This document shows positions 1-64,000 of a DNA stretch of 64,000 nucleotides, piece after piece (position 1 is the first letter of the stretch; each line of letters begins with the position of its first letter). Location of the stretch: assembly GCA_963782055.1 (NCBI GenBank), contig CAWAIF010000003.1:4672001-4736000 (forward strand), given 5' to 3'. The notes below the pieces were generated by a model, which was not told where the DNA came from, ran no database searches, and saw only the letters and a list, made by a program, of their open reading frames with translations. Position numbers and translations under genes: made by a program. Source of the DNA: an uncultured delta proteobacterium (GTDB lineage: Bacteria; Myxococcota_A; Polyangia; Polyangiales; Polyangiaceae).

Positions 1-1
1 G

Positions 2-553
2 GAGGAGACGGGCGTCACCCTGATGAAGATGGACGCCGGCATGGACACCGGCGACATGCTGGAGACCTGGCGCACCCCCATCGGCGACGAGGAGACGGCG
101 GGCGAGCTCTCCGTGCGCCTCTCCCGACTGGGCGCCGAGGCGGTGCGCGCCGGCCTGCCGCGGTACGTGCGCGGCGAGTACGTGCCGCGGTCGCAGGAGC
201 ACGCCCTCGCCACGACCGCGCCCATGCTGGAGAAGGCGCATGGCCGCGTCGACTGGTCGCGCCCCGCGAGGGAGGTCCACGACCTGGTGCGCGGCATGAA
301 CCCCTGGCCGATGGCGCAGACGTCCCTCGCGGGCAAGCGCGTCATCCTCCACCGCACCCGTCGCGAGGGGGCGCCCCCGCACCCCGCGAAGCCCGGCGAG
401 GTGGTGCTGGCCGACAAGACGCGCGTCCTGATCGCCTGCGGCGACGACACGATCGACCTCCTCACCGTGCAGCTCGAGGGCAAGAAGCCCATGCGAGGCG
501 CCGACTGGTACCTCGGCCGCGGCGTGAAGGAAGGGGACCTTCTCGGCTCCTGA
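2..553 (+). CDS. fmt: Methionyl-tRNA formyltransferase, 5' end outside the window
   Basis: ETGVTLMKMDAGMDTGDML motif, APMLEK..G.VDW, LVRGMNPWP, and the C-terminal VQLEGKKPM typical of Fmt. Confidence 0.93.
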   Translation, partial: EETGVTLMKMDAGMDTGDMLETWRTPIGDEETAGELSVRLSRLGAEAVRAGLPRYVRGEYVPRSQEHALATTAPMLEKAHGRVDWSRPAREVHDLVRGMNPWPMAQTSLAGKRVILHRTRREGAPPHPAKPGEVVLADKTRVLIACGDDTIDLLTVQLEGKKPMRGADWYLGRGVKEGDLLGS

Positions 554-597
554 CCTCACCCCCCAGCCCCCTCTCCACGAAGTGGAGAGGAGGAGGA
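554..597 (+). repeat. REP-like palindromic element (CCTCACCCC...CCTCTCCAC-GAA-GTGGAGAGG), probably also a terminator between convergent genes
   Basis: Hairpin ctctccac/gtggagag; related copies at ~33749-33817 and, inverted, at ~24029-24068. Confidence 0.6.
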
Positions 598-599
598 GG

Positions 600-1382
600 T
601 CACGCGCTGGGGAGGGTTGCCTGGACCTTGCCCTGGTCGAAGACCCACATCTCGCCCGGCTTCCCCTGGGTCCAGACCTCGTCGCGGGTGAGCGGCATCG
701 TCGCCACCACCGCGACGCGATCCTTCGGCGTCGTCACCTCGGCGAAGTCCACGCGCAGGTCGGCGTCGGCGAGCGTCGCCTTGCCGAAGGGCGCCTGCCG
801 GATGATGTAGCAGAGCTTGGTGGCACACCGCGCGTAGAGGTGGCGCCCGTCGCCGAGCAGGAAGTTGAAGGTGCCGCCCTCCCCGAGCATGCCGCCCACG
901 CGCGCGACCGCGGCCCAGAGCTTCGCCCGCTCCTTCGGGAAGTCGCCGAAGCGCCGCGACAGCCGGTCGAGCAGCACGCAGAAGGCGTGCTCGCTGTCGG
1001 TGTCGCCGATGGGGTGGAAGCGTCCGAGCTTGTGCCGCCGCACGTCGCGCACCGTGCCGTTGTGCGCGAACACGAACTGTCGCCCCCACAGCTCCCGCAC
1101 GAAGGGGTGGGTGTTCTCCAGCGAGACCTTCCCGCGGGTGCGCCGCCGCACGTGCGCCACCGCCAGCAGCGTCTTGATGGGGTTCTGCTGGACGTAGGTG
1201 GCGAGGGGGGAGCGCGACGCCGCCGCGGGCTCGAGGAAGGTGCGCACCGCGCGCCCCTCGTACAGGGCGAGGCCCCACCCGTCGGCGTGCGGCCCCTTGA
1301 GCCCCCCGCGCAGGGCGAGGCCGGAGAAGGAAAAGACGATGTCCGTCGGGACGTTGCACTCCATGCCCAACAGCTCGCACAT
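600..1382 (-). CDS. Class II glutamine amidotransferase (YafJ/GATase_4 family)
   Basis: N-terminal MCELLG (Cys2 nucleophile), HADGWG, NTHPF, FAHNG, GDTDSE motifs. Confidence 0.9.
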   Translation of the reverse strand: MCELLGMECNVPTDIVFSFSGLALRGGLKGPHADGWGLALYEGRAVRTFLEPAAASRSPLATYVQQNPIKTLLAVAHVRRRTRGKVSLENTHPFVRELWGRQFVFAHNGTVRDVRRHKLGRFHPIGDTDSEHAFCVLLDRLSRRFGDFPKERAKLWAAVARVGGMLGEGGTFNFLLGDGRHLYARCATKLCYIIRQAPFGKATLADADLRVDFAEVTTPKDRVAVVATMPLTRDEVWTQGKPGEMWVFDQGKVQATLPSA

Positions 1383-1530
1383 CGCCCCGAGCGTAGCGGA
1401 GGACGCAGCCCACGGCGGAGCCTTCTGCGGCCGCGCGGTGCGTGCCCGGCTACGCACTTGTCATCGACGCCGCCTCGCCGTAAAGAGCACCTCGGCGGCA
1501 CGGCCGCCCCTGGAGGCAGGGGTTTCCCCC

Positions 1531-2601
1531 ATGGAAGCGACAGCAGCACCCTTCGCGATCACAGATCCGACCGAGGCGCCCACCTACGGCGACGGGCCGA
1601 TCTCGCGCTGGTGCAAGGGCGCCCTCTACGACCCGCGCGACGAGGTCTTCGTCCGGCTGACCCTGCGCATGATCGTGCTGATGAGCGCGGCGATGGCGGC
1701 GCTCTGGGTGGTGCTTCGCCACACGCCCGTCCCCGCCTGGGCGGCGATCGCGGCGTACGTGGCGCTCTGGGGCTACTTCGCCCCGCCCGTCATCCTGATG
1801 CTCCACAACACGATGCACCGCTCCTTCATCCGCAAGCCGAAGGTGCTCGGGCGCATCCACCCCTTCGTGATGTCCTTCTTCTTCGGCATCCCGACGGGCT
1901 ACCGCGAGCACCACGTGGGCATGCACCACGTGGAGGACAACATGCAGGACGATCTGTCCTCCACGCTGCGCTACCGGCGCGACAGCTTCCTGCACTTCCT
2001 CGTCTACTTCTCCCGCTTCTTCTTCCTCATCGCGGTGGAGCTGCCGCTCTACCTGCAGCGACGCCGGCGCTACATGATGGCGCGGCGCGCGCTCTTCGGG
2101 GAGCTCGGGCACCTGTCGGTCGTGGGCCTCAGCCTCGCGCTGGACTGGCGCTTCGGCCTCGCCGCCTTCCTCCTGCCCCTCGTCATCTGCCGCTTCATGA
2201 TGATGGCGGGCAACTGGGGGCAGCACGCCTTCGTCAACACCGGGCACCGCAACAACGGGATCGCCAACTCCATCACCTGCATCAACGCCGGCTACAACCA
2301 CCGCGCCTTCAACGACGGCTACCACATCGGCCATCACCTCAAGGCCAACCGCCACTGGACGGAGATGCCGGCGGACTTCCTGGCCAACCGGGAGAAGTAC
2401 GCGCAGGAGGGGGCCATCGTCTTCGAGGGGCTGGACTTCTTCCTGGTGTCGCTGCTGCTCTGGACGGGGCAGTGGAAGGTGCTGGGGCGCCGGTACGTGC
2501 GGCTGAACGGGCCGATGAGCGACGAGGACGTGGTGGCGATGTTGAAGGAGCGCGTTCATCCGGCGAAGGCCTGGGCGGGCGAGGCGATCGGGGTGGTGTA
2601 G
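1531..2601 (+). CDS. Membrane fatty acid desaturase family protein
   Basis: Three His boxes (HNTMH, HHVGMHH, HIGHH) plus transmembrane segments. Confidence 0.88.
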   Translation: MEATAAPFAITDPTEAPTYGDGPISRWCKGALYDPRDEVFVRLTLRMIVLMSAAMAALWVVLRHTPVPAWAAIAAYVALWGYFAPPVILMLHNTMHRSFIRKPKVLGRIHPFVMSFFFGIPTGYREHHVGMHHVEDNMQDDLSSTLRYRRDSFLHFLVYFSRFFFLIAVELPLYLQRRRRYMMARRALFGELGHLSVVGLSLALDWRFGLAAFLLPLVICRFMMMAGNWGQHAFVNTGHRNNGIANSITCINAGYNHRAFNDGYHIGHHLKANRHWTEMPADFLANREKYAQEGAIVFEGLDFFLVSLLLWTGQWKVLGRRYVRLNGPMSDEDVVAMLKERVHPAKAWAGEAIGVV

Positions 2602-2605
2602 GAGG

Positions 2606-2717
2606 GGGCCCCGCCCCGCCCATGCTCGGGCCCTTCGGGCCCTGCGCGTGGGCGCCCTCCCCCGGCCCATCGCTCGCTCGGGCGGGGAGGGTTTTCTGGG
2701 CGCTGGGGCGCGGGCTG
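2606..2717 (+). repeat. ~112-bp structured direct repeat, copy 1
   Basis: Near-identical to 3898-4019; contains a GGGCC-C(TTCG)G-GCCC tetraloop hairpin. Confidence 0.9.
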
Positions 2718-2735
2718 TGAAGGGGTGGGCGGGCG

Positions 2736-3866
2736 CTACGGCAGGCCCGGGACGGGGGTGGGGGTCGCGGTTCCCGTCCAGCACTCCACGCCCGAACCGA
2801 CGATCGCGCAGCCGCCGGCGCTCACCTTCGTCGCGCCCGTCAGGCCGGGCACCGTCGCGAGCTGCGGGCCCGGCCAGAAGGCGGCGCTGCCGTCGGCGAG
2901 GCGCACCATGGCCCGCGACTCGGTCGCGTCGATCTGCTTCGCGGTGGAGACGCCGACGACCACGACGGGCGTGCCCGACTGGGTCTCTGTGGTGCCGTCG
3001 CCCAGCGCGCCGCCCGCGTTGGAGCCCCAGCAGCGCGCGGTGCCGTCCGCGAGCAGCGCGCAGTTCTCGCCCTGGCCAGACGCGATGCCGACCACGTTCG
3101 TCAGCCCCGACACCTGCACGGCCCCGCTGCTGAAGGCGTACTTGCCGTCGCCGAGCTCCCCCTCGCTGCCGGCTCCCCAGCACCACGCCGTGCCGTCCGC
3201 GAGGGCCGCGCAGGTGAATCCGTTGCCGCACCCCACCTGCACGGCGGCCGCCTGCAGCGTGACGACGCTCGGGTTCGGCGGGTTCGTGACGGGGCCGAGC
3301 TGCCCGTAGTGGTTGGAGCCCCAGCATCGCAGCGATCCGTTCGTCAGGATGGCGCACGTGTGTCCGGAGCCGGTGGTCACCTGCGTGGCCCCCGTCACCG
3401 TCGGGACCTGGAGCGGCACGAGGCTGCGGTTGGTCGTGCCGTCGCCGAGGACGCCGTTGTAGTTGTTGCCCCAGCACATGACCGCGCCGCCCGTGACGAC
3501 GGCGCATGTGTGGGTCCCCTTCGCCGAGACGGCGATCGCGCCGGTGACGCCCGGCACGTCGATGGGCGTCGGGCGGGGCGTGGTCGTGCCGTCGCCGAGC
3601 TGACCCTGATCGTTGGCACCCCAGCAGCGGAGACGGCCGTCGGTCGAGACGGCGCAGGCGTGGCCGCCGCTGGAGGAGACGTCGATGATGGGCGCTGACG
3701 GTCCGCTGTCGGTCGCGTCGGGCGACGCCGCGTCGGAGGGTCCGGGCGCGTCGCCGGCCGCGTCGGTCGTCGCGCCCGCGTCACCCCCATCTGCCCCGGT
3801 GTCGGGGGAGGAGCCGCTGCCGCATCCGATCAGCACGAGGAGGGGGAGCAGGGGGGAGAGGCGCAC
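2736..3866 (-). CDS. RCC1-repeat (beta-propeller) lipoprotein
   Basis: Lipobox LIGC, low-complexity linker, repeated HxCA..xG.xxCWG.NxxGQLG units. Confidence 0.9.
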   Translation of the reverse strand: MRLSPLLPLLVLIGCGSGSSPDTGADGGDAGATTDAAGDAPGPSDAASPDATDSGPSAPIIDVSSSGGHACAVSTDGRLRCWGANDQGQLGDGTTTPRPTPIDVPGVTGAIAVSAKGTHTCAVVTGGAVMCWGNNYNGVLGDGTTNRSLVPLQVPTVTGATQVTTGSGHTCAILTNGSLRCWGSNHYGQLGPVTNPPNPSVVTLQAAAVQVGCGNGFTCAALADGTAWCWGAGSEGELGDGKYAFSSGAVQVSGLTNVVGIASGQGENCALLADGTARCWGSNAGGALGDGTTETQSGTPVVVVGVSTAKQIDATESRAMVRLADGSAAFWPGPQLATVPGLTGATKVSAGGCAIVGSGVECWTGTATPTPVPGLP

Positions 3867-3897
3867 GAGGGGTCACGGTAGCATGCGGGGGGGGGGA

Positions 3898-4019
3898 GGG
3901 CCCCGCCCCGCCCATGCTCGGGCCCTTCGGGCCCTGCGCGTGGGCGCCCTCCCCCGGCCCATCGCTCGCTCACGCTCGCTCGGGCGGGGAGGGTTTTCTG
4001 GGCGCTGGGGCGCGGGCTG
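3898..4019 (+). repeat. ~122-bp structured direct repeat, copy 2 (10-bp internal insertion CACGCTCGCT)
   Basis: Matches 2606-2717 apart from the insertion. Confidence 0.9.
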
Positions 4020-4083
4020 GGGACGGGAGGGGACGGTGGGGACTGGGCCCGCGAGCGGCCTCCGCAGGGGAGACGGGACGAGC

Positions 4084-4218
4084 GAGGGCGCTTCGTGCGG
4101 TGCCACGCCGGAGCGGCGGAAGAGTCCCGCCAGCCTTCCGGCGGGGCGGTGGGGGCTTCACTGCGGCGGTCATGACTCTTCCGCCTCGGGAGGGCATGGC
4201 ACCGCACGAAGCACCCTC
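4084..4218. other. Long nested inverted repeat (MITE-like element or structured RNA)
   Basis: Outer arms 4084-4109 and 4193-4218 match at 24/26; inner arms 4115-4126 and 4174-4185 are perfect 12-bp complements. Confidence 0.7.
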
Positions 4219-4395
4219 TCTGTTCTTCCTGACCCATCATGCGCGGCGGATGCGGCGGGAGGACTCGATGAGCGCGGCAGGCGTACCGGGTTCCCCGAAG
4301 GGAGAGCCCGCGACGCGCGCGCGGACGGGGAGCCTGTCTGGACCACGCTGCGCGGGCCGTCGATGGACCGCATGCGCGTTAGAGTTGGAGGGGCG

Positions 4396-5154
4396 ATGGG
4401 ATGGACCTCCGAGCGGAAGCTGCGGGCGGCGATCGACGGGCCGCTCGGGCCCATGTCGACGCGCCCCGACACGCGCGTCGTCGCGCGGGAGGGATGGTTT
4501 CAGCGGATCACGCCGTCGGCGCCCGGCAGCCACCTCAACGAGGTCCTCGTCTCCGTCGTGGACGAGGGCGACGCCGAGCGCGTCATCGAGGAGGTGGTGA
4601 CCGAGTACCGCGCGCTCGGCAAGCCGACGAAGTGGTGCACCGGCCCGTGGACGCGCCCGGCCGACTTCGGCGAGCGGCTCCTGCGGCGCGGCTTCCGCGG
4701 CTGGGGGACGCGCGGCATGGGCCGCGCCACCGACGCGCCCATCGCGCCCGGCGCGGCGCGGGTGCGTCTCGTGGAGACGGAGGCCGACCTGGACGCGTAC
4801 CTCCGCACGAGCCGCCTCGCCTGGTCCATCGACGACGACAATCTCGAGCCCACCCGCGCGGCGTACCGCGAGATCCTCGGCACGCTCCTCTTTCTCTTCG
4901 TCGCGGAGGACGCCGGGACGAGCGGCCTGCTGCTGCGCGAGGACCACGCGTACCTGGTCGGCGGCGCGGTGACGGAGGCGGCGCGCGGGCGTGGCCTCTA
5001 CCGCGCGCTCGTCGCCGCCCGCCAGGCGTTCCTTCGCGACCGCGGCGTCGAGTACGCGGTCACCCACGCGCGCGAGGCGACGTCGGCCCCGATGCTCGAG
5101 CACCTCGGCTTCGAGACTCTGTACCGTGGGGCGTGCTACCAGCTCGACGTCTGA
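4396..5154 (+). CDS. GNAT family N-acetyltransferase
   Basis: GGAGG RBS before ATG; acetyl-CoA motif V...ARGRGLYRAL and C-terminal LEHLGF. Confidence 0.85.
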   Translation: MGWTSERKLRAAIDGPLGPMSTRPDTRVVAREGWFQRITPSAPGSHLNEVLVSVVDEGDAERVIEEVVTEYRALGKPTKWCTGPWTRPADFGERLLRRGFRGWGTRGMGRATDAPIAPGAARVRLVETEADLDAYLRTSRLAWSIDDDNLEPTRAAYREILGTLLFLFVAEDAGTSGLLLREDHAYLVGGAVTEAARGRGLYRALVAARQAFLRDRGVEYAVTHAREATSAPMLEHLGFETLYRGACYQLDV

Positions 5155-5275
5155 CGGGCGGGGCGCCTTCGGCGACGCTCGCGCCCGCGACGCGATCAAC
5201 GTTCGCGCTCACTGGCGCTAGAGGTGCACCGGCCGGGGCGGTGGACGCGTCACGCGACCCGCGGGTGACTGGCGC

Positions 5276-5653
5276 TCAGCGTGCGAAGGCGATGACGTGG
5301 CCGTCGGGATCGAAGAGGTACGCGACGCTCGCGCCCCAGTCGCGCGGCTGGAGCTCGCTGATCATCCTCGCGCCCGCGGCGAGGGCGCGCGCCACGTGGG
5401 CCTCCGGCTCGGCCACGACGAGGTAGATCTCGGCGCGCGGCGCGCTGCTCGCGCGGGAGGGATCGACGGCGTCGCCGAGCAGCCGCGCGATGCCGCGCTC
5501 GGGCATGAGGCCGAGCACGCAGCCGCCGAGGTCGAACTCGGTCATGCCGGGCACGTCCAGCGACGGGGCGACGTCGAGGACACGGCGGTAGAAGTCGCGG
5601 CTCGCCTCCTGATCGCGGACGTAGAAGATGAAGTGCGCGCGCGACACGGTCAT
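5276..5653 (-). CDS. VOC/glyoxalase family protein
   Basis: IFYVRDQEASRDFY ... PRDWGASVAYLFDPDGHVIAF. Confidence 0.85.
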   Translation of the reverse strand: MTVSRAHFIFYVRDQEASRDFYRRVLDVAPSLDVPGMTEFDLGGCVLGLMPERGIARLLGDAVDPSRASSAPRAEIYLVVAEPEAHVARALAAGARMISELQPRDWGASVAYLFDPDGHVIAFAR

Positions 5654-5759
5654 CCCGCGACGTTCGCACGGATCGGACGAAAGGTCGCGCGCGCGCCGGT
5701 GACTGAGGTCAGAAAGAAGGTCCCCTTCGCCCGGCGCGTCGCCGCCCCCAAGAAGGTCT

Positions 5760-6079
5760 GGAAGCGTGTACGCCCAGGCGACCGTCTCGAGCCGATCGAG
5801 CAAGGACCATCGAAGCTTCGTGGCCTTCGACGAGTTGCATGGCGGACCCGAGATCCCCAGAGCCCCTCCGCCACTCTCGCCTAGCATCAGTCGAGCGACG
5901 GTCGCCTTGTCGGACCTCGGTGGGATCTCAATCTGGAGAAGAAAGGGCGTCACGGTCTGATCCGAGAGCAGGATGCACGTCCCCACCAACTCGGCCGCTG
6001 CAGGCCCAGTCTTGATGGCTCGCTCCGTGAAGAACCCGTCCAGGCCTTCTCCCCTCCATTCGGAATGGTGCTCGCTCAA
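5760..6079 (-). pseudogene. Possible fragment of a hypothetical gene, in frame with the downstream VOC gene
   Basis: Protein-like sequence (EWRGEGLDG...LVGTCILLSDQTVTPF) in a visibly lower-GC patch; no clear start or RBS. Confidence 0.3.
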
Positions 6080-6191
6080 GAGTGCCGGAAGAAGGCGGCC
6101 GAGCGCGGGTCTTCATGGAGGGCTCACCTCCCTTTGCACAGAGGCTACCACCAGGCGTGGACGCCACTCGCCAAGGTGGTAGAGACCCGCC

Positions 6192-7343
6192 ATGGGCGAG
6201 CCCCGGGGGCACAACCTTCTTCGCGTGGCAGCCGCCGCCGGCGCCGCCGCCCTGGTTGTGGTCGGCTGCGGCGGGGAGGTCGCGCCTGCCGCGGTCGACG
6301 CCGGCTCCGGCGTCACCGACGCGGGCACGCCGCACGTCGTGGACGCGGGGAGCGCCGACGCCGAGCTTCCGTGCGATGCGAGCGGGACGTGTCCCCCGCC
6401 GCCGGTGGTGATCGCGACCAACCAGACGCCGGACCTCGTCGCAGTGGACGGGACCAACGTGTACTGGACGAGCACCGGCCTGGGCACGGCGCGCATCTCC
6501 TTCTGTGCGGTCGGAGGGTGCAATGACACCCCGACCGTCCTGTGGTCGTGGAGCTATTTCTCCGCCGTTGGTCTCGCGGTGGTCGGGCCCGGCGTCTACT
6601 TCCCGGCAGGCACCCAGTACGTCGCCACGTGCGCGGTGGCCGGGTGCAACAACACCCCGACCAACCTCGTCTCCACGCTGAGCGAGAACATCACCGGCTT
6701 CGCGGCGGACCAGACGCGCGTCTACTGGGCGGGCTCCGGAGGCGGCGTGCAGTCGTGCGACCTCGCGGGGTGCGACGGCGTCCCGACGACGCTCGGTGCC
6801 TCGCCTCAGGGCTTCTACCTCGGCCTCGCCGTGGGTCCCACGCGCGTCTTCTGGTCGGACGCGACCAAGATCCTGGCCTGCCCGAAGACCGGCTGCGCGG
6901 GGCCGCCGACGGTGCTCGCCTCCGGGCGCGTCGGGCCGTGGTCCGTCGCGACCGACGGGAAGAACGTGTACTGGATCGAGCTGGGCAAGGCGAACGGTGG
7001 GGGCAAGATCCCCCTCCAGGACTACTCCGACGGCGCCGTCCTCTCGTGCGCGGTCACCGGCTGCAACGACTCGCCGACGGTCCTCGCGTCCTACCCCACG
7101 TGGCGCGGCGGCAACGCCATCGCCGCCGACGCCTCGGGCGTCTACTGGTCGACGGACGACGCGAGCGGCACCCTCCGCCAAATCGTCGGGTGCGCCGCCG
7201 GTGGTTGCGGCGGGCACCCGAAGGTCTACGCGACGACGAGCTCCACCCCGAACTGGCCCGCCACGCGCGGCGTCGCGGTGGACGCGACGAACGTGTACTG
7301 GACCAATCGCGGGCTGGGGGAGGTGCTCACTGCGCCGAAGTGA
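6192..7343 (+). CDS. Lipoprotein with repeated VAVDxxxVYW beta-propeller units and paired Cys
   Basis: Lipobox VVGC; repeated AVDGTNVYWT-like blades each with a C-x4-C pair. Confidence 0.8.
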   Translation: MGEPRGHNLLRVAAAAGAAALVVVGCGGEVAPAAVDAGSGVTDAGTPHVVDAGSADAELPCDASGTCPPPPVVIATNQTPDLVAVDGTNVYWTSTGLGTARISFCAVGGCNDTPTVLWSWSYFSAVGLAVVGPGVYFPAGTQYVATCAVAGCNNTPTNLVSTLSENITGFAADQTRVYWAGSGGGVQSCDLAGCDGVPTTLGASPQGFYLGLAVGPTRVFWSDATKILACPKTGCAGPPTVLASGRVGPWSVATDGKNVYWIELGKANGGGKIPLQDYSDGAVLSCAVTGCNDSPTVLASYPTWRGGNAIAADASGVYWSTDDASGTLRQIVGCAAGGCGGHPKVYATTSSTPNWPATRGVAVDATNVYWTNRGLGEVLTAPK

Positions 7344-7467
7344 GCGCGACCCGCTCGCGAAGCAGCACGCCCCGACACGACCGGCGGCATGCGGGTGCCT
7401 CACCCGGAGGCCAAAGTGAATTCGGCGGCTTCCCCTTGGTTCGCGTTCGCGAATCGCGACCGCTCAT

Positions 7468-8325
7468 TTAGAAGTCGACGCGCAGCGAGCCGGCCGCGCC
7501 GTCCGGGGTGGGGCCGAACCCCACCGTGGCGGTCGGGTGACCTTCGTGGCCGCCCGGCCGCGCGATGAAGAGCCACGTGGCCACCGCGGCCGCCACGACG
7601 CCCACGCCGAGCAGGACGTCCGAGACGATGAGCTCGGTGTTCACGGCGGAGACGTCACCGTGGACGCAGCGCGGCGCGCACGTCGAGCGCAGGGCGTCGG
7701 CCGTCGACTTCGCGTCGATGCCGGTGCCGACGGCGGCGGCGACCGCCGCGACGCTGACGCCCGAGGCCAGGATCGCCGGCCAGAGCGGTCCACGCGCGCG
7801 GCCGGCGGGCGTGCTCGAGGGCGCGGCCGGCGTCGCCGTCGGCTTCGCGGTGCCCGCGGCGAAGCGCACGTCGACCAGCCGGTTCTTCTCGGCCACGCGG
7901 ATGACGAGATGCTGCTCGACGGGGGGCAGCGAGCCGTGCGTGTAGCGCAGCGTGTGCTCGCCCGGGTCGACGGCGAGCGCCTGTCCGTTCAGGCGATCGA
8001 CCAGCGGCTTGCCGTCGACCTCGACGCGCACGTCGGCGAGGTCGGCGCCGCTCGCGTCGCGCGCCGCGATGACGATCGTGGGCTGGGCGGACTCGATGCC
8101 GGACAGGATCCTCGTGCACTCGTCGCGCACGAAGCCCGGGCACTCCTCCCGTGCGCAGACGAGCGCCTGCTGCTTGGCGCCGGCGAGCTTGTCGTCCTTG
8201 CGGAGGTATTGCGCCTTCTCGAACGCCGCGGCGCATTCCTCGTGCGTGGTGGTGGTCTCGTCGGCCAGCGCGGGGAGCGCCGCCAGGACGCCCGCCACGA
8301 CGACGACGACCGCGCGCGCCCTCAC
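7468..8325 (-). CDS. Secreted/membrane hypothetical protein (Cys-rich helical N-domain, PEGA-like middle, C-terminal TM)
   Basis: GTGA overlap with the kinase stop; signal peptide; VDGKPL..VDPGEH PEGA-like motif. Confidence 0.7.
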   Translation of the reverse strand: MRARAVVVVVAGVLAALPALADETTTTHEECAAAFEKAQYLRKDDKLAGAKQQALVCAREECPGFVRDECTRILSGIESAQPTIVIAARDASGADLADVRVEVDGKPLVDRLNGQALAVDPGEHTLRYTHGSLPPVEQHLVIRVAEKNRLVDVRFAAGTAKPTATPAAPSSTPAGRARGPLWPAILASGVSVAAVAAAVGTGIDAKSTADALRSTCAPRCVHGDVSAVNTELIVSDVLLGVGVVAAAVATWLFIARPGGHEGHPTATVGFGPTPDGAAGSLRVDF

Positions 8326-9734
8326 AGGCACTCCGGCTTGATGTGCTTGATGCCGCTGGAGTCGACGTAGAACGGCTCGCGGCACGCGTTGCGCGTCGAG
8401 TGGACAGCGGCCTTGTGGTGCACGGCCGGGGCGGCGTGCGTCGCGGCGACCGTGGCGCTGGGCGTCGCGCTCGCAGGTGGAGGCGCCGGCTTGTCGACGT
8501 ACACCGTGACCGTCTCGGGCGGGGGCGGGGCGACGGGGGCGGCCGGGGTCGATGCGGCCGCCGACGCCGCGGACGCTGCCGGCGCGGCATCGTGCCCCCC
8601 GAAGACCCTCGCGCCGATCGCCACGGCCGCGATCACCACCGCGACCGCGACCGCCGCGCCGCCGAGGACGAGCGCGCTCCGGCCGCCCGTTCGCCGGACC
8701 GCGGAGCGCGCGGACGCGTCGTCGCCCGTCGCGGCGTCTTCGCGCGCGAAGACGTTCGAGCGGCTCTCGATCTCGTGGACACGCGCGACGCGCGCTTCGA
8801 TCGCGTCGTGCGCGACCGACTCGACCCACGCGCCCACCTCCGAGGCGGTCGCGAGCGGGGAGGCCTTCTCGATCGCGAGCGCCATGTCCCGCGCCGTCTG
8901 GAACCGGTCCGCCGGATCGCGAGAGAGAGCGCACATGCAGATGACGTCGAGCTCCTCCGGCACGCTCGGGGTCACGTCGCGAGGCCGCTGCACCTCGGCG
9001 GCGAGGATCTTCGCCATCACGCGCGCGTCGGTCGCGCCGGCGAAGAGCCGCGTGCTCGTCAGCGCCTCCCACAGGACGACGCCCGCCGAAAAGACGTCGG
9101 CGCGTCGGTCGACCACGTCGCTCGAGAGCTGCTCGGGCGCCATGTACGACACCTTGCCCTTCACCTGGCCGTCACGCGTCGACTGCGAGCGCTGCGTGGC
9201 CTTCGCGACGCCGAAGTCGAGCAGGCGCGCGACGCCGTCGACGCCGACGATGATGTTCTGCGGCGAGACGTCGCGGTGCACGATGTCGAGCGGCTCGCCC
9301 TTCTCGCCGCGCGCCTCGTGCGCCGCGTGGAGCCCGTGGAGCACGCCCGTGAGGATGCCGGCGACGATCGGGAAGGGGACGATCTGCTGCGCGGCGCGCG
9401 TCCGGCGCACGAGCTTGGAGAGCGCCTCGCCCTGCACGTACTCCATCACGAGCAGGAGCTCGTCGTCGGCCTGCACCACGTCGAGCGTCGGCACCACGTT
9501 CGGATGGCGGATGCGCGCGACGAGGCGCGCCTCGTCGAGAAACATGGCGACGAACTCGGCGTCCTTGGCGTACTGCGTGTGCAGGCGCTTGATGGCGACC
9601 GTGCGCGAGAACCCGACGGGCCCGAGGAGGCGCCCGAGGTGAACCGTCGCCATGCCGCCTGACGCGATCTCGTCGTACAGCGCGTACCGACCTACGGTCC
9701 TCCCCGACGATGCAGAGAGTGGCTCGGAGCCCAT
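8322..9734 (-). CDS. Membrane Ser/Thr protein kinase
   Basis: IASGGMATV, VAIK, HRDVSPQN, DFG, YMAPE; TM helix and Pro/Ala-rich tail ending in C...IKPECL. Confidence 0.93.
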   Translation of the reverse strand: MGSEPLSASSGRTVGRYALYDEIASGGMATVHLGRLLGPVGFSRTVAIKRLHTQYAKDAEFVAMFLDEARLVARIRHPNVVPTLDVVQADDELLLVMEYVQGEALSKLVRRTRAAQQIVPFPIVAGILTGVLHGLHAAHEARGEKGEPLDIVHRDVSPQNIIVGVDGVARLLDFGVAKATQRSQSTRDGQVKGKVSYMAPEQLSSDVVDRRADVFSAGVVLWEALTSTRLFAGATDARVMAKILAAEVQRPRDVTPSVPEELDVICMCALSRDPADRFQTARDMALAIEKASPLATASEVGAWVESVAHDAIEARVARVHEIESRSNVFAREDAATGDDASARSAVRRTGGRSALVLGGAAVAVAVVIAAVAIGARVFGGHDAAPAASAASAAASTPAAPVAPPPPETVTVYVDKPAPPPASATPSATVAATHAAPAVHHKAAVHSTRNACREPFYVDSSGIKHIKPECL

Positions 9735-9799
9735 TCGATATCAACGTATCGGTTTTTCGCGACGCGTGCACCGGCATTTCTGGTAATCTCAAGTGGCCC

Positions 9800-10690
9800 G
9801 TGAGATCTCTCGTTCGGCGCACGGCTCTGCTCGCTGTCCTTGGCGCCGTCGGGGCCTGTTCCCTCTTCGTCGACACGGGCGGGCTCGACACCGAGACCGA
9901 CGACGGCGGCGGCCTCGACGGCACGCTGGACGTCTCCTCGCCCGACGCGGGCGACGCGAGCGCGGCCGACGCGAGCGACGCGAGCGACGCGAGCGCGGCG
10001 GACGCGGGCGACGCGTCGGAGGGGGGGTGCCCGTCGGGCAAGGGCCCGGAGATGGTCGCCATCCCCGGCGGCTTCTGCATCGACAGCACGGAGGTCACGC
10101 GGGGCCAGTACGCGGCGTTTCTCGCGACGTCGCCGAGCACCGCCGGGCAGCCGGCCGTGTGCTCGTGGAACACGAACTTCACTCCGAGCAACTGGAGCCC
10201 GACGCCCTCGAACTACCCCGTCGCCAGCGTCGACTGGTGCGACGCGTACGCCTTCTGCAAGTGGGCGGGCAAGCGCATGTGCGGCGCCATCGACGGCGGC
10301 CCCCTCCCCTTCAACTCGGCCACCAACCCGAACCAGTCGCAGTGGTACCGCGCCTGCAGCGACAACGCCGCGCTCGTATATCCGTACGGCAACAGCTACG
10401 TCGCCGGCACGTGCAACGCACCGACCGGCGACGCGTCGATCGCGGCGGTCAAGAGCTTCGCCGGATGCCAGGGCGGCTTCGGCGGCCTCTACGACATGGC
10501 CGGCAACGTCGAGGAGTGGCAGGACTCCTGCCAGGGCGACGCCGGCCCAGGTGACGCGTGCCGCGATCAGGCGGGTACCTTCGGCTATGTCTCCGGCGAC
10601 CCGGTCAACAGCACCAAGTGCACGTTCCTCGACACCGACTCGCGCGGCAACCACCTCGGCGACCTCGGCATCCGCTGCTGCTACCCGTGA
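9800..10690 (+). CDS. FGE-sulfatase (SUMF1/EgtB/PvdO) domain lipoprotein
   Basis: Lipobox VGAC; IDSTEVT, VDWCDAYAFC.WAGKR, GLYDMAGNVEEW, GIRCC. Confidence 0.88.
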   Translation: MRSLVRRTALLAVLGAVGACSLFVDTGGLDTETDDGGGLDGTLDVSSPDAGDASAADASDASDASAADAGDASEGGCPSGKGPEMVAIPGGFCIDSTEVTRGQYAAFLATSPSTAGQPAVCSWNTNFTPSNWSPTPSNYPVASVDWCDAYAFCKWAGKRMCGAIDGGPLPFNSATNPNQSQWYRACSDNAALVYPYGNSYVAGTCNAPTGDASIAAVKSFAGCQGGFGGLYDMAGNVEEWQDSCQGDAGPGDACRDQAGTFGYVSGDPVNSTKCTFLDTDSRGNHLGDLGIRCCYP

Positions 10691-10939
10691 TCGCGGCGTC
10701 ACCTCGGGTTGCCGCTGCCGCCGCGTCGCGCATCGGTCCCTGCGACAGACGGAAGAAGAGACGCCCTCCCGAGGTTCACCCAGCGTGCGCGAGGACATCG
10801 CGCGGCTCGACGCCACGACGCTGCGCGCCATGCTCGGCGACAAGCTCGAGCTCGCCATCCGGCTGCTCGAGGCGGAGGGCGAGGTCGGCGACCCCGGCGC
10901 GGAGCGCCTCCTCGCGGCGCTCCGCGGGTGAGCGCGCGC

Positions 10940-11545
10940 TCACCGCGACCGCGCCGGAACCACCCGACAGTCCCGCTCCACCATCATCTCTGCGGCCCCG
11001 TCTCGCAGGTGGTCCCGCACCGTTTGCAGGTCCGCCGAATCCATCGGCGCCGCGTCGAGGATCGCGCCGGTCACCGTGTCCCGGACGGAGACGTGCATCG
11101 GCGGCATCCCCACCATCATGCTGGGCATCGCGGTGGGAGCCTGCGCGCCGGTGTTCATCCGGTCGGCCAGATCGCGGACGCGTCGCTGGAGATCGGGGAC
11201 GCTGGTGGTCGTGGTGAAGGTCACCGTCATGCCCATCGCGGTGTCGAGCGTGTGGATGATGGTGTCGGGGACCGCCATCGGGCAGAACGTCGCCTCGCCG
11301 GACGCGGCGTTGACGGTCCCGCCGGCGGGCGCGGGCGCGGCGTAGCTCTCGCCCCCGCCGATCGTGACGACGCGCGCCGGCGCGATGCTGCGCGCGGCGG
11401 CGCGGGCCGCGATCGCCGGGACGGACGGTGACGCGCGCACGGGCGCGGAGGTGACCGTGACGGGAGGAGCGGCCTCCTGCGCGCACCCGGAGAGAGAGAG
11501 GAGCGTCGCGACAGCGACGACGGCGGCGAGGGATTGACGGCTCAT
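10940..11545 (-). CDS. Hypothetical lipoprotein with Met-rich segment
   Basis: GGAG RBS, lipobox LSGC, CPMAVPDT motif, MPSMMVGMPPM segment. Confidence 0.65.
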   Translation of the reverse strand: MSRQSLAAVVAVATLLSLSGCAQEAAPPVTVTSAPVRASPSVPAIAARAAARSIAPARVVTIGGGESYAAPAPAGGTVNAASGEATFCPMAVPDTIIHTLDTAMGMTVTFTTTTSVPDLQRRVRDLADRMNTGAQAPTAMPSMMVGMPPMHVSVRDTVTGAILDAAPMDSADLQTVRDHLRDGAAEMMVERDCRVVPARSR

Positions 11546-11590
11546 CGGCATTCTCCACGGGGTCGCCCGGAGGCGCCCCACGCGGGACGC

Positions 11591-11606
11591 TGCACCACCT
11601 GTGCCT
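11591..11606 (-). promoter_or_regulatory. Putative sigma54 promoter for the 10940-11545 lipoprotein gene
   Basis: AGGCACAGGTGGTGCA on the minus strand, GG-N10-GC spacing. Confidence 0.45.
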
Positions 11607-11692
11607 GTGCGCGCCTCATCCGGTCCGCGCGCGGCAGGAGGGGCCCCCCTGGCCCTGGTCTCCGTGCCCGAAAAGACGCACATTGTGCTGCC

Positions 11693-14600
11693 GTGCCCCG
11701 CGCCGTCAGAGATCCGCTCGAGCTCTTCGCCCCGCCGACGCGCGCCTGGTTTCGCGCCGCGCTCGGGGAGCCGACGGCGGTGCAGGCGCGCGGGTGGCCG
11801 CCCATCGCGCGCGGCGAGTCCGCGCTCCTGCTGGCGCCCACCGGATCCGGCAAGACGCTCGCCGCCTTCCTCTCCGCCATCGACCGGCTGGCCTTCGCCG
11901 AACCCGCAACCCCCGCGCCTCCCCGGCGCGGCCGTGGCAAGCGCACGCCCGCGTCGGCCGAGGGCGTGCGCGTCCTGTACGTCTCTCCCCTCAAGGCGCT
12001 CGCGGTGGACGTGGAGCGCAACCTGCGCGCCCCCCTCGCGGGCGTCATGCAGCAGGCCTCCCTCGCGGGAGTGAGCGCGCGCCCCATCACCGTCGGGCTG
12101 CGCACCGGCGACACGCCCCCGCGCGAGCGCGAGCGGATGCGCAAGCACCCGCCGGACGTGCTCATCACCACGCCGGAGTCCCTCTACCTGCTGCTCACCT
12201 CCGAGGCGCGGCACGGGCTCGCCTCGGTGCGCACGGTGATCGTCGACGAGATCCACCAGCTCGTCAGCACCAAGCGCGGCGCGCACCTGATGGTCTCGCT
12301 GGAGCGGCTGGAGGCGCTGCGGCCCGCGGGCGCGCCGGCGCTGCAGCGGGTCGGGCTCTCCGCGACGCAGCGGCCGCTGGAGGAGGTCGCCCGCATGCTG
12401 GGCGGCTACGACGACGACGGCGCGCCCCGGCCGGTGAGCATCGTGGACGCGGGGCGCAGCCGGCCGTTCGAGCTGTGCGTCTCCACGCCCGACGTGGACC
12501 TCGCCCGCCTGGGGGATCACGAGGACACGCCCGCGGGGGAAGCCGAGGACGCGATGACCCGCCGGTCCATCTGGCCGCACCTGCACCGCCGGGTGGTGGA
12601 GCTGATCCGCGCGCACCGCTCGACGATGGTGTTCGTCAACAGCCGGCGCCTCGCCGAGCGCCTCGCCTCCGCCGTCAACGATCTGGCGGGCGAGGAGATT
12701 GCCCTGGCCCACCACGGGTCGGTCGCGCGGGAGAAGCGCGCCTTCATCGAGGACCGCCTCAAGCGCGGGGATCTGCCCGCCATCGTCGCCACCTCCTCGC
12801 TGGAGCTGGGGATCGACATGGGGGCGGTAGATCTGGTGCTGCAGATCGAGGCGCCGCCCTCCATCGCCTCCGGGCTGCAGCGCATCGGCCGCGCCAGCCA
12901 CCAGGTGGGCGGCGTGCCGGAGGGCGTGCTCTTCCCCAAGCACCGCGGCGATCTGCTCGCGTGCGCCGCCGCCTCGGAGGGCATGCGCGAGGGCGCTGTG
13001 GAGGAGACGCGGGTGCTGGAGAACGCGCTGGACGTGCTCGCCCAGCAGGTGGTCGCGATGGTGGCGGTGGAGGACCGCGCGGTGCCGGTGGCCGAGGTCC
13101 TCGCGCAGGTGCGCCGCGCCGCGCCCTTCGCGCGGCTCCCGCGGTCCGCCTTCGAGGGCGTGCTGGACATGCTCGCGGGGCGCTACCCGTCCGACGCCTT
13201 CGCCGAGCTTCGGCCGCGCGTCACCTGGGACCGCCTCAAGGGCACGCTGCGCGCGCGCCCCGGCGCCAGGCGTCTCGCCATCACCAGCGGCGGCACCATC
13301 CCCGACCGCGGCCTGTACGGCGTCTTCCTCGCCACCGGGGACGAGGAGCGCGGCGGCAAGCGCGTGGGGGAGCTGGACGAGGAGATGGTCTTCGAGATGC
13401 GGGAGGGCGACGTCTTCCTGCTCGGGGCCTCGTCGTGGCGCGCCGACACCATCACCTCCGATCGCGTGCTGGTCACCCCCGCCGCCGGCGAGCCGGGCCG
13501 CATGCCCTTCTGGCACGGCGATCGCGCGGGGCGGTCGTTCGCCTTCGGGCGGCGCGTCGGCGGGGTGGCGCGCGCCATCGACGAGAAGAAGCCGGCGGAG
13601 GCGATGCGGTGGCTCGCCGAGCACCACCACCTGGACGCCAGCGCGGCGGAGAACCTGGTGCGCTACGTGGCCGACCAGCGCGCGGAGGGCGGCGCGGTGC
13701 CGACGGACAGGACCGTCGTCATCGAGCGCTTCGTCGACGAGGTGGGCGATCTGCGGGTGTGCATCCTGACGCCCTTCGGCATCCGGGTGCACGCGCCCTG
13801 GGCGATGGCGGTGCTGGGGAGGCTGCGCGCCGCGGCGCTCGGGGAGCCGGACGTGGTGTGGTCGGACGACGGCATCGCCTTTCGCATCACCGCGACGACG
13901 GACCCGCCGCGCGCCGACGTGTTCCTCCCGCGCGCGGAGGAGGTGGAGGAGCTGGTGAGCGCCGCGCTCGGCCAGTCCTCCCTCTTCGCCGCGCGCTTCC
14001 GCGAGGCGGCGGCGCGGGCGCTGCTGTTGCCGCGGCGCGCGCCGGGGCGTCGCTCCCCCTTGTGGGCGCAGCGCAAGCGCTCGGCGGACCTGCTCGCCGT
14101 CGCCTCCGGCTTCCCCTCCTTCCCCATCGTGCTGGAGGCCTACCGCGAGTGCCTGCGCGACGTCTTCGACCTGCCCGCGCTGCGCGACGTGCTCCGCCGC
14201 GTGGAGACGCGCTCCATCCGCGTCTCGCACGTGGAGTCCACCTCGCCCTCGCCCTTCTGCGCGTCGCTGCTCTTCTCCTTCGTCGCCAACTTCATCTACG
14301 ACGGCGACGCCCCGCTGGCGGAGCGGCGCGCCCACGCCCTCGCCATCGACCACGCGCAGCTCAAGGAGCTGCTGGGGGAGGCGGAGCTGCGGCAGCTCTT
14401 CGACGAGAAGCTCGTCGCCGCGGAGGAGCGCCTGCGCCTCCGCCTGGACGTGCGCGTGACGACGGAGGACGCCCTCGCCGATCTGCTGCGCGAGCTGGGG
14501 GACCTGACGCGCGACGAGCTGGCGCTCCGCTCGCCCGATCCCCGCGCGCTGGACGCCCTGCTCGCCGGGCTGGGGCGCGACCGGCGCGTCGCCCGCGTGC

Positions 14601-16279
14601 GCGTGGCGGGACAGGAGCGCTTCATCGCGGCGGAGGACGCCGCGCGCTACCGCGACGGCGTGGGTGCGGTGCCGCCACCCGGACTCCCGGGCGCCTTCCT
14701 GGAGCCTGTGGCGCGTCCGCTGGTGGAGCTCGCGGCGCGGTACGCGCGCACGCACGGGCCCTTCACCCCGGCGCAGGTCGCCGCGCGCCTGGGCGTCAGC
14801 GAGGACCGCGTCACGCGCGCGCTGGAGGCGCTGGTCGCCGACGGACGGGTGGTGCCGGGCGCCTTCCTGCCGCAGGGCACGGGCACCGAGTACTGCGGCA
14901 AGGACGTGCTCGCCTCGCTGCGGCGCAAGGCGCTCGCCGCGCTTCGCAAGGAGGTGGAGCCGGTGGACGGGCCGACCTTCGCGCGCTTCCTCGCGGCGTG
15001 GCAGGGCGCGGCGGAGCCGGCGCGCGGGGCGGACGCGCTCGCCACCGCCATCGCCCAGCTGGAGGGCGCGCCCCTCATGGCCTCCGCGCTGGAGACCGAC
15101 GTGCTCCCGGCGCGCGTCGCCGGCTACCGGCCGGGCGCGCTGGACGCGCTCGTCGCCTCCGGGCTGGTGGTGTGGGCCGGCGTCTCGCCCGTTGGCGCTG
15201 GGGATGGCCGCGTGGCGCTCTACCTCGCCGAGCACGAGGCCCTGCTCTCCCCTGCCCCGCGGGAGGCGGAGGGCGAGCTGCCCGCGCGCATCCGCGCGCT
15301 GCTCGGCGCTCGCGGCGCGCTCTTCTTCGGTGAGATCGCGCGGCAGCTCGGCGGCTACGGGCGAGAGATCGAGGAGGCGCTCTGGGACATGATCTGGTCG
15401 GGCGAGCTCACCAATGACACGCTGGAGCCGCTGCGCGCGCTGACCCGCGCCGCGCCGGATCGCCGCAACGCGCCGCGGGCCGCCATCCTCGGCGCGCTGC
15501 CTCGCGCGGCGGCGCTGGGAGGCACGCCGGGCATGGGCGGGCGCTTCTCCCTGCGCGCGGCGCGGTGGGACGCGATCCCCACCGACACGCAGCGGCGCGC
15601 GGCGGTGGCGCAGGCGCTGCTCGAGCGCCACGGCGTGGTGGTGCGCGACGCGGCCGACGGCCTCGCCGGAGGTTTCTCGGCGGTCTACGACGTCTACAAG
15701 GCGCTGGAGGGATTGGGGCGGGTGCGGCGCGCCTACTTCGTGCAGGGCCTGGGCGGCGCGCAGTTCGCGCTGCCGGAGGCGGCGGAGCGACTGCGGGCGA
15801 TGCGCACGTCGCCCGGCGCGCGCGGGGCCGCGCTGTGGCTGGCGGCGACGGATCCGGCGAACCCGTACGGCGCCCTGCTCCCCTGGCCCGCGCCGGCGGA
15901 GGACGCGCCGGCGAAGCCGCAGCGCGCGGCGGGCGCGCACGTCATCCTGCACGACGGCGCGCTGCGCGCGTGGGCGGCGCGGGGCGGCGAGAGCCTGCTC
16001 ACCTTCCTGCCGGAGGAGGAGCCCGCGCGCGGCCACGCGTGCGCGGCGGTGGCGCGCGCGCTGGCGAGCCGCGTCGACGCCGGCCGCCGCCGCGTGCTGC
16101 TGGTCGAGACCGTCGACCGACGGCCGGCCGCGGAGAGCCCGCTCGCGCCGTACCTCGCGCGCGAGGGCTTCGTCCTCGGGGCGCGCGGCTTCATGAAGCG
16201 CGGCCGCGCGGCGCTGGGGGACGATCCCGCGCGCGCCTTCCCCGTGCGCGGCACGCAGCGGAGCGAGCCGCTTGGCTGA
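11693..16279 (+). CDS. lhr: Lhr family ATP-dependent helicase, full-length form
   Basis: APTGSGKT, DEIH, SAT, HHGS, LELGID, QRIGR; C-terminal ATDPANPYG Lhr motif. Confidence 0.92.
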   Translation: MPRAVRDPLELFAPPTRAWFRAALGEPTAVQARGWPPIARGESALLLAPTGSGKTLAAFLSAIDRLAFAEPATPAPPRRGRGKRTPASAEGVRVLYVSPLKALAVDVERNLRAPLAGVMQQASLAGVSARPITVGLRTGDTPPRERERMRKHPPDVLITTPESLYLLLTSEARHGLASVRTVIVDEIHQLVSTKRGAHLMVSLERLEALRPAGAPALQRVGLSATQRPLEEVARMLGGYDDDGAPRPVSIVDAGRSRPFELCVSTPDVDLARLGDHEDTPAGEAEDAMTRRSIWPHLHRRVVELIRAHRSTMVFVNSRRLAERLASAVNDLAGEEIALAHHGSVAREKRAFIEDRLKRGDLPAIVATSSLELGIDMGAVDLVLQIEAPPSIASGLQRIGRASHQVGGVPEGVLFPKHRGDLLACAAASEGMREGAVEETRVLENALDVLAQQVVAMVAVEDRAVPVAEVLAQVRRAAPFARLPRSAFEGVLDMLAGRYPSDAFAELRPRVTWDRLKGTLRARPGARRLAITSGGTIPDRGLYGVFLATGDEERGGKRVGELDEEMVFEMREGDVFLLGASSWRADTITSDRVLVTPAAGEPGRMPFWHGDRAGRSFAFGRRVGGVARAIDEKKPAEAMRWLAEHHHLDASAAENLVRYVADQRAEGGAVPTDRTVVIERFVDEVGDLRVCILTPFGIRVHAPWAMAVLGRLRAAALGEPDVVWSDDGIAFRITATTDPPRADVFLPRAEEVEELVSAALGQSSLFAARFREAAARALLLPRRAPGRRSPLWAQRKRSADLLAVASGFPSFPIVLEAYRECLRDVFDLPALRDVLRRVETRSIRVSHVESTSPSPFCASLLFSFVANFIYDGDAPLAERRAHALAIDHAQLKELLGEAELRQLFDEKLVAAEERLRLRLDVRVTTEDALADLLRELGDLTRDELALRSPDPRALDALLAGLGRDRRVARVRVAGQERFIAAEDAARYRDGVGAVPPPGLPGAFLEPVARPLVELAARYARTHGPFTPAQVAARLGVSEDRVTRALEALVADGRVVPGAFLPQGTGTEYCGKDVLASLRRKALAALRKEVEPVDGPTFARFLAAWQGAAEPARGADALATAIAQLEGAPLMASALETDVLPARVAGYRPGALDALVASGLVVWAGVSPVGAGDGRVALYLAEHEALLSPAPREAEGELPARIRALLGARGALFFGEIARQLGGYGREIEEALWDMIWSGELTNDTLEPLRALTRAAPDRRNAPRAAILGALPRAAALGGTPGMGGRFSLRAARWDAIPTDTQRRAAVAQALLERHGVVVRDAADGLAGGFSAVYDVYKALEGLGRVRRAYFVQGLGGAQFALPEAAERLRAMRTSPGARGAALWLAATDPANPYGALLPWPAPAEDAPAKPQRAAGAHVILHDGALRAWAARGGESLLTFLPEEEPARGHACAAVARALASRVDAGRRRVLLVETVDRRPAAESPLAPYLAREGFVLGARGFMKRGRAALGDDPARAFPVRGTQRSEPLG

Positions 16280-16823
16280 CGATCTGCTCGCCCGCTCGCG
16301 CGCCTTCGTGGCGGAGATGCAGCGCGAGTTTCCGTCCTTCCGCGTCCGCTACAAGCGCGACAGCCGCCTGCAGCGCGCCATCCACGTGACGCTGGCCGTC
16401 GTCACCTTCGGGGGGATGCGCACCTACGCGACCGAGTACCACACGGTGCTGTTCGGCACGCTCTGGGTGCCCGACTCGTGGGACCACATGCCCGATCTGG
16501 ACCGGGTGATCCTGCTCCGTCACGAGCGGGTGCACCTGCGGCAGCGGCGCCGCATGGGCGACGTGGTGATGGCGTTCGTCTACCTGGTCCCCTTCTTCCC
16601 GCTCTTGTTGGCGTACGGGCGCGCGCGTATCGAGTGGGAGGCCTACCAGGAGACGCTGCGCGCCACCGCCGAGCTGCGCGGGGTGGAGGCGGCGCGCGCC
16701 CTGCGCGGGGTGATCGTGGGGCGCTTCACCGGCCCCGACTACGGCTGGATGTGGCCGTTCCGCCGCACCGTGGAGCGCTGGTTCGACGAGACCATCGCGG
16801 ACATCGAGTCGACGCAGGCCTGA
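16272..16823 (+). CDS. Hypothetical protein with HExxH motif (possible zinc metallopeptidase)
   Basis: LRHERVHLRQ plus downstream E.EAY; overlaps the lhr stop. Confidence 0.7.
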   Translation: MADDLLARSRAFVAEMQREFPSFRVRYKRDSRLQRAIHVTLAVVTFGGMRTYATEYHTVLFGTLWVPDSWDHMPDLDRVILLRHERVHLRQRRRMGDVVMAFVYLVPFFPLLLAYGRARIEWEAYQETLRATAELRGVEAARALRGVIVGRFTGPDYGWMWPFRRTVERWFDETIADIESTQA

Positions 16824-16945
16824 GCGCGATCGCCGCGCCGTCCCCGCTCGGAGGTGTGCCGCACCGAGGAACGGGAACGGCGCGGCTCATGCTCAGTGAT
16901 CGCGCGCTCCCCGCGCGTTACAGGAAGCGGTGGCGGCACAAAGCT

Positions 16946-16971
16946 GTAACGGGCGCGCGCCCGGCCGCCAC
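16946..16971 (+). promoter_or_regulatory. Putative ECF promoter GTAAC-N18-CAC, with a divergent copy at 16896-16921
   Basis: Same motif and spacing as at 59341 and 62883. Confidence 0.5.
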
Positions 16972-17013
16972 CAGCCACATGAAGACCTGCGCACCTGACC
17001 GCAGGAGGCACGC

Positions 17014-17562
17014 ATGAAACGGCTTTCTTGGCTCATGACGATCGTCGCGATGTTCGGCTCGCTCAGCGCCGCGTGCAGCGGCGACTCCTTCGCGTCCACC
17101 GACGCCGCGACGCCACAAGACTCCGGGGCCTCCGACGCGACCGACGGCTCGTCGGTGGACGGCGGCGTGGCCGACGACGCGGGTCTGCCTCGTCTGGGCT
17201 GCGGCACCTCCACCTGCAAGCTGGGCGAGACGTGCTGCCTCTACACGAGCAGCGGCAGCGGCCCTCAGTACGAGTGCCACTTCAACTGTCCCGCCCCCCA
17301 GGGCGGCGCGCAGCTCTCCGAGCTGCGGTGCAACGGCGCCGCCGACTGCAACCTCGGCCAGGTCTGCTGCATCCACCGCAACGGCGGCATGAACCAGTCG
17401 TCCTGCTCGCTCACGCCCTGCACCGGCAACGACGTGCAGCTCTGCGATCCCTCCGCGCAGGACCCCGGGTGCCCGCCCAGCGCCTCCTGCTCCAGCAACA
17501 ACATCGCCGACTGGAACCTGCCGGACACCTTCGGCACGTGCGGCGGCCGACAGGTGCCCTAG
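17014..17562 (+). CDS. Cys-rich lipoprotein
   Basis: AGGAGG RBS, lipobox SAAC, numerous Cys including CC pairs. Confidence 0.8.
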   Translation: MKRLSWLMTIVAMFGSLSAACSGDSFASTDAATPQDSGASDATDGSSVDGGVADDAGLPRLGCGTSTCKLGETCCLYTSSGSGPQYECHFNCPAPQGGAQLSELRCNGAADCNLGQVCCIHRNGGMNQSSCSLTPCTGNDVQLCDPSAQDPGCPPSASCSSNNIADWNLPDTFGTCGGRQVP

Positions 17563-17617
17563 GTCGACGGCAGGCTCGTCCCCCGCGCGGCGCGCGCCGG
17601 GGCTAGACTGCGCGGCC

Positions 17618-18739
17618 ATGACCGCCAGTCCCCTGCCCCCCGGCCGCCGCGTCGTCGTCTCCGAGCTGGGCGAGACCCCGCCCGAAGCCATCGAGCACCA
17701 CATGGCGCTGGTGGACCAGTCCGCCCCCGATCCGGGTGCGCTCGGCCCGCGCGACATCATCGTCGCGGTGAAGAGCGTCTCGGTCGGCTGGGTCGACCTG
17801 CTCATGACGAGCGGCCAGTACCAGCACCTGCCGAAGCCGCCCTACTGCCCGGGCCTGGAGTACGCGGGCGTCGTCGCACGGACCGGCGCGGAGGCGGGCG
17901 ATCTGCGCGAGGGCGACGAGGTGCTGGTGGACGGCTTCCTGGCCGGCCCACGCTCCCTCGGCGCGTACCAGGCGTGGGGCGGCTTCGCGAGCTACGCCGT
18001 CGCGCCCGCTGAGGCGGTGCGCCGCATCCCCGGCGGGCTCTCCTTCGACCAGGCGTGCAACCTGCTCGGCAACTACGAGACGGCGTTCCACGCCCTGGTC
18101 GCGCGCGGCAAGCTGCAGGCGGGCGAGACGGTGCTCGTCCACGGCGCCTCCGGCGCGACGGGCCTCGCCGCCGTCCACCTCGCCAAGATCCTGGGCGCCA
18201 CCGTCATCGCCACCGGGCGGTCCGAGGCCAAGCTGGCGGTGGTGAAGGAGCAGGGCGCCGACCACGTCGTCAGCGCGCGCGCGGCGGAGGGCGAGCCCGG
18301 CGTGCGCCGCTTCCGCGACGACGTCAAGGCGCTCACCGGCGGCCTGGGCGTGGACGTCGTCTACGACGGCGTCGGCGGGGACATCTCCCTGGAGAGCCTG
18401 CGCTGCGTGAAGTTCGGCGCGCGCTTCCTCATCGTGGGCTGGGCCTCCACGCCCTTCGTCGCGAAGGGCAAGGGCCAGCGCGGGGCGCCCAACGCCAACG
18501 TGCTGCCGACCAACCTCATCATGATGAAGGGGCTGGACGTGCTCGGCTGCCCGACCGTCATCTCCACCGTCATGAACCCCGCCATCCGCGCGCCCCGGCT
18601 GGAGCGGGTCTGGGGCTGGGCGGAGGCGGGCAAGATCCGTCCCTACGTCTCGCACACCTTCCCCCTCGCCGACTTCAAGGAGGCCATGCAGGCCAAATGG
18701 AAGGGCGAGGTCATCGGCGGCTGCGTCCTCCACCCCTGA
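17618..18739 (+). CDS. NADPH:quinone oxidoreductase (MDR/zinc-binding dehydrogenase family)
   Basis: GQYQ..P.PPY.PGLE, VLVHGASGATG, GVDVVYDGVGG. Confidence 0.9.
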   Translation: MTASPLPPGRRVVVSELGETPPEAIEHHMALVDQSAPDPGALGPRDIIVAVKSVSVGWVDLLMTSGQYQHLPKPPYCPGLEYAGVVARTGAEAGDLREGDEVLVDGFLAGPRSLGAYQAWGGFASYAVAPAEAVRRIPGGLSFDQACNLLGNYETAFHALVARGKLQAGETVLVHGASGATGLAAVHLAKILGATVIATGRSEAKLAVVKEQGADHVVSARAAEGEPGVRRFRDDVKALTGGLGVDVVYDGVGGDISLESLRCVKFGARFLIVGWASTPFVAKGKGQRGAPNANVLPTNLIMMKGLDVLGCPTVISTVMNPAIRAPRLERVWGWAEAGKIRPYVSHTFPLADFKEAMQAKWKGEVIGGCVLHP

Positions 18740-18796
18740 AGGCCGCTCTTCCCCCCCCGTCCCCCCTGTCCCCCCCTCCTGTCCCCGGACACCAAC

Positions 18797-18828
18797 CGTC
18801 GGAGTGCAAGGGTCCTTGCACTCCGACG
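18797..18828. promoter_or_regulatory. Perfect 15-bp inverted repeat upstream of the MarR gene (candidate operator or terminator)
   Basis: CGTCGGAGTGCAAGG-GT-CCTTGCACTCCGACG. Confidence 0.55.
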
Positions 18829-18886
18829 TTTCCGCGGGATTCCGTGGGGAGGGGGGGGTGGCATGGGGGGTGCTTGGGGGGCGGGG

Positions 18887-19483
18887 ATGGATCCTGTGTT
18901 CTTCACGATCAAGCGGGCCTATTACGCGACGCTCCGGCTCACGCGGCGGGCGCTCCGGGCGATGGGGCTGACGGCGGCACGGTTCGACGTGCTCGATGCG
19001 CTCTACCGGCTCGGGACGGGGTGCGCACACTTCCAGAGCGACCTGCGGCGCGGGCTCGGCGTGGCGCGGGCCACCATCAGCGAGATGATGCGGTCGCTCG
19101 AGACGATCGGGCTCGTCACCCGGCGGCGTGACGGGCGCGAGGTCATCGTCGCGCTCACGCCCGAGGGGCGTCGGCGCATCCGGCGGGCGTACTACGGGCT
19201 CGTGCTCGTGGGGCACGTGGGGCTCGCGCTGGACGGCGCGCTTGCGCCGGGCGAGCGGCGCTGGCCCGACCCGCGGCGGTGCGCCAGCGCGCGCAGACAC
19301 CTCGAGGCGCTCTGCATGCGCATCCGGCTCGGATTCGGCGACGAGGCGACGCTGGACCGGCGTGCGGAGTACGGGTTCTGGGTTTCACGGGACGATGACC
19401 GTGCCCGCCGCGCCGGCGCTCGGCGGAAGGAGCGCCAGCGCGAGCTCGATCGCGCGCACGCGCTCGGCGCGCCTCCGCCATGA
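18887..19483 (+). CDS. MarR family transcriptional regulator
   Basis: GLTAARFDVL ... LGVARATISEMMRSLE..GLV.R....R...V.LTPEG winged-helix pattern. Confidence 0.8.
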   Translation: MDPVFFTIKRAYYATLRLTRRALRAMGLTAARFDVLDALYRLGTGCAHFQSDLRRGLGVARATISEMMRSLETIGLVTRRRDGREVIVALTPEGRRRIRRAYYGLVLVGHVGLALDGALAPGERRWPDPRRCASARRHLEALCMRIRLGFGDEATLDRRAEYGFWVSRDDDRARRAGARRKERQRELDRAHALGAPPP

Positions 19484-19676
19484 TCGCGTCCCCTCTGGAC
19501 CCACGCGGCATCTGCTGGCGCCGGGCGCTTCGCCCCCGCCGTGAGAACCCCGGAGCGCCGTCCCCGCGCGCGCGGGCCCTCCGCTGCGCATCGGGCTCAT
19601 CCGAAGGGCCGGATCCCGCTCGAAAATCGCGCCTTCTTCCGCGCCGGCCGGGTCCGTGCTAAAGACTCCGGCCCCT

Positions 19677-20450
19677 ATGTCGGTGTCTATCGCACTCGAG
19701 AACAAGGTCGCCATCGTCACCGGCGGCACGCGCGGCATCGGCGAGGCCATCGCGACCACGTTCGTCGAGCATGGGGCGAAGGTCGTGGTGGCCTCCCGCA
19801 AGGAAGACGCCGTCCGCGCCACCGCCGAGAAGCTGAACGCCCTGCGCCCGGGGAGCGCCGCAGGCATCACGGCCCACACCGGCAAGGAAGCGGACTGCAA
19901 GAACCTGGTCAAGAAGGCAGTCGAGACCTTCGGCAAGGTGGACGTGCTGGTGAACAACGCCGGCACCAACCCGCACTTCGGCCCGGTGCTGGACGTGGAC
20001 ATGGCCGCCTGGGACAAGACCTTCGAGGTCAACCTGAAGGGCTACTTCTGGCTCATCCGGGAGGTGGTCCACCACCTGCGCGGCCGCGACGCCGACCACG
20101 GGGCCATCGTGAACGTGGCGAGCATCGTCGCCCTGCGCGCCGCGCCGCTGCAGGGCGTCTACGGCATGACCAAGGCTGCGGTGATCGCCATGACCAAGAC
20201 CCTCGCCTACGAGCTGGGTTCCTCCAAGATCCGCGTCAACGCCATCGCCCCCGGGCTGGTGGACACGCGCCTCTCCGCCGCCATCGTCGGCAACGACGTC
20301 CTGCTCAACGAGCTCATGCGTCGCACGCCGCTGGGACGCTACGCCACCCCGGATGAGGTGGCGGGCACCGCCCTCTACCTCGCCAGCGACGCCGCCTCGT
20401 ACGTGACGGGGGAGGTCGTGGTCGTCGACGGCGGCATGACGGTCTCGTAA
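19677..20450 (+). CDS. Short-chain dehydrogenase/reductase
   Basis: TGGTRGIG, NNAG, YGMTK, IRVNAIAPG. Confidence 0.92.
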   Translation: MSVSIALENKVAIVTGGTRGIGEAIATTFVEHGAKVVVASRKEDAVRATAEKLNALRPGSAAGITAHTGKEADCKNLVKKAVETFGKVDVLVNNAGTNPHFGPVLDVDMAAWDKTFEVNLKGYFWLIREVVHHLRGRDADHGAIVNVASIVALRAAPLQGVYGMTKAAVIAMTKTLAYELGSSKIRVNAIAPGLVDTRLSAAIVGNDVLLNELMRRTPLGRYATPDEVAGTALYLASDAASYVTGEVVVVDGGMTVS

Positions 20451-20498
20451 AATTCACATCTTCGAGCCGGGACGAGCAAGGGGCGTGAGAAGTACTCC

Positions 20499-22022
20499 GT
20501 GGACATGAAGGAGGGCCAGACGATCGCCGGGAAGTACCGGCTGCATCACCTGCTCGGAACGGGCGGGATGGCCACCGTCTGGTCTGCGACCAACGTCTTC
20601 ACCGACCGCCAGTTCGCCATCAAGTTCCTGCTGCCCAACGTCGCCAAGACGCCCGAGGCCTCCCGCCGCTTCCTCATGGAGGCGAAGGTGAGCGGCCGCG
20701 TGCAGCACCCCAACATCATCGAGGTGATGGACGTCGGCCAGGCCGAGGACGGCGTGCTCTTTCTGGTGATGGAGCTCCTGCAGGGCGTCTCGCTGGAGAT
20801 GGCCATGCGCCAGCAGAGCCCGCCGATGAGCCTCTACGAGTTCGCCGGCGTGATGACCGACGTGGCGCGCGCCCTCGCGGCGGCGCACCGCGGCGGCGTC
20901 ATCCACCGCGACCTCAAGCCCTCCAACATCTTCATGCACAAGGACCGCGGCGGCATCGCGGTGCCCAAGGTGCTCGACTTCGGCGTCAGCAAGTTCCTCC
21001 TGGACGACGACCGCAACAACGCCCTCACCGTCGCCGGCACCGTGCTCGGCTCGCCGCTGTACATGAGCCCGGAGCAGGCCGTCGGCGCGAGCGACATCGA
21101 CCACCGCACCGACGTCTTCGCCTTCGGCGCCATCCTCTTCGAGGGCCTCTGCGGCTTCCGCGCCTACGACGCGCCCAACTTCAACGCGCTCATCGTCACC
21201 ATCGCCACCCAGCAGCCGAAGAGCATCGACCAGTACGGCGCGCACCTGCCGGAGAGCCTGCGCGCCATCGTGCGCGACTGCATGGTCACCGATCGCAAGA
21301 AGCGCATCGCCGGCTTCGATCAGGTCGTCGAGCGCATGACCGCGCTGCTCCCGGAGCTCGAGCACAACCCGCTGCGATTGCCGGCGCCCATCCAGCGCGA
21401 TTCCCGCCCCCCGCCGGACCCGGAGTCCACCAGCGCCATGCCGGCGATCGTCCGGCCGAGCGACAGGCCTCCCTCCTTCCACGAGGGGCCGCCGCCCGTC
21501 TCCGCGTCGCAGGCGCCCTGGGCCGGCTCCCTTCCCGGCGTCCGGCCGAAGCGCACCCCCGTGCTGCTCTTCGCCGCGGTGGGGATGCTCCTGGCCTCCA
21601 TCCTCATCGTGGGCGTGCTCGTGCTGGCCGTCGCGCGCCGGCACTTCCGCTCGGTCGCCGCCGCGGCGTCCACGCCCGCCGCGGCTTCGGTCGTCGCGCA
21701 GGCCGACCCCGCGCCCACCACCTCCGCCTCGGCGGACGTCCCCGTCATCAACATCGACTCGCTGCCGGTCGCGTCGGCGTCCGCCTCGAAGCACACCGTC
21801 GTCCCGCGCGGCCGGGGCCGCCTCTACGTCGACGCGTCGCCGCACTGGTGCACCGTCAGCGTCGACGGCAAGGTTCGCGGCCCGACGCCCCTCGCCAACC
21901 TGAGCGTATCTGCCGGCCCGCACACCCTGCGGTGCGAGACCTCCGGCGGCGTCGCCAAGACCGTCACCATCACCGTCTACGGAGGGCAGACGGTGCGCCA
22001 CAAGTTCGCGACGAGCCCCTGA
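20499..22022 (+). CDS. Membrane Ser/Thr protein kinase with C-terminal PEGA-like domain
   Basis: GTGGMATV, HRDLKPSN, DFG, YMSPE; TM; VDGKVRGPTPL..G.H. Confidence 0.92.
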   Translation: MDMKEGQTIAGKYRLHHLLGTGGMATVWSATNVFTDRQFAIKFLLPNVAKTPEASRRFLMEAKVSGRVQHPNIIEVMDVGQAEDGVLFLVMELLQGVSLEMAMRQQSPPMSLYEFAGVMTDVARALAAAHRGGVIHRDLKPSNIFMHKDRGGIAVPKVLDFGVSKFLLDDDRNNALTVAGTVLGSPLYMSPEQAVGASDIDHRTDVFAFGAILFEGLCGFRAYDAPNFNALIVTIATQQPKSIDQYGAHLPESLRAIVRDCMVTDRKKRIAGFDQVVERMTALLPELEHNPLRLPAPIQRDSRPPPDPESTSAMPAIVRPSDRPPSFHEGPPPVSASQAPWAGSLPGVRPKRTPVLLFAAVGMLLASILIVGVLVLAVARRHFRSVAAAASTPAAASVVAQADPAPTTSASADVPVINIDSLPVASASASKHTVVPRGRGRLYVDASPHWCTVSVDGKVRGPTPLANLSVSAGPHTLRCETSGGVAKTVTITVYGGQTVRHKFATSP

Positions 22023-22027
22023 GCGCC

Positions 22028-23185
22028 ATGTCGCCGCCGCGCCCGCGCACGGTCGCCGTCGCCTGTGCAGCCTTCGGGGTGCTCGTGGCGGCCCGCTGCT
22101 CGCGGCCCCCCAACGGCCCGCCGGAGCCGCGGGCCGGGGGCGACGCGACCATCGGCCCGGCGCCGGACATCGCCCCCGCGCAGGACGCCGCAGACGAGGC
22201 GCCGTACCTGGACGCGACCGGCGCCCTCCTGGACGCCGCGAGCGACGCGCCGGACGACGCGGACCTCGCGGACATCGACGCCGAACCGCCGGACGACCCG
22301 ATGGCCCTGCACCAGGACACCCGCGCCGGCCTGCTCGCCCTCATCGACCTGCGCGACTTCACCCCCGCGCAGCTCAAGGTCGTGCGGCCGGACATCTTCC
22401 TGCGCCTCAACGTGGGCCCCGCCGTCACGCGCATGAACCAGGGCAACAAGGCCATCGCCCACCACGCGATCGGCCGCCGCGCCTGCTTGCGCGGCTTGCA
22501 AGGCGTGGTGCTGCAGACGCCGGAGCAGCGCGCGCGCTGCGGCGCGCCCTACATGGTGCCCATCTACAAGAAGGGCGACCCGAAGAGCGCACACTACTGC
22601 ATGGACATCTTCGAGTTCCCGGACAAGCCGTGCGAGCTGCCCTTCGTCTGGGCGGCGCCCACCCACGCGGCCACCATGTGCGCGCTGCAGGGCAAGCGCC
22701 TCTGCACCGAGGCGGAGTGGAACCTGGCGTGCCGCGCCGACCCCGCCGGCGGCGCGGACACGACCTACGCCTACGGCGACGAGCTCGACCTCACCATCTG
22801 CAACACCGACAAGCCGCGCGGCGCGAGCAACAAGTGCCGCCCGGCCACGGCGAAGATGGCGTGGGAGACGTGCAGCACCGACACCGAGCCCTCCGGCGCC
22901 TTCCCCCGGTGCCGCTCGCGCTTCGGCGTCTACGATCAGCACGGCAACGTCGCCGAGATCATGACCCGCCACGACAAGAACGGGACGCTGGTCTCGCAGC
23001 TCAAGGGCAGCGCATTCTTCTACGCCGAGGTCGCGCAGAAGCCCGGCGAGCGCGGCCGCCCCGGCAGCTACCCCGACCACTGCAACTTCGACCCCCGCTG
23101 GCATGTCGAGGCGATGGACCACGCCTGGCACGTCAACTACCACCTGGGCTTCCGCTGCTGTAAGTCGATCCCCCCCGAGCCTTGA
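22028..23185 (+). CDS. FGE-sulfatase domain protein
   Basis: GKRLCTEAEW, FGVYDQHGNVAE, GFRCC. Confidence 0.82.
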   Translation: MSPPRPRTVAVACAAFGVLVAARCSRPPNGPPEPRAGGDATIGPAPDIAPAQDAADEAPYLDATGALLDAASDAPDDADLADIDAEPPDDPMALHQDTRAGLLALIDLRDFTPAQLKVVRPDIFLRLNVGPAVTRMNQGNKAIAHHAIGRRACLRGLQGVVLQTPEQRARCGAPYMVPIYKKGDPKSAHYCMDIFEFPDKPCELPFVWAAPTHAATMCALQGKRLCTEAEWNLACRADPAGGADTTYAYGDELDLTICNTDKPRGASNKCRPATAKMAWETCSTDTEPSGAFPRCRSRFGVYDQHGNVAEIMTRHDKNGTLVSQLKGSAFFYAEVAQKPGERGRPGSYPDHCNFDPRWHVEAMDHAWHVNYHLGFRCCKSIPPEP

Positions 23186-23205
23186 GCCGTAGCCGGGGCT
23201 GCGGG

Positions 23206-24009
23206 CTACAGCCCGCCGAGCAGCACGCCGCGCTCGCCCAGATCCGCCAGCAGCCGCGCCACCGACGCCAGCACCTCGTCGTCCATCGCGCGCCCGCGCT
23301 CCTCGCACGCGCCCTTCACCGCGTCGCCCAGCGCCTCCCCGCGCTCCACCCGCGCGATCACCGAGTACGCCAGCGGCGAGAGCTCCAGGAAGCGCACCGC
23401 GTGCTCCTCGTCGCGGTACGCGAGCAGGAAGGTCTCCCCCGCCTCCGGCGTCTCGCGGGCATCCTCCTCGGCGGAGAGCCGGTGCACCGCGTGCCCGAGC
23501 GCGAGCAGCCGCATCACGGCGGTGAGCACCAGCGGCCGGTCCAGCGCCAGCTCGGCGAGGCCCGGCGGCTCGGCCAGGTCCGGCGCGGACGCGACGGCGA
23601 CCTCGGCCAGCTCCAGCTCGGCGAGATCGGCCAGGTACCCGGGCAGCTCGGCGCGCGCGCGCCATCGCGGCGACGCCCACGCCACGAGCTCGCCCGGCAC
23701 GTCCTTGACGTAGTGCGTGCGCGGCCCGACCTCGTGCAGGAAGGCGTCGACCTCGGCGTCGAAGGCGCCCTCCTGCGCGGCGTTCATGCGCGCGCGCGTG
23801 CGCGCGAGCAGCCGGTAGACCACCCCCTCCAGGGTGTTTCGCACCAGCCGCCGGTAGATGGCGAGCCGCGCCGGCATCATCGCGTCGATGTCGCGGGCGT
23901 CGACCCCGCGCCGCTCCAGGAAGCCGCGCGGATCGCGCGCCAGCTCTTCCCCGGCGCCCTCCTGGAGGCAAGCATCGGCGATGGCCTGCTGCAGGCTGCG
24001 GTCCGCCAT
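23206..24009 (-). CDS. DUF2063-type MNIO partner protein (putative DNA-binding/RRE domain)
   Basis: RLAIYRRLVRN, YLADLAELELAE motifs; TGATG coupling to the DUF692 gene. Confidence 0.82.
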   Translation of the reverse strand: MADRSLQQAIADACLQEGAGEELARDPRGFLERRGVDARDIDAMMPARLAIYRRLVRNTLEGVVYRLLARTRARMNAAQEGAFDAEVDAFLHEVGPRTHYVKDVPGELVAWASPRWRARAELPGYLADLAELELAEVAVASAPDLAEPPGLAELALDRPLVLTAVMRLLALGHAVHRLSAEEDARETPEAGETFLLAYRDEEHAVRFLELSPLAYSVIARVERGEALGDAVKGACEERGRAMDDEVLASVARLLADLGERGVLLGGL

Positions 24010-24896
24010 CACCCCGTCCGCTCTCGTTCCCCCTCCCCCTCCAGCGGGAGGGAGGCCGGGAGGGTGAGTCCGCGGATGCGCTCGATCTCCGCGAGCAGCC
24101 CTGCCAGGGGCGGCACGTTGTTGTCGCGCTCCAGCACGATGGGCACCGGGCCGGTGCGCGGCAGCACGCGCCCGAGCAGCGCGAGCACCGGATCGCAGAC
24201 GTCGGCGCCGTGCGTGTCCAGGACGATCGAGCCGCTCGCGCCCGGCACGAAGTCGCCCTCGTCGAAGTGCTCGTGCCCCGCCACGTGGATCTGCACCGTG
24301 CGCTCCAGCGGCGCGACGCGCAGCCACTCGTCGACGTCGAAGCCGAAGTTGTGCGCGTTCACGTAGGCGTTGTTCACGTCCAGCATCAGCCCGCAGTCCG
24401 CGCGATCGCACACCCGCGCGATGAACTCCGGCTCGCTCATGCCCCGCGCGCCGGGGTGGACGTAGAAGCTGATGTTCTCGACGGCCATCGGCACGCCCAG
24501 CGTGTCCTGCGCGCGCCGCACCCTCTCGGCGACGCGATCGGCGGTGGCCTCGGTGAACCCGAGCGGGAGCAGATCGTGGAGCATGACGCCGCGCGCGGAG
24601 CCGAAGCAGAGGTGATCGGAGTGCCAGGGAGCGCGCACGTCCCGGAGGAAGGCGCGGAGCTCGCGCAGGTATTCGGCATCCAGCGGGTCGGCGCCGCCGA
24701 GCGACATGGTGAGCCCGTGCGTGAGGACGGGGAAGCGCCCGGCCAGGTGCGAGAGCGCGGCAGGGAAGTAGCCCCCGCGGCGCATGTAGTTCTCCGGCGA
24801 GATCTCCAGGAAGTCGATGGGCCGGGTGGTCTCGGCGTCGGCGGCGAGGAGCTCGTCGATGAACTCCCACCGCAGCCCGAGGCCGACGCCCCTCAT
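24009..24896 (-). CDS. DUF692 family multinuclear non-heme iron oxidative enzyme (MNIO)
   Basis: GVGLGLR, EISPENY, HGL, SDHLCF, HDLLPL, ENISFY, LDVNNAYVN, IHVAGH, DTHG, LERD. Confidence 0.93.
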   Translation of the reverse strand: MRGVGLGLRWEFIDELLAADAETTRPIDFLEISPENYMRRGGYFPAALSHLAGRFPVLTHGLTMSLGGADPLDAEYLRELRAFLRDVRAPWHSDHLCFGSARGVMLHDLLPLGFTEATADRVAERVRRAQDTLGVPMAVENISFYVHPGARGMSEPEFIARVCDRADCGLMLDVNNAYVNAHNFGFDVDEWLRVAPLERTVQIHVAGHEHFDEGDFVPGASGSIVLDTHGADVCDPVLALLGRVLPRTGPVPIVLERDNNVPPLAGLLAEIERIRGLTLPASLPLEGEGERERTG

Positions 24897-24899
24897 GCC

Positions 24900-25382
24900 C
24901 TACTTCTTCTTCGGGTCCGCCGCGCAGGTGCCCGCGCCGCAGCTCGCGTTGGCCGCCTTGGGCGACTTGTGCTTCGGCGGGGTGTGCTTCTTCGGCTTCG
25001 GCGGAGGCGTCGTGGTCGCGGTCGTCGGGGCGGGCGGCGGCTTCGCGTCCTTCGACGCATCGGTGGGCTGTACCCCGTCGCCCGAGCCGCTCGCCGCGCC
25101 CGAGGGCGGCGTGGTGCTCGCCGTGTCGCCCAGCGCGCCGCCACCCTTCGGCGTGGCCCCGCAGGACGCCGCCGGCGTGTCGGGCGCGGCCTTCGGCTTG
25201 GCGCCGCAGCTCGCGTTCGACGAGCCGGCGTTGCCGCCGTTCTGCGTGGAGGTGACCTCGGTGGAGCTCGCCGGCGACTGCGCGGCGGGCGCGGCGCCCC
25301 CGCAGGCGGCGAGCACGACGGCCGAGCTGCCCAGCGCGGCGAGCGTGGAGGCGATGTTCTTGAGCGAGAGGTTGGGACGCAT
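24900..25382 (-). CDS. Putative MNIO substrate: 160-aa low-complexity lipoprotein with three ASCGA motifs
   Basis: GAGGAG RBS, lipobox LAAC; NASCGAKPK, AASCGATPK, NASCGAGTCAADPKKK; stop 3 nt before the DUF692 start. Confidence 0.8.
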   Translation of the reverse strand: MRPNLSLKNIASTLAALGSSAVVLAACGGAAPAAQSPASSTEVTSTQNGGNAGSSNASCGAKPKAAPDTPAASCGATPKGGGALGDTASTTPPSGAASGSGDGVQPTDASKDAKPPPAPTTATTTPPPKPKKHTPPKHKSPKAANASCGAGTCAADPKKK

Positions 25383-25402
25383 GCGGTGTGGGCTCCTCTT
25401 CT

Positions 25403-26209
25403 TCAGTCTACATGTCCGAGCGTGGCGTGCAGGTCGAGCGTGACGTCGGCCGTCTTGGCGACCTTGGCGACGAGGCTGGTGGTCCACGCGGTGAGCTTGC
25501 CGATGTTGTCGCGCGGCTTCACGTCGTGCTCGGCGAGGGTCACCTCCATCGGTTTTTTACTACGCACGTCCACCTTCGTTGGTTTCGACGTGGGGGTGCT
25601 GCCGGCAGCGTAGTGGAAGCGCGCCTCCACCGGCACGTCCTTCTGGACCTTGTGGCCGTGGAGCAGGAAGTCGCCGTGCACCGTGGCCGTGACGGTGCGG
25701 ATGTCCTCGCCGCTCTCGCTCTTGGGAGGGACCTTCGACAGATCGGTGGCGCTCAGGCCGTCGACCGACTGGATGGCGAAGACCACGTACTGGTTGGCCG
25801 CCTTGGTCTTGGCGTCGGCGATGTCCCCCACCTCGAGCCAGTTGCGGGCGTGACGCGTCTGCGTGTCGTTCTTGTCCTGGTCGTCGGCGAAGGTGTGCAT
25901 CGTCAGGGTCGTCAGGTCCACCTTCACCTCGCCGCGGGTGTTGGCGAGGTTCCCCAGGTCGATCTGGAGCTGGCCGCCGGCGGCGTCGGTGTCGGCCTTG
26001 ATCTCCTCCTTCAGGCCGGCCATGTCCACGCTGGTCTTGCTCTTGGGGTCGATGTCGTACGTCACCACCATCGCGCTGGCCGGCGGCGCGGCGGCGCTCA
26101 CCGCGCTGGCGGAGGCGGCGAGGTTCACCGGCGGGTCCTTCTTCGAGCACGCAAAGAGCAGCGCGCCCGCCGTCACCACGCCCAGAGCCATCACACCTGC
26201 TCGCTTCAT
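25403..26209 (-). CDS. YceI-like lipoprotein
   Basis: Lipobox LFAC; YDIDP.S.T, GEVKVDLTTL, ATVHGDFLLHG YceI-like beta-barrel pattern. Confidence 0.65.
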   Translation of the reverse strand: MKRAGVMALGVVTAGALLFACSKKDPPVNLAASASAVSAAAPPASAMVVTYDIDPKSKTSVDMAGLKEEIKADTDAAGGQLQIDLGNLANTRGEVKVDLTTLTMHTFADDQDKNDTQTRHARNWLEVGDIADAKTKAANQYVVFAIQSVDGLSATDLSKVPPKSESGEDIRTVTATVHGDFLLHGHKVQKDVPVEARFHYAAGSTPTSKPTKVDVRSKKPMEVTLAEHDVKPRDNIGKLTAWTTSLVAKVAKTADVTLDLHATLGHVD

Positions 26210-26437
26210 CGATCGCTTTCCTTCCGGCCCCCCGCGAGGGCACCCTATCCTACGCGCTCACCCTCTTCTGGTTTCATCGCCTTCGGTGGAGCCTGCGGCT
26301 TGGCCCCAAATTCGCGGACTTTGCGCGGGAGAAGGGTTGCCGTCCAGCCACGAACTTGGCATTCTCCATCACCGTGGCACTGTCATATTCCAGCCTGGGC
26401 GTGGCCCGGCGGATGGTGCCACGAGCGGAGGTGGCCG

Positions 26438-28723
26438 GTGAACGCACGCGCCTGGATCTCGACCCTGTTGTTCGCTCTGGCGCTGCTGGCGGGCGCCTTC
26501 TCCGCGGGCTGCGGCAGCGAGGACCCCATCTCGGTGTTCGACAGCGGCACCGGACAGGACGCGCAGGTCGTCGGGCCGACAGACGCGACGACCTCCGATG
26601 ACAGCCCCTTCTTCCAGAACGACGCGGGCACCACCACCGCGATCACCATCCAGCCGGCAGACCCTGTCGTCGACGTGACCATCGCCGACGGGGTGCTCTC
26701 GACCACGCCGCTCACCTTCCAGGCCATCGCCAACAACACCAGCTCGCCCGTCGCCGCGTCCTTCACCCTGGACCGCGGGGAGCTCGGCGATCTCGTCGCT
26801 GCCACCGGCGTCTTCACCGCGAGCGGCAACGTCAGCGGCACCGGGACGGTCACGGCGACCTTCCAGAACCTCAAGGCCACCACCACGGTGACCGTGCACG
26901 TCACCATCACGCAGAACGGCAAGCCGCAGCTCGACGGCGGCGTGCCCGACGGCGGCACCCTCGGGGGCAACAACGGCGTCGGCGGCAACGACTACGGCGA
27001 CCCGGTGGACAACACCACCAAGACGATCCTCGACGGCCAGGCCCAGAAGCCCCAGAACCAGGCGGAGCTCGGCTGGCTCTACCCGTACGACAAGACAGTC
27101 TGGCCGCGCGGGGTGCTCGCCCCGCTGCTGCAGTGGCAGACGACGCACACCATCCAGGCGGTGCGCATCCACCTGGAGCAGAAGAACTTCACCTTCGACG
27201 GCTATTACGCGGGCAACGCGCTGATCAACGAGCCCGTCGACCAGACGGCGTGGAAGAAGGCGCTCTACGGCAACGGGGGCGACCCGCTCCACGTCGACCT
27301 CTACGTGACCGACGGCACCACCAACTTCGGCCCCATCTCGGAGGACTGGCTGGTGGCGCCCGGCACGCTGAAGGGCACCGTCTACTACAACTCGTACAAC
27401 TCGCGGCTCACGACCGGCTCCAACGGGGTGGTGCTCTCCATCAAGCCGGGGGCGGTGGCGCCGGACCTGGCCGTCCCGGGCACCGACACCAAGTGCCACG
27501 TCTGCCACGAGGTCTCCAGCGACGGCTCGACGCTCTTCGTCCAGGACGACACCTACTCCGACGGCGCCTCGTACGACCTCACCAACAACAACGGCACGCC
27601 CATCGCGACGTACAGCGGCACCGCCTCCGACGGCACGTCCAACAACCGCAAGTTCCTCTGGTCGGGCGTCTACCCCGACGGCACCTTCGCCATGAGCAAC
27701 GCGCGGCACGCGCGCGAGCACGCCAGCATCGACTCCAACCTCTTCAAGCGCTCCGACGGCACCAAGATCGCCACCAGCGGGTGGACGAGCGCGGTGACCT
27801 CCGCCGTCACGCCCGCCTTCTCCCCGGACGGCAAGCGCCTCGCCTTCAACTTCTGGGAGGGCCCCGGCGCCAACGGCGTGACCGCCGGCGCGGGCCACTC
27901 GCTCGACATCATCGACTTCGACTGCGGCCAGGCCGATGGCGGCAAGACGTGCGGCAGCCCCCCGTACGCCTTCTCCAACCTCCGTGAGCTCTACAAGGAC
28001 AGCAACCGCTGGGTGGGCTGGCCGGGCTTCACGCCCGACGGCCAGGGCATCGTCTTCCACGACACCGTCAAGGCGGGGAGCTGCGGCGACTGCGAGATCG
28101 CCACGTGGAACGGCGCGCAGGCGGAGCTCTGGTACACCGACGTCGCGCAGAACAACAAGCCGGTGCGCATGAACGCGCTCGATGGCCTGGACGCCAACAA
28201 CACGAGCTACCTGCCCACCAACAACAAGCACCCCGACGACACCATCCTCAACTACGAGCCGACGGTGAACCCCATCGCCTCCGGCGGGTACTTCTGGGTG
28301 GTGTTCACCACCCGGCGCATGTACGGCAACGTCGCCGCGGGCGATCCGTACGACAACGGCAACGGCACCTACCCCATCCCCAAGAAGCTCTGGGTCGCCG
28401 CGGTGGACATCAACCCGACGCCCGGCACCGATCCCTCGCACCCCGCCTTCTACCTGCCCGGCCAGGAGATCAACGCGGGCAACCTGCGCGGCTTCTGGGT
28501 CGTCGACCCCTGCAAGTCCAACGGCAACACCTGCGAGACCGGCGACGAGTGCTGCGGCGGCTTCTGCCGCAAGGACCCCGAGGGTGGCGGCTACGTCTGC
28601 ACCGACACGCCGCCCCCCGGCTGCTCGCAGGAGTTCGAGAAGTGCTCGAGCGATGGCGACTGCTGCGGCAACCCGCAGATCAAGTGCATCAACGGGTTCT
28701 GCGCGAAGCCCAAGCCGAACTGA
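26438..28723 (+). CDS. Large lipoprotein: Ig-like region, CxxCH motif, PD40/TolB-like propeller, C-terminal Cys-knot-like repeats (paralog 1)
   Basis: GGAGG RBS, lipobox SAGC, CHVCH, PAFSPDGKRLAF, PGFTPDG, CC-containing tail. Confidence 0.8.
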   Translation: MNARAWISTLLFALALLAGAFSAGCGSEDPISVFDSGTGQDAQVVGPTDATTSDDSPFFQNDAGTTTAITIQPADPVVDVTIADGVLSTTPLTFQAIANNTSSPVAASFTLDRGELGDLVAATGVFTASGNVSGTGTVTATFQNLKATTTVTVHVTITQNGKPQLDGGVPDGGTLGGNNGVGGNDYGDPVDNTTKTILDGQAQKPQNQAELGWLYPYDKTVWPRGVLAPLLQWQTTHTIQAVRIHLEQKNFTFDGYYAGNALINEPVDQTAWKKALYGNGGDPLHVDLYVTDGTTNFGPISEDWLVAPGTLKGTVYYNSYNSRLTTGSNGVVLSIKPGAVAPDLAVPGTDTKCHVCHEVSSDGSTLFVQDDTYSDGASYDLTNNNGTPIATYSGTASDGTSNNRKFLWSGVYPDGTFAMSNARHAREHASIDSNLFKRSDGTKIATSGWTSAVTSAVTPAFSPDGKRLAFNFWEGPGANGVTAGAGHSLDIIDFDCGQADGGKTCGSPPYAFSNLRELYKDSNRWVGWPGFTPDGQGIVFHDTVKAGSCGDCEIATWNGAQAELWYTDVAQNNKPVRMNALDGLDANNTSYLPTNNKHPDDTILNYEPTVNPIASGGYFWVVFTTRRMYGNVAAGDPYDNGNGTYPIPKKLWVAAVDINPTPGTDPSHPAFYLPGQEINAGNLRGFWVVDPCKSNGNTCETGDECCGGFCRKDPEGGGYVCTDTPPPGCSQEFEKCSSDGDCCGNPQIKCINGFCAKPKPN

Positions 28724-28831
28724 GCGCCCGCACGGAGCGCTGCGGGTGGTGGTGGGACGAAGATCCACCAGGCGTGCGTCCCTCGCGACCTGTCGCGAGC
28801 TGATTCGAGGGAAGGGAGCCGGGTTGACCCC

Positions 28832-28847
28832 TGGCACCCTCCGTGCT
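28832..28847 (+). promoter_or_regulatory. Putative sigma54 promoter
   Basis: TGGCACCCTCCGTGCT, GG-N10-GC, 40 nt upstream of ATG 28887. Confidence 0.5.
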
Positions 28848-28886
28848 TTGCGCGGCGGCGGAAGTTTGCGTCCGCACTGGAGCCCC

Positions 28887-31175
28887 ATGACCCGATCGCT
28901 TCTCCGACTCCTGGTGATCTCTCTCCTCCTCGTGGCGGCGGTGGTCGCGGCCGGCTGCGGCAGCGACGACACCGGTCCGGCGACGTTCCCCAACAGCCCG
29001 GACTCCGGAGGCCTGCCGGGTGACGGCCTGGACGCCAGCTTCAACGGCAAGGACGGCGGCCCGCTCCAGTCGATCCAGATCCAGCCGCAGGACCCCGTGG
29101 TGGACGTCACCATCGCCGACGGCGTGGTCACCACCACGCCGCTCACCTTCACCGCGACGGGCAACAACGGCGCGTCGATCGCCGCCAGCTTCGGCCTGGA
29201 CCGCGGCGAGCTGGGCGATCTGATCGCCTCCACCGGCGTCTTCACCGCCAGCGGCAACCTGGGCGGCACCGGCACCGTCACCGCCACCTACCAGGGCCTC
29301 GAGGCGCAGACCTCGCTCACCGTCCACATCGTCATGACGCAGAACGGTCCGCCGGACGGCGGCGTGGTGGACGGCGGCGCGGGCGGCTACGGCGGCGTCG
29401 GCGGCAGCGGGCCGGGCAACGCGGTGGACTCGCAGACCAAGCAGCGGCTGATGGGTCCCTCGCAGAAGCCGCAGAGCGCGCAGGAGCTGGGCTTCCTCTA
29501 CCCGTACGACAAGACGGTGTGGCCGCGCGGCGTGCTCGCCCCGCTGCTGCAGTGGCAGACGACGCACACGATCGCGTACGTGCGCATCCACCTGGAGCAG
29601 AAGAACTTCAGCTTCGACGGCTTCTACGGCGGCAGCGCGCTGGTCAACCAGCCCATCGACCCCAACGCCTGGAAGAAGGCGCTCTACGGCAACGGCGGGG
29701 ACGCGCTCCACGCCGACCTGTACGTCGCCGACCAGAACACGGTGTGGGGCCCCATCTCGGAGGACTGGCCCGTCGCCGCGGGCACCCTCAAGGGCACCGT
29801 CTACTACAACTCGTACAACTCCGGCCTCAACGCCAACGGGGCGACCACCGGCGCGGTGCTGGCGATCAAGCCGGGCGCGACGGCGCCGACGCTCGCGATC
29901 CCCTCGCTCAAGGGCAAGTGCCACGTCTGCCACGAGGTGGCGAGCGACGGCTCCTCGCTCTACACGCAGATCTCCTCGTCGCTCGTCGACAACAGCCAGT
30001 ACTACGCGCCCAACGCCTCCTTCGACATGACGAACAACGCGCAGCAGATCGCGTCGTACACGGGCAACGCGCCGGACGGGACGAACAACGACCGCAAGTT
30101 CCTCTGGTCGGCGGTGTATCCCGACGGCACCTTCGCCCTGTCCAACTCGCGCCACGCCCGCGAGCACAACACGCTGGACTCCGACCTGTTCGCGCGCGCG
30201 GACGGCACGCGCATCGACTCCACGGGCCTCAACGGCGTCGTCTCCAGCGCGGTGACGCCCGCCTTCTCGCCCGACGGCAAGCGGGTGGCGTTCAACTTCT
30301 GGGAGGGCGCGGGCGGAGGCGGCGTCACCGCGGGCGCGGGCCACTCCCTGGCGGTCATGGACTTCGACTGCGGCCAGGGCAACGGCGTGACGTGCAGCGG
30401 GGCGCCCCCCTACGCCTTCGGCAACCTGAAGGAGCTGTACCGCGACAACACCCGCTGGCCGGCGTGGCCCAGCTTCACCCCCGACGGCGCGGCGCTCCTC
30501 TTCCACAACACCGTCACCAAGGGCACGTGCGGCGACTGCGAGATCGCCACCTGGTACGGCGCGCAGGCGGAGCTCTGGTACACCGACGTCCCCAAGAACG
30601 GCTCGCCGATGCCGGTGCGCATGAACGCGCTGGACGGCCTGGACGCCAGCAACCAGCGCTACCTCCCCCAGAACGGCGACCACCCGGACGACACCGTGCT
30701 CAACTACGAGCCGACGGTGAACCCCATCGCGTCCGGCGGGTACTACTGGGTCGTGTTCACTTCACGCCGGATGTACGGCAACGTCGCGGCAGGCAAGCCC
30801 TACGACAACGGGGACGGCACCTACCCCATCGCCAAGAAGCTCTGGGTGGCCGCGGTGGACATGAACCCCAAGCCCGGCGACGACCCCTCCCACCCGGCGT
30901 TCTACCTGCCCGGGCAGGAGCTGGACGCGGGCAACATGCGCGGCTTCTGGGTCGTCGACCCGTGCCAGCCCAACGGCACCGACTGCGAGACTGGCGACGA
31001 GTGCTGCAACGGCTTCTGCCGCAAGGCGGAGGACGGCGGCGGGCTGGTGTGCACCGACAAGCCGCCGGGGTGCGCGCAGGAGTTCGAGAAGTGCACGACC
31101 GACGCCGACTGCTGCGGGGCGAACTCGGGGATCGCGTGCATCGGCGGGCGGTGCTCGAAGAAGTCTCCGAATTGA
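28887..31175 (+). CDS. Large lipoprotein, tandem paralog 2 of 26438-28723
   Basis: Lipobox AAGC; long identical blocks (YPYDKTVWPRGVLAPLLQWQTTHTI, NYEPTVNPIASGGY); CHVCH. Confidence 0.8.
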   Translation: MTRSLLRLLVISLLLVAAVVAAGCGSDDTGPATFPNSPDSGGLPGDGLDASFNGKDGGPLQSIQIQPQDPVVDVTIADGVVTTTPLTFTATGNNGASIAASFGLDRGELGDLIASTGVFTASGNLGGTGTVTATYQGLEAQTSLTVHIVMTQNGPPDGGVVDGGAGGYGGVGGSGPGNAVDSQTKQRLMGPSQKPQSAQELGFLYPYDKTVWPRGVLAPLLQWQTTHTIAYVRIHLEQKNFSFDGFYGGSALVNQPIDPNAWKKALYGNGGDALHADLYVADQNTVWGPISEDWPVAAGTLKGTVYYNSYNSGLNANGATTGAVLAIKPGATAPTLAIPSLKGKCHVCHEVASDGSSLYTQISSSLVDNSQYYAPNASFDMTNNAQQIASYTGNAPDGTNNDRKFLWSAVYPDGTFALSNSRHAREHNTLDSDLFARADGTRIDSTGLNGVVSSAVTPAFSPDGKRVAFNFWEGAGGGGVTAGAGHSLAVMDFDCGQGNGVTCSGAPPYAFGNLKELYRDNTRWPAWPSFTPDGAALLFHNTVTKGTCGDCEIATWYGAQAELWYTDVPKNGSPMPVRMNALDGLDASNQRYLPQNGDHPDDTVLNYEPTVNPIASGGYYWVVFTSRRMYGNVAAGKPYDNGDGTYPIAKKLWVAAVDMNPKPGDDPSHPAFYLPGQELDAGNMRGFWVVDPCQPNGTDCETGDECCNGFCRKAEDGGGLVCTDKPPGCAQEFEKCTTDADCCGANSGIACIGGRCSKKSPN

Positions 31176-31191
31176 GAGGATGTGAGCTCCG

Positions 31192-32847
31192 CTACGCGTC
31201 GGGGGGCTGCGAGGGCTTGGCGGGGACGGCGTCGCCTGCCAGAAAGGCATCCACCGCCACCTCCTCGCCGACCAGCAACAGGGTGTCGCCGCGCGTGAGG
31301 ACCTCGGTGGGCTTCAGCGACTCCAGCCGGCGGTGCTTGCCGTGCGCGCCTCCGCGCCACACCCCGATGACGGTGATGCCGTAACTCCGCCGCAGGTCCG
31401 CCTCCGCCAGCGTCTTGCCCGCGAGCTCGCCATGCACGTCCCACGGCTCCACCCGGTAGCCGTGAGCGAAGCGGAGCAGGTCCACCACCACCGGCGCCTC
31501 CCGTGGCCCCTCGCCCTTGCTCACCTGCTTGCCCACCGCGCGCAGCAAGACGACCCCGACCACCGAGCACACCAGGGAGGCGCCGAGCACGCCGGTCTTG
31601 GCGGCGTCGTTGAGGGTGTCGCCGGTGAAGGCGAGGCTGCCGATGAAGATGGACATGGTGAACCCGACGCCCGCCATCACCGAGGCACCGAGGACCTGCG
31701 GCCAGGACGCGTGCGAGGGCCGCGGGGCGAGACCGAAGCGCACCGCGAGGTAGGTCGCGCCGAAGACGCCCACCGTCTTGCCCACGACGAGGCCGGTGAG
31801 CGCGCCCACGGCGACCCGCGCCTCCCCGTGGCCGAAGGTGAGGCCGCCCAGGCTCACCCCGGCGTTGGCCAGCGCGAAGAGCGGCACGATGCCGAAGGCG
31901 ACGAGGTGGTGCAGCGAATGCGTCAGGCGGTCGAGCGGCGACTGCACCGACTCGATGTGCTCCTCCAGCGAGGAGAGCGCGCCCGCGTCCACGTCCGCGC
32001 CGTCCTTCCGGCTCATCTGCCGCAGCACGTCCAGCGCGGCGCTCAGGTCCTCGATGGCATCGCCCGGCGTCTTGCGCCCGGCGACGGGGAGCGCCACGCC
32101 GAGCAGCACCCCTGCGAGGGTGGGGTGCACGCCGGCGCGCAGCAGCGCCACCCAGAGGGCCACGCCGAGCGTCACGTACGGCCAGCGGCGCTGCACGTTC
32201 GCCCTGGCGAGCCCGAAGAGCGCGACGACCAGCACCGCCGCGACCGACAGCGCCCCCCAGGAGACCGCGCCGCCGTAGAAGAAGGCGATGACGAGGATGG
32301 CCCCGAGGTCGTCGAAGATGGCCAGCGCCGTGAGGAAGACGAAGAGGGAGTGCGGCACGCGGTGGCGCACCAGCGACATGCACCCGAGGGCGAAGGCGAT
32401 GTCGGTCGCCATGGGGATGCCCCACCCGGAGCGCCCCGGGGCGTGGTGGTTGAAGAAGAGGTAGATGCCGGCCGGCACCACCATGCCGCCCGCCGCGGCG
32501 ACCAGCGGCAGCGCCGCCCTGCGGAGGGTGTTCAGCTCCCCGGCGACCACCTCCCGCTTGATCTCCATCCCCGCCAGGAGAAAAAAGACGCTCATCAGCG
32601 CCTCGTTCACCCAGGAATGAACCGGCCAGCTCAGGGCGCGGCTGCCCGCGCGCAGCTCGACCGTGAGGTGCAGGACGTCGTGGTAGCTCTCCCGCCAGGG
32701 GGAGTTGGCCCACCCCAGGGCGACGACCGCCGCGACGACCAGGATGATGCCGCTGGCGGCCTGGGTCTGGAAGAAGCGCTGGAGCGGGGCGACGACCGCG
32801 AAGAGGACGCGCGCCGCGGTCGCTCGGGGCTTGGTCGCCTCGGCCAT
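31192..32847 (-). CDS. nhaA: NhaA-type Na+/H+ antiporter with C-terminal TrkA_C (RCK_C) domain
   Basis: GWGIPMATDIAFA, LAIFDDLGAI, PLFALANAG, GVGFTMSIF; tail ELAGKTLAEADLRRSYGITVIGV...GDTLLLVG. Confidence 0.88.
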   Translation of the reverse strand: MAEATKPRATAARVLFAVVAPLQRFFQTQAASGIILVVAAVVALGWANSPWRESYHDVLHLTVELRAGSRALSWPVHSWVNEALMSVFFLLAGMEIKREVVAGELNTLRRAALPLVAAAGGMVVPAGIYLFFNHHAPGRSGWGIPMATDIAFALGCMSLVRHRVPHSLFVFLTALAIFDDLGAILVIAFFYGGAVSWGALSVAAVLVVALFGLARANVQRRWPYVTLGVALWVALLRAGVHPTLAGVLLGVALPVAGRKTPGDAIEDLSAALDVLRQMSRKDGADVDAGALSSLEEHIESVQSPLDRLTHSLHHLVAFGIVPLFALANAGVSLGGLTFGHGEARVAVGALTGLVVGKTVGVFGATYLAVRFGLAPRPSHASWPQVLGASVMAGVGFTMSIFIGSLAFTGDTLNDAAKTGVLGASLVCSVVGVVLLRAVGKQVSKGEGPREAPVVVDLLRFAHGYRVEPWDVHGELAGKTLAEADLRRSYGITVIGVWRGGAHGKHRRLESLKPTEVLTRGDTLLLVGEEVAVDAFLAGDAVPAKPSQPPDA

Positions 32848-32899
32848 CACCAAGCCATTGGGGCCGGAGGCGTCGCATGTCAAACTCTTCGTCTCCGCG

Positions 32900-33748
32900 A
32901 TGCCCACCCTCGTCGAAGCGCTCGCCGCCCAGCGCTCGTGCCCCTGCGACTGCCACCGCTCCCTGAGCCCGGAGGAGCGCACCCGCGGGGTGGAGGCCCT
33001 CTACGCGTGCGACGACGCCCTGCGCGGGTGGGGCTACGTCCCCCTCTACGACCTGCACGGCGACGCCCTCTTCCGCGAGGCGCAGAAGAAGGGCGATCCG
33101 GAGTATCGCGGGGTGGCGGTGCGCTTCGGCGAGTGCATGTACAAGCGCCTGCTGGGCAGCATGCTGCACGAGATCCTGCACGCGAGCTTCGGCGAGGCGG
33201 GGCGCGCCAACCACGGCATCCCCTTCGGCATGCCCTACGGCGTGCCCAGGGACGTGCCGCCGCGTGAGGAGGAGGCGCTGCTCGGCAAGCACAACTTCGA
33301 CGAGGCGCGGGCGTTCGTCGGGGTGTGGATCCTGGGCAGGGAGCGCTTCGGGATCGACTGGAACCTGCGCACCGCGCGCGACGTGGGCACCTACGGCTTC
33401 GTCGGGGGCAACGCGCTCGTCGCCGTCCCCGCCGGCTACCGGCCGGTGGCTCACCTGGACCGCCGCCACCACGAGGCGCGCTACTACGCCCGCGCGCGCA
33501 AGCTGGAGGAGGAGGCGCGCGCCTGGTTCTCCGCCGAGAACCTGGGCGGCGTGGTGGCCGGGATGCAGGCCGCGGCCGAGGCCGGGCGCGCCGCGAGGCC
33601 GCGCAAGTACCCGCCGGCGGCCGACTTCGGCAGGATGGCCCCGCGCCGCATCAAGTCGGGCGATCCGTGCACCTGCGGCAGCCAGAAGAGCTACGGCACG
33701 TGCTGCGCGGTGGGGGTGACGGCGGTGATCCCCGCCCTGTCCCGCTAG
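32900..33748 (+). CDS. Hypothetical protein with HExxH motif and C-terminal SEC-C-like metal-binding motif
   Basis: MLHEILH; DPCTCGSQKSYGTCC; N-terminal CPCDCH. Confidence 0.72.
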   Translation: MPTLVEALAAQRSCPCDCHRSLSPEERTRGVEALYACDDALRGWGYVPLYDLHGDALFREAQKKGDPEYRGVAVRFGECMYKRLLGSMLHEILHASFGEAGRANHGIPFGMPYGVPRDVPPREEEALLGKHNFDEARAFVGVWILGRERFGIDWNLRTARDVGTYGFVGGNALVAVPAGYRPVAHLDRRHHEARYYARARKLEEEARAWFSAENLGGVVAGMQAAAEAGRAARPRKYPPAADFGRMAPRRIKSGDPCTCGSQKSYGTCCAVGVTAVIPALSR

Positions 33749-33817
33749 CCCTCACCCCAGCCCCCCTCTCCACGGCCTCACCCCCCGGCCCCCTCTCCAC
33801 TTCGTGGAGCGGGGGAG
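33749..33817 (+). repeat. REP-like element, partially duplicated
   Basis: CCCTCACCCCAGCCCCCCTCTCCAC repeated twice, then the ctccac-ttc-gtggag hairpin; similar to 554-597. Confidence 0.6.
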
Positions 33818-33863
33818 CAAGGACGGGCTTTTCGTCGGTCGCGGGGTCGGGTCTAATCGGAGC

Positions 33864-34217
33864 GTGGAAGGGCTCTTCGACCACCCCGAGAAGTACTACC
33901 CCATCATCTTCTTCCTGGTGGTGCTGCTCCTCATCCTCTACGCGCGCAAGGCGATGCAGCCCAAGATGGACACCGGCAAGTCCTACCTGGGCACCGCGGC
34001 GCACCAGTCGACGATGAGCGACATCATCGAGGCCACCGCGCGGCGGCTGATCGATCAGTTCCCCACCGTCGACGACGCGGCGCTCGTCCAGATGGTGCGC
34101 GACGACCTGCGCATCCGGAAGATCGCGCAGGTGGACCTGTACGAGTCGACCATCCAGGCCACGGTCACGCGCCTGCGGGGCGGCGGCGGCGACCCGATCC
34201 AGCGCTGGACCGACTGA
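33864..34217 (+). CDS. Small hypothetical membrane protein
   Basis: One hydrophobic helix (YYPIIFFLVVLLLILY); strong GC3 codon bias. Confidence 0.65.
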   Translation: MEGLFDHPEKYYPIIFFLVVLLLILYARKAMQPKMDTGKSYLGTAAHQSTMSDIIEATARRLIDQFPTVDDAALVQMVRDDLRIRKIAQVDLYESTIQATVTRLRGGGGDPIQRWTD

Positions 34218-34229
34218 GAGCTCCCGGCG

Positions 34230-35054
34230 TCAGGGGCGCGCGTCGGCGCAGCAGCGGAAGCCGGTGGAGTAGTCGTGGTAGGCGATCTCGTGCGCGCTGG
34301 TGACGTACAGGCAGCCGTGGCCGTTGACCTCGGCGTCGCCGTAGAAGCCGCCGCGGAAGCGGCCGTGGCCCTTGGGGTCGGGCGGGTCGGCGCCCCACTC
34401 GTGCAGGTTGCCCACGCAGTCGTAGACGCCGTAGGGGGAGACGCACTTGGGGTAGCTGCCGCTCGGGGCGAGGCCGCCGTCCCACTCGTTCAGGATGGGA
34501 TCGTTGAAGTCGGCGAAGGTCCACTTGTACGGGTCGCTGCCGAAGAAGAGGGGCATCGCGCTGCCCTTGCCCTCGTTGCAGTCTCCCGGCACGCGCGTGG
34601 TGCCCCCGTAGGGGTAGTCGGCGCCGGCGTCGTCGCCGCGGCACGCCCGCACGAACTCTGCGCCGGTGCAGAGGCGCTTGCCCGCGGCGGCGCACGCCGC
34701 GCTCGCCTGCACCTGCGAGATGTAGCCCTGCGGCACCGCGCCGGCGCCGTTCTTCGCGCGCACCGTCACGCCGGCAGGGATCACCTCGTAGGGCGAGTGC
34801 GGGTGCTCCACGCCGCCGTCGTCCACCTCCACCACGTACGCCTCGTAGCGGTCGACGCAGTAGTCGCCCACGTGCACCATGTCCGCGGGGCAGGGCTGGT
34901 CGAGCGTCGAAGGGTCCGCGCGGTCGCCGCCGGCGTCGGCGTCGGCCGTGACGCCCGCGTCGGCACCCGCCCCCGCCTCCGCCGGCGTGGCGGCGTCGTC
35001 GGCGGCGCTGCACCCGACGAGGAGCAGCGCGGAGAACAGCAGGACGCCACGCAT
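34230..35054 (-). CDS. FGE-sulfatase domain lipoprotein
   Basis: Lipobox LVGC; CPADMV, VDRYE, GKRLC, YGVYDCVGNLHEW, TGFRCC. Confidence 0.87.
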   Translation of the reverse strand: MRGVLLFSALLLVGCSAADDAATPAEAGAGADAGVTADADAGGDRADPSTLDQPCPADMVHVGDYCVDRYEAYVVEVDDGGVEHPHSPYEVIPAGVTVRAKNGAGAVPQGYISQVQASAACAAAGKRLCTGAEFVRACRGDDAGADYPYGGTTRVPGDCNEGKGSAMPLFFGSDPYKWTFADFNDPILNEWDGGLAPSGSYPKCVSPYGVYDCVGNLHEWGADPPDPKGHGRFRGGFYGDAEVNGHGCLYVTSAHEIAYHDYSTGFRCCADARP

Positions 35055-35139
35055 GAAGGCGCGGACCCTACCTTCGGCCGCGCCTCACGCCAAGGCGCGC
35101 GTGCCGCTCACGCAGCAGTTTCGCGCCGACTGTGATTTT

Positions 35140-35811
35140 CTAGCCCCGCTCCGCGCCGGCTTCCGCCTCGAAGTCGCCCTGCGGCGCGGCCGACTCGCCG
35201 CCGAAGAAGTGCGGGTAGACCTCACGCCACGCCTGCAGCATCGCCTCGTGGGGGAAGTCGTCGTAGGTGCCGCGGTCGCGCAGGTACTCCATGAAGGCGC
35301 GCCCCTGATCGTCGAAGGCCTGAAGCATCGCGTCGTGCTCGCCGTCGAGCTCGAGCGGCGCCACGCCGAAGCGCGCGCAGAGCGAGGCGTTGAAGGCGGG
35401 GGTGGCCTTGAGCACGCGATCGCCCAGGTGCACCTCCACGTAGCCGTGGAAGGCGAAGACACGCGAGCGCAGCACCTCGATGAGGCGCGGGGTGGAGAGG
35501 TGGTTGGTCACGTCGGCGAAGCCCAGGCGCGCCGGGATGCCCGCGCCGCGCAGGCAGGCGGCGAGGAGGATCGCCTTCGGCACGCAGAAGGCGCGGCCGC
35601 GCGCCAGCGTGGCGCTCGCCGTCAGCGCCTCGCGGGAGAGGTCGACCTGGTACGGGTCGTAGCGCACGCCGTCGCGCACCGCGCGAAAGAGGCGGGACGC
35701 GCGCTCCAGGTCGGTGCTGGCGCCCGCGACCGCCTCGTCGACGAAGGCGCGGACGCGCGGGTGCTCGAAGTCCAGGAAGAAGCTCGGCGCCAGGGCCGCG
35801 GGAGAGGCCAT
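35140..35811 (-). CDS. Transglutaminase-like superfamily protein
   Basis: VRDGVRYDPY, FCVPKAILLAA..R..GIPARLG, FHGY. Confidence 0.87.
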   Translation of the reverse strand: MASPAALAPSFFLDFEHPRVRAFVDEAVAGASTDLERASRLFRAVRDGVRYDPYQVDLSREALTASATLARGRAFCVPKAILLAACLRGAGIPARLGFADVTNHLSTPRLIEVLRSRVFAFHGYVEVHLGDRVLKATPAFNASLCARFGVAPLELDGEHDAMLQAFDDQGRAFMEYLRDRGTYDDFPHEAMLQAWREVYPHFFGGESAAPQGDFEAEAGAERG

Positions 35812-35875
35812 CCAGGTGGGAGCCTACACGCCCCCCGTCCGGTTCGCCCGCCCGGCCCGTCGGTGCGAGGTGCGC

Positions 35876-35903
35876 TTGACTCGCCGCGCGCCTCGCGTAT
35901 GGT
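35876..35903 (+). promoter_or_regulatory. Sigma70-type promoter of the tRNA-Thr gene
   Basis: TTGACT-N16-TATGGT followed by a GC-rich discriminator. Confidence 0.65.
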
Positions 35904-35919
35904 GCGCGCCTGTTTTCCC

Positions 35920-36330
<411 letters not shown>

Positions 36331-36484
36331 GACCCGACGCGCAGGAGCCATGGCACTCCGGCTGCAAAGTACGATGGCGTGGGTCAGGCGACTGGCGATT
36401 GGTGAGCCGACCAAGCTTCTCCGTCGTACTATCCATGGCCCAATGTACTCAGCCCCTCAGACACCCATGCGAATACTGTCTCGG

Positions 36485-37135
36485 ATGTTCCGGTGGCCAC
36501 TTCGGGTCGTCTTCGCCGGAGCCATGTTGATTGGCTCGTTTGGCGCGTGCCGCATCCGCTCGAGCCGAGCCACCACGCAGCCATCCGCCACGGCTCCAGT
36601 GGCGACGCCACCACCGCCGCCGCCGCCTCGCGTCACCATCAAGTTTTTCGGAGTCATGATCAGCCCCACGAAGTCGAACAGACAGCCTTGGGATGGCGTC
36701 GGCGTTGTTCCTGCCAGCACCGTGTCCGGCATCACGGAGGCGTTGCAGCTGCCAAACGCCTACGCTGCGGCCGGGGAGATTCTCGCGCAGCTCGCTAGTC
36801 GTGGCACCCAGCCTCCCGATCCGGCCGGTCGCGTGAGTCTACTTGCCTCGGGCAGGCCGGTGGTGACCAGATTGCTTCCGAAGATTCAGGACAACTACCA
36901 GCCCACGTGGGATCCTCCGGCAGCGTTCTCGGACGTGACGCTCACCCAGCGGACGAGCCTTGAGATCTACGTCGTCGACAAGGATCTCCAGAACGACGAC
37001 AGCGTGGGGGCGGTGGTGCTCACGGCCGACGAGCTCAGGCGTGCCCTCTCCAAGGAGGGAAAGGTTCAGCACGTAGCCGTCCACGACCAGAATCCGCAGC
37101 TGCTCTTCGTCGACATCGCCGTCTTCCCAATGTGA
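36485..37135 (+). CDS. Putative lipoprotein with C2-like domain
   Basis: Lipobox FGAC, Pro linker; PDP..., DNYQPTW, LEIYVVDKDLQNDDSVG resemble C2 Ca2+-binding loops. Confidence 0.6.
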   Translation: MFRWPLRVVFAGAMLIGSFGACRIRSSRATTQPSATAPVATPPPPPPPRVTIKFFGVMISPTKSNRQPWDGVGVVPASTVSGITEALQLPNAYAAAGEILAQLASRGTQPPDPAGRVSLLASGRPVVTRLLPKIQDNYQPTWDPPAAFSDVTLTQRTSLEIYVVDKDLQNDDSVGAVVLTADELRRALSKEGKVQHVAVHDQNPQLLFVDIAVFPM

Positions 37136-37332
37136 CGGGCGCCAGCGTGGTTCACGCCAGGGGCGCCGTTCGTGCCGTTCATTGATCGCGATCCGGCGCC
37201 ATCCAGGCCGCCCTGATCGCGATCCGCCGACTCGCCGCGCAACCAGCGGAAAATGCCGGCGATCAGCCCCGATCAGCCCTGGCCCCGCGCTTGCTCTACC
37301 CCCTCCCGCGCCGCCTGGCGCAAGGAGGAAAC

Positions 37333-37908
37333 ATGGTCCGCTGGTCGCGTTGCTTGGTCGCTCTTCTCCCTCTCACCCTTGCCTGCGGTGGCGCCGCGCT
37401 CCCGAAGGGCGAGTACCTGCCAGGCGCGCCCGTCGCGCTGTTCGACGGTCCCGTTCATCTGGGCAACGACGTCGCCGGCGGGCAGGCCTTCGCGTCGGGC
37501 CCGGCGATCGCGGCCAGGGCGTGCACCCTGGTCGACGTGCCGGAGCCGACGGATGCCCTCATCCAGGTGCAGGACATCCGCTCCACCGAGACCGTCTCCG
37601 ACCAGCTCGTCGTCAACGGGAAGGCGTTCGCCCTTCCCATGACGCTGGAGCGGGATCCGAGGGGCGTCACGTCCAACGCGATGACCGTGTCCCCGGTGGA
37701 GCAGCTCCGGCTGGACGCGGGGCCGTCGGAGGTGTGCCTCGTTGCCGGCAAGAAGTCCGACGGGGACATCGACGACTTCGAGGTGGCGCAGGTGGTGCTC
37801 TACGTACGTGACATCGACGCGAGCGACGTCTCCGTCCGCCGCGGTCTGCTGCTGGGCGAGCCGCCCCCGGTGAGCCGGCCGAGCGTCCCCTGGGGGAGGC
37901 AGCAGTGA
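37333..37908 (+). CDS. Hypothetical lipoprotein
   Basis: AGGAGG RBS, lipobox TLAC; GDIDDFEV motif. Confidence 0.72.
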   Translation: MVRWSRCLVALLPLTLACGGAALPKGEYLPGAPVALFDGPVHLGNDVAGGQAFASGPAIAARACTLVDVPEPTDALIQVQDIRSTETVSDQLVVNGKAFALPMTLERDPRGVTSNAMTVSPVEQLRLDAGPSEVCLVAGKKSDGDIDDFEVAQVVLYVRDIDASDVSVRRGLLLGEPPPVSRPSVPWGRQQ

Positions 37909-38684
37909 TGCTCCGCGCTCTTCCCCTCGCCTTCTCGCTCGGTCTCGCGGCCTGCGCCCCCGCCGGTCCGCAGGTCGCCGCCCCGGCGGCCAGTCCCTTC
38001 GTCGGCAGCCTGGCGGCAGCGCCATCGCCGCAGGCCGCGCCGTCGCCGACGGCTTCAACCACGTGCGGCCGGCTGCACGGCGGTCCCCCCACCCAGACCG
38101 ACGGCGTCCTGACTGCTGGCCAGAGCTCCGGTCGCTTCCCGGTGATCACCTTCGACTGCACGGACGCGTCGCGCGTGGTCAACGCAACCATCGAGACCTA
38201 CGTCCGGGCGCGCTTGCCTCGCAGTGCGTCGGACCGGGTGACCGTGTCGTGCGCCACGACGCTCCTCACGTCGGGGCTGGCGAGCCTCATCTGCATCGAG
38301 ACCGCGGAGTACCGCGGCGCCGCGCACCCCTTCCACGCCTCGAAGTCCTTCAACTTCGGCGTGTCGGGAGACAGCGCCAGGCTGCTTTCGGTCGACGACC
38401 TGTTCCTGCCGGGAGTGGATGCCGCCACGCTGCTCGGCGCCTTCGCCGAGCCCATGCTCCGGGCACGCGGCGTGGAGCCGCTGGCGCCCGAGCCGGTGCG
38501 CGTCCACGACTTCCTGCTCGCGCGAGACGGTTTGATCGCCCACTTCCCGGAGTACGCGGTCGGCGCGTACATCGACGGCACCCAGGACGTGCTCATCCCC
38601 TACGCGAGCCTGCGACGCTTCATGGTGCCCAGCTTGTGGGCTCAGCCGGCGGAGGTCGACCATGCTCGCCACGACGCGCTGTGA
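37905..38684 (+). CDS. DUF3298/RsiV-like lipoprotein
   Basis: Lipobox LAAC; YRGAAHP, L.VDDLF, F..YAVGAY.DG. Confidence 0.72.
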   Translation: MMLRALPLAFSLGLAACAPAGPQVAAPAASPFVGSLAAAPSPQAAPSPTASTTCGRLHGGPPTQTDGVLTAGQSSGRFPVITFDCTDASRVVNATIETYVRARLPRSASDRVTVSCATTLLTSGLASLICIETAEYRGAAHPFHASKSFNFGVSGDSARLLSVDDLFLPGVDAATLLGAFAEPMLRARGVEPLAPEPVRVHDFLLARDGLIAHFPEYAVGAYIDGTQDVLIPYASLRRFMVPSLWAQPAEVDHARHDAL

Positions 38685-38724
38685 GGTGGCACGTGCGCGC
38701 TTCCCAAGGAGCTATGCTCAGCCC

Positions 38725-40221
38725 ATGAGCGACGCAGACCCGCTCGGCTGGATCGGCTCGTCCCTCGAGTCGAAGTACCGCATCGAAAGCCTCGTCGGAG
38801 AAGGGGGCTTCGGCTGGGTCTACCGCGCCCGGCACGTCGCCTTCGGCAAGCCCGTCGCGGTCAAGTTCCTCAAGCCCGAGCTCGTCGCGGGGGGCGCGAA
38901 GCGCGAGCTGATCCTGCAGAAGTTCCTGGACGAGGGGCGGCTGCTGCACAATCTCTCCCGCGCGACCGCGGGCGTCGTGCAGGCGCTCGATCTCGGCGCG
39001 GCCGTCTCCCCGCGCGGCGAGTGGACACTCTTCATCGTGATGGAGTGGGTGGAGGGGCGCACCCTCGCCGCCGAGCTGAAGACGCGTCCGCGGCGCTCCG
39101 TTGCGGAGGCCGTCGCCGCGCTCGAGCCCGTCCTGGACGCCCTGGCGATCGCCCACGACATGGGCATCGCCCACCGCGATCTCAAGCCCTCCAACCTGAT
39201 GGTGGCGCGCATCGGCACCCGTCAGACCATCAAGGTGCTGGACTTCGGCATCGCCAAGATGATGGGAGGCGTGCGCGAGCCGTCGGGGGCGTTCACCAAC
39301 CCGGGCGACGCGCGGATGTTCTCCATCGCGTACGCGGCGCCGGAGCAGTTCGACCCGACGCTCGGCGGGTCGGGCCCGTGGACCGACGTCTACGCCTTGG
39401 CGTTGATCCTGATCGAGCTGGTCGACGGCGTCCGCCCCTATCGCGGCGAGAGCTTCGTCGAGTGCCGGGCCCAGGCGCTCGACCTGGAGCATCGGCCGGC
39501 GCTCGCGGAGGACCGGTCCATCGACGCCGTTCTCCGTCGCGCGCTCGCCGTCGATCCACGCAACCGGTATGCGTCGGCCGCGGAGCTCCGTGACGCTCTA
39601 CGCGCGGCGATGGCGCCCCCCACGGCGCGCCGTCGTGGGCCCAAGACCGAGGGGCCGCCCTCGCGTCGAGCACGGAGCGGGGCGCGCTGGCCGCTGGTTG
39701 GGCTGGCGATCGGGGCGGCCGTCGCAGGCACGTACCTCGTCATGCGCGTCGGGGGCCAGCCAGCACCCGGCGTAGACGCGGGCACGCTTCCCAACGCGCC
39801 GGCTGCCTCTACCACGCCGACCGAGGACGCGGTCCGTGCGGCGCTCTTCCGCTGGGACGACGCGGAGTCGCGCCACGACGTCCCTGCCCTCCTCGCGATG
39901 CACGCGGACCGCACCTGCTTCTACCGCTACTCCTGGGGCCGTGACGCCATCGGCCGCAAGCTCACCGGCCTCTACGCCGACGATCCCGCGTTCCGGCAGT
40001 CCGTCGACAGGAGCACGGTGACGGTCACACGGCGCGCCGCGGGTCGGGTGCGCGTGGACTTCGAGAAGGACTGGACCTCCCACGGCACGACCAGACGCAC
40101 GGCGTCCTATCTCGTCTTCGACGACAGGCTCCAGATCCTCGTCGAAGGCGACGAACGAACGGACGAGATGGTCCGCAAAACGGGGAAGGCTGGTGAGTGC
40201 CCGGGAGGCGATTCGTGGTGA
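38725..40221 (+). CDS. Membrane Ser/Thr kinase with NTF2/SnoaL-like extracytoplasmic domain
   Basis: GEGGFG, VAVK, HRDLKPSN, DFG, YAAPE; TM; C-terminal helix-beta domain. Confidence 0.88.
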   Translation: MSDADPLGWIGSSLESKYRIESLVGEGGFGWVYRARHVAFGKPVAVKFLKPELVAGGAKRELILQKFLDEGRLLHNLSRATAGVVQALDLGAAVSPRGEWTLFIVMEWVEGRTLAAELKTRPRRSVAEAVAALEPVLDALAIAHDMGIAHRDLKPSNLMVARIGTRQTIKVLDFGIAKMMGGVREPSGAFTNPGDARMFSIAYAAPEQFDPTLGGSGPWTDVYALALILIELVDGVRPYRGESFVECRAQALDLEHRPALAEDRSIDAVLRRALAVDPRNRYASAAELRDALRAAMAPPTARRRGPKTEGPPSRRARSGARWPLVGLAIGAAVAGTYLVMRVGGQPAPGVDAGTLPNAPAASTTPTEDAVRAALFRWDDAESRHDVPALLAMHADRTCFYRYSWGRDAIGRKLTGLYADDPAFRQSVDRSTVTVTRRAAGRVRVDFEKDWTSHGTTRRTASYLVFDDRLQILVEGDERTDEMVRKTGKAGECPGGDSW

Positions 40222-41531
40222 GCGGCAGCGTTCGCGTGCGTGTAGCATCGACGCGCATGCCGACGGATGTGCGCACGGAGGAGCAGACGGGGCCGATGCC
40301 GCCGGCGGAGACGTCGCGCGGGCGGGAGGCGCTGCTCGTCGTGTTCCCCACCTCCGTGGCACTCCCGGTGCCGCCGTCCGGCGAGGCGGTGGGGCGCGAC
40401 TGGCTGGCTCGCTTCCACGTGTCGGATCCGAAGAGCTCCCGCGACCACATCGTCCTGTCGCGCGCGGGGGGCGTGCTGCGAGTGGCGGACTGCGGATCGC
40501 GCAACGGGACGTGGGTCAACGGACAGCGGCTCGCGCCGAACGAACCCGTTGCGCTGGACGACGGCGCGGTGCTCCGGCTCGGGCGGACGCTGCTCGTGTA
40601 CAGGGAGGAGCTCTTCGGCCCGGACGCGGCGGAGCCGCCGCTCGGCGCGCTCGTCAGCCCCTTCGGGATGCGGGCGGTGCGCGTGGAGCTGGAGCGCATG
40701 CTGTCCCCTCGCCCGCCGACCAACGTGCTCATCGAGGGGGAGACGGGCACGGGCAAGGAGCTCGTGGCGGCCGCCATCGCCGAGCGCCTGGGGCGCGCCA
40801 AGCGCTTCGCCGCGGTGAACGTCGCGAGCATCCCCGCCGGCGTGTTCGACTCCCAGCTCTTCGGCTACGTCCCGGGAGCCTTCTCCGGCGGGGGCAAGGG
40901 CTCACGCGGCATCTTCCTCGCCCACGACGGTGGGGTGGTGTTCCTCGACGAGATCGGAGAACTCCCCCTCGACCTGCAGCCGAAGCTTCTCCGCCTGCTC
41001 GACAACCGCGAGGTCTTCCAGGTGGGCGCCACGGAGCCCAAGAAGGTGGACCTGGTCGTCGTCGCCGCCACGAATCGTCCGCTCGCGGAGATGGTCGACC
41101 AGGGCACCTTCCGCAGGGACCTGCTGGCCCGCCTGAGCGCGGCGCGGGTGGAGCTGCCCCCGCTGCGCGAGCGGCCGGAGGACATCCTCGCGATCATTCT
41201 GGCGGAGTCGGCGAAGCGGGGCACGCCGCTCGAGCCTGGTGCCGTGGAAGTGGAGGCCGTGGAGCGACTGATGCTCCATGCGTGGCCCGCGAACGTGCGG
41301 GAGCTCATCTCCGTGCTGCACCGCGTGGCGGCAATCGATGCGCCGACTGCTCTGCGGGCCTGGGCGGTGGACCGGGTGCTCGGGCCGCGGCCGCAGGTGG
41401 CCGGTGTGCTGACGCGCGCGGCGGTGGAGCAGGCGCTGGCGAGGACCCGGGGGAACGAGAGCGCGGCGGCGAGAGTGCTCGGGGTGACGCGGGGGAAGTT
41501 GAGGAGGCTTCTGACTCGAACGCGAGGGTGA
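40218..41531 (+). CDS. FHA-domain sigma54-dependent enhancer-binding protein (start may be 40257)
   Basis: FHA motifs GR..SRDH..D.GSRNGT.VNG; GETGTGKE, GAFSG, FLDEIGE, WPANVREL, Fis HTH. Confidence 0.88.
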   Translation: MSGSVRVRVASTRMPTDVRTEEQTGPMPPAETSRGREALLVVFPTSVALPVPPSGEAVGRDWLARFHVSDPKSSRDHIVLSRAGGVLRVADCGSRNGTWVNGQRLAPNEPVALDDGAVLRLGRTLLVYREELFGPDAAEPPLGALVSPFGMRAVRVELERMLSPRPPTNVLIEGETGTGKELVAAAIAERLGRAKRFAAVNVASIPAGVFDSQLFGYVPGAFSGGGKGSRGIFLAHDGGVVFLDEIGELPLDLQPKLLRLLDNREVFQVGATEPKKVDLVVVAATNRPLAEMVDQGTFRRDLLARLSAARVELPPLRERPEDILAIILAESAKRGTPLEPGAVEVEAVERLMLHAWPANVRELISVLHRVAAIDAPTALRAWAVDRVLGPRPQVAGVLTRAAVEQALARTRGNESAAARVLGVTRGKLRRLLTRTRG

Positions 41532-41830
41532 GGGTTGGGGCTGTCGTCCCTGGAGTATACTCGTGGTCGTGTTCCCCAAGGCTAGCACCACGGTGTGCGG
41601 GAACAGGCTGCGTTCGCGAGACCGGCGTCTCGTAAACGCTAGCCCCACTGAACGCGTCGTAGGACCGATCGGTCGACGTCTGCGGAGAAACCGCCGGGAG
41701 GCTCGCGGGGCATGCCGTGCTCGCGAGGGCGCCGTCGGCGGGAAGTCGCCTGTGACGCGGGCTGTCGTAATAGTGTCGTGGCATGACCGGCTCTGGAGAG
41801 CGAGGTTCAAAGCGCAGGAGGAACCCGCGC

Positions 41831-42451
41831 ATGAACGCCGTGCTCGCCAAGAACGTGAAGACCATCCGGGACATGAAGCACTGGACCCAGCAGCATCTCG
41901 CCGACACCGCCGGCATCCAGCTACGCACGGTGCAGCGCGTGGAGAAGGGGGACGGGGCCAGCCTCGAGACCCTCGGCGCTCTCGCCAACGCGTTCGACGT
42001 CTCCATCGACGTCTTGCAGACCGACGTGGACGCCGTGATGGAGCAGCTGCGGCGGGCAGAGGAGGAACTCAGGCGGACCCACTACCTGGTCGACGTAACG
42101 CCGGTGACGTGCTCCGCGCATCTCGAGGCGGTGGGCGGCTCAGACGCCTACTTCACGCACTGCGCCTGCGAGGACGACGCTGCCCGGGACGCCTTCGCGG
42201 CTCTCGCCGCCAACCTGAAGGACATGGGCGAGATCTGGGACGACGTGGAGCCCACGCATCACCGCGAGTGGGTGAAGGAGGCGTACGAGCAGGTCGAGGC
42301 GCTCAACCTCGTTGGCGTAGTCGTCTCGGTGGGGAAAGGGAACCGCACCCTGAAGGCGGGCGCCGGGACCATCGAGTTCCGGACGCTCTACGTGATCGCT
42401 TGGCCGAAGGGCCAGGAGAAGAACGTCATCGCCGTCGAAAAGGCCCTGTAG
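41831..42451 (+). CDS. XRE family helix-turn-helix protein
   Basis: GGAGG upstream; WTQQHLADTAGIQLRTVQRVEKG...TL..LA.AFDV. Confidence 0.82.
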   Translation: MNAVLAKNVKTIRDMKHWTQQHLADTAGIQLRTVQRVEKGDGASLETLGALANAFDVSIDVLQTDVDAVMEQLRRAEEELRRTHYLVDVTPVTCSAHLEAVGGSDAYFTHCACEDDAARDAFAALAANLKDMGEIWDDVEPTHHREWVKEAYEQVEALNLVGVVVSVGKGNRTLKAGAGTIEFRTLYVIAWPKGQEKNVIAVEKAL

Positions 42452-42876
42452 AATGGTGACCCTCGCAGCTGCCGGCACGCATCCTCGGAGCGCCCATGTC
42501 GAAGTACAATTTCTCGTATGCAGAGCGGTACGGCGTATGGGTCGCGTTCCACGGCCAGTGCTACTGGTGCGGTCGCCCGCTCGAGCTTCAAGAGACGACG
42601 GTGGACCACGTGCTGCCGGAGAGCCTCGAGGTGAAGCCGGACGACCTGAAGGGGCTTCTCGACTATCTCGGGCTGAAAGACTTCGGCCTGAACACGTTCC
42701 GAAATTGGGTGCCCGCGCACGGCAAGTGCAACGGCAGGAAGAGCGACCTTCTGCTTCCTGCGGCTCCGGTGACAACCGTTACCCTAGTGGGTATCGCCAA
42801 GCGCGCAGCGCTTGCCGAGGAGACATGCAAGGAGGTCCTCGCCAACCAGAAGCGGGACAAGTTGCTCGGCAAGATC

Positions 42877-44434
42877 GGCTCTTCGGCCGAATCGGGGCCG
42901 CACGGCGAGGCGACGCGTGCATAATGCAACAAACGGCTCACGCGGCCTCCTGCCCAGGCGCAGGCAGCCCGAGCGCGAGGAAGCGCAGGACGCCTTGTCG
43001 ATTGCGGACGGGGTTGGCGGTGAGGAATCGCAGTTTGCGTAGAAGGTAATCATGGTTTCGATAGCCTCTGCCGCGACGGACGAGCGTCTCCCAGTTGCCG
43101 TTGAGCGCTTCGATGCGACCCGTCGGGGGGTGATGTTCGCCGAGAGCGACGATGGAGTCGTAGTGCCTGCGGAGCGAGTCGTGGAGCTTGCGCATGGGGA
43201 CATTCGTTCGCTTTTCGGTGCGGTAGAGCACGTGCTGGAGCCCGGTCTCCATGGCGTCCTTGTCGGGCGCTTTGAGCACTTCGCGCAGCTCCTCGACCAC
43301 CTGATAGGCGCGCGCGAGCTTGCCGTTGAACGAGAAGAGCCGACGAAGGCGAAGCTTGTCCGCCGCGCTCGTGCGATCCCAGGCGCGCAGCACGAGCCAG
43401 CGCGTACCGCGTCCGACCTCGCGCAGCTCGAGGCTCGCGCGGAAGAAGATGCTGCGACGCAGCTCGGTGATCGCCTCGCCAGCGCGCTTCGTGACGTGAA
43501 ACGGATCGTGGACGACGGGCGCGTGCGCGAGCGACGGGTCGGCGCGGATCGCGGCGGCGAACGGCGCGTGCATGTCGGTCGCGAAGAGACGGAGCGCCGC
43601 CTTTTGTTCGGGCGAAAGCGACGCAATCCACTGCGCGAGCGTGGCCTCGCCGCGCCCGTAGCCGATCCAGACGGGCTCGCCGCTCTCGAGGTCGCTGACG
43701 ATGGTGACGAACTTGTCGGCGCGCTTGTGGCGACGACCAAGCCACTTCTCGTCGACGCCGACCTGAACCAGCGGCTTCGACGGCCGCGAACCCTCCCAGC
43801 GCGCGAGCGCGTCGGCCTCGGCGCGCCGCACCGTGCGCCAGCTCAGCGCGTACTTCGTCGCGACGTGCGAGAGCGGCATCGAGTAGGCGTCGAGCGCGAG
43901 GTGATGTTGAAGCCGCCTGGTCTGACGCTGCTTCGGCTCCGCCCACGGGACCTTCTCGGTCGCGTGCGCCCCGCACCGCGGACACTTCACGCGAACGGGC
44001 GTGTACTCGAGGCGCACGCGATGCCCAGCCCACGGCAGATCTTCCCACCGCCGCGTCTTGCGATGCTCGTGGGTGCGGCCCGAAACGATCGTCAAGCACT
44101 GCCCGCACCGCGGCCGCCATCGGCGCACGAGCACGAGCACGAGCACGGCGCCGGCGGGCACGTCGAAGCCCACGATCGGCTCGATGCGCTCGCCCTGCCG
44201 TGTCTCCCACCTCGTGTCCTGCACGTTGAACCCTCGAAACCCGACAATCTGTGTGAGAATCTGTCCTCGCTGACCCATCGCGGCGTCCTCCCGGTTGTTT
44301 TCACCTCCAAGAGATCGCCACGGCAATTCGGCCGCGTCGATGGGTCAGCTCTCTTTCCTACGCGAGGCCTGAAATGCCGCCCCTTTCACGCCGCCGCTTC
44401 GCCGGCACGCCAGCCCCCATTTGGCCGAAGAGCC
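42877..44434 (-). mobile_element. ISL3 family insertion sequence (1558 bp)
   Basis: Terminal IRs GGCTCTTCGGCCGAATCGGGG and GGCTCTTCGGCCAAATGGGGG (19/21); 8-bp TSD GCAAGATC at 42869-42876 and 44435-44442. Confidence 0.93.
42938..44278 (-). CDS. ISL3 transposase
   Basis: Zinc finger CGQC...CPRCG, GVDE, TDMHAPF, DPFHV, IEALN, RRGRGYRN. Confidence 0.92.
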   Translation of the reverse strand: MGQRGQILTQIVGFRGFNVQDTRWETRQGERIEPIVGFDVPAGAVLVLVLVRRWRPRCGQCLTIVSGRTHEHRKTRRWEDLPWAGHRVRLEYTPVRVKCPRCGAHATEKVPWAEPKQRQTRRLQHHLALDAYSMPLSHVATKYALSWRTVRRAEADALARWEGSRPSKPLVQVGVDEKWLGRRHKRADKFVTIVSDLESGEPVWIGYGRGEATLAQWIASLSPEQKAALRLFATDMHAPFAAAIRADPSLAHAPVVHDPFHVTKRAGEAITELRRSIFFRASLELREVGRGTRWLVLRAWDRTSAADKLRLRRLFSFNGKLARAYQVVEELREVLKAPDKDAMETGLQHVLYRTEKRTNVPMRKLHDSLRRHYDSIVALGEHHPPTGRIEALNGNWETLVRRGRGYRNHDYLLRKLRFLTANPVRNRQGVLRFLALGLPAPGQEAA

Positions 44435-44758
44435 GCAAGATCATGGTAGCCGTCGAGAAGGGGACGGTGACGCGGGAGGACATCGACGCGTTGTTCGAGG
44501 ATGTCCCAGTGCCGCCGCCGGTCGTGGGGAAGGACGATATTGAGCTGCTTGTTGCCCCTGGTTGGACGCTCAGTCGACGTGAGGGGAACCTGGCAATCAT
44601 CGAGTCGGGAGGACGTGTCGGAATGACGTGGGGGAAGCCGAACCCGGACTCCTCATGGATTTGCCCGCACTGCAGCAACGCCGGTCCCTGGGATGGCGTG
44701 ATTTGTCTCTCGTGCGGCCAGAAGAGCGACCCCAACGACTAATCTGAAAGACGCGTTA

Positions 44759-45550
44759 GTGTTTCTCGCTCTCGACACGACCGGCCGCCGCGTGCCTCCC
44801 ACAAAGGGAGCTGCCGGCACGTGTCCTCGATGTCTCTGTCCTGTTCACGCCAAGTGCGGCGAGACCAAGATTCATCACTGGGCACACGAGAAGGGGAAGA
44901 ACGACTGCGACCCCTGGGCTGAGAGCGAAACACAGTGGCATCGTGACTGGCAGTCGCGCGCGGACCCGGAGTGGTGCGAGATTGTCATGGGCGAGCTGCG
45001 TGAGCATCGTGCAGACATCCGCCGACCGGATGACGGGTTGGTCATCGAGCTGCAGCACTCGTACATCAAGCAGGAGGACGTCCGCGAGCGCGAGGCCTTC
45101 TACGGGAACATGTGGTGGGTGTTCAACACGGAGCCCTGGAGGTTCCGCGCGGAGGTGACGCCGGCCGGCGGGGCGAAGTTCCGCTGGATGTCGCGTCGTC
45201 GCACGCTCGATGCTGCGAGCCGGCCCATCTACCTCGACCTGGGCGGACCGCTGCTCCGCATTACCGGCTACGGACCGCAAGGCTGCCTCAGTGGCACGGG
45301 CGAACTGGTCTCTCGGGCAGAGTTCATCAAGCGCGCCGGTCTGCGCCCGCTCTCTGAGGAGGAGCTGCGTCAGACGAGCCACTACAGCGTGTTGCAGAGC
45401 GACGGCGATCTGCTCCTCGTGCGTTCACTCGAGGACGTACGAACCTGGGAGTCGCAAGACGGAACAGCAACGCACCACGACCTCGCGGGCCGAACCGGTG
45501 TGGTTCGGATTCCGGAGATCCCTCTGGTGCCGTTGCAGCGGCGCTCGTAG
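44759..45550 (+). CDS. CoiA-like nuclease family protein
   Basis: CPRC..V.AKCG....HHWAH, CDPW.E.ET.WH..W, HRADI, VIELQHS. Confidence 0.8.
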   Translation: MFLALDTTGRRVPPTKGAAGTCPRCLCPVHAKCGETKIHHWAHEKGKNDCDPWAESETQWHRDWQSRADPEWCEIVMGELREHRADIRRPDDGLVIELQHSYIKQEDVREREAFYGNMWWVFNTEPWRFRAEVTPAGGAKFRWMSRRRTLDAASRPIYLDLGGPLLRITGYGPQGCLSGTGELVSRAEFIKRAGLRPLSEEELRQTSHYSVLQSDGDLLLVRSLEDVRTWESQDGTATHHDLAGRTGVVRIPEIPLVPLQRRS

Positions 45551-45914
45551 ACGGAGGAGCGTCACGCCCGCGCGAGCCGTGCTCCGAGCGGGTGCTTGAT
45601 GTCGTGGTACGGCCCGCGCATCGCCCCCGCGCTTTGAACCTACGACCCGCCGCGCCCTCCGCACCTCCGTCTCGACGCCATGTCCGCCGCCTCCTCCACC
45701 TCCCGCAGCCTGGCCTCGATGATCCGCACCGCCTCCCACTCCTCCGCCAGGATCGCCGCGTCCAGCTTCCGCTTCAGCGACTCCACCGTCACTGCACCGG
45801 GATTGGGCAGCGAACGGGCAGCGGGCGTCTCCAAACGTTTCCCTTCGTCTCCGTCCGGATCCTCTTCCCCGCAGATTTCCCAATCCGCCGCATTCCCCGC
45901 CCCCTGCCCCGGCC

Positions 45915-45961
45915 TTTCGTAAACCGTAGGTCTCGAGTTCAAATCTCGAAGGCGGCTCCGC
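45915..45961 (+). repeat. attR: duplicated 3' half of tRNA-Thr
   Basis: Identical to 35949-35995. Confidence 0.93.
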
Positions 45962-45967
45962 TCCCCC

Positions 45968-46966
45968 TCACCGCCCGAGCGCGCGCCACGCCAGGGGCCG
46001 GGTGAAATCACTCCACTCGCCGCGCGTCTCCTCTGCTTCCTCGACGTCGGGTGTCATCGCGGCGTCCGCGGTCACGCGCACCTGACTGGCCGCCGGCCGC
46101 CCCGCCGGAGCCTGCGCGCGCGCCATCGCGGCGAGCGCGTGCCGACCCAGCTGCAGCACCTCCGGCGAGGGCGTGTCGCCCGCCGCGAGCAGCTCGGTGA
46201 GCTGCCGGATCAGGTGCTGGCCGTCGGCGGCGTTGGCGAGCGCGCGCTCCGCCTGCTCGTCGACGACCGGCGAGCGCACGGGCGCGACGGCGTGCTCGTA
46301 GAGGAGGCGGACCACGTCGGCCACCAGCGCGAGCTGATCCCGCATCACCGCCAGCTCGTCGTGAGATCGATCCCAGCGGGCGGCGCGCAGACGCAGCACC
46401 TCCAGCCGCCGCGCCGCGAGCGCGCGGGCCGCCTCGCTGGAGCGCGTGGCGCTCCCCTCCGCGAGCGAGCACATCTCGAGCTCCAGCGCGCCGCGGTCCA
46501 TCCCCGCCAGGCACGCGACGGCCGACGCGTAGGCCACCGCGCCGCCCACGTACGTGGCCAGCAGCCGGCTGACGCCCAGGTAGTCGGCCGTGCCGGGATC
46601 GTCCGCCACGGGAGAGAGGCGCACGCTCAGGGAGTCGGCCAGCACCTCCAGGCGCTGCAGCTCCTCCCGGTGCCCCGCCGTCATCCGGAGCAGAAGGCGC
46701 TCGCGCGTCCTGCTCGCCGCGATCGCCTCGTCCGCCGCCTCCTTGCGCATGACCGCCTCGCGAAACGCCGACGTCTGCGGGAGCACGCCGAGCAGCGCCA
46801 CCTCCATGGCGACGAAGGCGACGAGCATGAGCGGAGACCACCCCAGCACGAGCGCGAAGGGCATGCAAACGAGGGTGGCGACGTGCGCAGGGTGCGCGAT
46901 CGCGTGCCGCAGGTACCGCGCCCTCGGGCGGGATACCCGTGCGCGAGCTCGCACGCGAGGGTTCAT
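45968..46966 (-). CDS. Hypothetical membrane protein with coiled-coil region
   Basis: Two N-terminal hydrophobic segments then a helical domain; possible sigma54 motif GGGCACGCCGGCTGCA at 46979-46994. Confidence 0.65.
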   Translation of the reverse strand: MNPRVRARARVSRPRARYLRHAIAHPAHVATLVCMPFALVLGWSPLMLVAFVAMEVALLGVLPQTSAFREAVMRKEAADEAIAASRTRERLLLRMTAGHREELQRLEVLADSLSVRLSPVADDPGTADYLGVSRLLATYVGGAVAYASAVACLAGMDRGALELEMCSLAEGSATRSSEAARALAARRLEVLRLRAARWDRSHDELAVMRDQLALVADVVRLLYEHAVAPVRSPVVDEQAERALANAADGQHLIRQLTELLAAGDTPSPEVLQLGRHALAAMARAQAPAGRPAASQVRVTADAAMTPDVEEAEETRGEWSDFTRPLAWRALGR

Positions 46967-47128
46967 GGGCATCGACGATGCAGCCGGCGTGCCCGCGCCG
47001 GCGCACGATCTGCCGCCGCCCGGCGCTCACCCGCGGGCGGCACCCAGGCTGGCCCTGCGCTCGAAGGGCGTGAGGCCGGTCCATCGCTCGCTGGCGCCCT
47101 GTCCCGCCGGCCTCCGGCTCGCGGTGAC

Positions 47129-50100
47129 TCACGCCGGCGCGGCGGCCTCCCCCGGCGCGGACCCCGCCTCCGCCTCGGCGCGCTCGCGCTCCCGGGTGCG
47201 GTCCCTGGCGAACAGCATGTACAGCGACGGCACCACGAACAGCGTGAACGCCGTGCCGATCGTCATGCCGCCCACCAGCACCCGGCCGATGGAGTTGCGC
47301 GCGGCGGCGCCGGGGCCGGTCACGATGGTCAGCGGGAAGTGCCCGGCCACCGTGGCGACGGTGGTCATCAGGATGGGCCGCAGGCGAATCGCGGCGGCGG
47401 CCTTCACCGCCTCCAGCTTGGAGAGGCCGAGGAGCTGCTGCTCGTTGGCGAACTGGACGATGAGGATCCCGTTCTTGGACACCAGCCCGGCGAGGGTGAC
47501 CAGCCCCACCTGCGAGTAGATGTTGAGGGTGGAGGTCCAGCCGTCGGTGAGCGGGAAGCGGGTGCCCGGCGGCCCGGCGTACCGGAGGAAGGTGAAGAGG
47601 AGGGCCCCGAAGATGGCGAGGGGCACCGATCCGGCCAGGATGACCAGCGGGTCGCGGAAGGAGTTGAACTGCGCGGCGAGCACCAGGAAGATCATCAGGA
47701 TCGCCAGGAGCATCGCGGGCAGGAACTTCCCCGACTCCTGACGGAGCTGGCGCGACTCGCCGGTGTAGTCGACGCGGTAGCCCGCGGGCAGGATCTTCTT
47801 CGCCGCGTCCTCCAGCACCTTCAGCCCCGCGTCGGTGGACCGGGGCGCGACGCCGGAGATCTTCACCGCGTTGAGCTGCTGGAAGCGGTTGAGGGTGCGC
47901 GGCTCCACGCTGGTGCGCAGCGTGGCGATGGACCCGAGCGGCACCAGGTTGCCGTGCGGCCCGGTCACGTGGATGTTCTGCAGGGCCTCGGGGGTCAGGC
48001 GCGCGGAGCGCTCGATCTGGGGGATCACCTCGTAGGCCCTGCCCTGGATCTCGAAGCGGTTGACGTAGTTGCCGCCGAGCATCGAGGACAGGTCTGCGCC
48101 GAGCTGCTGCATGCTCACGCCCATCGACGCGGCCTTGTCGCGATCGACGACGATCTGGGCGCTCGCCTGATCGATCTTCACGTCGGTGACCGGGGGAAAG
48201 GCGAACTGGCCGCTCTTGATCGCCGCGTCCACGATCTCCTGCGCGAAGGTCATCACCTTGGCCTCGCTCTCGGTGGAGGCGATCACGAACTCGACGGGGA
48301 AGAGGCCGGGGCTGGGGAGCGCGGGGGGCAGGAAGACCGGCGACCGGATGCCGGCGACGTCGGACATCTTGCGCGAGAGGTCGGCCTGGATGGCGAAGAT
48401 GTCGCGCTTGCGCTCGCCCCACGGCTTCATGAGCGCCCCGCCGAAGCCGCCATAGGGGTAGGTCACCTGGAACGCCTGCTGGAACTCCGGCTCGGAGGCG
48501 AAGATGTGCTCCACCTGCTCGGTGTACGGCGTGAGGCGCTCCAGCGTCGCGTTCGCCGGCACGTCGATGGCCCCGAAGACGACGCCCTGGTCCTCCTTCG
48601 GCGCGAGCTCGAGGGGCGAGAACACGTACATCGGCACGACGAGCAGGGCGAGGACGCCCCAGACGACGTAGACGGCGGGGCGCGCGCGCAGCGTGCCGGC
48701 GAGCAGCCGCGCGTAGGTGCGCTTGATCCACTCGAAGCCGGAGTCGATGCGGCGCACCAGCCACCCGGGGTGCTCGACCTCCCGCACCACCTTGGACGAC
48801 ATCATCGGCGAGAGGGTGAGGGCGACGACGCCGGAGATGAAGACCGCCCCGGCGAGCGTGAAGGCGAACTCGCGGAAGAGCGCGCCGGTGAGCCCGGACT
48901 GGAAGCCGATGGGGACGTAGACCGCCGCCAGGGTGATGGTCATCGCGATGATCGGCGTGACCAGCTCGTGCGCGGCGTCCAGCGCGGCGCGGACGGGCGG
49001 CTTCCCCATGCGGACGTGGCGCTCGACGTTCTCCACCACGATGATGGCGTCGTCCACCACCAGGCCGACGGAGAGCACGATGGCCAGCAGGGTGAGCAGG
49101 TTCAGGGTGAAGCCCATCACCTGCATCAGGAAGACGGCGCCGACGAGGGAGAGCGGGATGGCGACGACCGGCACGAGCACCGTCCGGAACTTCCCCAGGA
49201 AGAGGAAGATGACGATCATGACGATGCCGATGGTCTCGAAGAGCGTGTGCGTGACGTCGGAGATGGCGTCGTCGATGTACGTCGTCGAGTCGTACGCCAC
49301 CGTGGCCTGCATCCCCGCCGGAAGGTCGTGCTGGATGCCCTCCACCTCGTGGCGGACGCGACCGATGACGTCCAGGGTGTTGGCGTTGGGAAGCACCCAG
49401 ACGCCCATGAAGACCGCCTTCTGGTTGGAGAAGCGCACGTCGGAGTCGTAGTCGTCCGCCCCGAGCGTCACGTCGGCCACGTCCTGAAGCCGCACCAGCG
49501 CGCCGTCGTGCTCGCGCAGCACCAGCTTCTTGAAGTCCTCCACCGAGGTCAGGTGCGTGGTGGCGGCGAGGTCCACCTCCACCAGGTTGCCCTTGGTCTG
49601 GCCCACCGCGGCGAGGTAGTTGTTGGCGGCGAGCGCCTCGCGCACCTGTCCCGGGCTGATGCCCAGCGCCGCCATGCGGTCCGGCTTCAGCCACGCGCGC
49701 AGCGCGAACGTGCGCCCGCCGAGGATGTCCGCGCGCTGCACGCCGTCGATCGCCGTCAGCCGCGGCTGCACGACGCGCGTCAGGTAGTCGGTCACCTGGT
49801 TCTGCGCCAGGATGTCCGAGCGGAAGGACAGGTACATCGCCGCCACCTGCGAGTTGGAGGGCTCGATGTGGATGGAGGGGATCTGCGCCTCCGGCGGCAG
49901 GTCGGCGCGCACCTGGTCGACGCGCGCGCTGATGTCGGCCAGCGCGCTGGCGGCGGGGTAGTTGAGCTTCAGCCGGACGTTGATGGTCGAGAGCCCGCGG
50001 CGGCTCTGCGACTCCATGTAGTCGATGCCGTCGGCGGCGGCGATCGCGCGCTCGAGCGGCGTGGTGATGAAGCCGCGCACCAGGTTGGCGTCGGCACCGA

Positions 50101-50254
50101 CGTAGACGGTGTTGATGGTGATGGTGGAGCTCTCCACCTTCGGGTACTGGCGCACGTTGACGCCGCGCAGCGCCTGCAGCCCCGCGATGAGGATGACGAG
50201 GTTGACGACGACGGCGAGGACGGGCCTGCGGATGAAGATGTCGGTGATCCTCAC
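47129..50254 (-). CDS. RND efflux permease subunit (AcrB/MexI-like)
   Basis: TDIFIRRPV, GLVVDDAIIVVENVER, KNGILIVQFAN, RLRPILMTT. Confidence 0.94.
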   Translation of the reverse strand: MRITDIFIRRPVLAVVVNLVILIAGLQALRGVNVRQYPKVESSTITINTVYVGADANLVRGFITTPLERAIAAADGIDYMESQSRRGLSTINVRLKLNYPAASALADISARVDQVRADLPPEAQIPSIHIEPSNSQVAAMYLSFRSDILAQNQVTDYLTRVVQPRLTAIDGVQRADILGGRTFALRAWLKPDRMAALGISPGQVREALAANNYLAAVGQTKGNLVEVDLAATTHLTSVEDFKKLVLREHDGALVRLQDVADVTLGADDYDSDVRFSNQKAVFMGVWVLPNANTLDVIGRVRHEVEGIQHDLPAGMQATVAYDSTTYIDDAISDVTHTLFETIGIVMIVIFLFLGKFRTVLVPVVAIPLSLVGAVFLMQVMGFTLNLLTLLAIVLSVGLVVDDAIIVVENVERHVRMGKPPVRAALDAAHELVTPIIAMTITLAAVYVPIGFQSGLTGALFREFAFTLAGAVFISGVVALTLSPMMSSKVVREVEHPGWLVRRIDSGFEWIKRTYARLLAGTLRARPAVYVVWGVLALLVVPMYVFSPLELAPKEDQGVVFGAIDVPANATLERLTPYTEQVEHIFASEPEFQQAFQVTYPYGGFGGALMKPWGERKRDIFAIQADLSRKMSDVAGIRSPVFLPPALPSPGLFPVEFVIASTESEAKVMTFAQEIVDAAIKSGQFAFPPVTDVKIDQASAQIVVDRDKAASMGVSMQQLGADLSSMLGGNYVNRFEIQGRAYEVIPQIERSARLTPEALQNIHVTGPHGNLVPLGSIATLRTSVEPRTLNRFQQLNAVKISGVAPRSTDAGLKVLEDAAKKILPAGYRVDYTGESRQLRQESGKFLPAMLLAILMIFLVLAAQFNSFRDPLVILAGSVPLAIFGALLFTFLRYAGPPGTRFPLTDGWTSTLNIYSQVGLVTLAGLVSKNGILIVQFANEQQLLGLSKLEAVKAAAAIRLRPILMTTVATVAGHFPLTIVTGPGAAARNSIGRVLVGGMTIGTAFTLFVVPSLYMLFARDRTRERERAEAEAGSAPGEAAAPA

Positions 50255-50261
50255 GGCGGTC

Positions 50262-51401
50262 TCAACGGTTGGGCGGGTGGGGGGCGAGCTGCGGCGTGGG
50301 CCCCACCTGGTTGCTCACCGTGACGCGCGCGCCGTTGCGCAGCTTGAACGCCCCGCCGGTGACCACCTCCTGCCCCACCTTCACGCCCTCGGTGATGGCC
50401 ACGAAGTCCCCGCGCGAGCGCCCCGTCCTGACGAACTGCTGCCGCGCCTTGCCGCCCTCCACCACGAAGACCGAGTCGCCGTACGACGCGTGCAGGACCG
50501 CCGTGGCGGGCACGGCGACGACCCTGGCGCTCTCCGGCTCGATGACCGCCACCCTCACGAACATCCCCGGCTGCAACCACGTGGCCTTCGGGGGGACGCT
50601 GGCCCGCAGCTTGATGTTGCGGGTGCTCGGATCGATCTGCGGGTCGATGGCGAAGAGGCTCCCCCGCGCGGTCTGCGGCGCGGCCGCGTCGCCGCCGGCG
50701 GTGCGCGCGCCTGCGTCCGACGTCAGCCGGACGGGCATCCCGATGGACGCGCGCGACAGGTCCTGCTGCGGCAGCGCGAAGTCGACGTAGATGGACTCCG
50801 GCGCCTCGAGGACGGTGATGGGGGTCCCCGGCGGCAGGTACTGCCCCACGTTGATCAGCCGGATCCCCAGCTTGCCGGCGAACGGCGCGCGGACGACCTT
50901 CTTCTCGATCTGCGCCTGGACCGCCGCGACGTCGGCGGTGGCCTGATCCATCGCCGACTGATCGGCGTCGAGCTGATCGCGGGGAACGCTGCGCGTCGCC
51001 ACCAGCCTGCTGGTGCGCTCCAGCGTGACCGCCGCCAGCGTCTTGCGGGCACGGGCGGCGGCGAGCTGCGCGCGCTCCACGCGCGTGTCCAGCTCGACCA
51101 GCACCTCACCCCTGCGCACGGTCTCGCCCGACTCGAAGTGGATGCGCGACACGATCCCCGCCGCGTCGTTGCTGATCGACACACCGCGCGCGGCCGCCAC
51201 GCTCCCGACGGAGTCGAGCGTGACGTCCCACGTCTCCTCCTTCGCGACGAAGGTGTTCACCGTCTCCGGTGGCGGTCCCGCGTTCTGCGCCTTCTTGCCC
51301 GCGGCCATCGCGACGGAGATCTCCGCGCCCTTGAGGGCGGCGAGCCCTCCGACGACGACGACGAGCCCGAGGGCGACCGCGAGGTTGACCTTGAGCGCCA
51401 T
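50262..51401 (-). CDS. RND periplasmic adaptor (membrane fusion protein)
   Basis: F.SG..V..G.VL..LD, RAPFAGKLG, IDP.TR, PGMFV. Confidence 0.9.
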   Translation of the reverse strand: MALKVNLAVALGLVVVVGGLAALKGAEISVAMAAGKKAQNAGPPPETVNTFVAKEETWDVTLDSVGSVAAARGVSISNDAAGIVSRIHFESGETVRRGEVLVELDTRVERAQLAAARARKTLAAVTLERTSRLVATRSVPRDQLDADQSAMDQATADVAAVQAQIEKKVVRAPFAGKLGIRLINVGQYLPPGTPITVLEAPESIYVDFALPQQDLSRASIGMPVRLTSDAGARTAGGDAAAPQTARGSLFAIDPQIDPSTRNIKLRASVPPKATWLQPGMFVRVAVIEPESARVVAVPATAVLHASYGDSVFVVEGGKARQQFVRTGRSRGDFVAITEGVKVGQEVVTGGAFKLRNGARVTVSNQVGPTPQLAPHPPNR

Positions 51402-51498
51402 GGCGTCGCGCTGCGCTGCAGGGAGCGTGCCCCGCGCCTGCGCTTGCTCCCGTCCGCGCATCGCGTGGCCCGAGGCTTGCGTGCGGCGCGAGGCCGGC

Positions 51499-52704
51499 AT
51501 GAGCTCCCCCATCCCCAGCCCCACGCCATCCTCACGGCCACGACGCCTGACGCAGCCGCCGTGGGGCTACGGCGCCGACCGCGTGACGGCCGCCGTCGTC
51601 GATCCCGACCGCCTCTACGTGTGCTGGGAGGTGACCGACGTCGCGATCGACCGCGCGGCCGTGGCGCTGGGCCACGGTGCGGAGGGCGCCGCGCTCGTCT
51701 TGCGCGTCCACGACACCACCGGACGCCTCTTCGACGGTCACAACGCGCACCACTTCTTCGATCACCGCGTGGAGCGCTCCGACCGGCAGTGGTTCTTCAC
51801 CGTCAACCGGCCCACGTCCACCGCGGTGGTGGAGCTGGGCCTCCGGGGCGGCGACGGGCGCTTCGTCCGGATCGCCCGCTCCAGGCGCGTCGACTTCCCG
51901 CGCAAGCACGCGGCGCCCTGGCGCGATCCGGAGTGGATGACGGTGCGGGCGGGCGGGGCGATCGAGCGCGGCGGGACCGGAGTGCCGTCACGCGCGGCGC
52001 CGCCCGTCCCGGGCGGCGGAGGCGCACACGACGAGCCCGCGGCGCACTTCGCGCCCATCCCCCTCTGGGTGCTGCACGACCTGCGCGAGACCTTCCACAT
52101 CGACGGTGACGCCCAGGGCGGCTGGGAGGTGTGGGAGACGTCGTGGCAGTGGAGCACCATCGCCGGCTGGCTCGATCCGGTGTGGACGGCGAGCTGGACG
52201 GCGGGCCCATTCGACTACCCCGTGGAGGTCGGCCCCCCCTTCTCCGAGTCGTGGCACGGGCGGCCCATCGCCTACCGCGTCGGCGGCGTGACGCACGTGA
52301 TCGACGGCCCGTGGCAGGTCGTGGTCAACAACCTCGGCGCCTTCCGCGAGGGCACGGTGGTGTCGCGATGGGAGATGGCGCGCTCGTGGGTGGTCGGCGC
52401 GGCGCAGGAGCGGCGCGTCACCGGCTGGACGCTCCCGGCGAAGGCAGGCGCCTCCGAGCACCGGGCCGGGGCGAGCGAACGAGCGTGGCTCTCCGGCAGC
52501 GAGCTGCGACTCGGCGGCGCCAGCGAGCGCTTCCGCCTCGGCGCGAGCGAGCTGCGCTTCGGCGGCGCCAGCGAGCGCCTCTTCGCCGGCGCGAGCGAGC
52601 GGCGCCTGGGCGGCGCGAGCGAGCGGCGCCTGGGCGGCGCGAGCGAGGTCCGGCTGGCCGCGGGCAGTGAATCCCGGCTCGCGTCCCCTTACCCGGAGTG
52701 GTGA
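51499..52704 (+). CDS. DUF4912 domain protein with C-terminal GASE repeats
   Basis: P.GYG.DR......DP..LY..WE, LVLRVHDTT, WF, IARS..V..P. Confidence 0.8.
   Translation: MSSPIPSPTPSSRPRRLTQPPWGYGADRVTAAVVDPDRLYVCWEVTDVAIDRAAVALGHGAEGAALVLRVHDTTGRLFDGHNAHHFFDHRVERSDRQWFFTVNRPTSTAVVELGLRGGDGRFVRIARSRRVDFPRKHAAPWRDPEWMTVRAGGAIERGGTGVPSRAAPPVPGGGGAHDEPAAHFAPIPLWVLHDLRETFHIDGDAQGGWEVWETSWQWSTIAGWLDPVWTASWTAGPFDYPVEVGPPFSESWHGRPIAYRVGGVTHVIDGPWQVVVNNLGAFREGTVVSRWEMARSWVVGAAQERRVTGWTLPAKAGASEHRAGASERAWLSGSELRLGGASERFRLGASELRFGGASERLFAGASERRLGGASERRLGGASEVRLAAGSESRLASPYPEW
52447..52680 (+). repeat. Coding tandem repeat, ~10 units of 24 bp (GASERRLG-like)
   Basis: ggcgcgagcgagcggcgcctgggc units visible in DNA and protein. 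Confidence 0.85.
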
Positions 52705-52707
52705 TCC

Positions 52708-54291
52708 ATGGCCCAGGGTTACTTCGCGCTCGTCCTGCACGCCCACCTGCCCTTCGTCCGTCACCCGGAGGACCCGACCGTGATGGAGGAGCGCTGGCTC
52801 TACGAGGCGATCACCGGCACGTACCTCCCGCTGCTGCAGGTGTTCGAGGGCCTCGTCGCCGACGGCATCCCCTTCCGCGTCACCGTCTCCATCTCGGCCC
52901 CGCTGCTCACCATGCTCACCGACGACCTGCTCAAGCAGCGTTACGCCGAGCACCTGGACGACCTCATCGCGCTCGCCGACAAGGAGCTGGCGCGCACGGG
53001 GCCGGAGCCGCACTACCACCGCCTCGCGCGGATGTACCGCGACCGCTTCGAGTCGCTGCGCAGGACGTGGCGTGCCCACGAGGGGGACCTGGTGCGGGCG
53101 TTCCGCAGCCTCCAGGAGGCGGGGCGGGTGGAGGTCATCACCTCGACGGCGACCCACGCCTTCTTCCCCATGATGGACAGGAACTGGGCAGCGATGCGCG
53201 TGCAGGTCCACGCCGCCGCGCAGCTCTACGAGCGCCACTTCGGCGCGCGGCCGCGCGGCATGTGGCTGGGGGAGTGCGGCTACGTCCCCGGGTGCGACGA
53301 GCTCCTGCGCGAGGCGGGCGTCCGCTACTTCGTCGTCGACACCCACGCGCTGCTGCTCGCCGACCGCCCGCCGCTCTACGGCGTGCACGCGCCGGTCTAC
53401 TGCCCGAGCGGCGTCGCCGCCTTCGCCCGCGACACCGAGTCGTCGGAGCAGGTGTGGAGCGCGAAGGAGGGCTACCCCGGCGACCCGCACTACCGCGACT
53501 TCTACCGGGACATCGGCTTCGACCTGCCGATGGACTACATCGGGCCGCACGTGCACCCGGACGGGATCCGCATGTACACCGGCTTCAAGTACCACGCGAT
53601 CACCCACGACAAGCTGCACGACAAGTGGGTCTACGACCCCGACATCGCCCGCGGGCGCGCCGGCCTGCACGCGTCGCACTTCCGCGGCAACCGGGAGAAG
53701 CAGATCGCCGCGCTCGCCGCCGGGATGGACCGGCCGCCCCTCGTCGTCAGCCCGTACGACGCCGAGCTCTACGGCCACTGGTGGTACGAGGGACCGCTCT
53801 TCCTGGGCGATCTCTTCCGGCAGCTCCACCACGATCAGGACGTGGTGGAGCCCATCACCCCCGGCGACTACCTGGATCGCCACCCGACCAACCAGATCGC
53901 CACCCCCAGCCTCTCGTCGTGGGGCGAGAAGGGCTACGCCTCGTACTGGTGCAACGAGTCCAACGCGTGGACGTACCGCCACGTGCACGTCGCCGCGGAG
54001 CGGATGGTGGAGCTGGCCCGCCGGCGTCCGGACGCGACGGCCGTGGAGCGGCGCGCCCTCGACCAGGCGGCGCGCGAGCTGCTGCTCGCGCAGTCCAGCG
54101 ACTGGCCCTTCATCATGACCACCGGGACCACGGTCCCCTACGCCACCCGGCGCTTCAACGATCACATCGTGCGCTTCACCAACCTCTACCACGCCCTCAC
54201 GGCCGGCGCGGTGGACGAGGCCTACGTGCGCGACCTGGAGGCCGCCGACAACGTCTTCCCCGACCTCGACTACAGGATGTACGCCACGTGA
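52708..54291 (+). CDS. GH57 family 1,4-alpha-glucan branching enzyme (DUF1957)
   Basis: LHAHLPFV, EERWLYEA, GMWLGECG, PYDAELYGHWW, LAQSSDWPF. Confidence 0.92.
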   Translation: MAQGYFALVLHAHLPFVRHPEDPTVMEERWLYEAITGTYLPLLQVFEGLVADGIPFRVTVSISAPLLTMLTDDLLKQRYAEHLDDLIALADKELARTGPEPHYHRLARMYRDRFESLRRTWRAHEGDLVRAFRSLQEAGRVEVITSTATHAFFPMMDRNWAAMRVQVHAAAQLYERHFGARPRGMWLGECGYVPGCDELLREAGVRYFVVDTHALLLADRPPLYGVHAPVYCPSGVAAFARDTESSEQVWSAKEGYPGDPHYRDFYRDIGFDLPMDYIGPHVHPDGIRMYTGFKYHAITHDKLHDKWVYDPDIARGRAGLHASHFRGNREKQIAALAAGMDRPPLVVSPYDAELYGHWWYEGPLFLGDLFRQLHHDQDVVEPITPGDYLDRHPTNQIATPSLSSWGEKGYASYWCNESNAWTYRHVHVAAERMVELARRRPDATAVERRALDQAARELLLAQSSDWPFIMTTGTTVPYATRRFNDHIVRFTNLYHALTAGAVDEAYVRDLEAADNVFPDLDYRMYAT

Positions 54292-55769
54292 ACGACCGGC
54301 CGCTCAAGGTGCTCTTCGTCTCCTCGGAGGTGGCGCCCTTCGCCAAGACCGGAGGGCTCGCCGACGTGTCCGGCGCGCTCCCCAAGGCGCTGCGCGCGCG
54401 GGGCGTGGACGTGCGCGTGGTGACGCCGCTGTACGCGGGCATGAACTGGGACGCGCAGGAGAAGCTGGACGGCGCGCTCGACGTGCCGATGTGGTGGGGC
54501 ACGGCGAGCGCGGGCGTCCGCCTGGGCGCGCTGCCCGGCAGCGAGGTGCCGGTCTACTTCCTGGAGTACAACCGCTACTTCGACAGGCCGCACCTCTACG
54601 GCCCCCCCGGCGACGCGTACGCCGACAACGTGGAGCGATTCACCTTCCTCTCCCGCGGCGCGCTGGAGGCGTCCAAGGCGCTCGGCTTCTTCCCCGACGT
54701 CATCCACGCCAACGACTGGCAGACGGCGCTGGTGCCGGTCTTCGTCGACACGGTGGAGTGGGGCAAGCCCCTGCACGCGGTGCCGACGGTCTACACCATC
54801 CACAACCTGGCCTATCAGGGCGTGACCGACGGCGGCGCCACCTTCGTCACCGGGCTGGGCGGCGAGCACTACAACGCCGGCGAGCTGGAGCACTTCGGCG
54901 CCCTCAACCTGACCAAGGCGGCGCTCCGCCACGGCACGATGCTGACCACGGTGAGCCCCACCTACGCGCGGGAGATCCAGTCGCCGGAGCACGGCTTCGG
55001 CCTGGACGGCGTGCTGCGCGAGCGCGGCGGCGATCTGGTCGGCATCCTCAACGGCATCGACACCGGGACGTGGGACCCGTCGAGCGACCCGCACCTGCCG
55101 GCGCGCTTCGAGCGGGGACGACTGGAGGGCAAGGACGCCTGCAAGGAGGCGCTGCAGGCCGAGGCAGGCTTCCCAATGCGCGCGGACGTCCCGCTCTTCG
55201 GGGCGATCGGCCGGCTCACCGCGCAGAAGGGCTACGACGTGCTCGCGCACTGCATGGACCGCGTGCTCGGGTGGGACCTGCAGTTCGTCCTGCTCGGCTC
55301 CGGCGACGCCGACGCGCAGCGCTACTTCGAGGGCCTCGCGGCGCGGCGGCCGGACAAGTTCCGCGCGTGGCTGCGCTTCGACGACGGCCTCGCGCACCGC
55401 ATCGAGGCCGGCGCCGACTTCTTCGTCATGCCCTCGCGCTACGAGCCGTGCGGGCTCAACCAGATGTACAGCCTCCGCTACGGGACGCTGCCGGTCGTGC
55501 GCGCCACCGGCGGCCTGCGCGACACCGTGCAGAGCTACCGCGAGGACACCGGCGACGGCACCGGCTTCGTCTTCCAGGACCTCTCGCCGGAGGCGCTGGC
55601 CAACACCATGGGCTGGGCGCTCTCGACCTACTACCAGCGCCGCGCCCACGTGCGCGAGATGCGCCGGCGCGCCATGGAGCAAGACTTCTCCTGGGCGGGG
55701 GCGGCGGAGGCCTACGACCACCTCTACCGCGACGCCTACCGCCGCCGCCGCGGCCACGACTTCGCCTGA
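54288..55769 (+). CDS. glgA: Glycogen synthase
   Basis: GTGA overlap; PFAKTGGLADV, HANDWQT, TIHNLAYQG, MPSRYEPCGLNQM. Confidence 0.93.
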   Translation: MNDRPLKVLFVSSEVAPFAKTGGLADVSGALPKALRARGVDVRVVTPLYAGMNWDAQEKLDGALDVPMWWGTASAGVRLGALPGSEVPVYFLEYNRYFDRPHLYGPPGDAYADNVERFTFLSRGALEASKALGFFPDVIHANDWQTALVPVFVDTVEWGKPLHAVPTVYTIHNLAYQGVTDGGATFVTGLGGEHYNAGELEHFGALNLTKAALRHGTMLTTVSPTYAREIQSPEHGFGLDGVLRERGGDLVGILNGIDTGTWDPSSDPHLPARFERGRLEGKDACKEALQAEAGFPMRADVPLFGAIGRLTAQKGYDVLAHCMDRVLGWDLQFVLLGSGDADAQRYFEGLAARRPDKFRAWLRFDDGLAHRIEAGADFFVMPSRYEPCGLNQMYSLRYGTLPVVRATGGLRDTVQSYREDTGDGTGFVFQDLSPEALANTMGWALSTYYQRRAHVREMRRRAMEQDFSWAGAAEAYDHLYRDAYRRRRGHDFA

Positions 55770-55849
55770 CGCCGCGCAACGGATTCGTCTCGACGCAAGG
55801 ATCGCCGCCCCCGGCGTCGCGCCGCGCGGACTGCGCGCCCGAAACACGA

Positions 55850-55865
55850 CGGCACGGCCCCTGCT
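55850..55865 (+). promoter_or_regulatory. Putative sigma54 promoter
   Basis: CGGCACGGCCCCTGCT, GG-N10-GC, upstream of the CBS gene. Confidence 0.5.
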
Positions 55866-55898
55866 TCGATCGGCCACAGACACCAAGCCCTGGAGGCC

Positions 55899-56354
55899 AT
55901 GATGATCGCCGCAGACGTGATGACGTCGAACCCACGCACCATCCGCGACACCGACACGATCGCGGACGCGGTCGAGGCACTGCAGCTGGCGGACGTACGC
56001 CACCTCCCTGTCGTCAACGAGCAGGACGAGCTGATCGGCATGCTCAGCGACCGGGATCTCGGCTCCCTCATGCGCACCTTCATGGAGAACGGCGACGCCG
56101 AGCGCATGGTGCCCGCCCTCTCCCAGCGCCTGGTGAGCCAGATGATGAGCGCCGACGTCGTGTGCGTCGACCTCGACGCGGACGTGACGAGCATCGCCGA
56201 GACCATGCTGGAGCAGCGCATCGGCGCCGTGCCGGTCGTGGACGGCGAGGGCGCGGTCGTCGGCATCGTCAGCTACGTCGACATCCTGCGCTCGGTGGTC
56301 CTCGGCGAGGAGAGCCCGGAGGGAGAGACTCCCCGGGCTACCGCGCGCGCCTGA
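55899..56354 (+). CDS. CBS domain protein
   Basis: DVMT.NP, RHLPVV...LIGMLSDRDL, AVPVVD...VVGIVSY.DIL. Confidence 0.9.
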   Translation: MMIAADVMTSNPRTIRDTDTIADAVEALQLADVRHLPVVNEQDELIGMLSDRDLGSLMRTFMENGDAERMVPALSQRLVSQMMSADVVCVDLDADVTSIAETMLEQRIGAVPVVDGEGAVVGIVSYVDILRSVVLGEESPEGETPRATARA

Positions 56355-56412
56355 GCGCACGGCGCCACCGGAGTGACTCGGCTTCGGCGGGGACATCCTC
56401 TATTCTTCGTGC

Positions 56413-57759
56413 ATGTCGCTGCCGCCCGGTCCGGACTCCCTGCCGGCGATCCAGATGCTCCGCTGGATCCGCAAGCCCTTCGAGCTGCTGGAGGAGTGCC
56501 ACGCGCGCTACGGCGACGTCTTCACCCTGCGCTTCCCCGGCTTCCCTGGCGCGCTGGTGACCGTCTCCGACCCGCTGGTGATCAAGGAGCTCTTCGGCCT
56601 CGGTCCCGACGCCGCGCACGCGGGGGAGGCGAACGTGATGCTCGAGCCCTTCGTCGGCAAGCGCTCGCTGCTGCTGCTCGACGGCGCCGACCACCTGCGC
56701 CAGCGCAAGATGATGCTCCCGGCCTTCCACGGCGAGCGCATGCAGGCATACGGCCGCGCGATGATGGACCTCACGCACGACTCCATCGACGCCTGGCCCG
56801 TCGGCCACCCCTTCCCCGTCCACAAGCGCACGCAGGCCATCACCCTGCAGGTCATCGTGCGCACCGTCTTCGGCGTGGAGGAGGGCCCGCGCTTCACCGA
56901 GCTCGCCGAGGTGCTCACGCGGGCGCTGGACGTGAGCGCCTGGCCCCCCTTGCTCTTCCCCTTCATGCAGCACGATCTCGGTCCCCTCAGCCCGTGGGGA
57001 CGCTGGCTGCGCCTCAAGCAGCGCATGGGCGCCCTCCTCACCGCGGAGATCCGCCACGCCAGGGCCAACGGCGTCGCCGGACGCAACGACGTGCTGGCGA
57101 TGCTCATCCAGGCGCGCGACGAGCGCGGCCGCCCCCTGACCGAGGAGGAGGTGCACGACGAGCTGGTGACGCTTTTGGTCGCCGGCCACGAGACGACCGC
57201 CACCTCCCTCGCCTGGGCCCTGCGCTGGATCCTCCCCGATCGCGATCTCACCGAGCGCCTGCTCGCGGAGATTGCCACCGCGGGCGACGACCCGGCGAAG
57301 GTCGCCCGGCTGGAGCTGCTGGACGCGACCGCGCGCGAGACCCTGCGCCTGCAGCCGGTGATCCCGATGGTCGGGCGCGTCCTCCAGGAGCCGCGCAGGG
57401 TGCGTGACTGGGAGCTGCCGCGCGGCATCCTCGTGGCGCCGTCCATCTACCTCGTCCACCGCCGGCCGTCGCTCTACCCCGAGCCGGATCGCTTCCACCC
57501 CGAGCGCTTCCGGACCTTCCGCCCCGCGGCCTGGGAGTTTCTCCCCTTCGGCGGTGGCCTTCGCAAGTGCGTCGGCGCCACCTTCGCCATCTACGAGATG
57601 AAGATGGTGCTCGCGGCGATGCTCCCGCGCGTCTCCATGCGCCTGGCGAGCGACGACGTGCACGTCAGCCGCCGCAGCATCACCCTCACCCCCTCCGGAG
57701 GCCTGCCGATCGTCGTTCGCCGCAAGCGCCCCCGCCCCGGCGTGGCGAACGCCGCCTAG
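56413..57759 (+). CDS. Cytochrome P450
   Basis: AGHETT, ETLR, PERF, PFGGGLRKCVG heme motif. Confidence 0.94.
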   Translation: MSLPPGPDSLPAIQMLRWIRKPFELLEECHARYGDVFTLRFPGFPGALVTVSDPLVIKELFGLGPDAAHAGEANVMLEPFVGKRSLLLLDGADHLRQRKMMLPAFHGERMQAYGRAMMDLTHDSIDAWPVGHPFPVHKRTQAITLQVIVRTVFGVEEGPRFTELAEVLTRALDVSAWPPLLFPFMQHDLGPLSPWGRWLRLKQRMGALLTAEIRHARANGVAGRNDVLAMLIQARDERGRPLTEEEVHDELVTLLVAGHETTATSLAWALRWILPDRDLTERLLAEIATAGDDPAKVARLELLDATARETLRLQPVIPMVGRVLQEPRRVRDWELPRGILVAPSIYLVHRRPSLYPEPDRFHPERFRTFRPAAWEFLPFGGGLRKCVGATFAIYEMKMVLAAMLPRVSMRLASDDVHVSRRSITLTPSGGLPIVVRRKRPRPGVANAA

Positions 57760-57784
57760 CCTCGGCTCTCCTCTCGCGCCCCCC

Positions 57785-59266
57785 CTACCGCTTCACGCCC
57801 TTCTTCCCCTCCCCCTTCCCCGGCGCCCCCGGCGCGACCGCCCCCTTCACCGCGCTCACCGCCTCCTCGATCGCCTTCAAGCTCGTCGCCCCCGCCAGCA
57901 CGAACAGCATCCCGTAGGTGTCGATCCCCGCCGGATCCAGCCGCGGCGGCCGCACGTACGCGTTCGGCGCGAGCGACTGCCCCCAGCCGTAATAGATCTG
58001 CGCTCCCAGGAGCAGCGTCCCGCCCCGCTGGTGCGAGCCGATGCCGAACGACCAGAAGATCCGCTGGATCTGCGAGGGAGCGGCCCCGCTGTCGGAGATG
58101 GAGTCCACGGCCGACAGGTCCGTCCCGAACCCCCCCAGCACGCTGAAGTGCGGCCGGACGAACACCTCCGCCCCGACGCCCGCGTTGAACGCCGGCTGGT
58201 AGCGCGTGGTGAGCGTGCGCGCAGCGGTCGCGGCGGCGCCGGCCGACTGCACCTGGGTACCGGTGGTGTCGAGCACCAGCGGGTCGCCGTCGGCGAGCGC
58301 GAGCTGCGCGTCCAGCTCCACCGTGCCGGTGCTCCACTGGTAGCCCACGCCGAGCCCGAAGCGCGTCGGCGCGCGCGCGTGGAAGCCGCCCGAGCCGACG
58401 TACGTCGTGGACGATGTCTCCGCCGTGCTGGCGAACTGCACGTAGCGGTTCATGTTGCCGCGTCCGTACACCGAGAGGTCCGGCGTCTGCACGCTCGCGC
58501 CGATGGTGAAGCTGCCGACGCCGAGCGTGGCGCCGAAGAGCCCGCTCAGCCCGAAGTCGGTCCCGCTCGCCCCCGACTGGAAGGCGCTGGAGGTGACCGG
58601 CAGCGTCCCGCCCGTCGTCGTCGTCCCCACCCCGTAGATGGTGCTGTAGTCGGTGAAGGTCCCGTGGACGGACGCGCCGAGTGCCAGCGAGTCGGTCACG
58701 TCGACCGCGTAGGTGGGCGCCACCACGAAGCGCTGCCAGTTGGTGCGGATGGAGCTGGACTGCAGCGTGGAGCGATCGGCGGAGGACGCCTTGTAGCCCT
58801 GGCCGACCCAGTCGAAGGAGGCGCGCTCCGTCGCCCCGAGGCAGGTGGCGAGCTGCTGCCGCCCCGCGTGGCCTTCCTTCGCGCTGCCGATGCGTGGCAG
58901 CCCGAAGAAGAGGCAGAACGTCGAGGGCACGGCGTTGCCGGAGACGCGCGTGATGGTGGCGTCGGAGCTGCGCGGGACGTTGCCGTAGGTCGCCGCGTCC
59001 ACCTGCCCGGGCACGTACCAGTTGGAGGCGTGGGTGATGTCCAGCGACACGAAGTTCAGCGAGAGCGCCAGCGAGGAGTCCACCCGCACCACGGTGGCGG
59101 GGTTGAGGAAGGGCGCAGCCCCGTCGTTGCCCAGCGCCACGCCGGTGTTGCCCATGAGCGCCGAGCGGCCTCCGGTGGGGGCGGAGCGGTAGTTCCCCTG
59201 CGCCAGGGCGGTCCGGGTGCCGAGCAGGAGGAGCAGGACGATGGCCCCCAGCACGAACCGCCGCAT
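57785..59266 (-). CDS. Outer-membrane beta-barrel protein (FadL-like N-terminus)
   Basis: Signal peptide; GGRSALMGN.G.A...D......NPA motif; alternating beta-strand pattern. Confidence 0.65.
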   Translation of the reverse strand: MRRFVLGAIVLLLLLGTRTALAQGNYRSAPTGGRSALMGNTGVALGNDGAAPFLNPATVVRVDSSLALSLNFVSLDITHASNWYVPGQVDAATYGNVPRSSDATITRVSGNAVPSTFCLFFGLPRIGSAKEGHAGRQQLATCLGATERASFDWVGQGYKASSADRSTLQSSSIRTNWQRFVVAPTYAVDVTDSLALGASVHGTFTDYSTIYGVGTTTTGGTLPVTSSAFQSGASGTDFGLSGLFGATLGVGSFTIGASVQTPDLSVYGRGNMNRYVQFASTAETSSTTYVGSGGFHARAPTRFGLGVGYQWSTGTVELDAQLALADGDPLVLDTTGTQVQSAGAAATAARTLTTRYQPAFNAGVGAEVFVRPHFSVLGGFGTDLSAVDSISDSGAAPSQIQRIFWSFGIGSHQRGGTLLLGAQIYYGWGQSLAPNAYVRPPRLDPAGIDTYGMLFVLAGATSLKAIEEAVSAVKGAVAPGAPGKGEGKKGVKR

Positions 59267-59340
59267 GACCCACTGATAGCCCAACTCCGGCCGACGCACG
59301 GCTGAGTCTGCGGGTCCCCGCCCCGCCAGCCCTCTTTTCG

Positions 59341-59366
59341 GTAACTTCCGGGGCGCGGTGGCTCAC
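59341..59366 (+). promoter_or_regulatory. Putative autoregulated ECF promoter GTAAC-N18-CAC
   Basis: CTTTTCGGTAAC is shared with 62876-62887, with the same spacing to CAC. Confidence 0.55.
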
Positions 59367-59375
59367 AATGTCCAG

Positions 59376-59966
59376 GTGGGTCTCCCTGCACGCCTCCGCA
59401 CCGACGACATCGACCTCGCGCGCCGCTGCGCCGCCGGGGATCGGGCCGCCCAGCGCGACGTCTTCCAGCACCAGAAGGCGCGCGTCCACGCGACGCTCTA
59501 CCGGATCCTCGGGTCCAACGCCGAGATCGACGACCTCCTCCAGGAGACCTTCATCGAGATCTTCCGCTCGCTGGGCGGCTTCCGCGGCGAGGCGCTCCTG
59601 TCCACCTGGGTGGATCGCATCGCGGTGCGCGTCGCCTTCGCCTACATCCGGCGCCGGCGGCACGACGTGCGCCTGTCGCTGGTCCCGGAGATGGCCTCCG
59701 GCGACGCCTCCGCGGAGGACCGCGCCCTCGCCCGGGAGGCGGCGCGCCGCCTCTACGCGATCCTGGACAAGGTCGAGACGAACCAGCGCATCGCCTTCAC
59801 GCTGCACGTGGTCGACGGCCGCCCGCTGGAGGAGGTCGCCAGGATCATGGGCGCCACCACGGTGACCACCAAGGTGCGGGCATGGCGCGCCGCGCGCCTC
59901 GTCGAGAAGCGCGCCAAGCACGACCCGCTGCTCGCGCAGTTCGTGCCCAGCCAGGAGGGAAAGTGA
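59376..59966 (+). CDS. ECF RNA polymerase sigma factor (alternative start 59358)
   Basis: DDLLQETF (region 2), FRGEA.LSTW, region 4 EEVARIMG....TTKVR..RA. Confidence 0.9.
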   Translation: MGLPARLRTDDIDLARRCAAGDRAAQRDVFQHQKARVHATLYRILGSNAEIDDLLQETFIEIFRSLGGFRGEALLSTWVDRIAVRVAFAYIRRRRHDVRLSLVPEMASGDASAEDRALAREAARRLYAILDKVETNQRIAFTLHVVDGRPLEEVARIMGATTVTTKVRAWRAARLVEKRAKHDPLLAQFVPSQEGK

Positions 59967-59968
59967 CC

Positions 59969-60964
59969 ATGCCTCGCCGTCCGGACCTGGAACCCCTGAG
60001 CGCGGCGCGCTGGGCGCGCGTCGAGCGTGAGCTCTTCGACCGCCTGGACCGCGAGGAGGCCTCGCCGCAGCCGGAGACGGCCCCCGCGCGCCGCACCGCC
60101 CTGCGGACCATGACCGGCCTGATGCTGGCGGGCGCCGCCGCGGCAATCGTGGGCGCGGTCTCCTGGGAGGCGCTGCGCCCGTCGCACGCGGCGACGGCGG
60201 GCGTGTCGCGCGTCGCCACCGAGGGGAGCGCGTCGCACGTGGAGTTCGGCGAGGCGAGCCTGGACGTCGGCCCGCACTCCGCCGTGCTGCTGGAGGGCGA
60301 CGCGGCCGGGGGCGTGACTGTCCTGCTCGATCACGGCGACGTGGAGTGCGAGGTCGCCCCGCGCAAGGCGCGCCCGCCCTTCGTGGTTCGCTCCGGCGAG
60401 GTGAGCGTGCGGGTGGTCGGCACGCGCTTCCACGTCACCCGCACCGGAGACGCCACGCGCGTGGAGGTGGAGCGCGGCACGGTGGAGGTGGACGAGCACG
60501 ATCAGAGGACGTTCGTGCACAACGGCGAGACCTGGCCGGCGCCTCCCGCGCCGCCGGCCGCCGCCACCGCGGGCGCGGCGCCCGGGCGCGGCGCCGCCGC
60601 GAGCCCGCCGCCGACGCGCGCTCTGCACTCCGGGTCGACGCCGCTCGGCGCGGAGGCTGCCTGGGCTTCGCCGCCTCCTCCGAGCGCAACCGCCGCCGCG
60701 CCACCGCGACCGTCACCGCGCGAGCGCTACGAGCAGGCCCTGCGGACGGAGACGAGCCAGCCCGACACGTCGCTCGCGACGTATCGAGAGCTCGCCCAGG
60801 GTACGGGGCCGTGGGCCATGAACGCGCTCTTCGCCGAGGGCCGGCTGGAGTCGGAGCGCGGGCACAACGCCGAGGCCACCCGCCTGCTCGACGAGTACCT
60901 GCTGCGCTTCCCCACCGGCCCCAACGCCGAGGACGCGCGCCAGCTCCGCGCAAGGCTGGAGTAG
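59969..60964 (+). CDS. FecR-domain anti-sigma factor with C-terminal TPR-like helices
   Basis: TM helix; F.V......V.VVGTRF.V...V.V.RG.V.V; YL.RFP.G. Confidence 0.82.
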   Translation: MPRRPDLEPLSAARWARVERELFDRLDREEASPQPETAPARRTALRTMTGLMLAGAAAAIVGAVSWEALRPSHAATAGVSRVATEGSASHVEFGEASLDVGPHSAVLLEGDAAGGVTVLLDHGDVECEVAPRKARPPFVVRSGEVSVRVVGTRFHVTRTGDATRVEVERGTVEVDEHDQRTFVHNGETWPAPPAPPAAATAGAAPGRGAAASPPPTRALHSGSTPLGAEAAWASPPPPSATAAAPPRPSPRERYEQALRTETSQPDTSLATYRELAQGTGPWAMNALFAEGRLESERGHNAEATRLLDEYLLRFPTGPNAEDARQLRARLE

Positions 60965-61034
60965 GATGGCCCGCAGGGCGACGCCCCTTGCCCGGCGCCG
61001 CACCGCGCCGCACCCGCGGCGCCGCCCTCCTTCC

Positions 61035-62093
61035 ATGAGCCCGCGGGCGCGCCGAAATCTCCTGCTCGTGACGGCCTTGCTGGCGGCGCCCACCGCCCGC
61101 GCGGACTCGCCGTCCCCTGCCGCCTCCTCGTCCACGGCCGCCCCGCGGCTCGTCACCGTCCGCGCGGATCCCGGCCTGTCACACGCGCTGGACGTCGCCC
61201 TGGCCTCCTGGCACGTCCGGCTGGTGCCGGTGGATGGCCCGGTGCCCGACGCCGACCTCGACGAGGCCATACGCACCGCCCACCGCCTCGCCCGCGAGTC
61301 CGGCGCGCAGGCGGTCCTCTGGCTGCGTCGCGGCCCGACCCACGGCGGGGAGTGGTCGCTCTGGATGTACGACGAGCGCGCCCACCAGGTCACCGTCCGT
61401 CCGCTGGATGGCGCCCCGCCCTTCGACGACGCGGCCGCGGCGTCGGTCGCGCTGACCGTCAAGACGCTGCTGCGCCCCGTGCTCGAGACGCGTGCGCCGC
61501 CGGAGCCGCCTGCGGGCAGCGACGAGACGGCGGCGCCCGCGACGCCCAGGACGCCCCCGCCGGGGCGGCACACCGCCCGCGTGGAGAGCTACGTGGCGGC
61601 GCGCGTGCCCACCGACGCGACCGACCCCGCCGCGGTCCGCTTCGGCGTGGAGGGGACATGGTTCCCCTCCTGGTTCCGGCAGTACCTCGGGCTGAGCCTC
61701 TCGGTCGACGGCGGGCCCTCGGTGCTCGTGGACAGGCCCGGCATCTTCTCCGGCACCTTCACCGACGTCACGCTCGGCCTCTCGGTGCGCGGCCGCCTGC
61801 ACCTGCGGCGGTGGATGTCCGTCGAGCTCGGCCTCGGGCCAGGCTTGCACGTCACCACCATCGAGGGCAGCTCACCCTCCGGCGATCTCTCCGGCCGCGT
61901 CTCGCGCGTCGACCCGTCCCTCGACGCCCTGCTGGGGGTGGAGTTCGGGTGGGGCCCCCTGCGCGTCGGACCGGTGGTGGGGCTCACCTTCCTGATGCGC
62001 TATCAGCACTACACCGTCGGTCCCCAGAGCGTGCTGGACGTGCCCCCGACGCAGGTTCAGGGCGGCCTCCGCCTCGGGGTGGAGCTGCCATGA
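61035..62093 (+). CDS. Secreted/outer-membrane hypothetical protein
   Basis: Signal peptide ending ARA; C-terminal beta-barrel-like strands. Confidence 0.65.
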   Translation: MSPRARRNLLLVTALLAAPTARADSPSPAASSSTAAPRLVTVRADPGLSHALDVALASWHVRLVPVDGPVPDADLDEAIRTAHRLARESGAQAVLWLRRGPTHGGEWSLWMYDERAHQVTVRPLDGAPPFDDAAAASVALTVKTLLRPVLETRAPPEPPAGSDETAAPATPRTPPPGRHTARVESYVAARVPTDATDPAAVRFGVEGTWFPSWFRQYLGLSLSVDGGPSVLVDRPGIFSGTFTDVTLGLSVRGRLHLRRWMSVELGLGPGLHVTTIEGSSPSGDLSGRVSRVDPSLDALLGVEFGWGPLRVGPVVGLTFLMRYQHYTVGPQSVLDVPPTQVQGGLRLGVELP

Positions 62094-62875
62094 CCCTGCG
62101 CGCCGTCCTCTTCGCGTCCTTCCCGCTCGCGCTCGCCGTCGCGGCGTGCGGCCCGGAGAACGTGGACATCCGCGCGGAGCTCGACGCCTCGGCCGACGGC
62201 GCAGCCTGCGCGGACGGAGGCTCGGCCTGCCTGGTGAACGGCGCGAGCTGCGAGGACGGCGAGGAGAGCTCCTGCTGCTCCGGCCGATGCAGCGGCGGCC
62301 AGTGCCTCCCCTCCGGGACGTGCGGTGCGCCCGACGAGAGCTGCACCTCGCGCAGCGCGTGCTGCAGCGGGCGATGCGAGCCCAGCGGCGCGGAGCGCAA
62401 GTGCCTCGGCTTCTGCCGGCCGCTCGGCGCGCGCTGCTCCGGCCCGGAAGACTGCTGCTCGCTCGGCTGCGTGAACGAGAAGTGTGCGGCCGCGGAGTGC
62501 GCGGTCGTGGGGGCCGGCTGCGCGGAGGACACCGACTGCTGCTCGGCCAAGTGCGACAACGCCGTGTGCACCAAGGACGACAGCACCTGCGGCCGCTCGG
62601 GCGAGGGCTGCGCCGCCGGCGCCGACTGCTGCTCCGGCGTGTGCAACCCCACCGCCCACCGGTGCGATCCGGGTCCGGGCCCGTGCCGCGAGCCGGACTC
62701 GCCCTGCGTGAGCGACGCCGACTGCTGCCGCGGGCAGTGCCTGCCGAACGGCCAGGGCATCCCGGTGTGCACCGCCACCTGCCTCCCCGACGGCGCCGAC
62801 TGCAACTCGGCGGGGGACTGCTGCACCGGGAGCTGCGGCGGGGTCCCCGCGCGATGCGGCGCGGCCTGCCGGTGA
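62090..62875 (+). CDS. Cys-rich lipoprotein with seven cystine-knot-like repeats
   Basis: ATGA overlap, lipobox VAAC; C-x6-C-x5-CC-x3-C units. Confidence 0.82.
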   Translation: MTLRAVLFASFPLALAVAACGPENVDIRAELDASADGAACADGGSACLVNGASCEDGEESSCCSGRCSGGQCLPSGTCGAPDESCTSRSACCSGRCEPSGAERKCLGFCRPLGARCSGPEDCCSLGCVNEKCAAAECAVVGAGCAEDTDCCSAKCDNAVCTKDDSTCGRSGEGCAAGADCCSGVCNPTAHRCDPGPGPCREPDSPCVSDADCCRGQCLPNGQGIPVCTATCLPDGADCNSAGDCCTGSCGGVPARCGAACR

Positions 62876-62882
62876 CTTTTCG

Positions 62883-62908
62883 GTAACGGGGCGGGCGCGA
62901 CGCCCCAC
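62883..62908 (+). promoter_or_regulatory. Putative ECF promoter GTAAC-N18-CAC
   Basis: Same motif as 59341-59366. Confidence 0.55.
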
Positions 62909-62932
62909 TGCCCTCCCACAACGGAGGTCTCC

Positions 62933-63454
62933 ATGGTCGGTCATTCGTGGTCGCGGCTCGTCCTCGGGGTGGCGCTGCTCACCGGGCTCGCGGGCTCGGT
63001 GGTGGTGGCGTGCAGCGGCAGCACGGGCACCATCCCCACGTGCACCGGCCAGAACTGCGGCTGCAGCGGCAGCACGTGCGGCTGCGACGGGGGCGCGAAC
63101 TGCAACGTGCAGTGCCAGGCCGGCTCGAGCGGCTGCAACGCGACGTGCAACGGCGTGGTGGACTGCAACGTGAGCTGCGCCGACAACTGCAACGTCAAGT
63201 GCGCCTCCGGCGACAGCTGCACGACGACGTGCGGCACCGGCTGCGTCTACGACTGCAACAGCTCCAAGGTGTGCAAGGTGACGGCGGGCGACGGCTCGTC
63301 GATCAACTGCACCAGCTCCGGGGAGTGCGACGTCACCTGCACGGGGACGTGCACCGTCGACTGCACGAGCGTCGACAAGTGCAACGTCAAGTGCGAGGGC
63401 GGCGCCTCCCCGATCACCTGCGGAGGCAAGAAGGTGTGCGGCGCGAGCTGCTGA
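62933..63454 (+). CDS. Cys-rich lipoprotein with C-x3-C repeats
   Basis: GGAGG RBS, lipobox VVAC; repeated CNVxC/CTVxC units. Confidence 0.82.
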   Translation: MVGHSWSRLVLGVALLTGLAGSVVVACSGSTGTIPTCTGQNCGCSGSTCGCDGGANCNVQCQAGSSGCNATCNGVVDCNVSCADNCNVKCASGDSCTTTCGTGCVYDCNSSKVCKVTAGDGSSINCTSSGECDVTCTGTCTVDCTSVDKCNVKCEGGASPITCGGKKVCGASC

Positions 63455-63461
63455 GCGGCGA

Positions 63462-63998
63462 TCAGCCGCCGCTGGAGCAGAAGAGCGGGGCGACCGACTT
63501 GAAGAGGCCCTCGAAGCCGAGGCCCTGGTCGTCCAGGCAGTTCGCCCAGGTCTGACCCTCGGGGTCGCACACGGCGTCCTCGTAGGTCTTGCAGCCGCCG
63601 GCGGCCGCCGCCTGCGCGCACTGCTCGTAGAGCTGGAAGGACGGCTGGTCGGTGACCGGGCAGACCGCGTCACAGGCCGCGCCCTCGCAGTCGGAGGCTG
63701 CCTGGTACTTGTACGCGCAGTCACCCGTCGTCGGAGGGTTGCCACCCGTCACCAGGGCGATGCAGCCCTCGATGTTCACGCTGACGAGGCCCGTCTTGGA
63801 CACCAGGGCGCTCCAGGTCGCGTCCGTCTGCTTGCTGTTCAGACAGTTGCTGCAGGTCTGGTTGGCCGCGGTCTTGAGCCAGTTGTTGCAGGTCGTCGTC
63901 GTCGCGGCCGTGTCGAGGCAGTTGGTGTAGAAGTCGTCGATCTGCGTCGACGAGCACACGTCCTGCGGAGCCTTCGCGCCCTTGGCGTCGCTCGGGGC
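63462..63998 (-). CDS. Cys-rich hypothetical protein, 5' end outside the window
   Basis: Open frame with strong GC3 bias and many Cys; runs off the window end. Confidence 0.7.
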   Translation of the reverse strand, partial: APSDAKGAKAPQDVCSSTQIDDFYTNCLDTAATTTTCNNWLKTAANQTCSNCLNSKQTDATWSALVSKTGLVSVNIEGCIALVTGGNPPTTGDCAYKYQAASDCEGAACDAVCPVTDQPSFQLYEQCAQAAAAGGCKTYEDAVCDPEGQTWANCLDDQGLGFEGLFKSVAPLFCSSGG

Positions 63999-64000
63999 GA

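What the first reader, a model, noticed from the sequence alone, without database searches (positions are those of the whole stretch)
23206..26209. MNIO (DUF692) operon with a lipoprotein-anchored ASCGA-repeat precursor and a YceI-like gene
Seen in the sequence: four tightly linked minus-strand genes (gaps of 20 nt and 3 nt, then a TGATG overlap) encoding a YceI-like lipoprotein, a 160-aa low-complexity protein, a DUF692 enzyme with its His/Asp/Glu metal motifs, and a DUF2063 partner. Apart from the lipobox Cys (LAAC), every Cys of the small protein lies in ASCGA motifs (NASCGAKPK, AASCGATPK, C-terminal NASCGAGTCA), separated by Pro/Thr/Lys spacers. Established: DUF692/MNIO enzymes (MbnB, TglH, ChrH, HvfB, BufB) modify Cys in neighbouring precursors, and the HvfA and bufferin products carry Cys-derived thiooxazoles that bind copper. 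Inference: this is a lipid-anchored, envelope-displayed MNIO product whose ASCGA core differs from the EGKCG motif of HvfA, possibly a myxobacterial metal-buffering system with a YceI ligand-binding accessory protein.
Basis: partly seen in the sequence, partly recalled or inferred. Interest (0 to 1): 0.82.

Follow-up and report, generated by a model that had tools for sequence, protein, structure and literature searches.

The report
Membrane-tethered myxobacterial copper-binding peptide operon
A soil myxobacterium carries a four-gene stress operon that most likely turns the cysteines of a fat-anchored, floppy envelope protein into copper-grabbing rings; it is a lineage-specific variant of a recently described class of metal-binding peptides, not a new kind of system.

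Summary
The four genes are real and conserved. In 72 of 78 evaluable Polyangiaceae-type loci a lipoprotein precursor precedes the MNIO; a YceI-fold gene lies beside it in 50 of 52 loci with full flanks. The fixed core is the C-terminal SCGAGTC pair at the end of a ~110-residue disordered tether; the internal ASCGA repeats are optional. That core is not alien to EGKCG: it is a lysine-free double 5-mer with the same Cys spacing, sister loci read EGSCGEGSCS, and the enzyme groups with oxazolin-type (ERD) MNIOs, with changes at two positions that map to published specificity sites. New here: a conserved GAAACC-N15/16-CGTA promoter (twice in this operon; 43 of 66 relatives) that in this genome also precedes an ECF sigma/nrsF pair, msrA, an msrP-like gene and doxX, i.e. 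a SigF-like copper/oxidative regulon. Best reading: a lipid-anchored 5-thiooxazole Cu(I) buffer (captophorin-type DAG-RiPP), about 0.68; chemistry and metal binding are inferred, not shown. Lipidated oxazolins are published (PMC13056109), whose uncharacterised CxxxxC 'cluster X' may be this family (supplement closed). The YceI link was not found in print. Verdict: new variant of a known kind; interest 0.45.

The parts
26251..26275 (-). Predicted ECF (SigF-like) promoter, GAAACC-N15-CGTA, about 40 nt before the YceI-like start
   Evidence: One of only 2 matches in the window; shuffles mean 0.03, none reached 2; same motif upstream in 43 of 66 related loci
25403..26209 (-). YceI-fold lipoprotein (268 aa, lipobox Cys21), Polyangiaceae subfamily; predicted hydrophobic-ligand beta-barrel
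   Evidence: Pfam PF04264 E 1e-5; AF2 model pLDDT 87.8; Foldseek top hits 2x32, BcnA 5ixh, 3q34, E. coli YceI 1y0g; Cys21 invariant in 54 aligned
25561..25586 (-). Second predicted ECF promoter, GAAACC-N16-CGTA, inside the YceI-like coding sequence, about 180 nt before the precursor start
   Evidence: in relatives the motif lies before YceI (28 sites), between YceI and precursor (10) or inside YceI (2)
24900..25382 (-). Lipoprotein RiPP precursor (160 aa): signal peptide 1-26, lipobox Cys27, disordered Ala/Pro/Thr/Gly/Lys tether with optional xSCGA repeats (Cys59, Cys74), terminal core
   Evidence: AF2 pLDDT 56.7, only the signal helix is structured
25302..25382 (-). Unusually conserved type II signal peptide and lipobox (MRPNLS...LAALG...LAAC)
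   Evidence: mean pairwise identity 0.54 against 0.23 for the YceI signal peptide of the same 44 loci
24924..24944 (-). Invariant core SCGAGTC (Cys148, Cys153), the predicted double 5-thiooxazole site
   Evidence: C148, G149, G151, C153 invariant in 42 aligned; terminal core in 114 of 120 listed protein homologues
24009..24896 (-). MNIO (DUF692) maturase, ERD/oxazolin-type branch
   Evidence: PF05114 E 1e-91; H60, D94, H95, E140, D173, N176, H204, D227, H229, E256, D258 invariant in 81 of 81; tree
23206..24009 (-). PME1-type partner protein (DUF2063 + NGO1945_C), HvfC/BufC-like

Best explanation
A Polyangiaceae captophorin-type operon making a lipid-anchored copper buffer. Under copper or oxidative envelope stress a SigF-like ECF sigma factor (released from NrsF) transcribes the operon from two promoters (inferred). 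In the cytoplasm the MNIO with its DUF2063 partner oxidises each S/G/T-Cys-small motif by 4 electrons to 5-thiooxazole, always the terminal SCGAGTC pair and probably the optional internal repeats (inferred from kinship with FonBC/HvfBC/NgoBC). The product is exported by Sec, acylated at Cys27 and cleaved by signal peptidase II (inferred from the lipobox; shown for NedA), leaving a membrane-anchored, ~110-residue flexible tether that ends in a pair of thiooxazoles binding about one Cu(I) (inferred). The co-transcribed YceI-fold lipoprotein most likely serves the same stress by binding a hydrophobic antioxidant or damaged lipid, as BcnA-type proteins do, rather than taking part in the chemistry (weakest step). 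Shown here: gene anatomy, conservation, enzyme motifs and placement, fold, promoter motif. Not shown: any modification, metal binding, location, expression.
For: Precursor upstream of the MNIO in 72 of 78 evaluable loci. Every one of 111 internal mature Cys in 60 full-length precursors is followed by G, S or A, the context FonBC requires (PMC13097082, section 12); commonest Cys spacing is 5 (81 of 171 gaps), as in the minimal two-repeat FonBC substrate. MNIO motif residues and the Asp matching the catalytic base are invariant in 81 of 81. FastTree puts the family with the N. gonorrhoeae, P. aeruginosa and E. albertii ERD-type enzymes (local support 0.94), apart from EWD bufferin-type enzymes; the sister clade has lipoprotein precursors ending EASCGAGSCG or EGSCGEGSCS. 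PME1-dependent MNIOs tested so far give 5-thiooxazole and bind Cu (PMC13097082; oxazolin reassigned, 10.64898/2026.06.05.730506 abstract); lipidated oxazolin NedA is shown (PMC13056109). Promoter: 43 of 66 loci sense, 0 antisense, 0 in the MNIO/partner coding stretch; held-out MNIO loci 15 of 38 sense against 3 of 38 antisense, mostly bufferin-2 operons; of 10 genome-wide matches 2 are here and 6 precede an ECF sigma-nrsF pair, MsrA, an Oxidored_molyb (MsrP-like) gene, DUF1223, DoxX and an M48 peptidase. The ECF16/SigF consensus is tGTAACc-N16-CGAA with Msr genes as targets (PMC3420878); Caulobacter buf operons are in the SigF copper regulon (bioRxiv 2024.03.18.585515).
Against: No experiment. 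The MNIO is below the curated cut-offs of both HvfB (282 of 360) and BufB (271 of 310), the partner below HvfC (110 of 142); 0 of 42 precursors pass the HvfA model, 1 scores weakly. Lys precedes only 2 of 111 internal Cys; Ser-Cys and Thr-Cys were not among the position-3 variants whose results the read section names, except Thr and Ala (tolerated). In HvfA a non-motif Cys pair 5 apart stays a disulfide (PMC11252979), so some Cys here could remain unmodified. Two positions that map to FonB specificity sites differ (Trp10 in 79 of 81; Gln/Asn259), mapped through 3BWW and motif position, not through the FonB sequence. Copper genes are near only 3 of 21 sampled loci (HMA, CusF, YtkA, no control). 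The promoter count genome-wide is not above chance (7 seen, 14.7 expected for the stricter pattern); the -10 box differs from the ECF16 consensus (CGTA vs CGAA), the pattern was devised after seeing the window and L020, and kin are not independent. 4 of 80 loci (L061, L069, L075, L077) show the MNIO with no recognisable precursor in the DNA held.
Confidence: 0.68

Rival explanations
1. The same thiooxazole lipopeptide is made, but its main job is redox protection of the envelope (sink for oxidants or lipid peroxyl radicals, together with the YceI barrel, MsrA and MsrP-like proteins) or binding of another soft metal, not copper buffering.
For: Most co-regulated genes in this genome are oxidative-repair genes; EcfF responds to H2O2 and singlet oxygen (PMC3420878); BcnA, a top fold match, protects against lipid peroxidation (PMC9113575 abstract); a minimal precursor has only two Cys, a poor bulk metal store.
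Against: Every characterised PME1-type product read about here binds Cu; precursors expand to 6-9 Cys in some loci, as expected for stoichiometric chelators; the motif also precedes bufferin-2 operons.
Confidence: 0.15
2. The altered active site performs other chemistry on the CxxxxC pair (cross-link or macrocycle, one ring plus a free thiol, or disulfide of the remaining Cys), giving a membrane-bound ligand unlike captophorins.
For: Trp10 and Gln/Asn259 at the mapped specificity sites; sub-threshold scores to all named MNIO models; strict conservation of one terminal pair recalls the ChrH/DybH C-terminal motif logic (PMC13056109).
Against: ChrH model scores only 56 bits of 600; partner is PME1 type; FonB variants at these sites still made 5-thiooxazole (PMC13097082 section 14); sequence bridges to EGKCG repeats exist.
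Confidence: 0.12
3. About the YceI gene only (not exclusive with the above): it is a dedicated partner that binds the lipopeptide (its acyl chains or its modified core) for trafficking, display or copper hand-off.
For: Same-strand neighbour in 50 of 52 full-flank loci and 68 of all 80, upstream in 65 and downstream in 3; a different, canonical YceI follows the partner gene in 3 of 5 sister-clade loci; in L035 YceI and precursor share one open frame; no DoxX among 91 neighbour ORFs of 21 loci.
Against: 12 of 28 YceI-seeded loci have no MNIO within about 3-5 kb (15 linked, 1 weak hit not extended); 2 full-flank loci lack YceI (L031, L053); precursor-side promoters let the last three genes be read without YceI; no conserved Cys/Met cluster and only partly conserved His in the barrel; shared regulation alone can explain clustering.
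Confidence: 0.25
4. The small lipoprotein is an ordinary low-complexity envelope protein and not the MNIO substrate.
For: 4 loci have the enzyme without a recognisable precursor; NCBI calls the Labilithrix copy a transcriptional regulator or hypothetical protein.
Against: Fixed gene order in 72 of 78 loci, invariant Cys pair in an otherwise 32%-conserved tether, no other Cys-motif candidate in the operon.
Confidence: 0.03

Closest known systems
Oxazolin/fontiphorin/gonophorin group of captophorins (HvfABC, FonABC, NgoABC; PMC11252979, PMC13097082)
   Same: Precursor-MNIO-DUF2063 order, ERD-type enzyme in the same tree branch, 5-mer Cys repeats with a small residue after Cys and 5-residue spacing, unstructured precursor with a signal peptide.
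   Different: No EGKCG (KCG in 1 of 120 listed homologues); one invariant terminal pair on a long tether; Trp/Gln-Asn at mapped specificity sites; below HvfA/HvfB/HvfC cut-offs; YceI in the operon and DoxX elsewhere in the regulon.
DAG-RiPPs: lipo-NedA and the uncharacterised CxxxxC 'cluster X' (PMC13056109)
   Same: Type II signal peptide plus MNIO-target Cys motifs; cluster X is described as lipoprotein precursors of 50-160 aa with a conserved CxxxxC, which fits this family.
   Different: NedA has EGKCG repeats. Whether cluster X is this family could not be checked (supplement closed); the main text of paper and preprint names no organism, motif letters, YceI gene or promoter for it.
Bufferins Buf1/Buf2 (bioRxiv 2024.03.18.585515; PMC12452194)
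   Same: PME1 partner, Sec export, SigF-type control, about 16% of Buf2 predicted lipoproteins; a lipidated Buf2-like operon with a near-match to the promoter is in the same genome.
   Different: Bufferins are folded 4- or 6-Cys proteins; the myxobacterial Buf2-type enzymes are EWD-type in another branch; this precursor is disordered and matches no bufferin model.
'CxxxxC' family of Antoine et al. 2025 (PMC12452194)
   Same: Signal peptide and CxxxxC motifs beside a PME1-type MNIO.
   Different: That family goes with DoxX and in 54% with Lactamase_B_2 (layout seen in L117, whose precursor has K/R-rich GKC motifs and no lipobox); the Labilithrix orthologue's MNIO is not in their CxxxxC column.
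YceI/BcnA bacterial lipocalins (PDB 1y0g, 5ixh, 2x32; PMC9113575)
   Same: Eight-stranded barrel fold (Foldseek E 2e-8, TM to target 0.66-0.76).
   Different: 10-19% identity, lipid anchor, insertions, RDxHL motif replaced by QTxHAxxWL; linked to an MNIO operon rather than cytochrome b561.

Membership tests
Captophorins (MNIO-PME1 thiooxazole metallophores) | MNIO with intact metal-site motifs and catalytic Asp | tested here: met
   PF05114; residues invariant in 81 of 81; which residues ligate iron is recalled from MNIO structures
Captophorins (MNIO-PME1 thiooxazole metallophores) | Adjacent DUF2063/PME1 partner | tested here: met
   DUF2063 + NGO1945_C over cut-off; the Labilithrix orthologue pair is listed in Data set S1 of PMC13097082 at coordinates matching L020
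Captophorins (MNIO-PME1 thiooxazole metallophores) | Exported Cys-motif precursor directly upstream, small residue after Cys | tested here: met
   72 of 78 loci; 111 of 111 internal Cys followed by G/S/A
Captophorins (MNIO-PME1 thiooxazole metallophores) | 5-thiooxazole product (-4 Da per Cys, ~305 nm) | not testable with these tools
   needs co-expression and MS/NMR
Captophorins (MNIO-PME1 thiooxazole metallophores) | Copper binding or copper-stress role | not testable with these tools
   only indirect: SigF-like promoter
Oxazolin / Buf_EGKCG (Lys-Cys) family | EGKCG repeats (NF050137) | tested here: not met
   0 of 42 pass, best 14.3 bits of 19.5
Oxazolin / Buf_EGKCG (Lys-Cys) family | HvfB and HvfC equivalog scores; Arg-Arg and Asp-Phe specificity residues | tested here: not met
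   282 of 360 and 110 of 142 bits; Arg-Trp and Asp-Gln/Asn (mapping through 3BWW)
Bufferins Buf1/Buf2 | DUF2282 or 6/12-Cys folded precursor; BufB score | tested here: not met
   no Pfam or NCBIfam precursor hit while the genome's own Buf2-like precursor hits NF050166 (47 bits, cut-off 60) and its enzyme passes BufB; BufB 271 of 310 here
DAG-RiPPs | Type II signal peptide with lipobox Cys on an MNIO precursor | tested here: met
   Cys27 invariant in 42 aligned; lipobox-like pattern in 119 of 120 homologues; judged by pattern, SignalP not available
DAG-RiPPs | Shown diacylglycerol/N-acyl modification | not testable with these tools
   needs MS of the membrane fraction
DAG-RiPP cluster X | Membership in the published sequence list (Table S6) | not testable with these tools
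Antoine 'CxxxxC' family | Listed MNIOs; DoxX and Lactamase_B_2 neighbours | tested here: not met
   WP_146653865.1 only in sheet Fig7B; neither family among 91 neighbour ORFs of 21 loci; their Fig. S3 and Table S2 were not held
YceI family | YceI domain and barrel fold | tested here: met
SigF/ECF16 regulon | Promoter like tGTAACc-N16-CGAA and a sigma-NrsF pair carrying the same promoter | tested here: inconclusive
   GAAACC-N16-CGTA before the genome's ECF sigma-nrsF pair; resembles but is not identical to the published consensus; ECF group not typed; no RNA data

The most novel reading that the evidence does not exclude
A two-lipoprotein envelope module: the lysine-free thiooxazole lipopeptide and a dedicated lipidated YceI barrel act as one unit, the barrel carrying the peptide's lipid anchor or a lipophilic redox partner so that captured copper is displayed, shed in vesicles or detoxified at the membrane, with the unusually conserved signal peptide acting as a leader or export brake that lets the cytoplasmic enzyme finish first. 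This would be the first RiPP with a lipocalin-like partner and the first signal peptide shown to matter for a captophorin enzyme.
Probability: 0.15. Interest if true: 0.75.

Novelty: new variant of a known kind. Interest (0 to 1): 0.45.

Why it matters
It adds a lysine-free, long-tethered, membrane-anchored branch to the captophorins and offers a natural test of the published specificity rules (neutral 5-mer with matching enzyme changes). The promoter gives a ready hypothesis for a SigF-like copper/oxidative regulon in Polyangiaceae, tying MNIO products to Msr, DoxX and YceI genes. A cultured, harmless strain (Labilithrix luteola DSM 27648, locus L020) has the whole operon, so chemistry, lipidation, regulation and the YceI question are directly testable. 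It does not change the picture of what MNIO-PME1 systems do unless the chemistry or the YceI partnership proves different.

Tried and rejected
Selenocysteine read-through as the reason for missing precursors: the three-frame print-outs of the six loci without an upstream hit showed a frameshifted copy (L023), an unrelated gene in between (L072, L077) or YceI abutting the MNIO (L061, L069, L075), no TGA-interrupted core. The flanking FGE-like, PD40 and kinase genes as operon members: they are on the other strand in the window and vary in position and strand among loci. Sigma-70 promoter/terminator scan: nothing above chance. Signal peptide as an established leader: its conservation is real but BufA1 and HvfA are modified without theirs, so it is kept only as a hypothesis. 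YceI as a metal-binding protein: no conserved Cys or Met cluster. Complex prediction of YceI with the precursor core: tool not available, nothing folded, no verdict. Earlier-findings look-ups by sequence, by first word set and by relatives returned nothing. A literature search for a CarQ-type promoter consensus gave 0 papers and passages of PMC9304148 did not give one, so a likeness to Myxococcus CarQ promoters is recalled only and not used. The order-wide MNIO tally is not used; only its loci L119-L147, none from the unpublished genome G467.
Full report
Observation. Pfam names them YceI (E 1e-5), no family, MbnB_TglH_ChrH (E 1e-91) and DUF2063 + NGO1945_C. The 160-aa protein has five cysteines: the lipobox Cys27, three in ASCGA (59, 74, 148) and Cys153 in GTCA. 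It is the only one of 23,483 stop-to-stop frames of 100-260 aa in the 7.58-Mb genome with three ASCGA or with the terminal core.

Conservation. A scan of GTDB genomes with the MNIO found 317 relatives, of which the best 80 were returned, nearly all titled Polyangiaceae, Labilithrix or Myxococcales; all counts below rest on these 80. In 72 of the 78 with at least 150 nt upstream, an ORF ending in CGx[GD]xC lies within 600 nt before the enzyme. Of the six misses, L023 is a frameshifted copy, L072 has the precursor 2.3 kb upstream, and L061, L069, L075, L077 show none in the DNA held. For 60 of the 72 a full N-terminus was parsed (12 dropped: contig ends or parser failures); mature Cys number 2 to 9, 15 have only the terminal pair, and the pair sits 76-140 residues (median 112) from the lipobox. 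In an alignment of 42 only L14, C27, C148, G149, G151 and C153 are invariant. A profile search gave 161 homologues; 114 of the 120 listed end in the core, 1 has KCG. AlphaFold2 gives no fold beyond the signal helix (pLDDT 56.7). So the conserved object is a lipid anchor, a disordered Ala/Pro/Thr/Gly tether and a terminal SCGAGTC; the internal ASCGA repeats are optional.

Relation to EGKCG. The core reads as two 5-mers with Cys five apart, the commonest spacing (81 of 171 gaps). All 111 internal Cys are followed by G, S or A and only 2 are preceded by Lys. FonBC needs two repeats, demands a small residue after Cys and tolerates Ala or Thr before it (PMC13097082, section 12). A FastTree of 73 MNIOs (33 of the 81 family enzymes, picked by hand to span the set, plus 40 others) joins the family with the ERD-type enzymes of N. 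gonorrhoeae, P. aeruginosa and E. albertii (local support 0.94, midpoint root), away from the EWD-type enzymes that sit beside the myxobacterial bufferin-2 precursors; five loci from other families of the order form a sister clade whose lipoprotein precursors end EASCGAGSCG or EGSCGEGSCS. The N. gonorrhoeae precursor itself carries GSCGA repeats beside EGKCG. The enzyme keeps every motif residue and the Asp matching the catalytic base in 81 of 81 sequences, but has Trp where Lys-Cys enzymes have a second Arg (79 of 81) and mostly Gln or Asn where they have Phe; these are the sites that PMC13097082 (section 14) ties to the Glu and Lys of the repeat. The mapping goes through 3BWW and is an inference. 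Against plain membership: HvfB 282 of 360 bits, BufB 271 of 310, HvfC 110 of 142, and 0 of 42 precursors pass the HvfA model. It works like an oxazolin-type captophorin; it is not an EGKCG-family member.

YceI. The model (pLDDT 87.8) matches YceI/BcnA barrels (Atlas first hit a Myxococcota cluster with YceI on 45% of members). A YceI-profile hit lies on the same strand in 50 of 52 loci with full flanks and 68 of all 80 (65 upstream, 3 downstream; profile built from these loci). In 401 genomes of the phylum the subfamily was found in 23: 19 of 28 of the window's family, 2 of 23 of one other, 1 weak elsewhere, plus the own genome. Seen from YceI the link is looser: of 28 loci 15 are MNIO-linked, 12 have none within about 3-5 kb (5 are second copies in genomes with a linked copy), 1 weak hit was not extended. 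Three of five sister-clade loci have a canonical Sec-type YceI after the partner, so the pairing recurs with two kinds of YceI. No DoxX was found among 91 neighbour ORFs of 21 loci; copper-related domains in 3 of 21.

Signal peptide. In 44 loci with both N-termini cleanly parsed (9 of 53 dropped for doubtful YceI starts) the precursor signal peptide is 54% identical on average, the YceI signal peptide 23%, the tether 32%. That points to a second job, but BufA1 and HvfA are modified without their signal peptides, so leader function is only a hypothesis. Gly follows the lipobox Cys in 55 of 60, which by the E. coli rule cited in PMC13056109 means no inner-membrane retention; sorting in Polyangiaceae is untested.

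The window holds exactly two GAAACC-N15/16-CGTA sites, at 26275-26251 and 25586-25561, both in this operon and in its sense (shuffle mean 0.03). A first strict pattern hit 25 of 61 YceI upstream regions against a shuffle mean of 0.25; the final pattern hits 43 of 66 loci in sense, 0 antisense, 0 in the coding stretch. The pattern was devised from the window and L020, and kin are not independent. As a held-out test a weight matrix found it before 15 of 38 other MNIO loci against 3 of 38 antisense, mostly bufferin-2 operons, one from Asticcacaulis. The genome has 10 matches: two here; six before an ECF sigma-nrsF pair, an MsrA lipoprotein, a TAT-like Oxidored_molyb protein, DUF1223, DoxX and an M48 peptidase; one inside a sigma-54 activator gene and one before ORFs without a Pfam hit. 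The number is not above chance; the placement is the evidence. The ECF16/SigF consensus is tGTAACc-N16-CGAA, autoregulated, with Msr targets (PMC3420878, section 10), and Caulobacter buf operons belong to the SigF copper regulon. No RNA run was available.

Mechanism. Most likely (0.68): stress, SigF-like transcription, cytoplasmic 4-electron oxidation of the Cys motifs to 5-thiooxazoles by MNIO plus partner, Sec export and lipidation, and Cu(I) capture by the ring pair at the end of a membrane tether, about one Cu per pair as argued for oxazolin. All of these steps are inferred from homology. Rivals: mainly redox or other-metal function (0.15), other chemistry on the CxxxxC pair (0.12), not a substrate (0.03). 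Separately, the YceI protein is more likely a co-regulated lipid-protecting barrel than a dedicated partner (0.25 for dedicated).

What is in print. Seen: PMC13056109 (abstract, passages, parts 4 and 5 of 7; supplement closed), its preprint PMC12636315 (passages), PMC12452194 (parts 2 and 3 of 8, passages, term searches in two held spreadsheets, one cut; Fig. S3 and Table S2 not held), PMC13097082 (sections 12-14, passages, term searches in two spreadsheets), bioRxiv 2024.03.18.585515 (passages), 10.64898/2026.06.05.730506 (abstract and opening), PMC11252979 (passages), PMC3420878 (section 10, passages), PMC9113575 (abstract), PMC9304148 (passages, unhelpful). Lipidated MNIO products are published and shown for an oxazolin; an uncharacterised lipoprotein 'cluster X' with CxxxxC is mentioned and may be this family. 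The Labilithrix enzyme-partner pair is in the captophorin data set, but no row for its partner and no MRPNLS precursor was found in the Cys-rich ORF sheet; the precursor accession is absent from Antoine's held files. Searches for YceI with MNIO gave 0 papers; no listed paper held both YceI and DUF692 or DUF692 with the taxon names (first 20 of 113); searches showed no paper on this family. The library lacks most subscription papers. An earlier AI note on another Polyangiales genome reached a similar reading (e1-2202436); it is not counted as support.

Verdict. Real, well conserved, and explained as a lysine-free, lipid-tethered variant of the oxazolin-type captophorins. What is unreported, as far as these searches go, is the recurrent YceI neighbour, the matched enzyme-substrate changes, the conserved signal peptide and the SigF-like regulon. 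New variant of a known kind; interest 0.45.

Noticed in passing
G000:C3:2967977-2969351 (L171:726-2100): ECF sigma factor and NrsF anti-sigma pair preceded by the same GAAACC-N16-CGTA motif; the candidate regulator of the operon.
   Followed up: partly
G000:C3:1686930-1688130 (L081) and C3:1685229 (L174): A lipidated bufferin-2-like operon with a one-mismatch promoter site, and nearby on the other strand a DoxX gene with a full match.
   Followed up: partly
G000:C2:140735-141960 (L082); relatives L131, L133: A BufB-scoring MNIO preceded by a short lipoprotein with only one or two ASC[SN]G motifs: an apparently reduced precursor type in the bufferin-type enzyme branch.
   Followed up: no
G000:C3:4774238-4776520 (L083): A fourth MNIO on a long branch; a lipobox-bearing ORF with six mature Cys (HCGGENTC, HTCRGMNVC-like motifs) lies on the opposite strand downstream and matches no NCBIfam model.
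   Followed up: no
L035:3770-4978: YceI-like gene and precursor form one open frame of 402 aa, the precursor keeping its own start and signal peptide; natural fusion or assembly error not decided.
   Followed up: no
L061, L069, L075, L077: Family MNIO with normal motifs but no recognisable precursor in the DNA held; in three the YceI gene abuts the enzyme. The precursor may lie elsewhere.
   Followed up: partly
L140, L142, L144, L145, L146 (L148-L152): Sister clade in other families of the order with acidic (Glu-rich) lipoprotein precursors ending EASCGAGSCG or EGSCGEGSCS, three followed by a canonical YceI gene.
   Followed up: partly
window 26432-28723 and 28884-31175 (+): Two tandem paralogous ~760-aa Cys-rich lipoproteins with PD40 repeats, divergent from the operon; a homologue neighbours the operon in several close relatives.
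   Followed up: no
window 20499-23185 (+): Ser/Thr kinase and FGE-sulfatase-like gene converge on the operon; kinase and FGE-like genes follow the partner in many relatives, on either strand.
   Followed up: no
G000:C3:+2737311, +5226473, +5259212: Three identical 35-nt promoter-like hits with no ORF called downstream, probably part of a repeated element.
   Followed up: no
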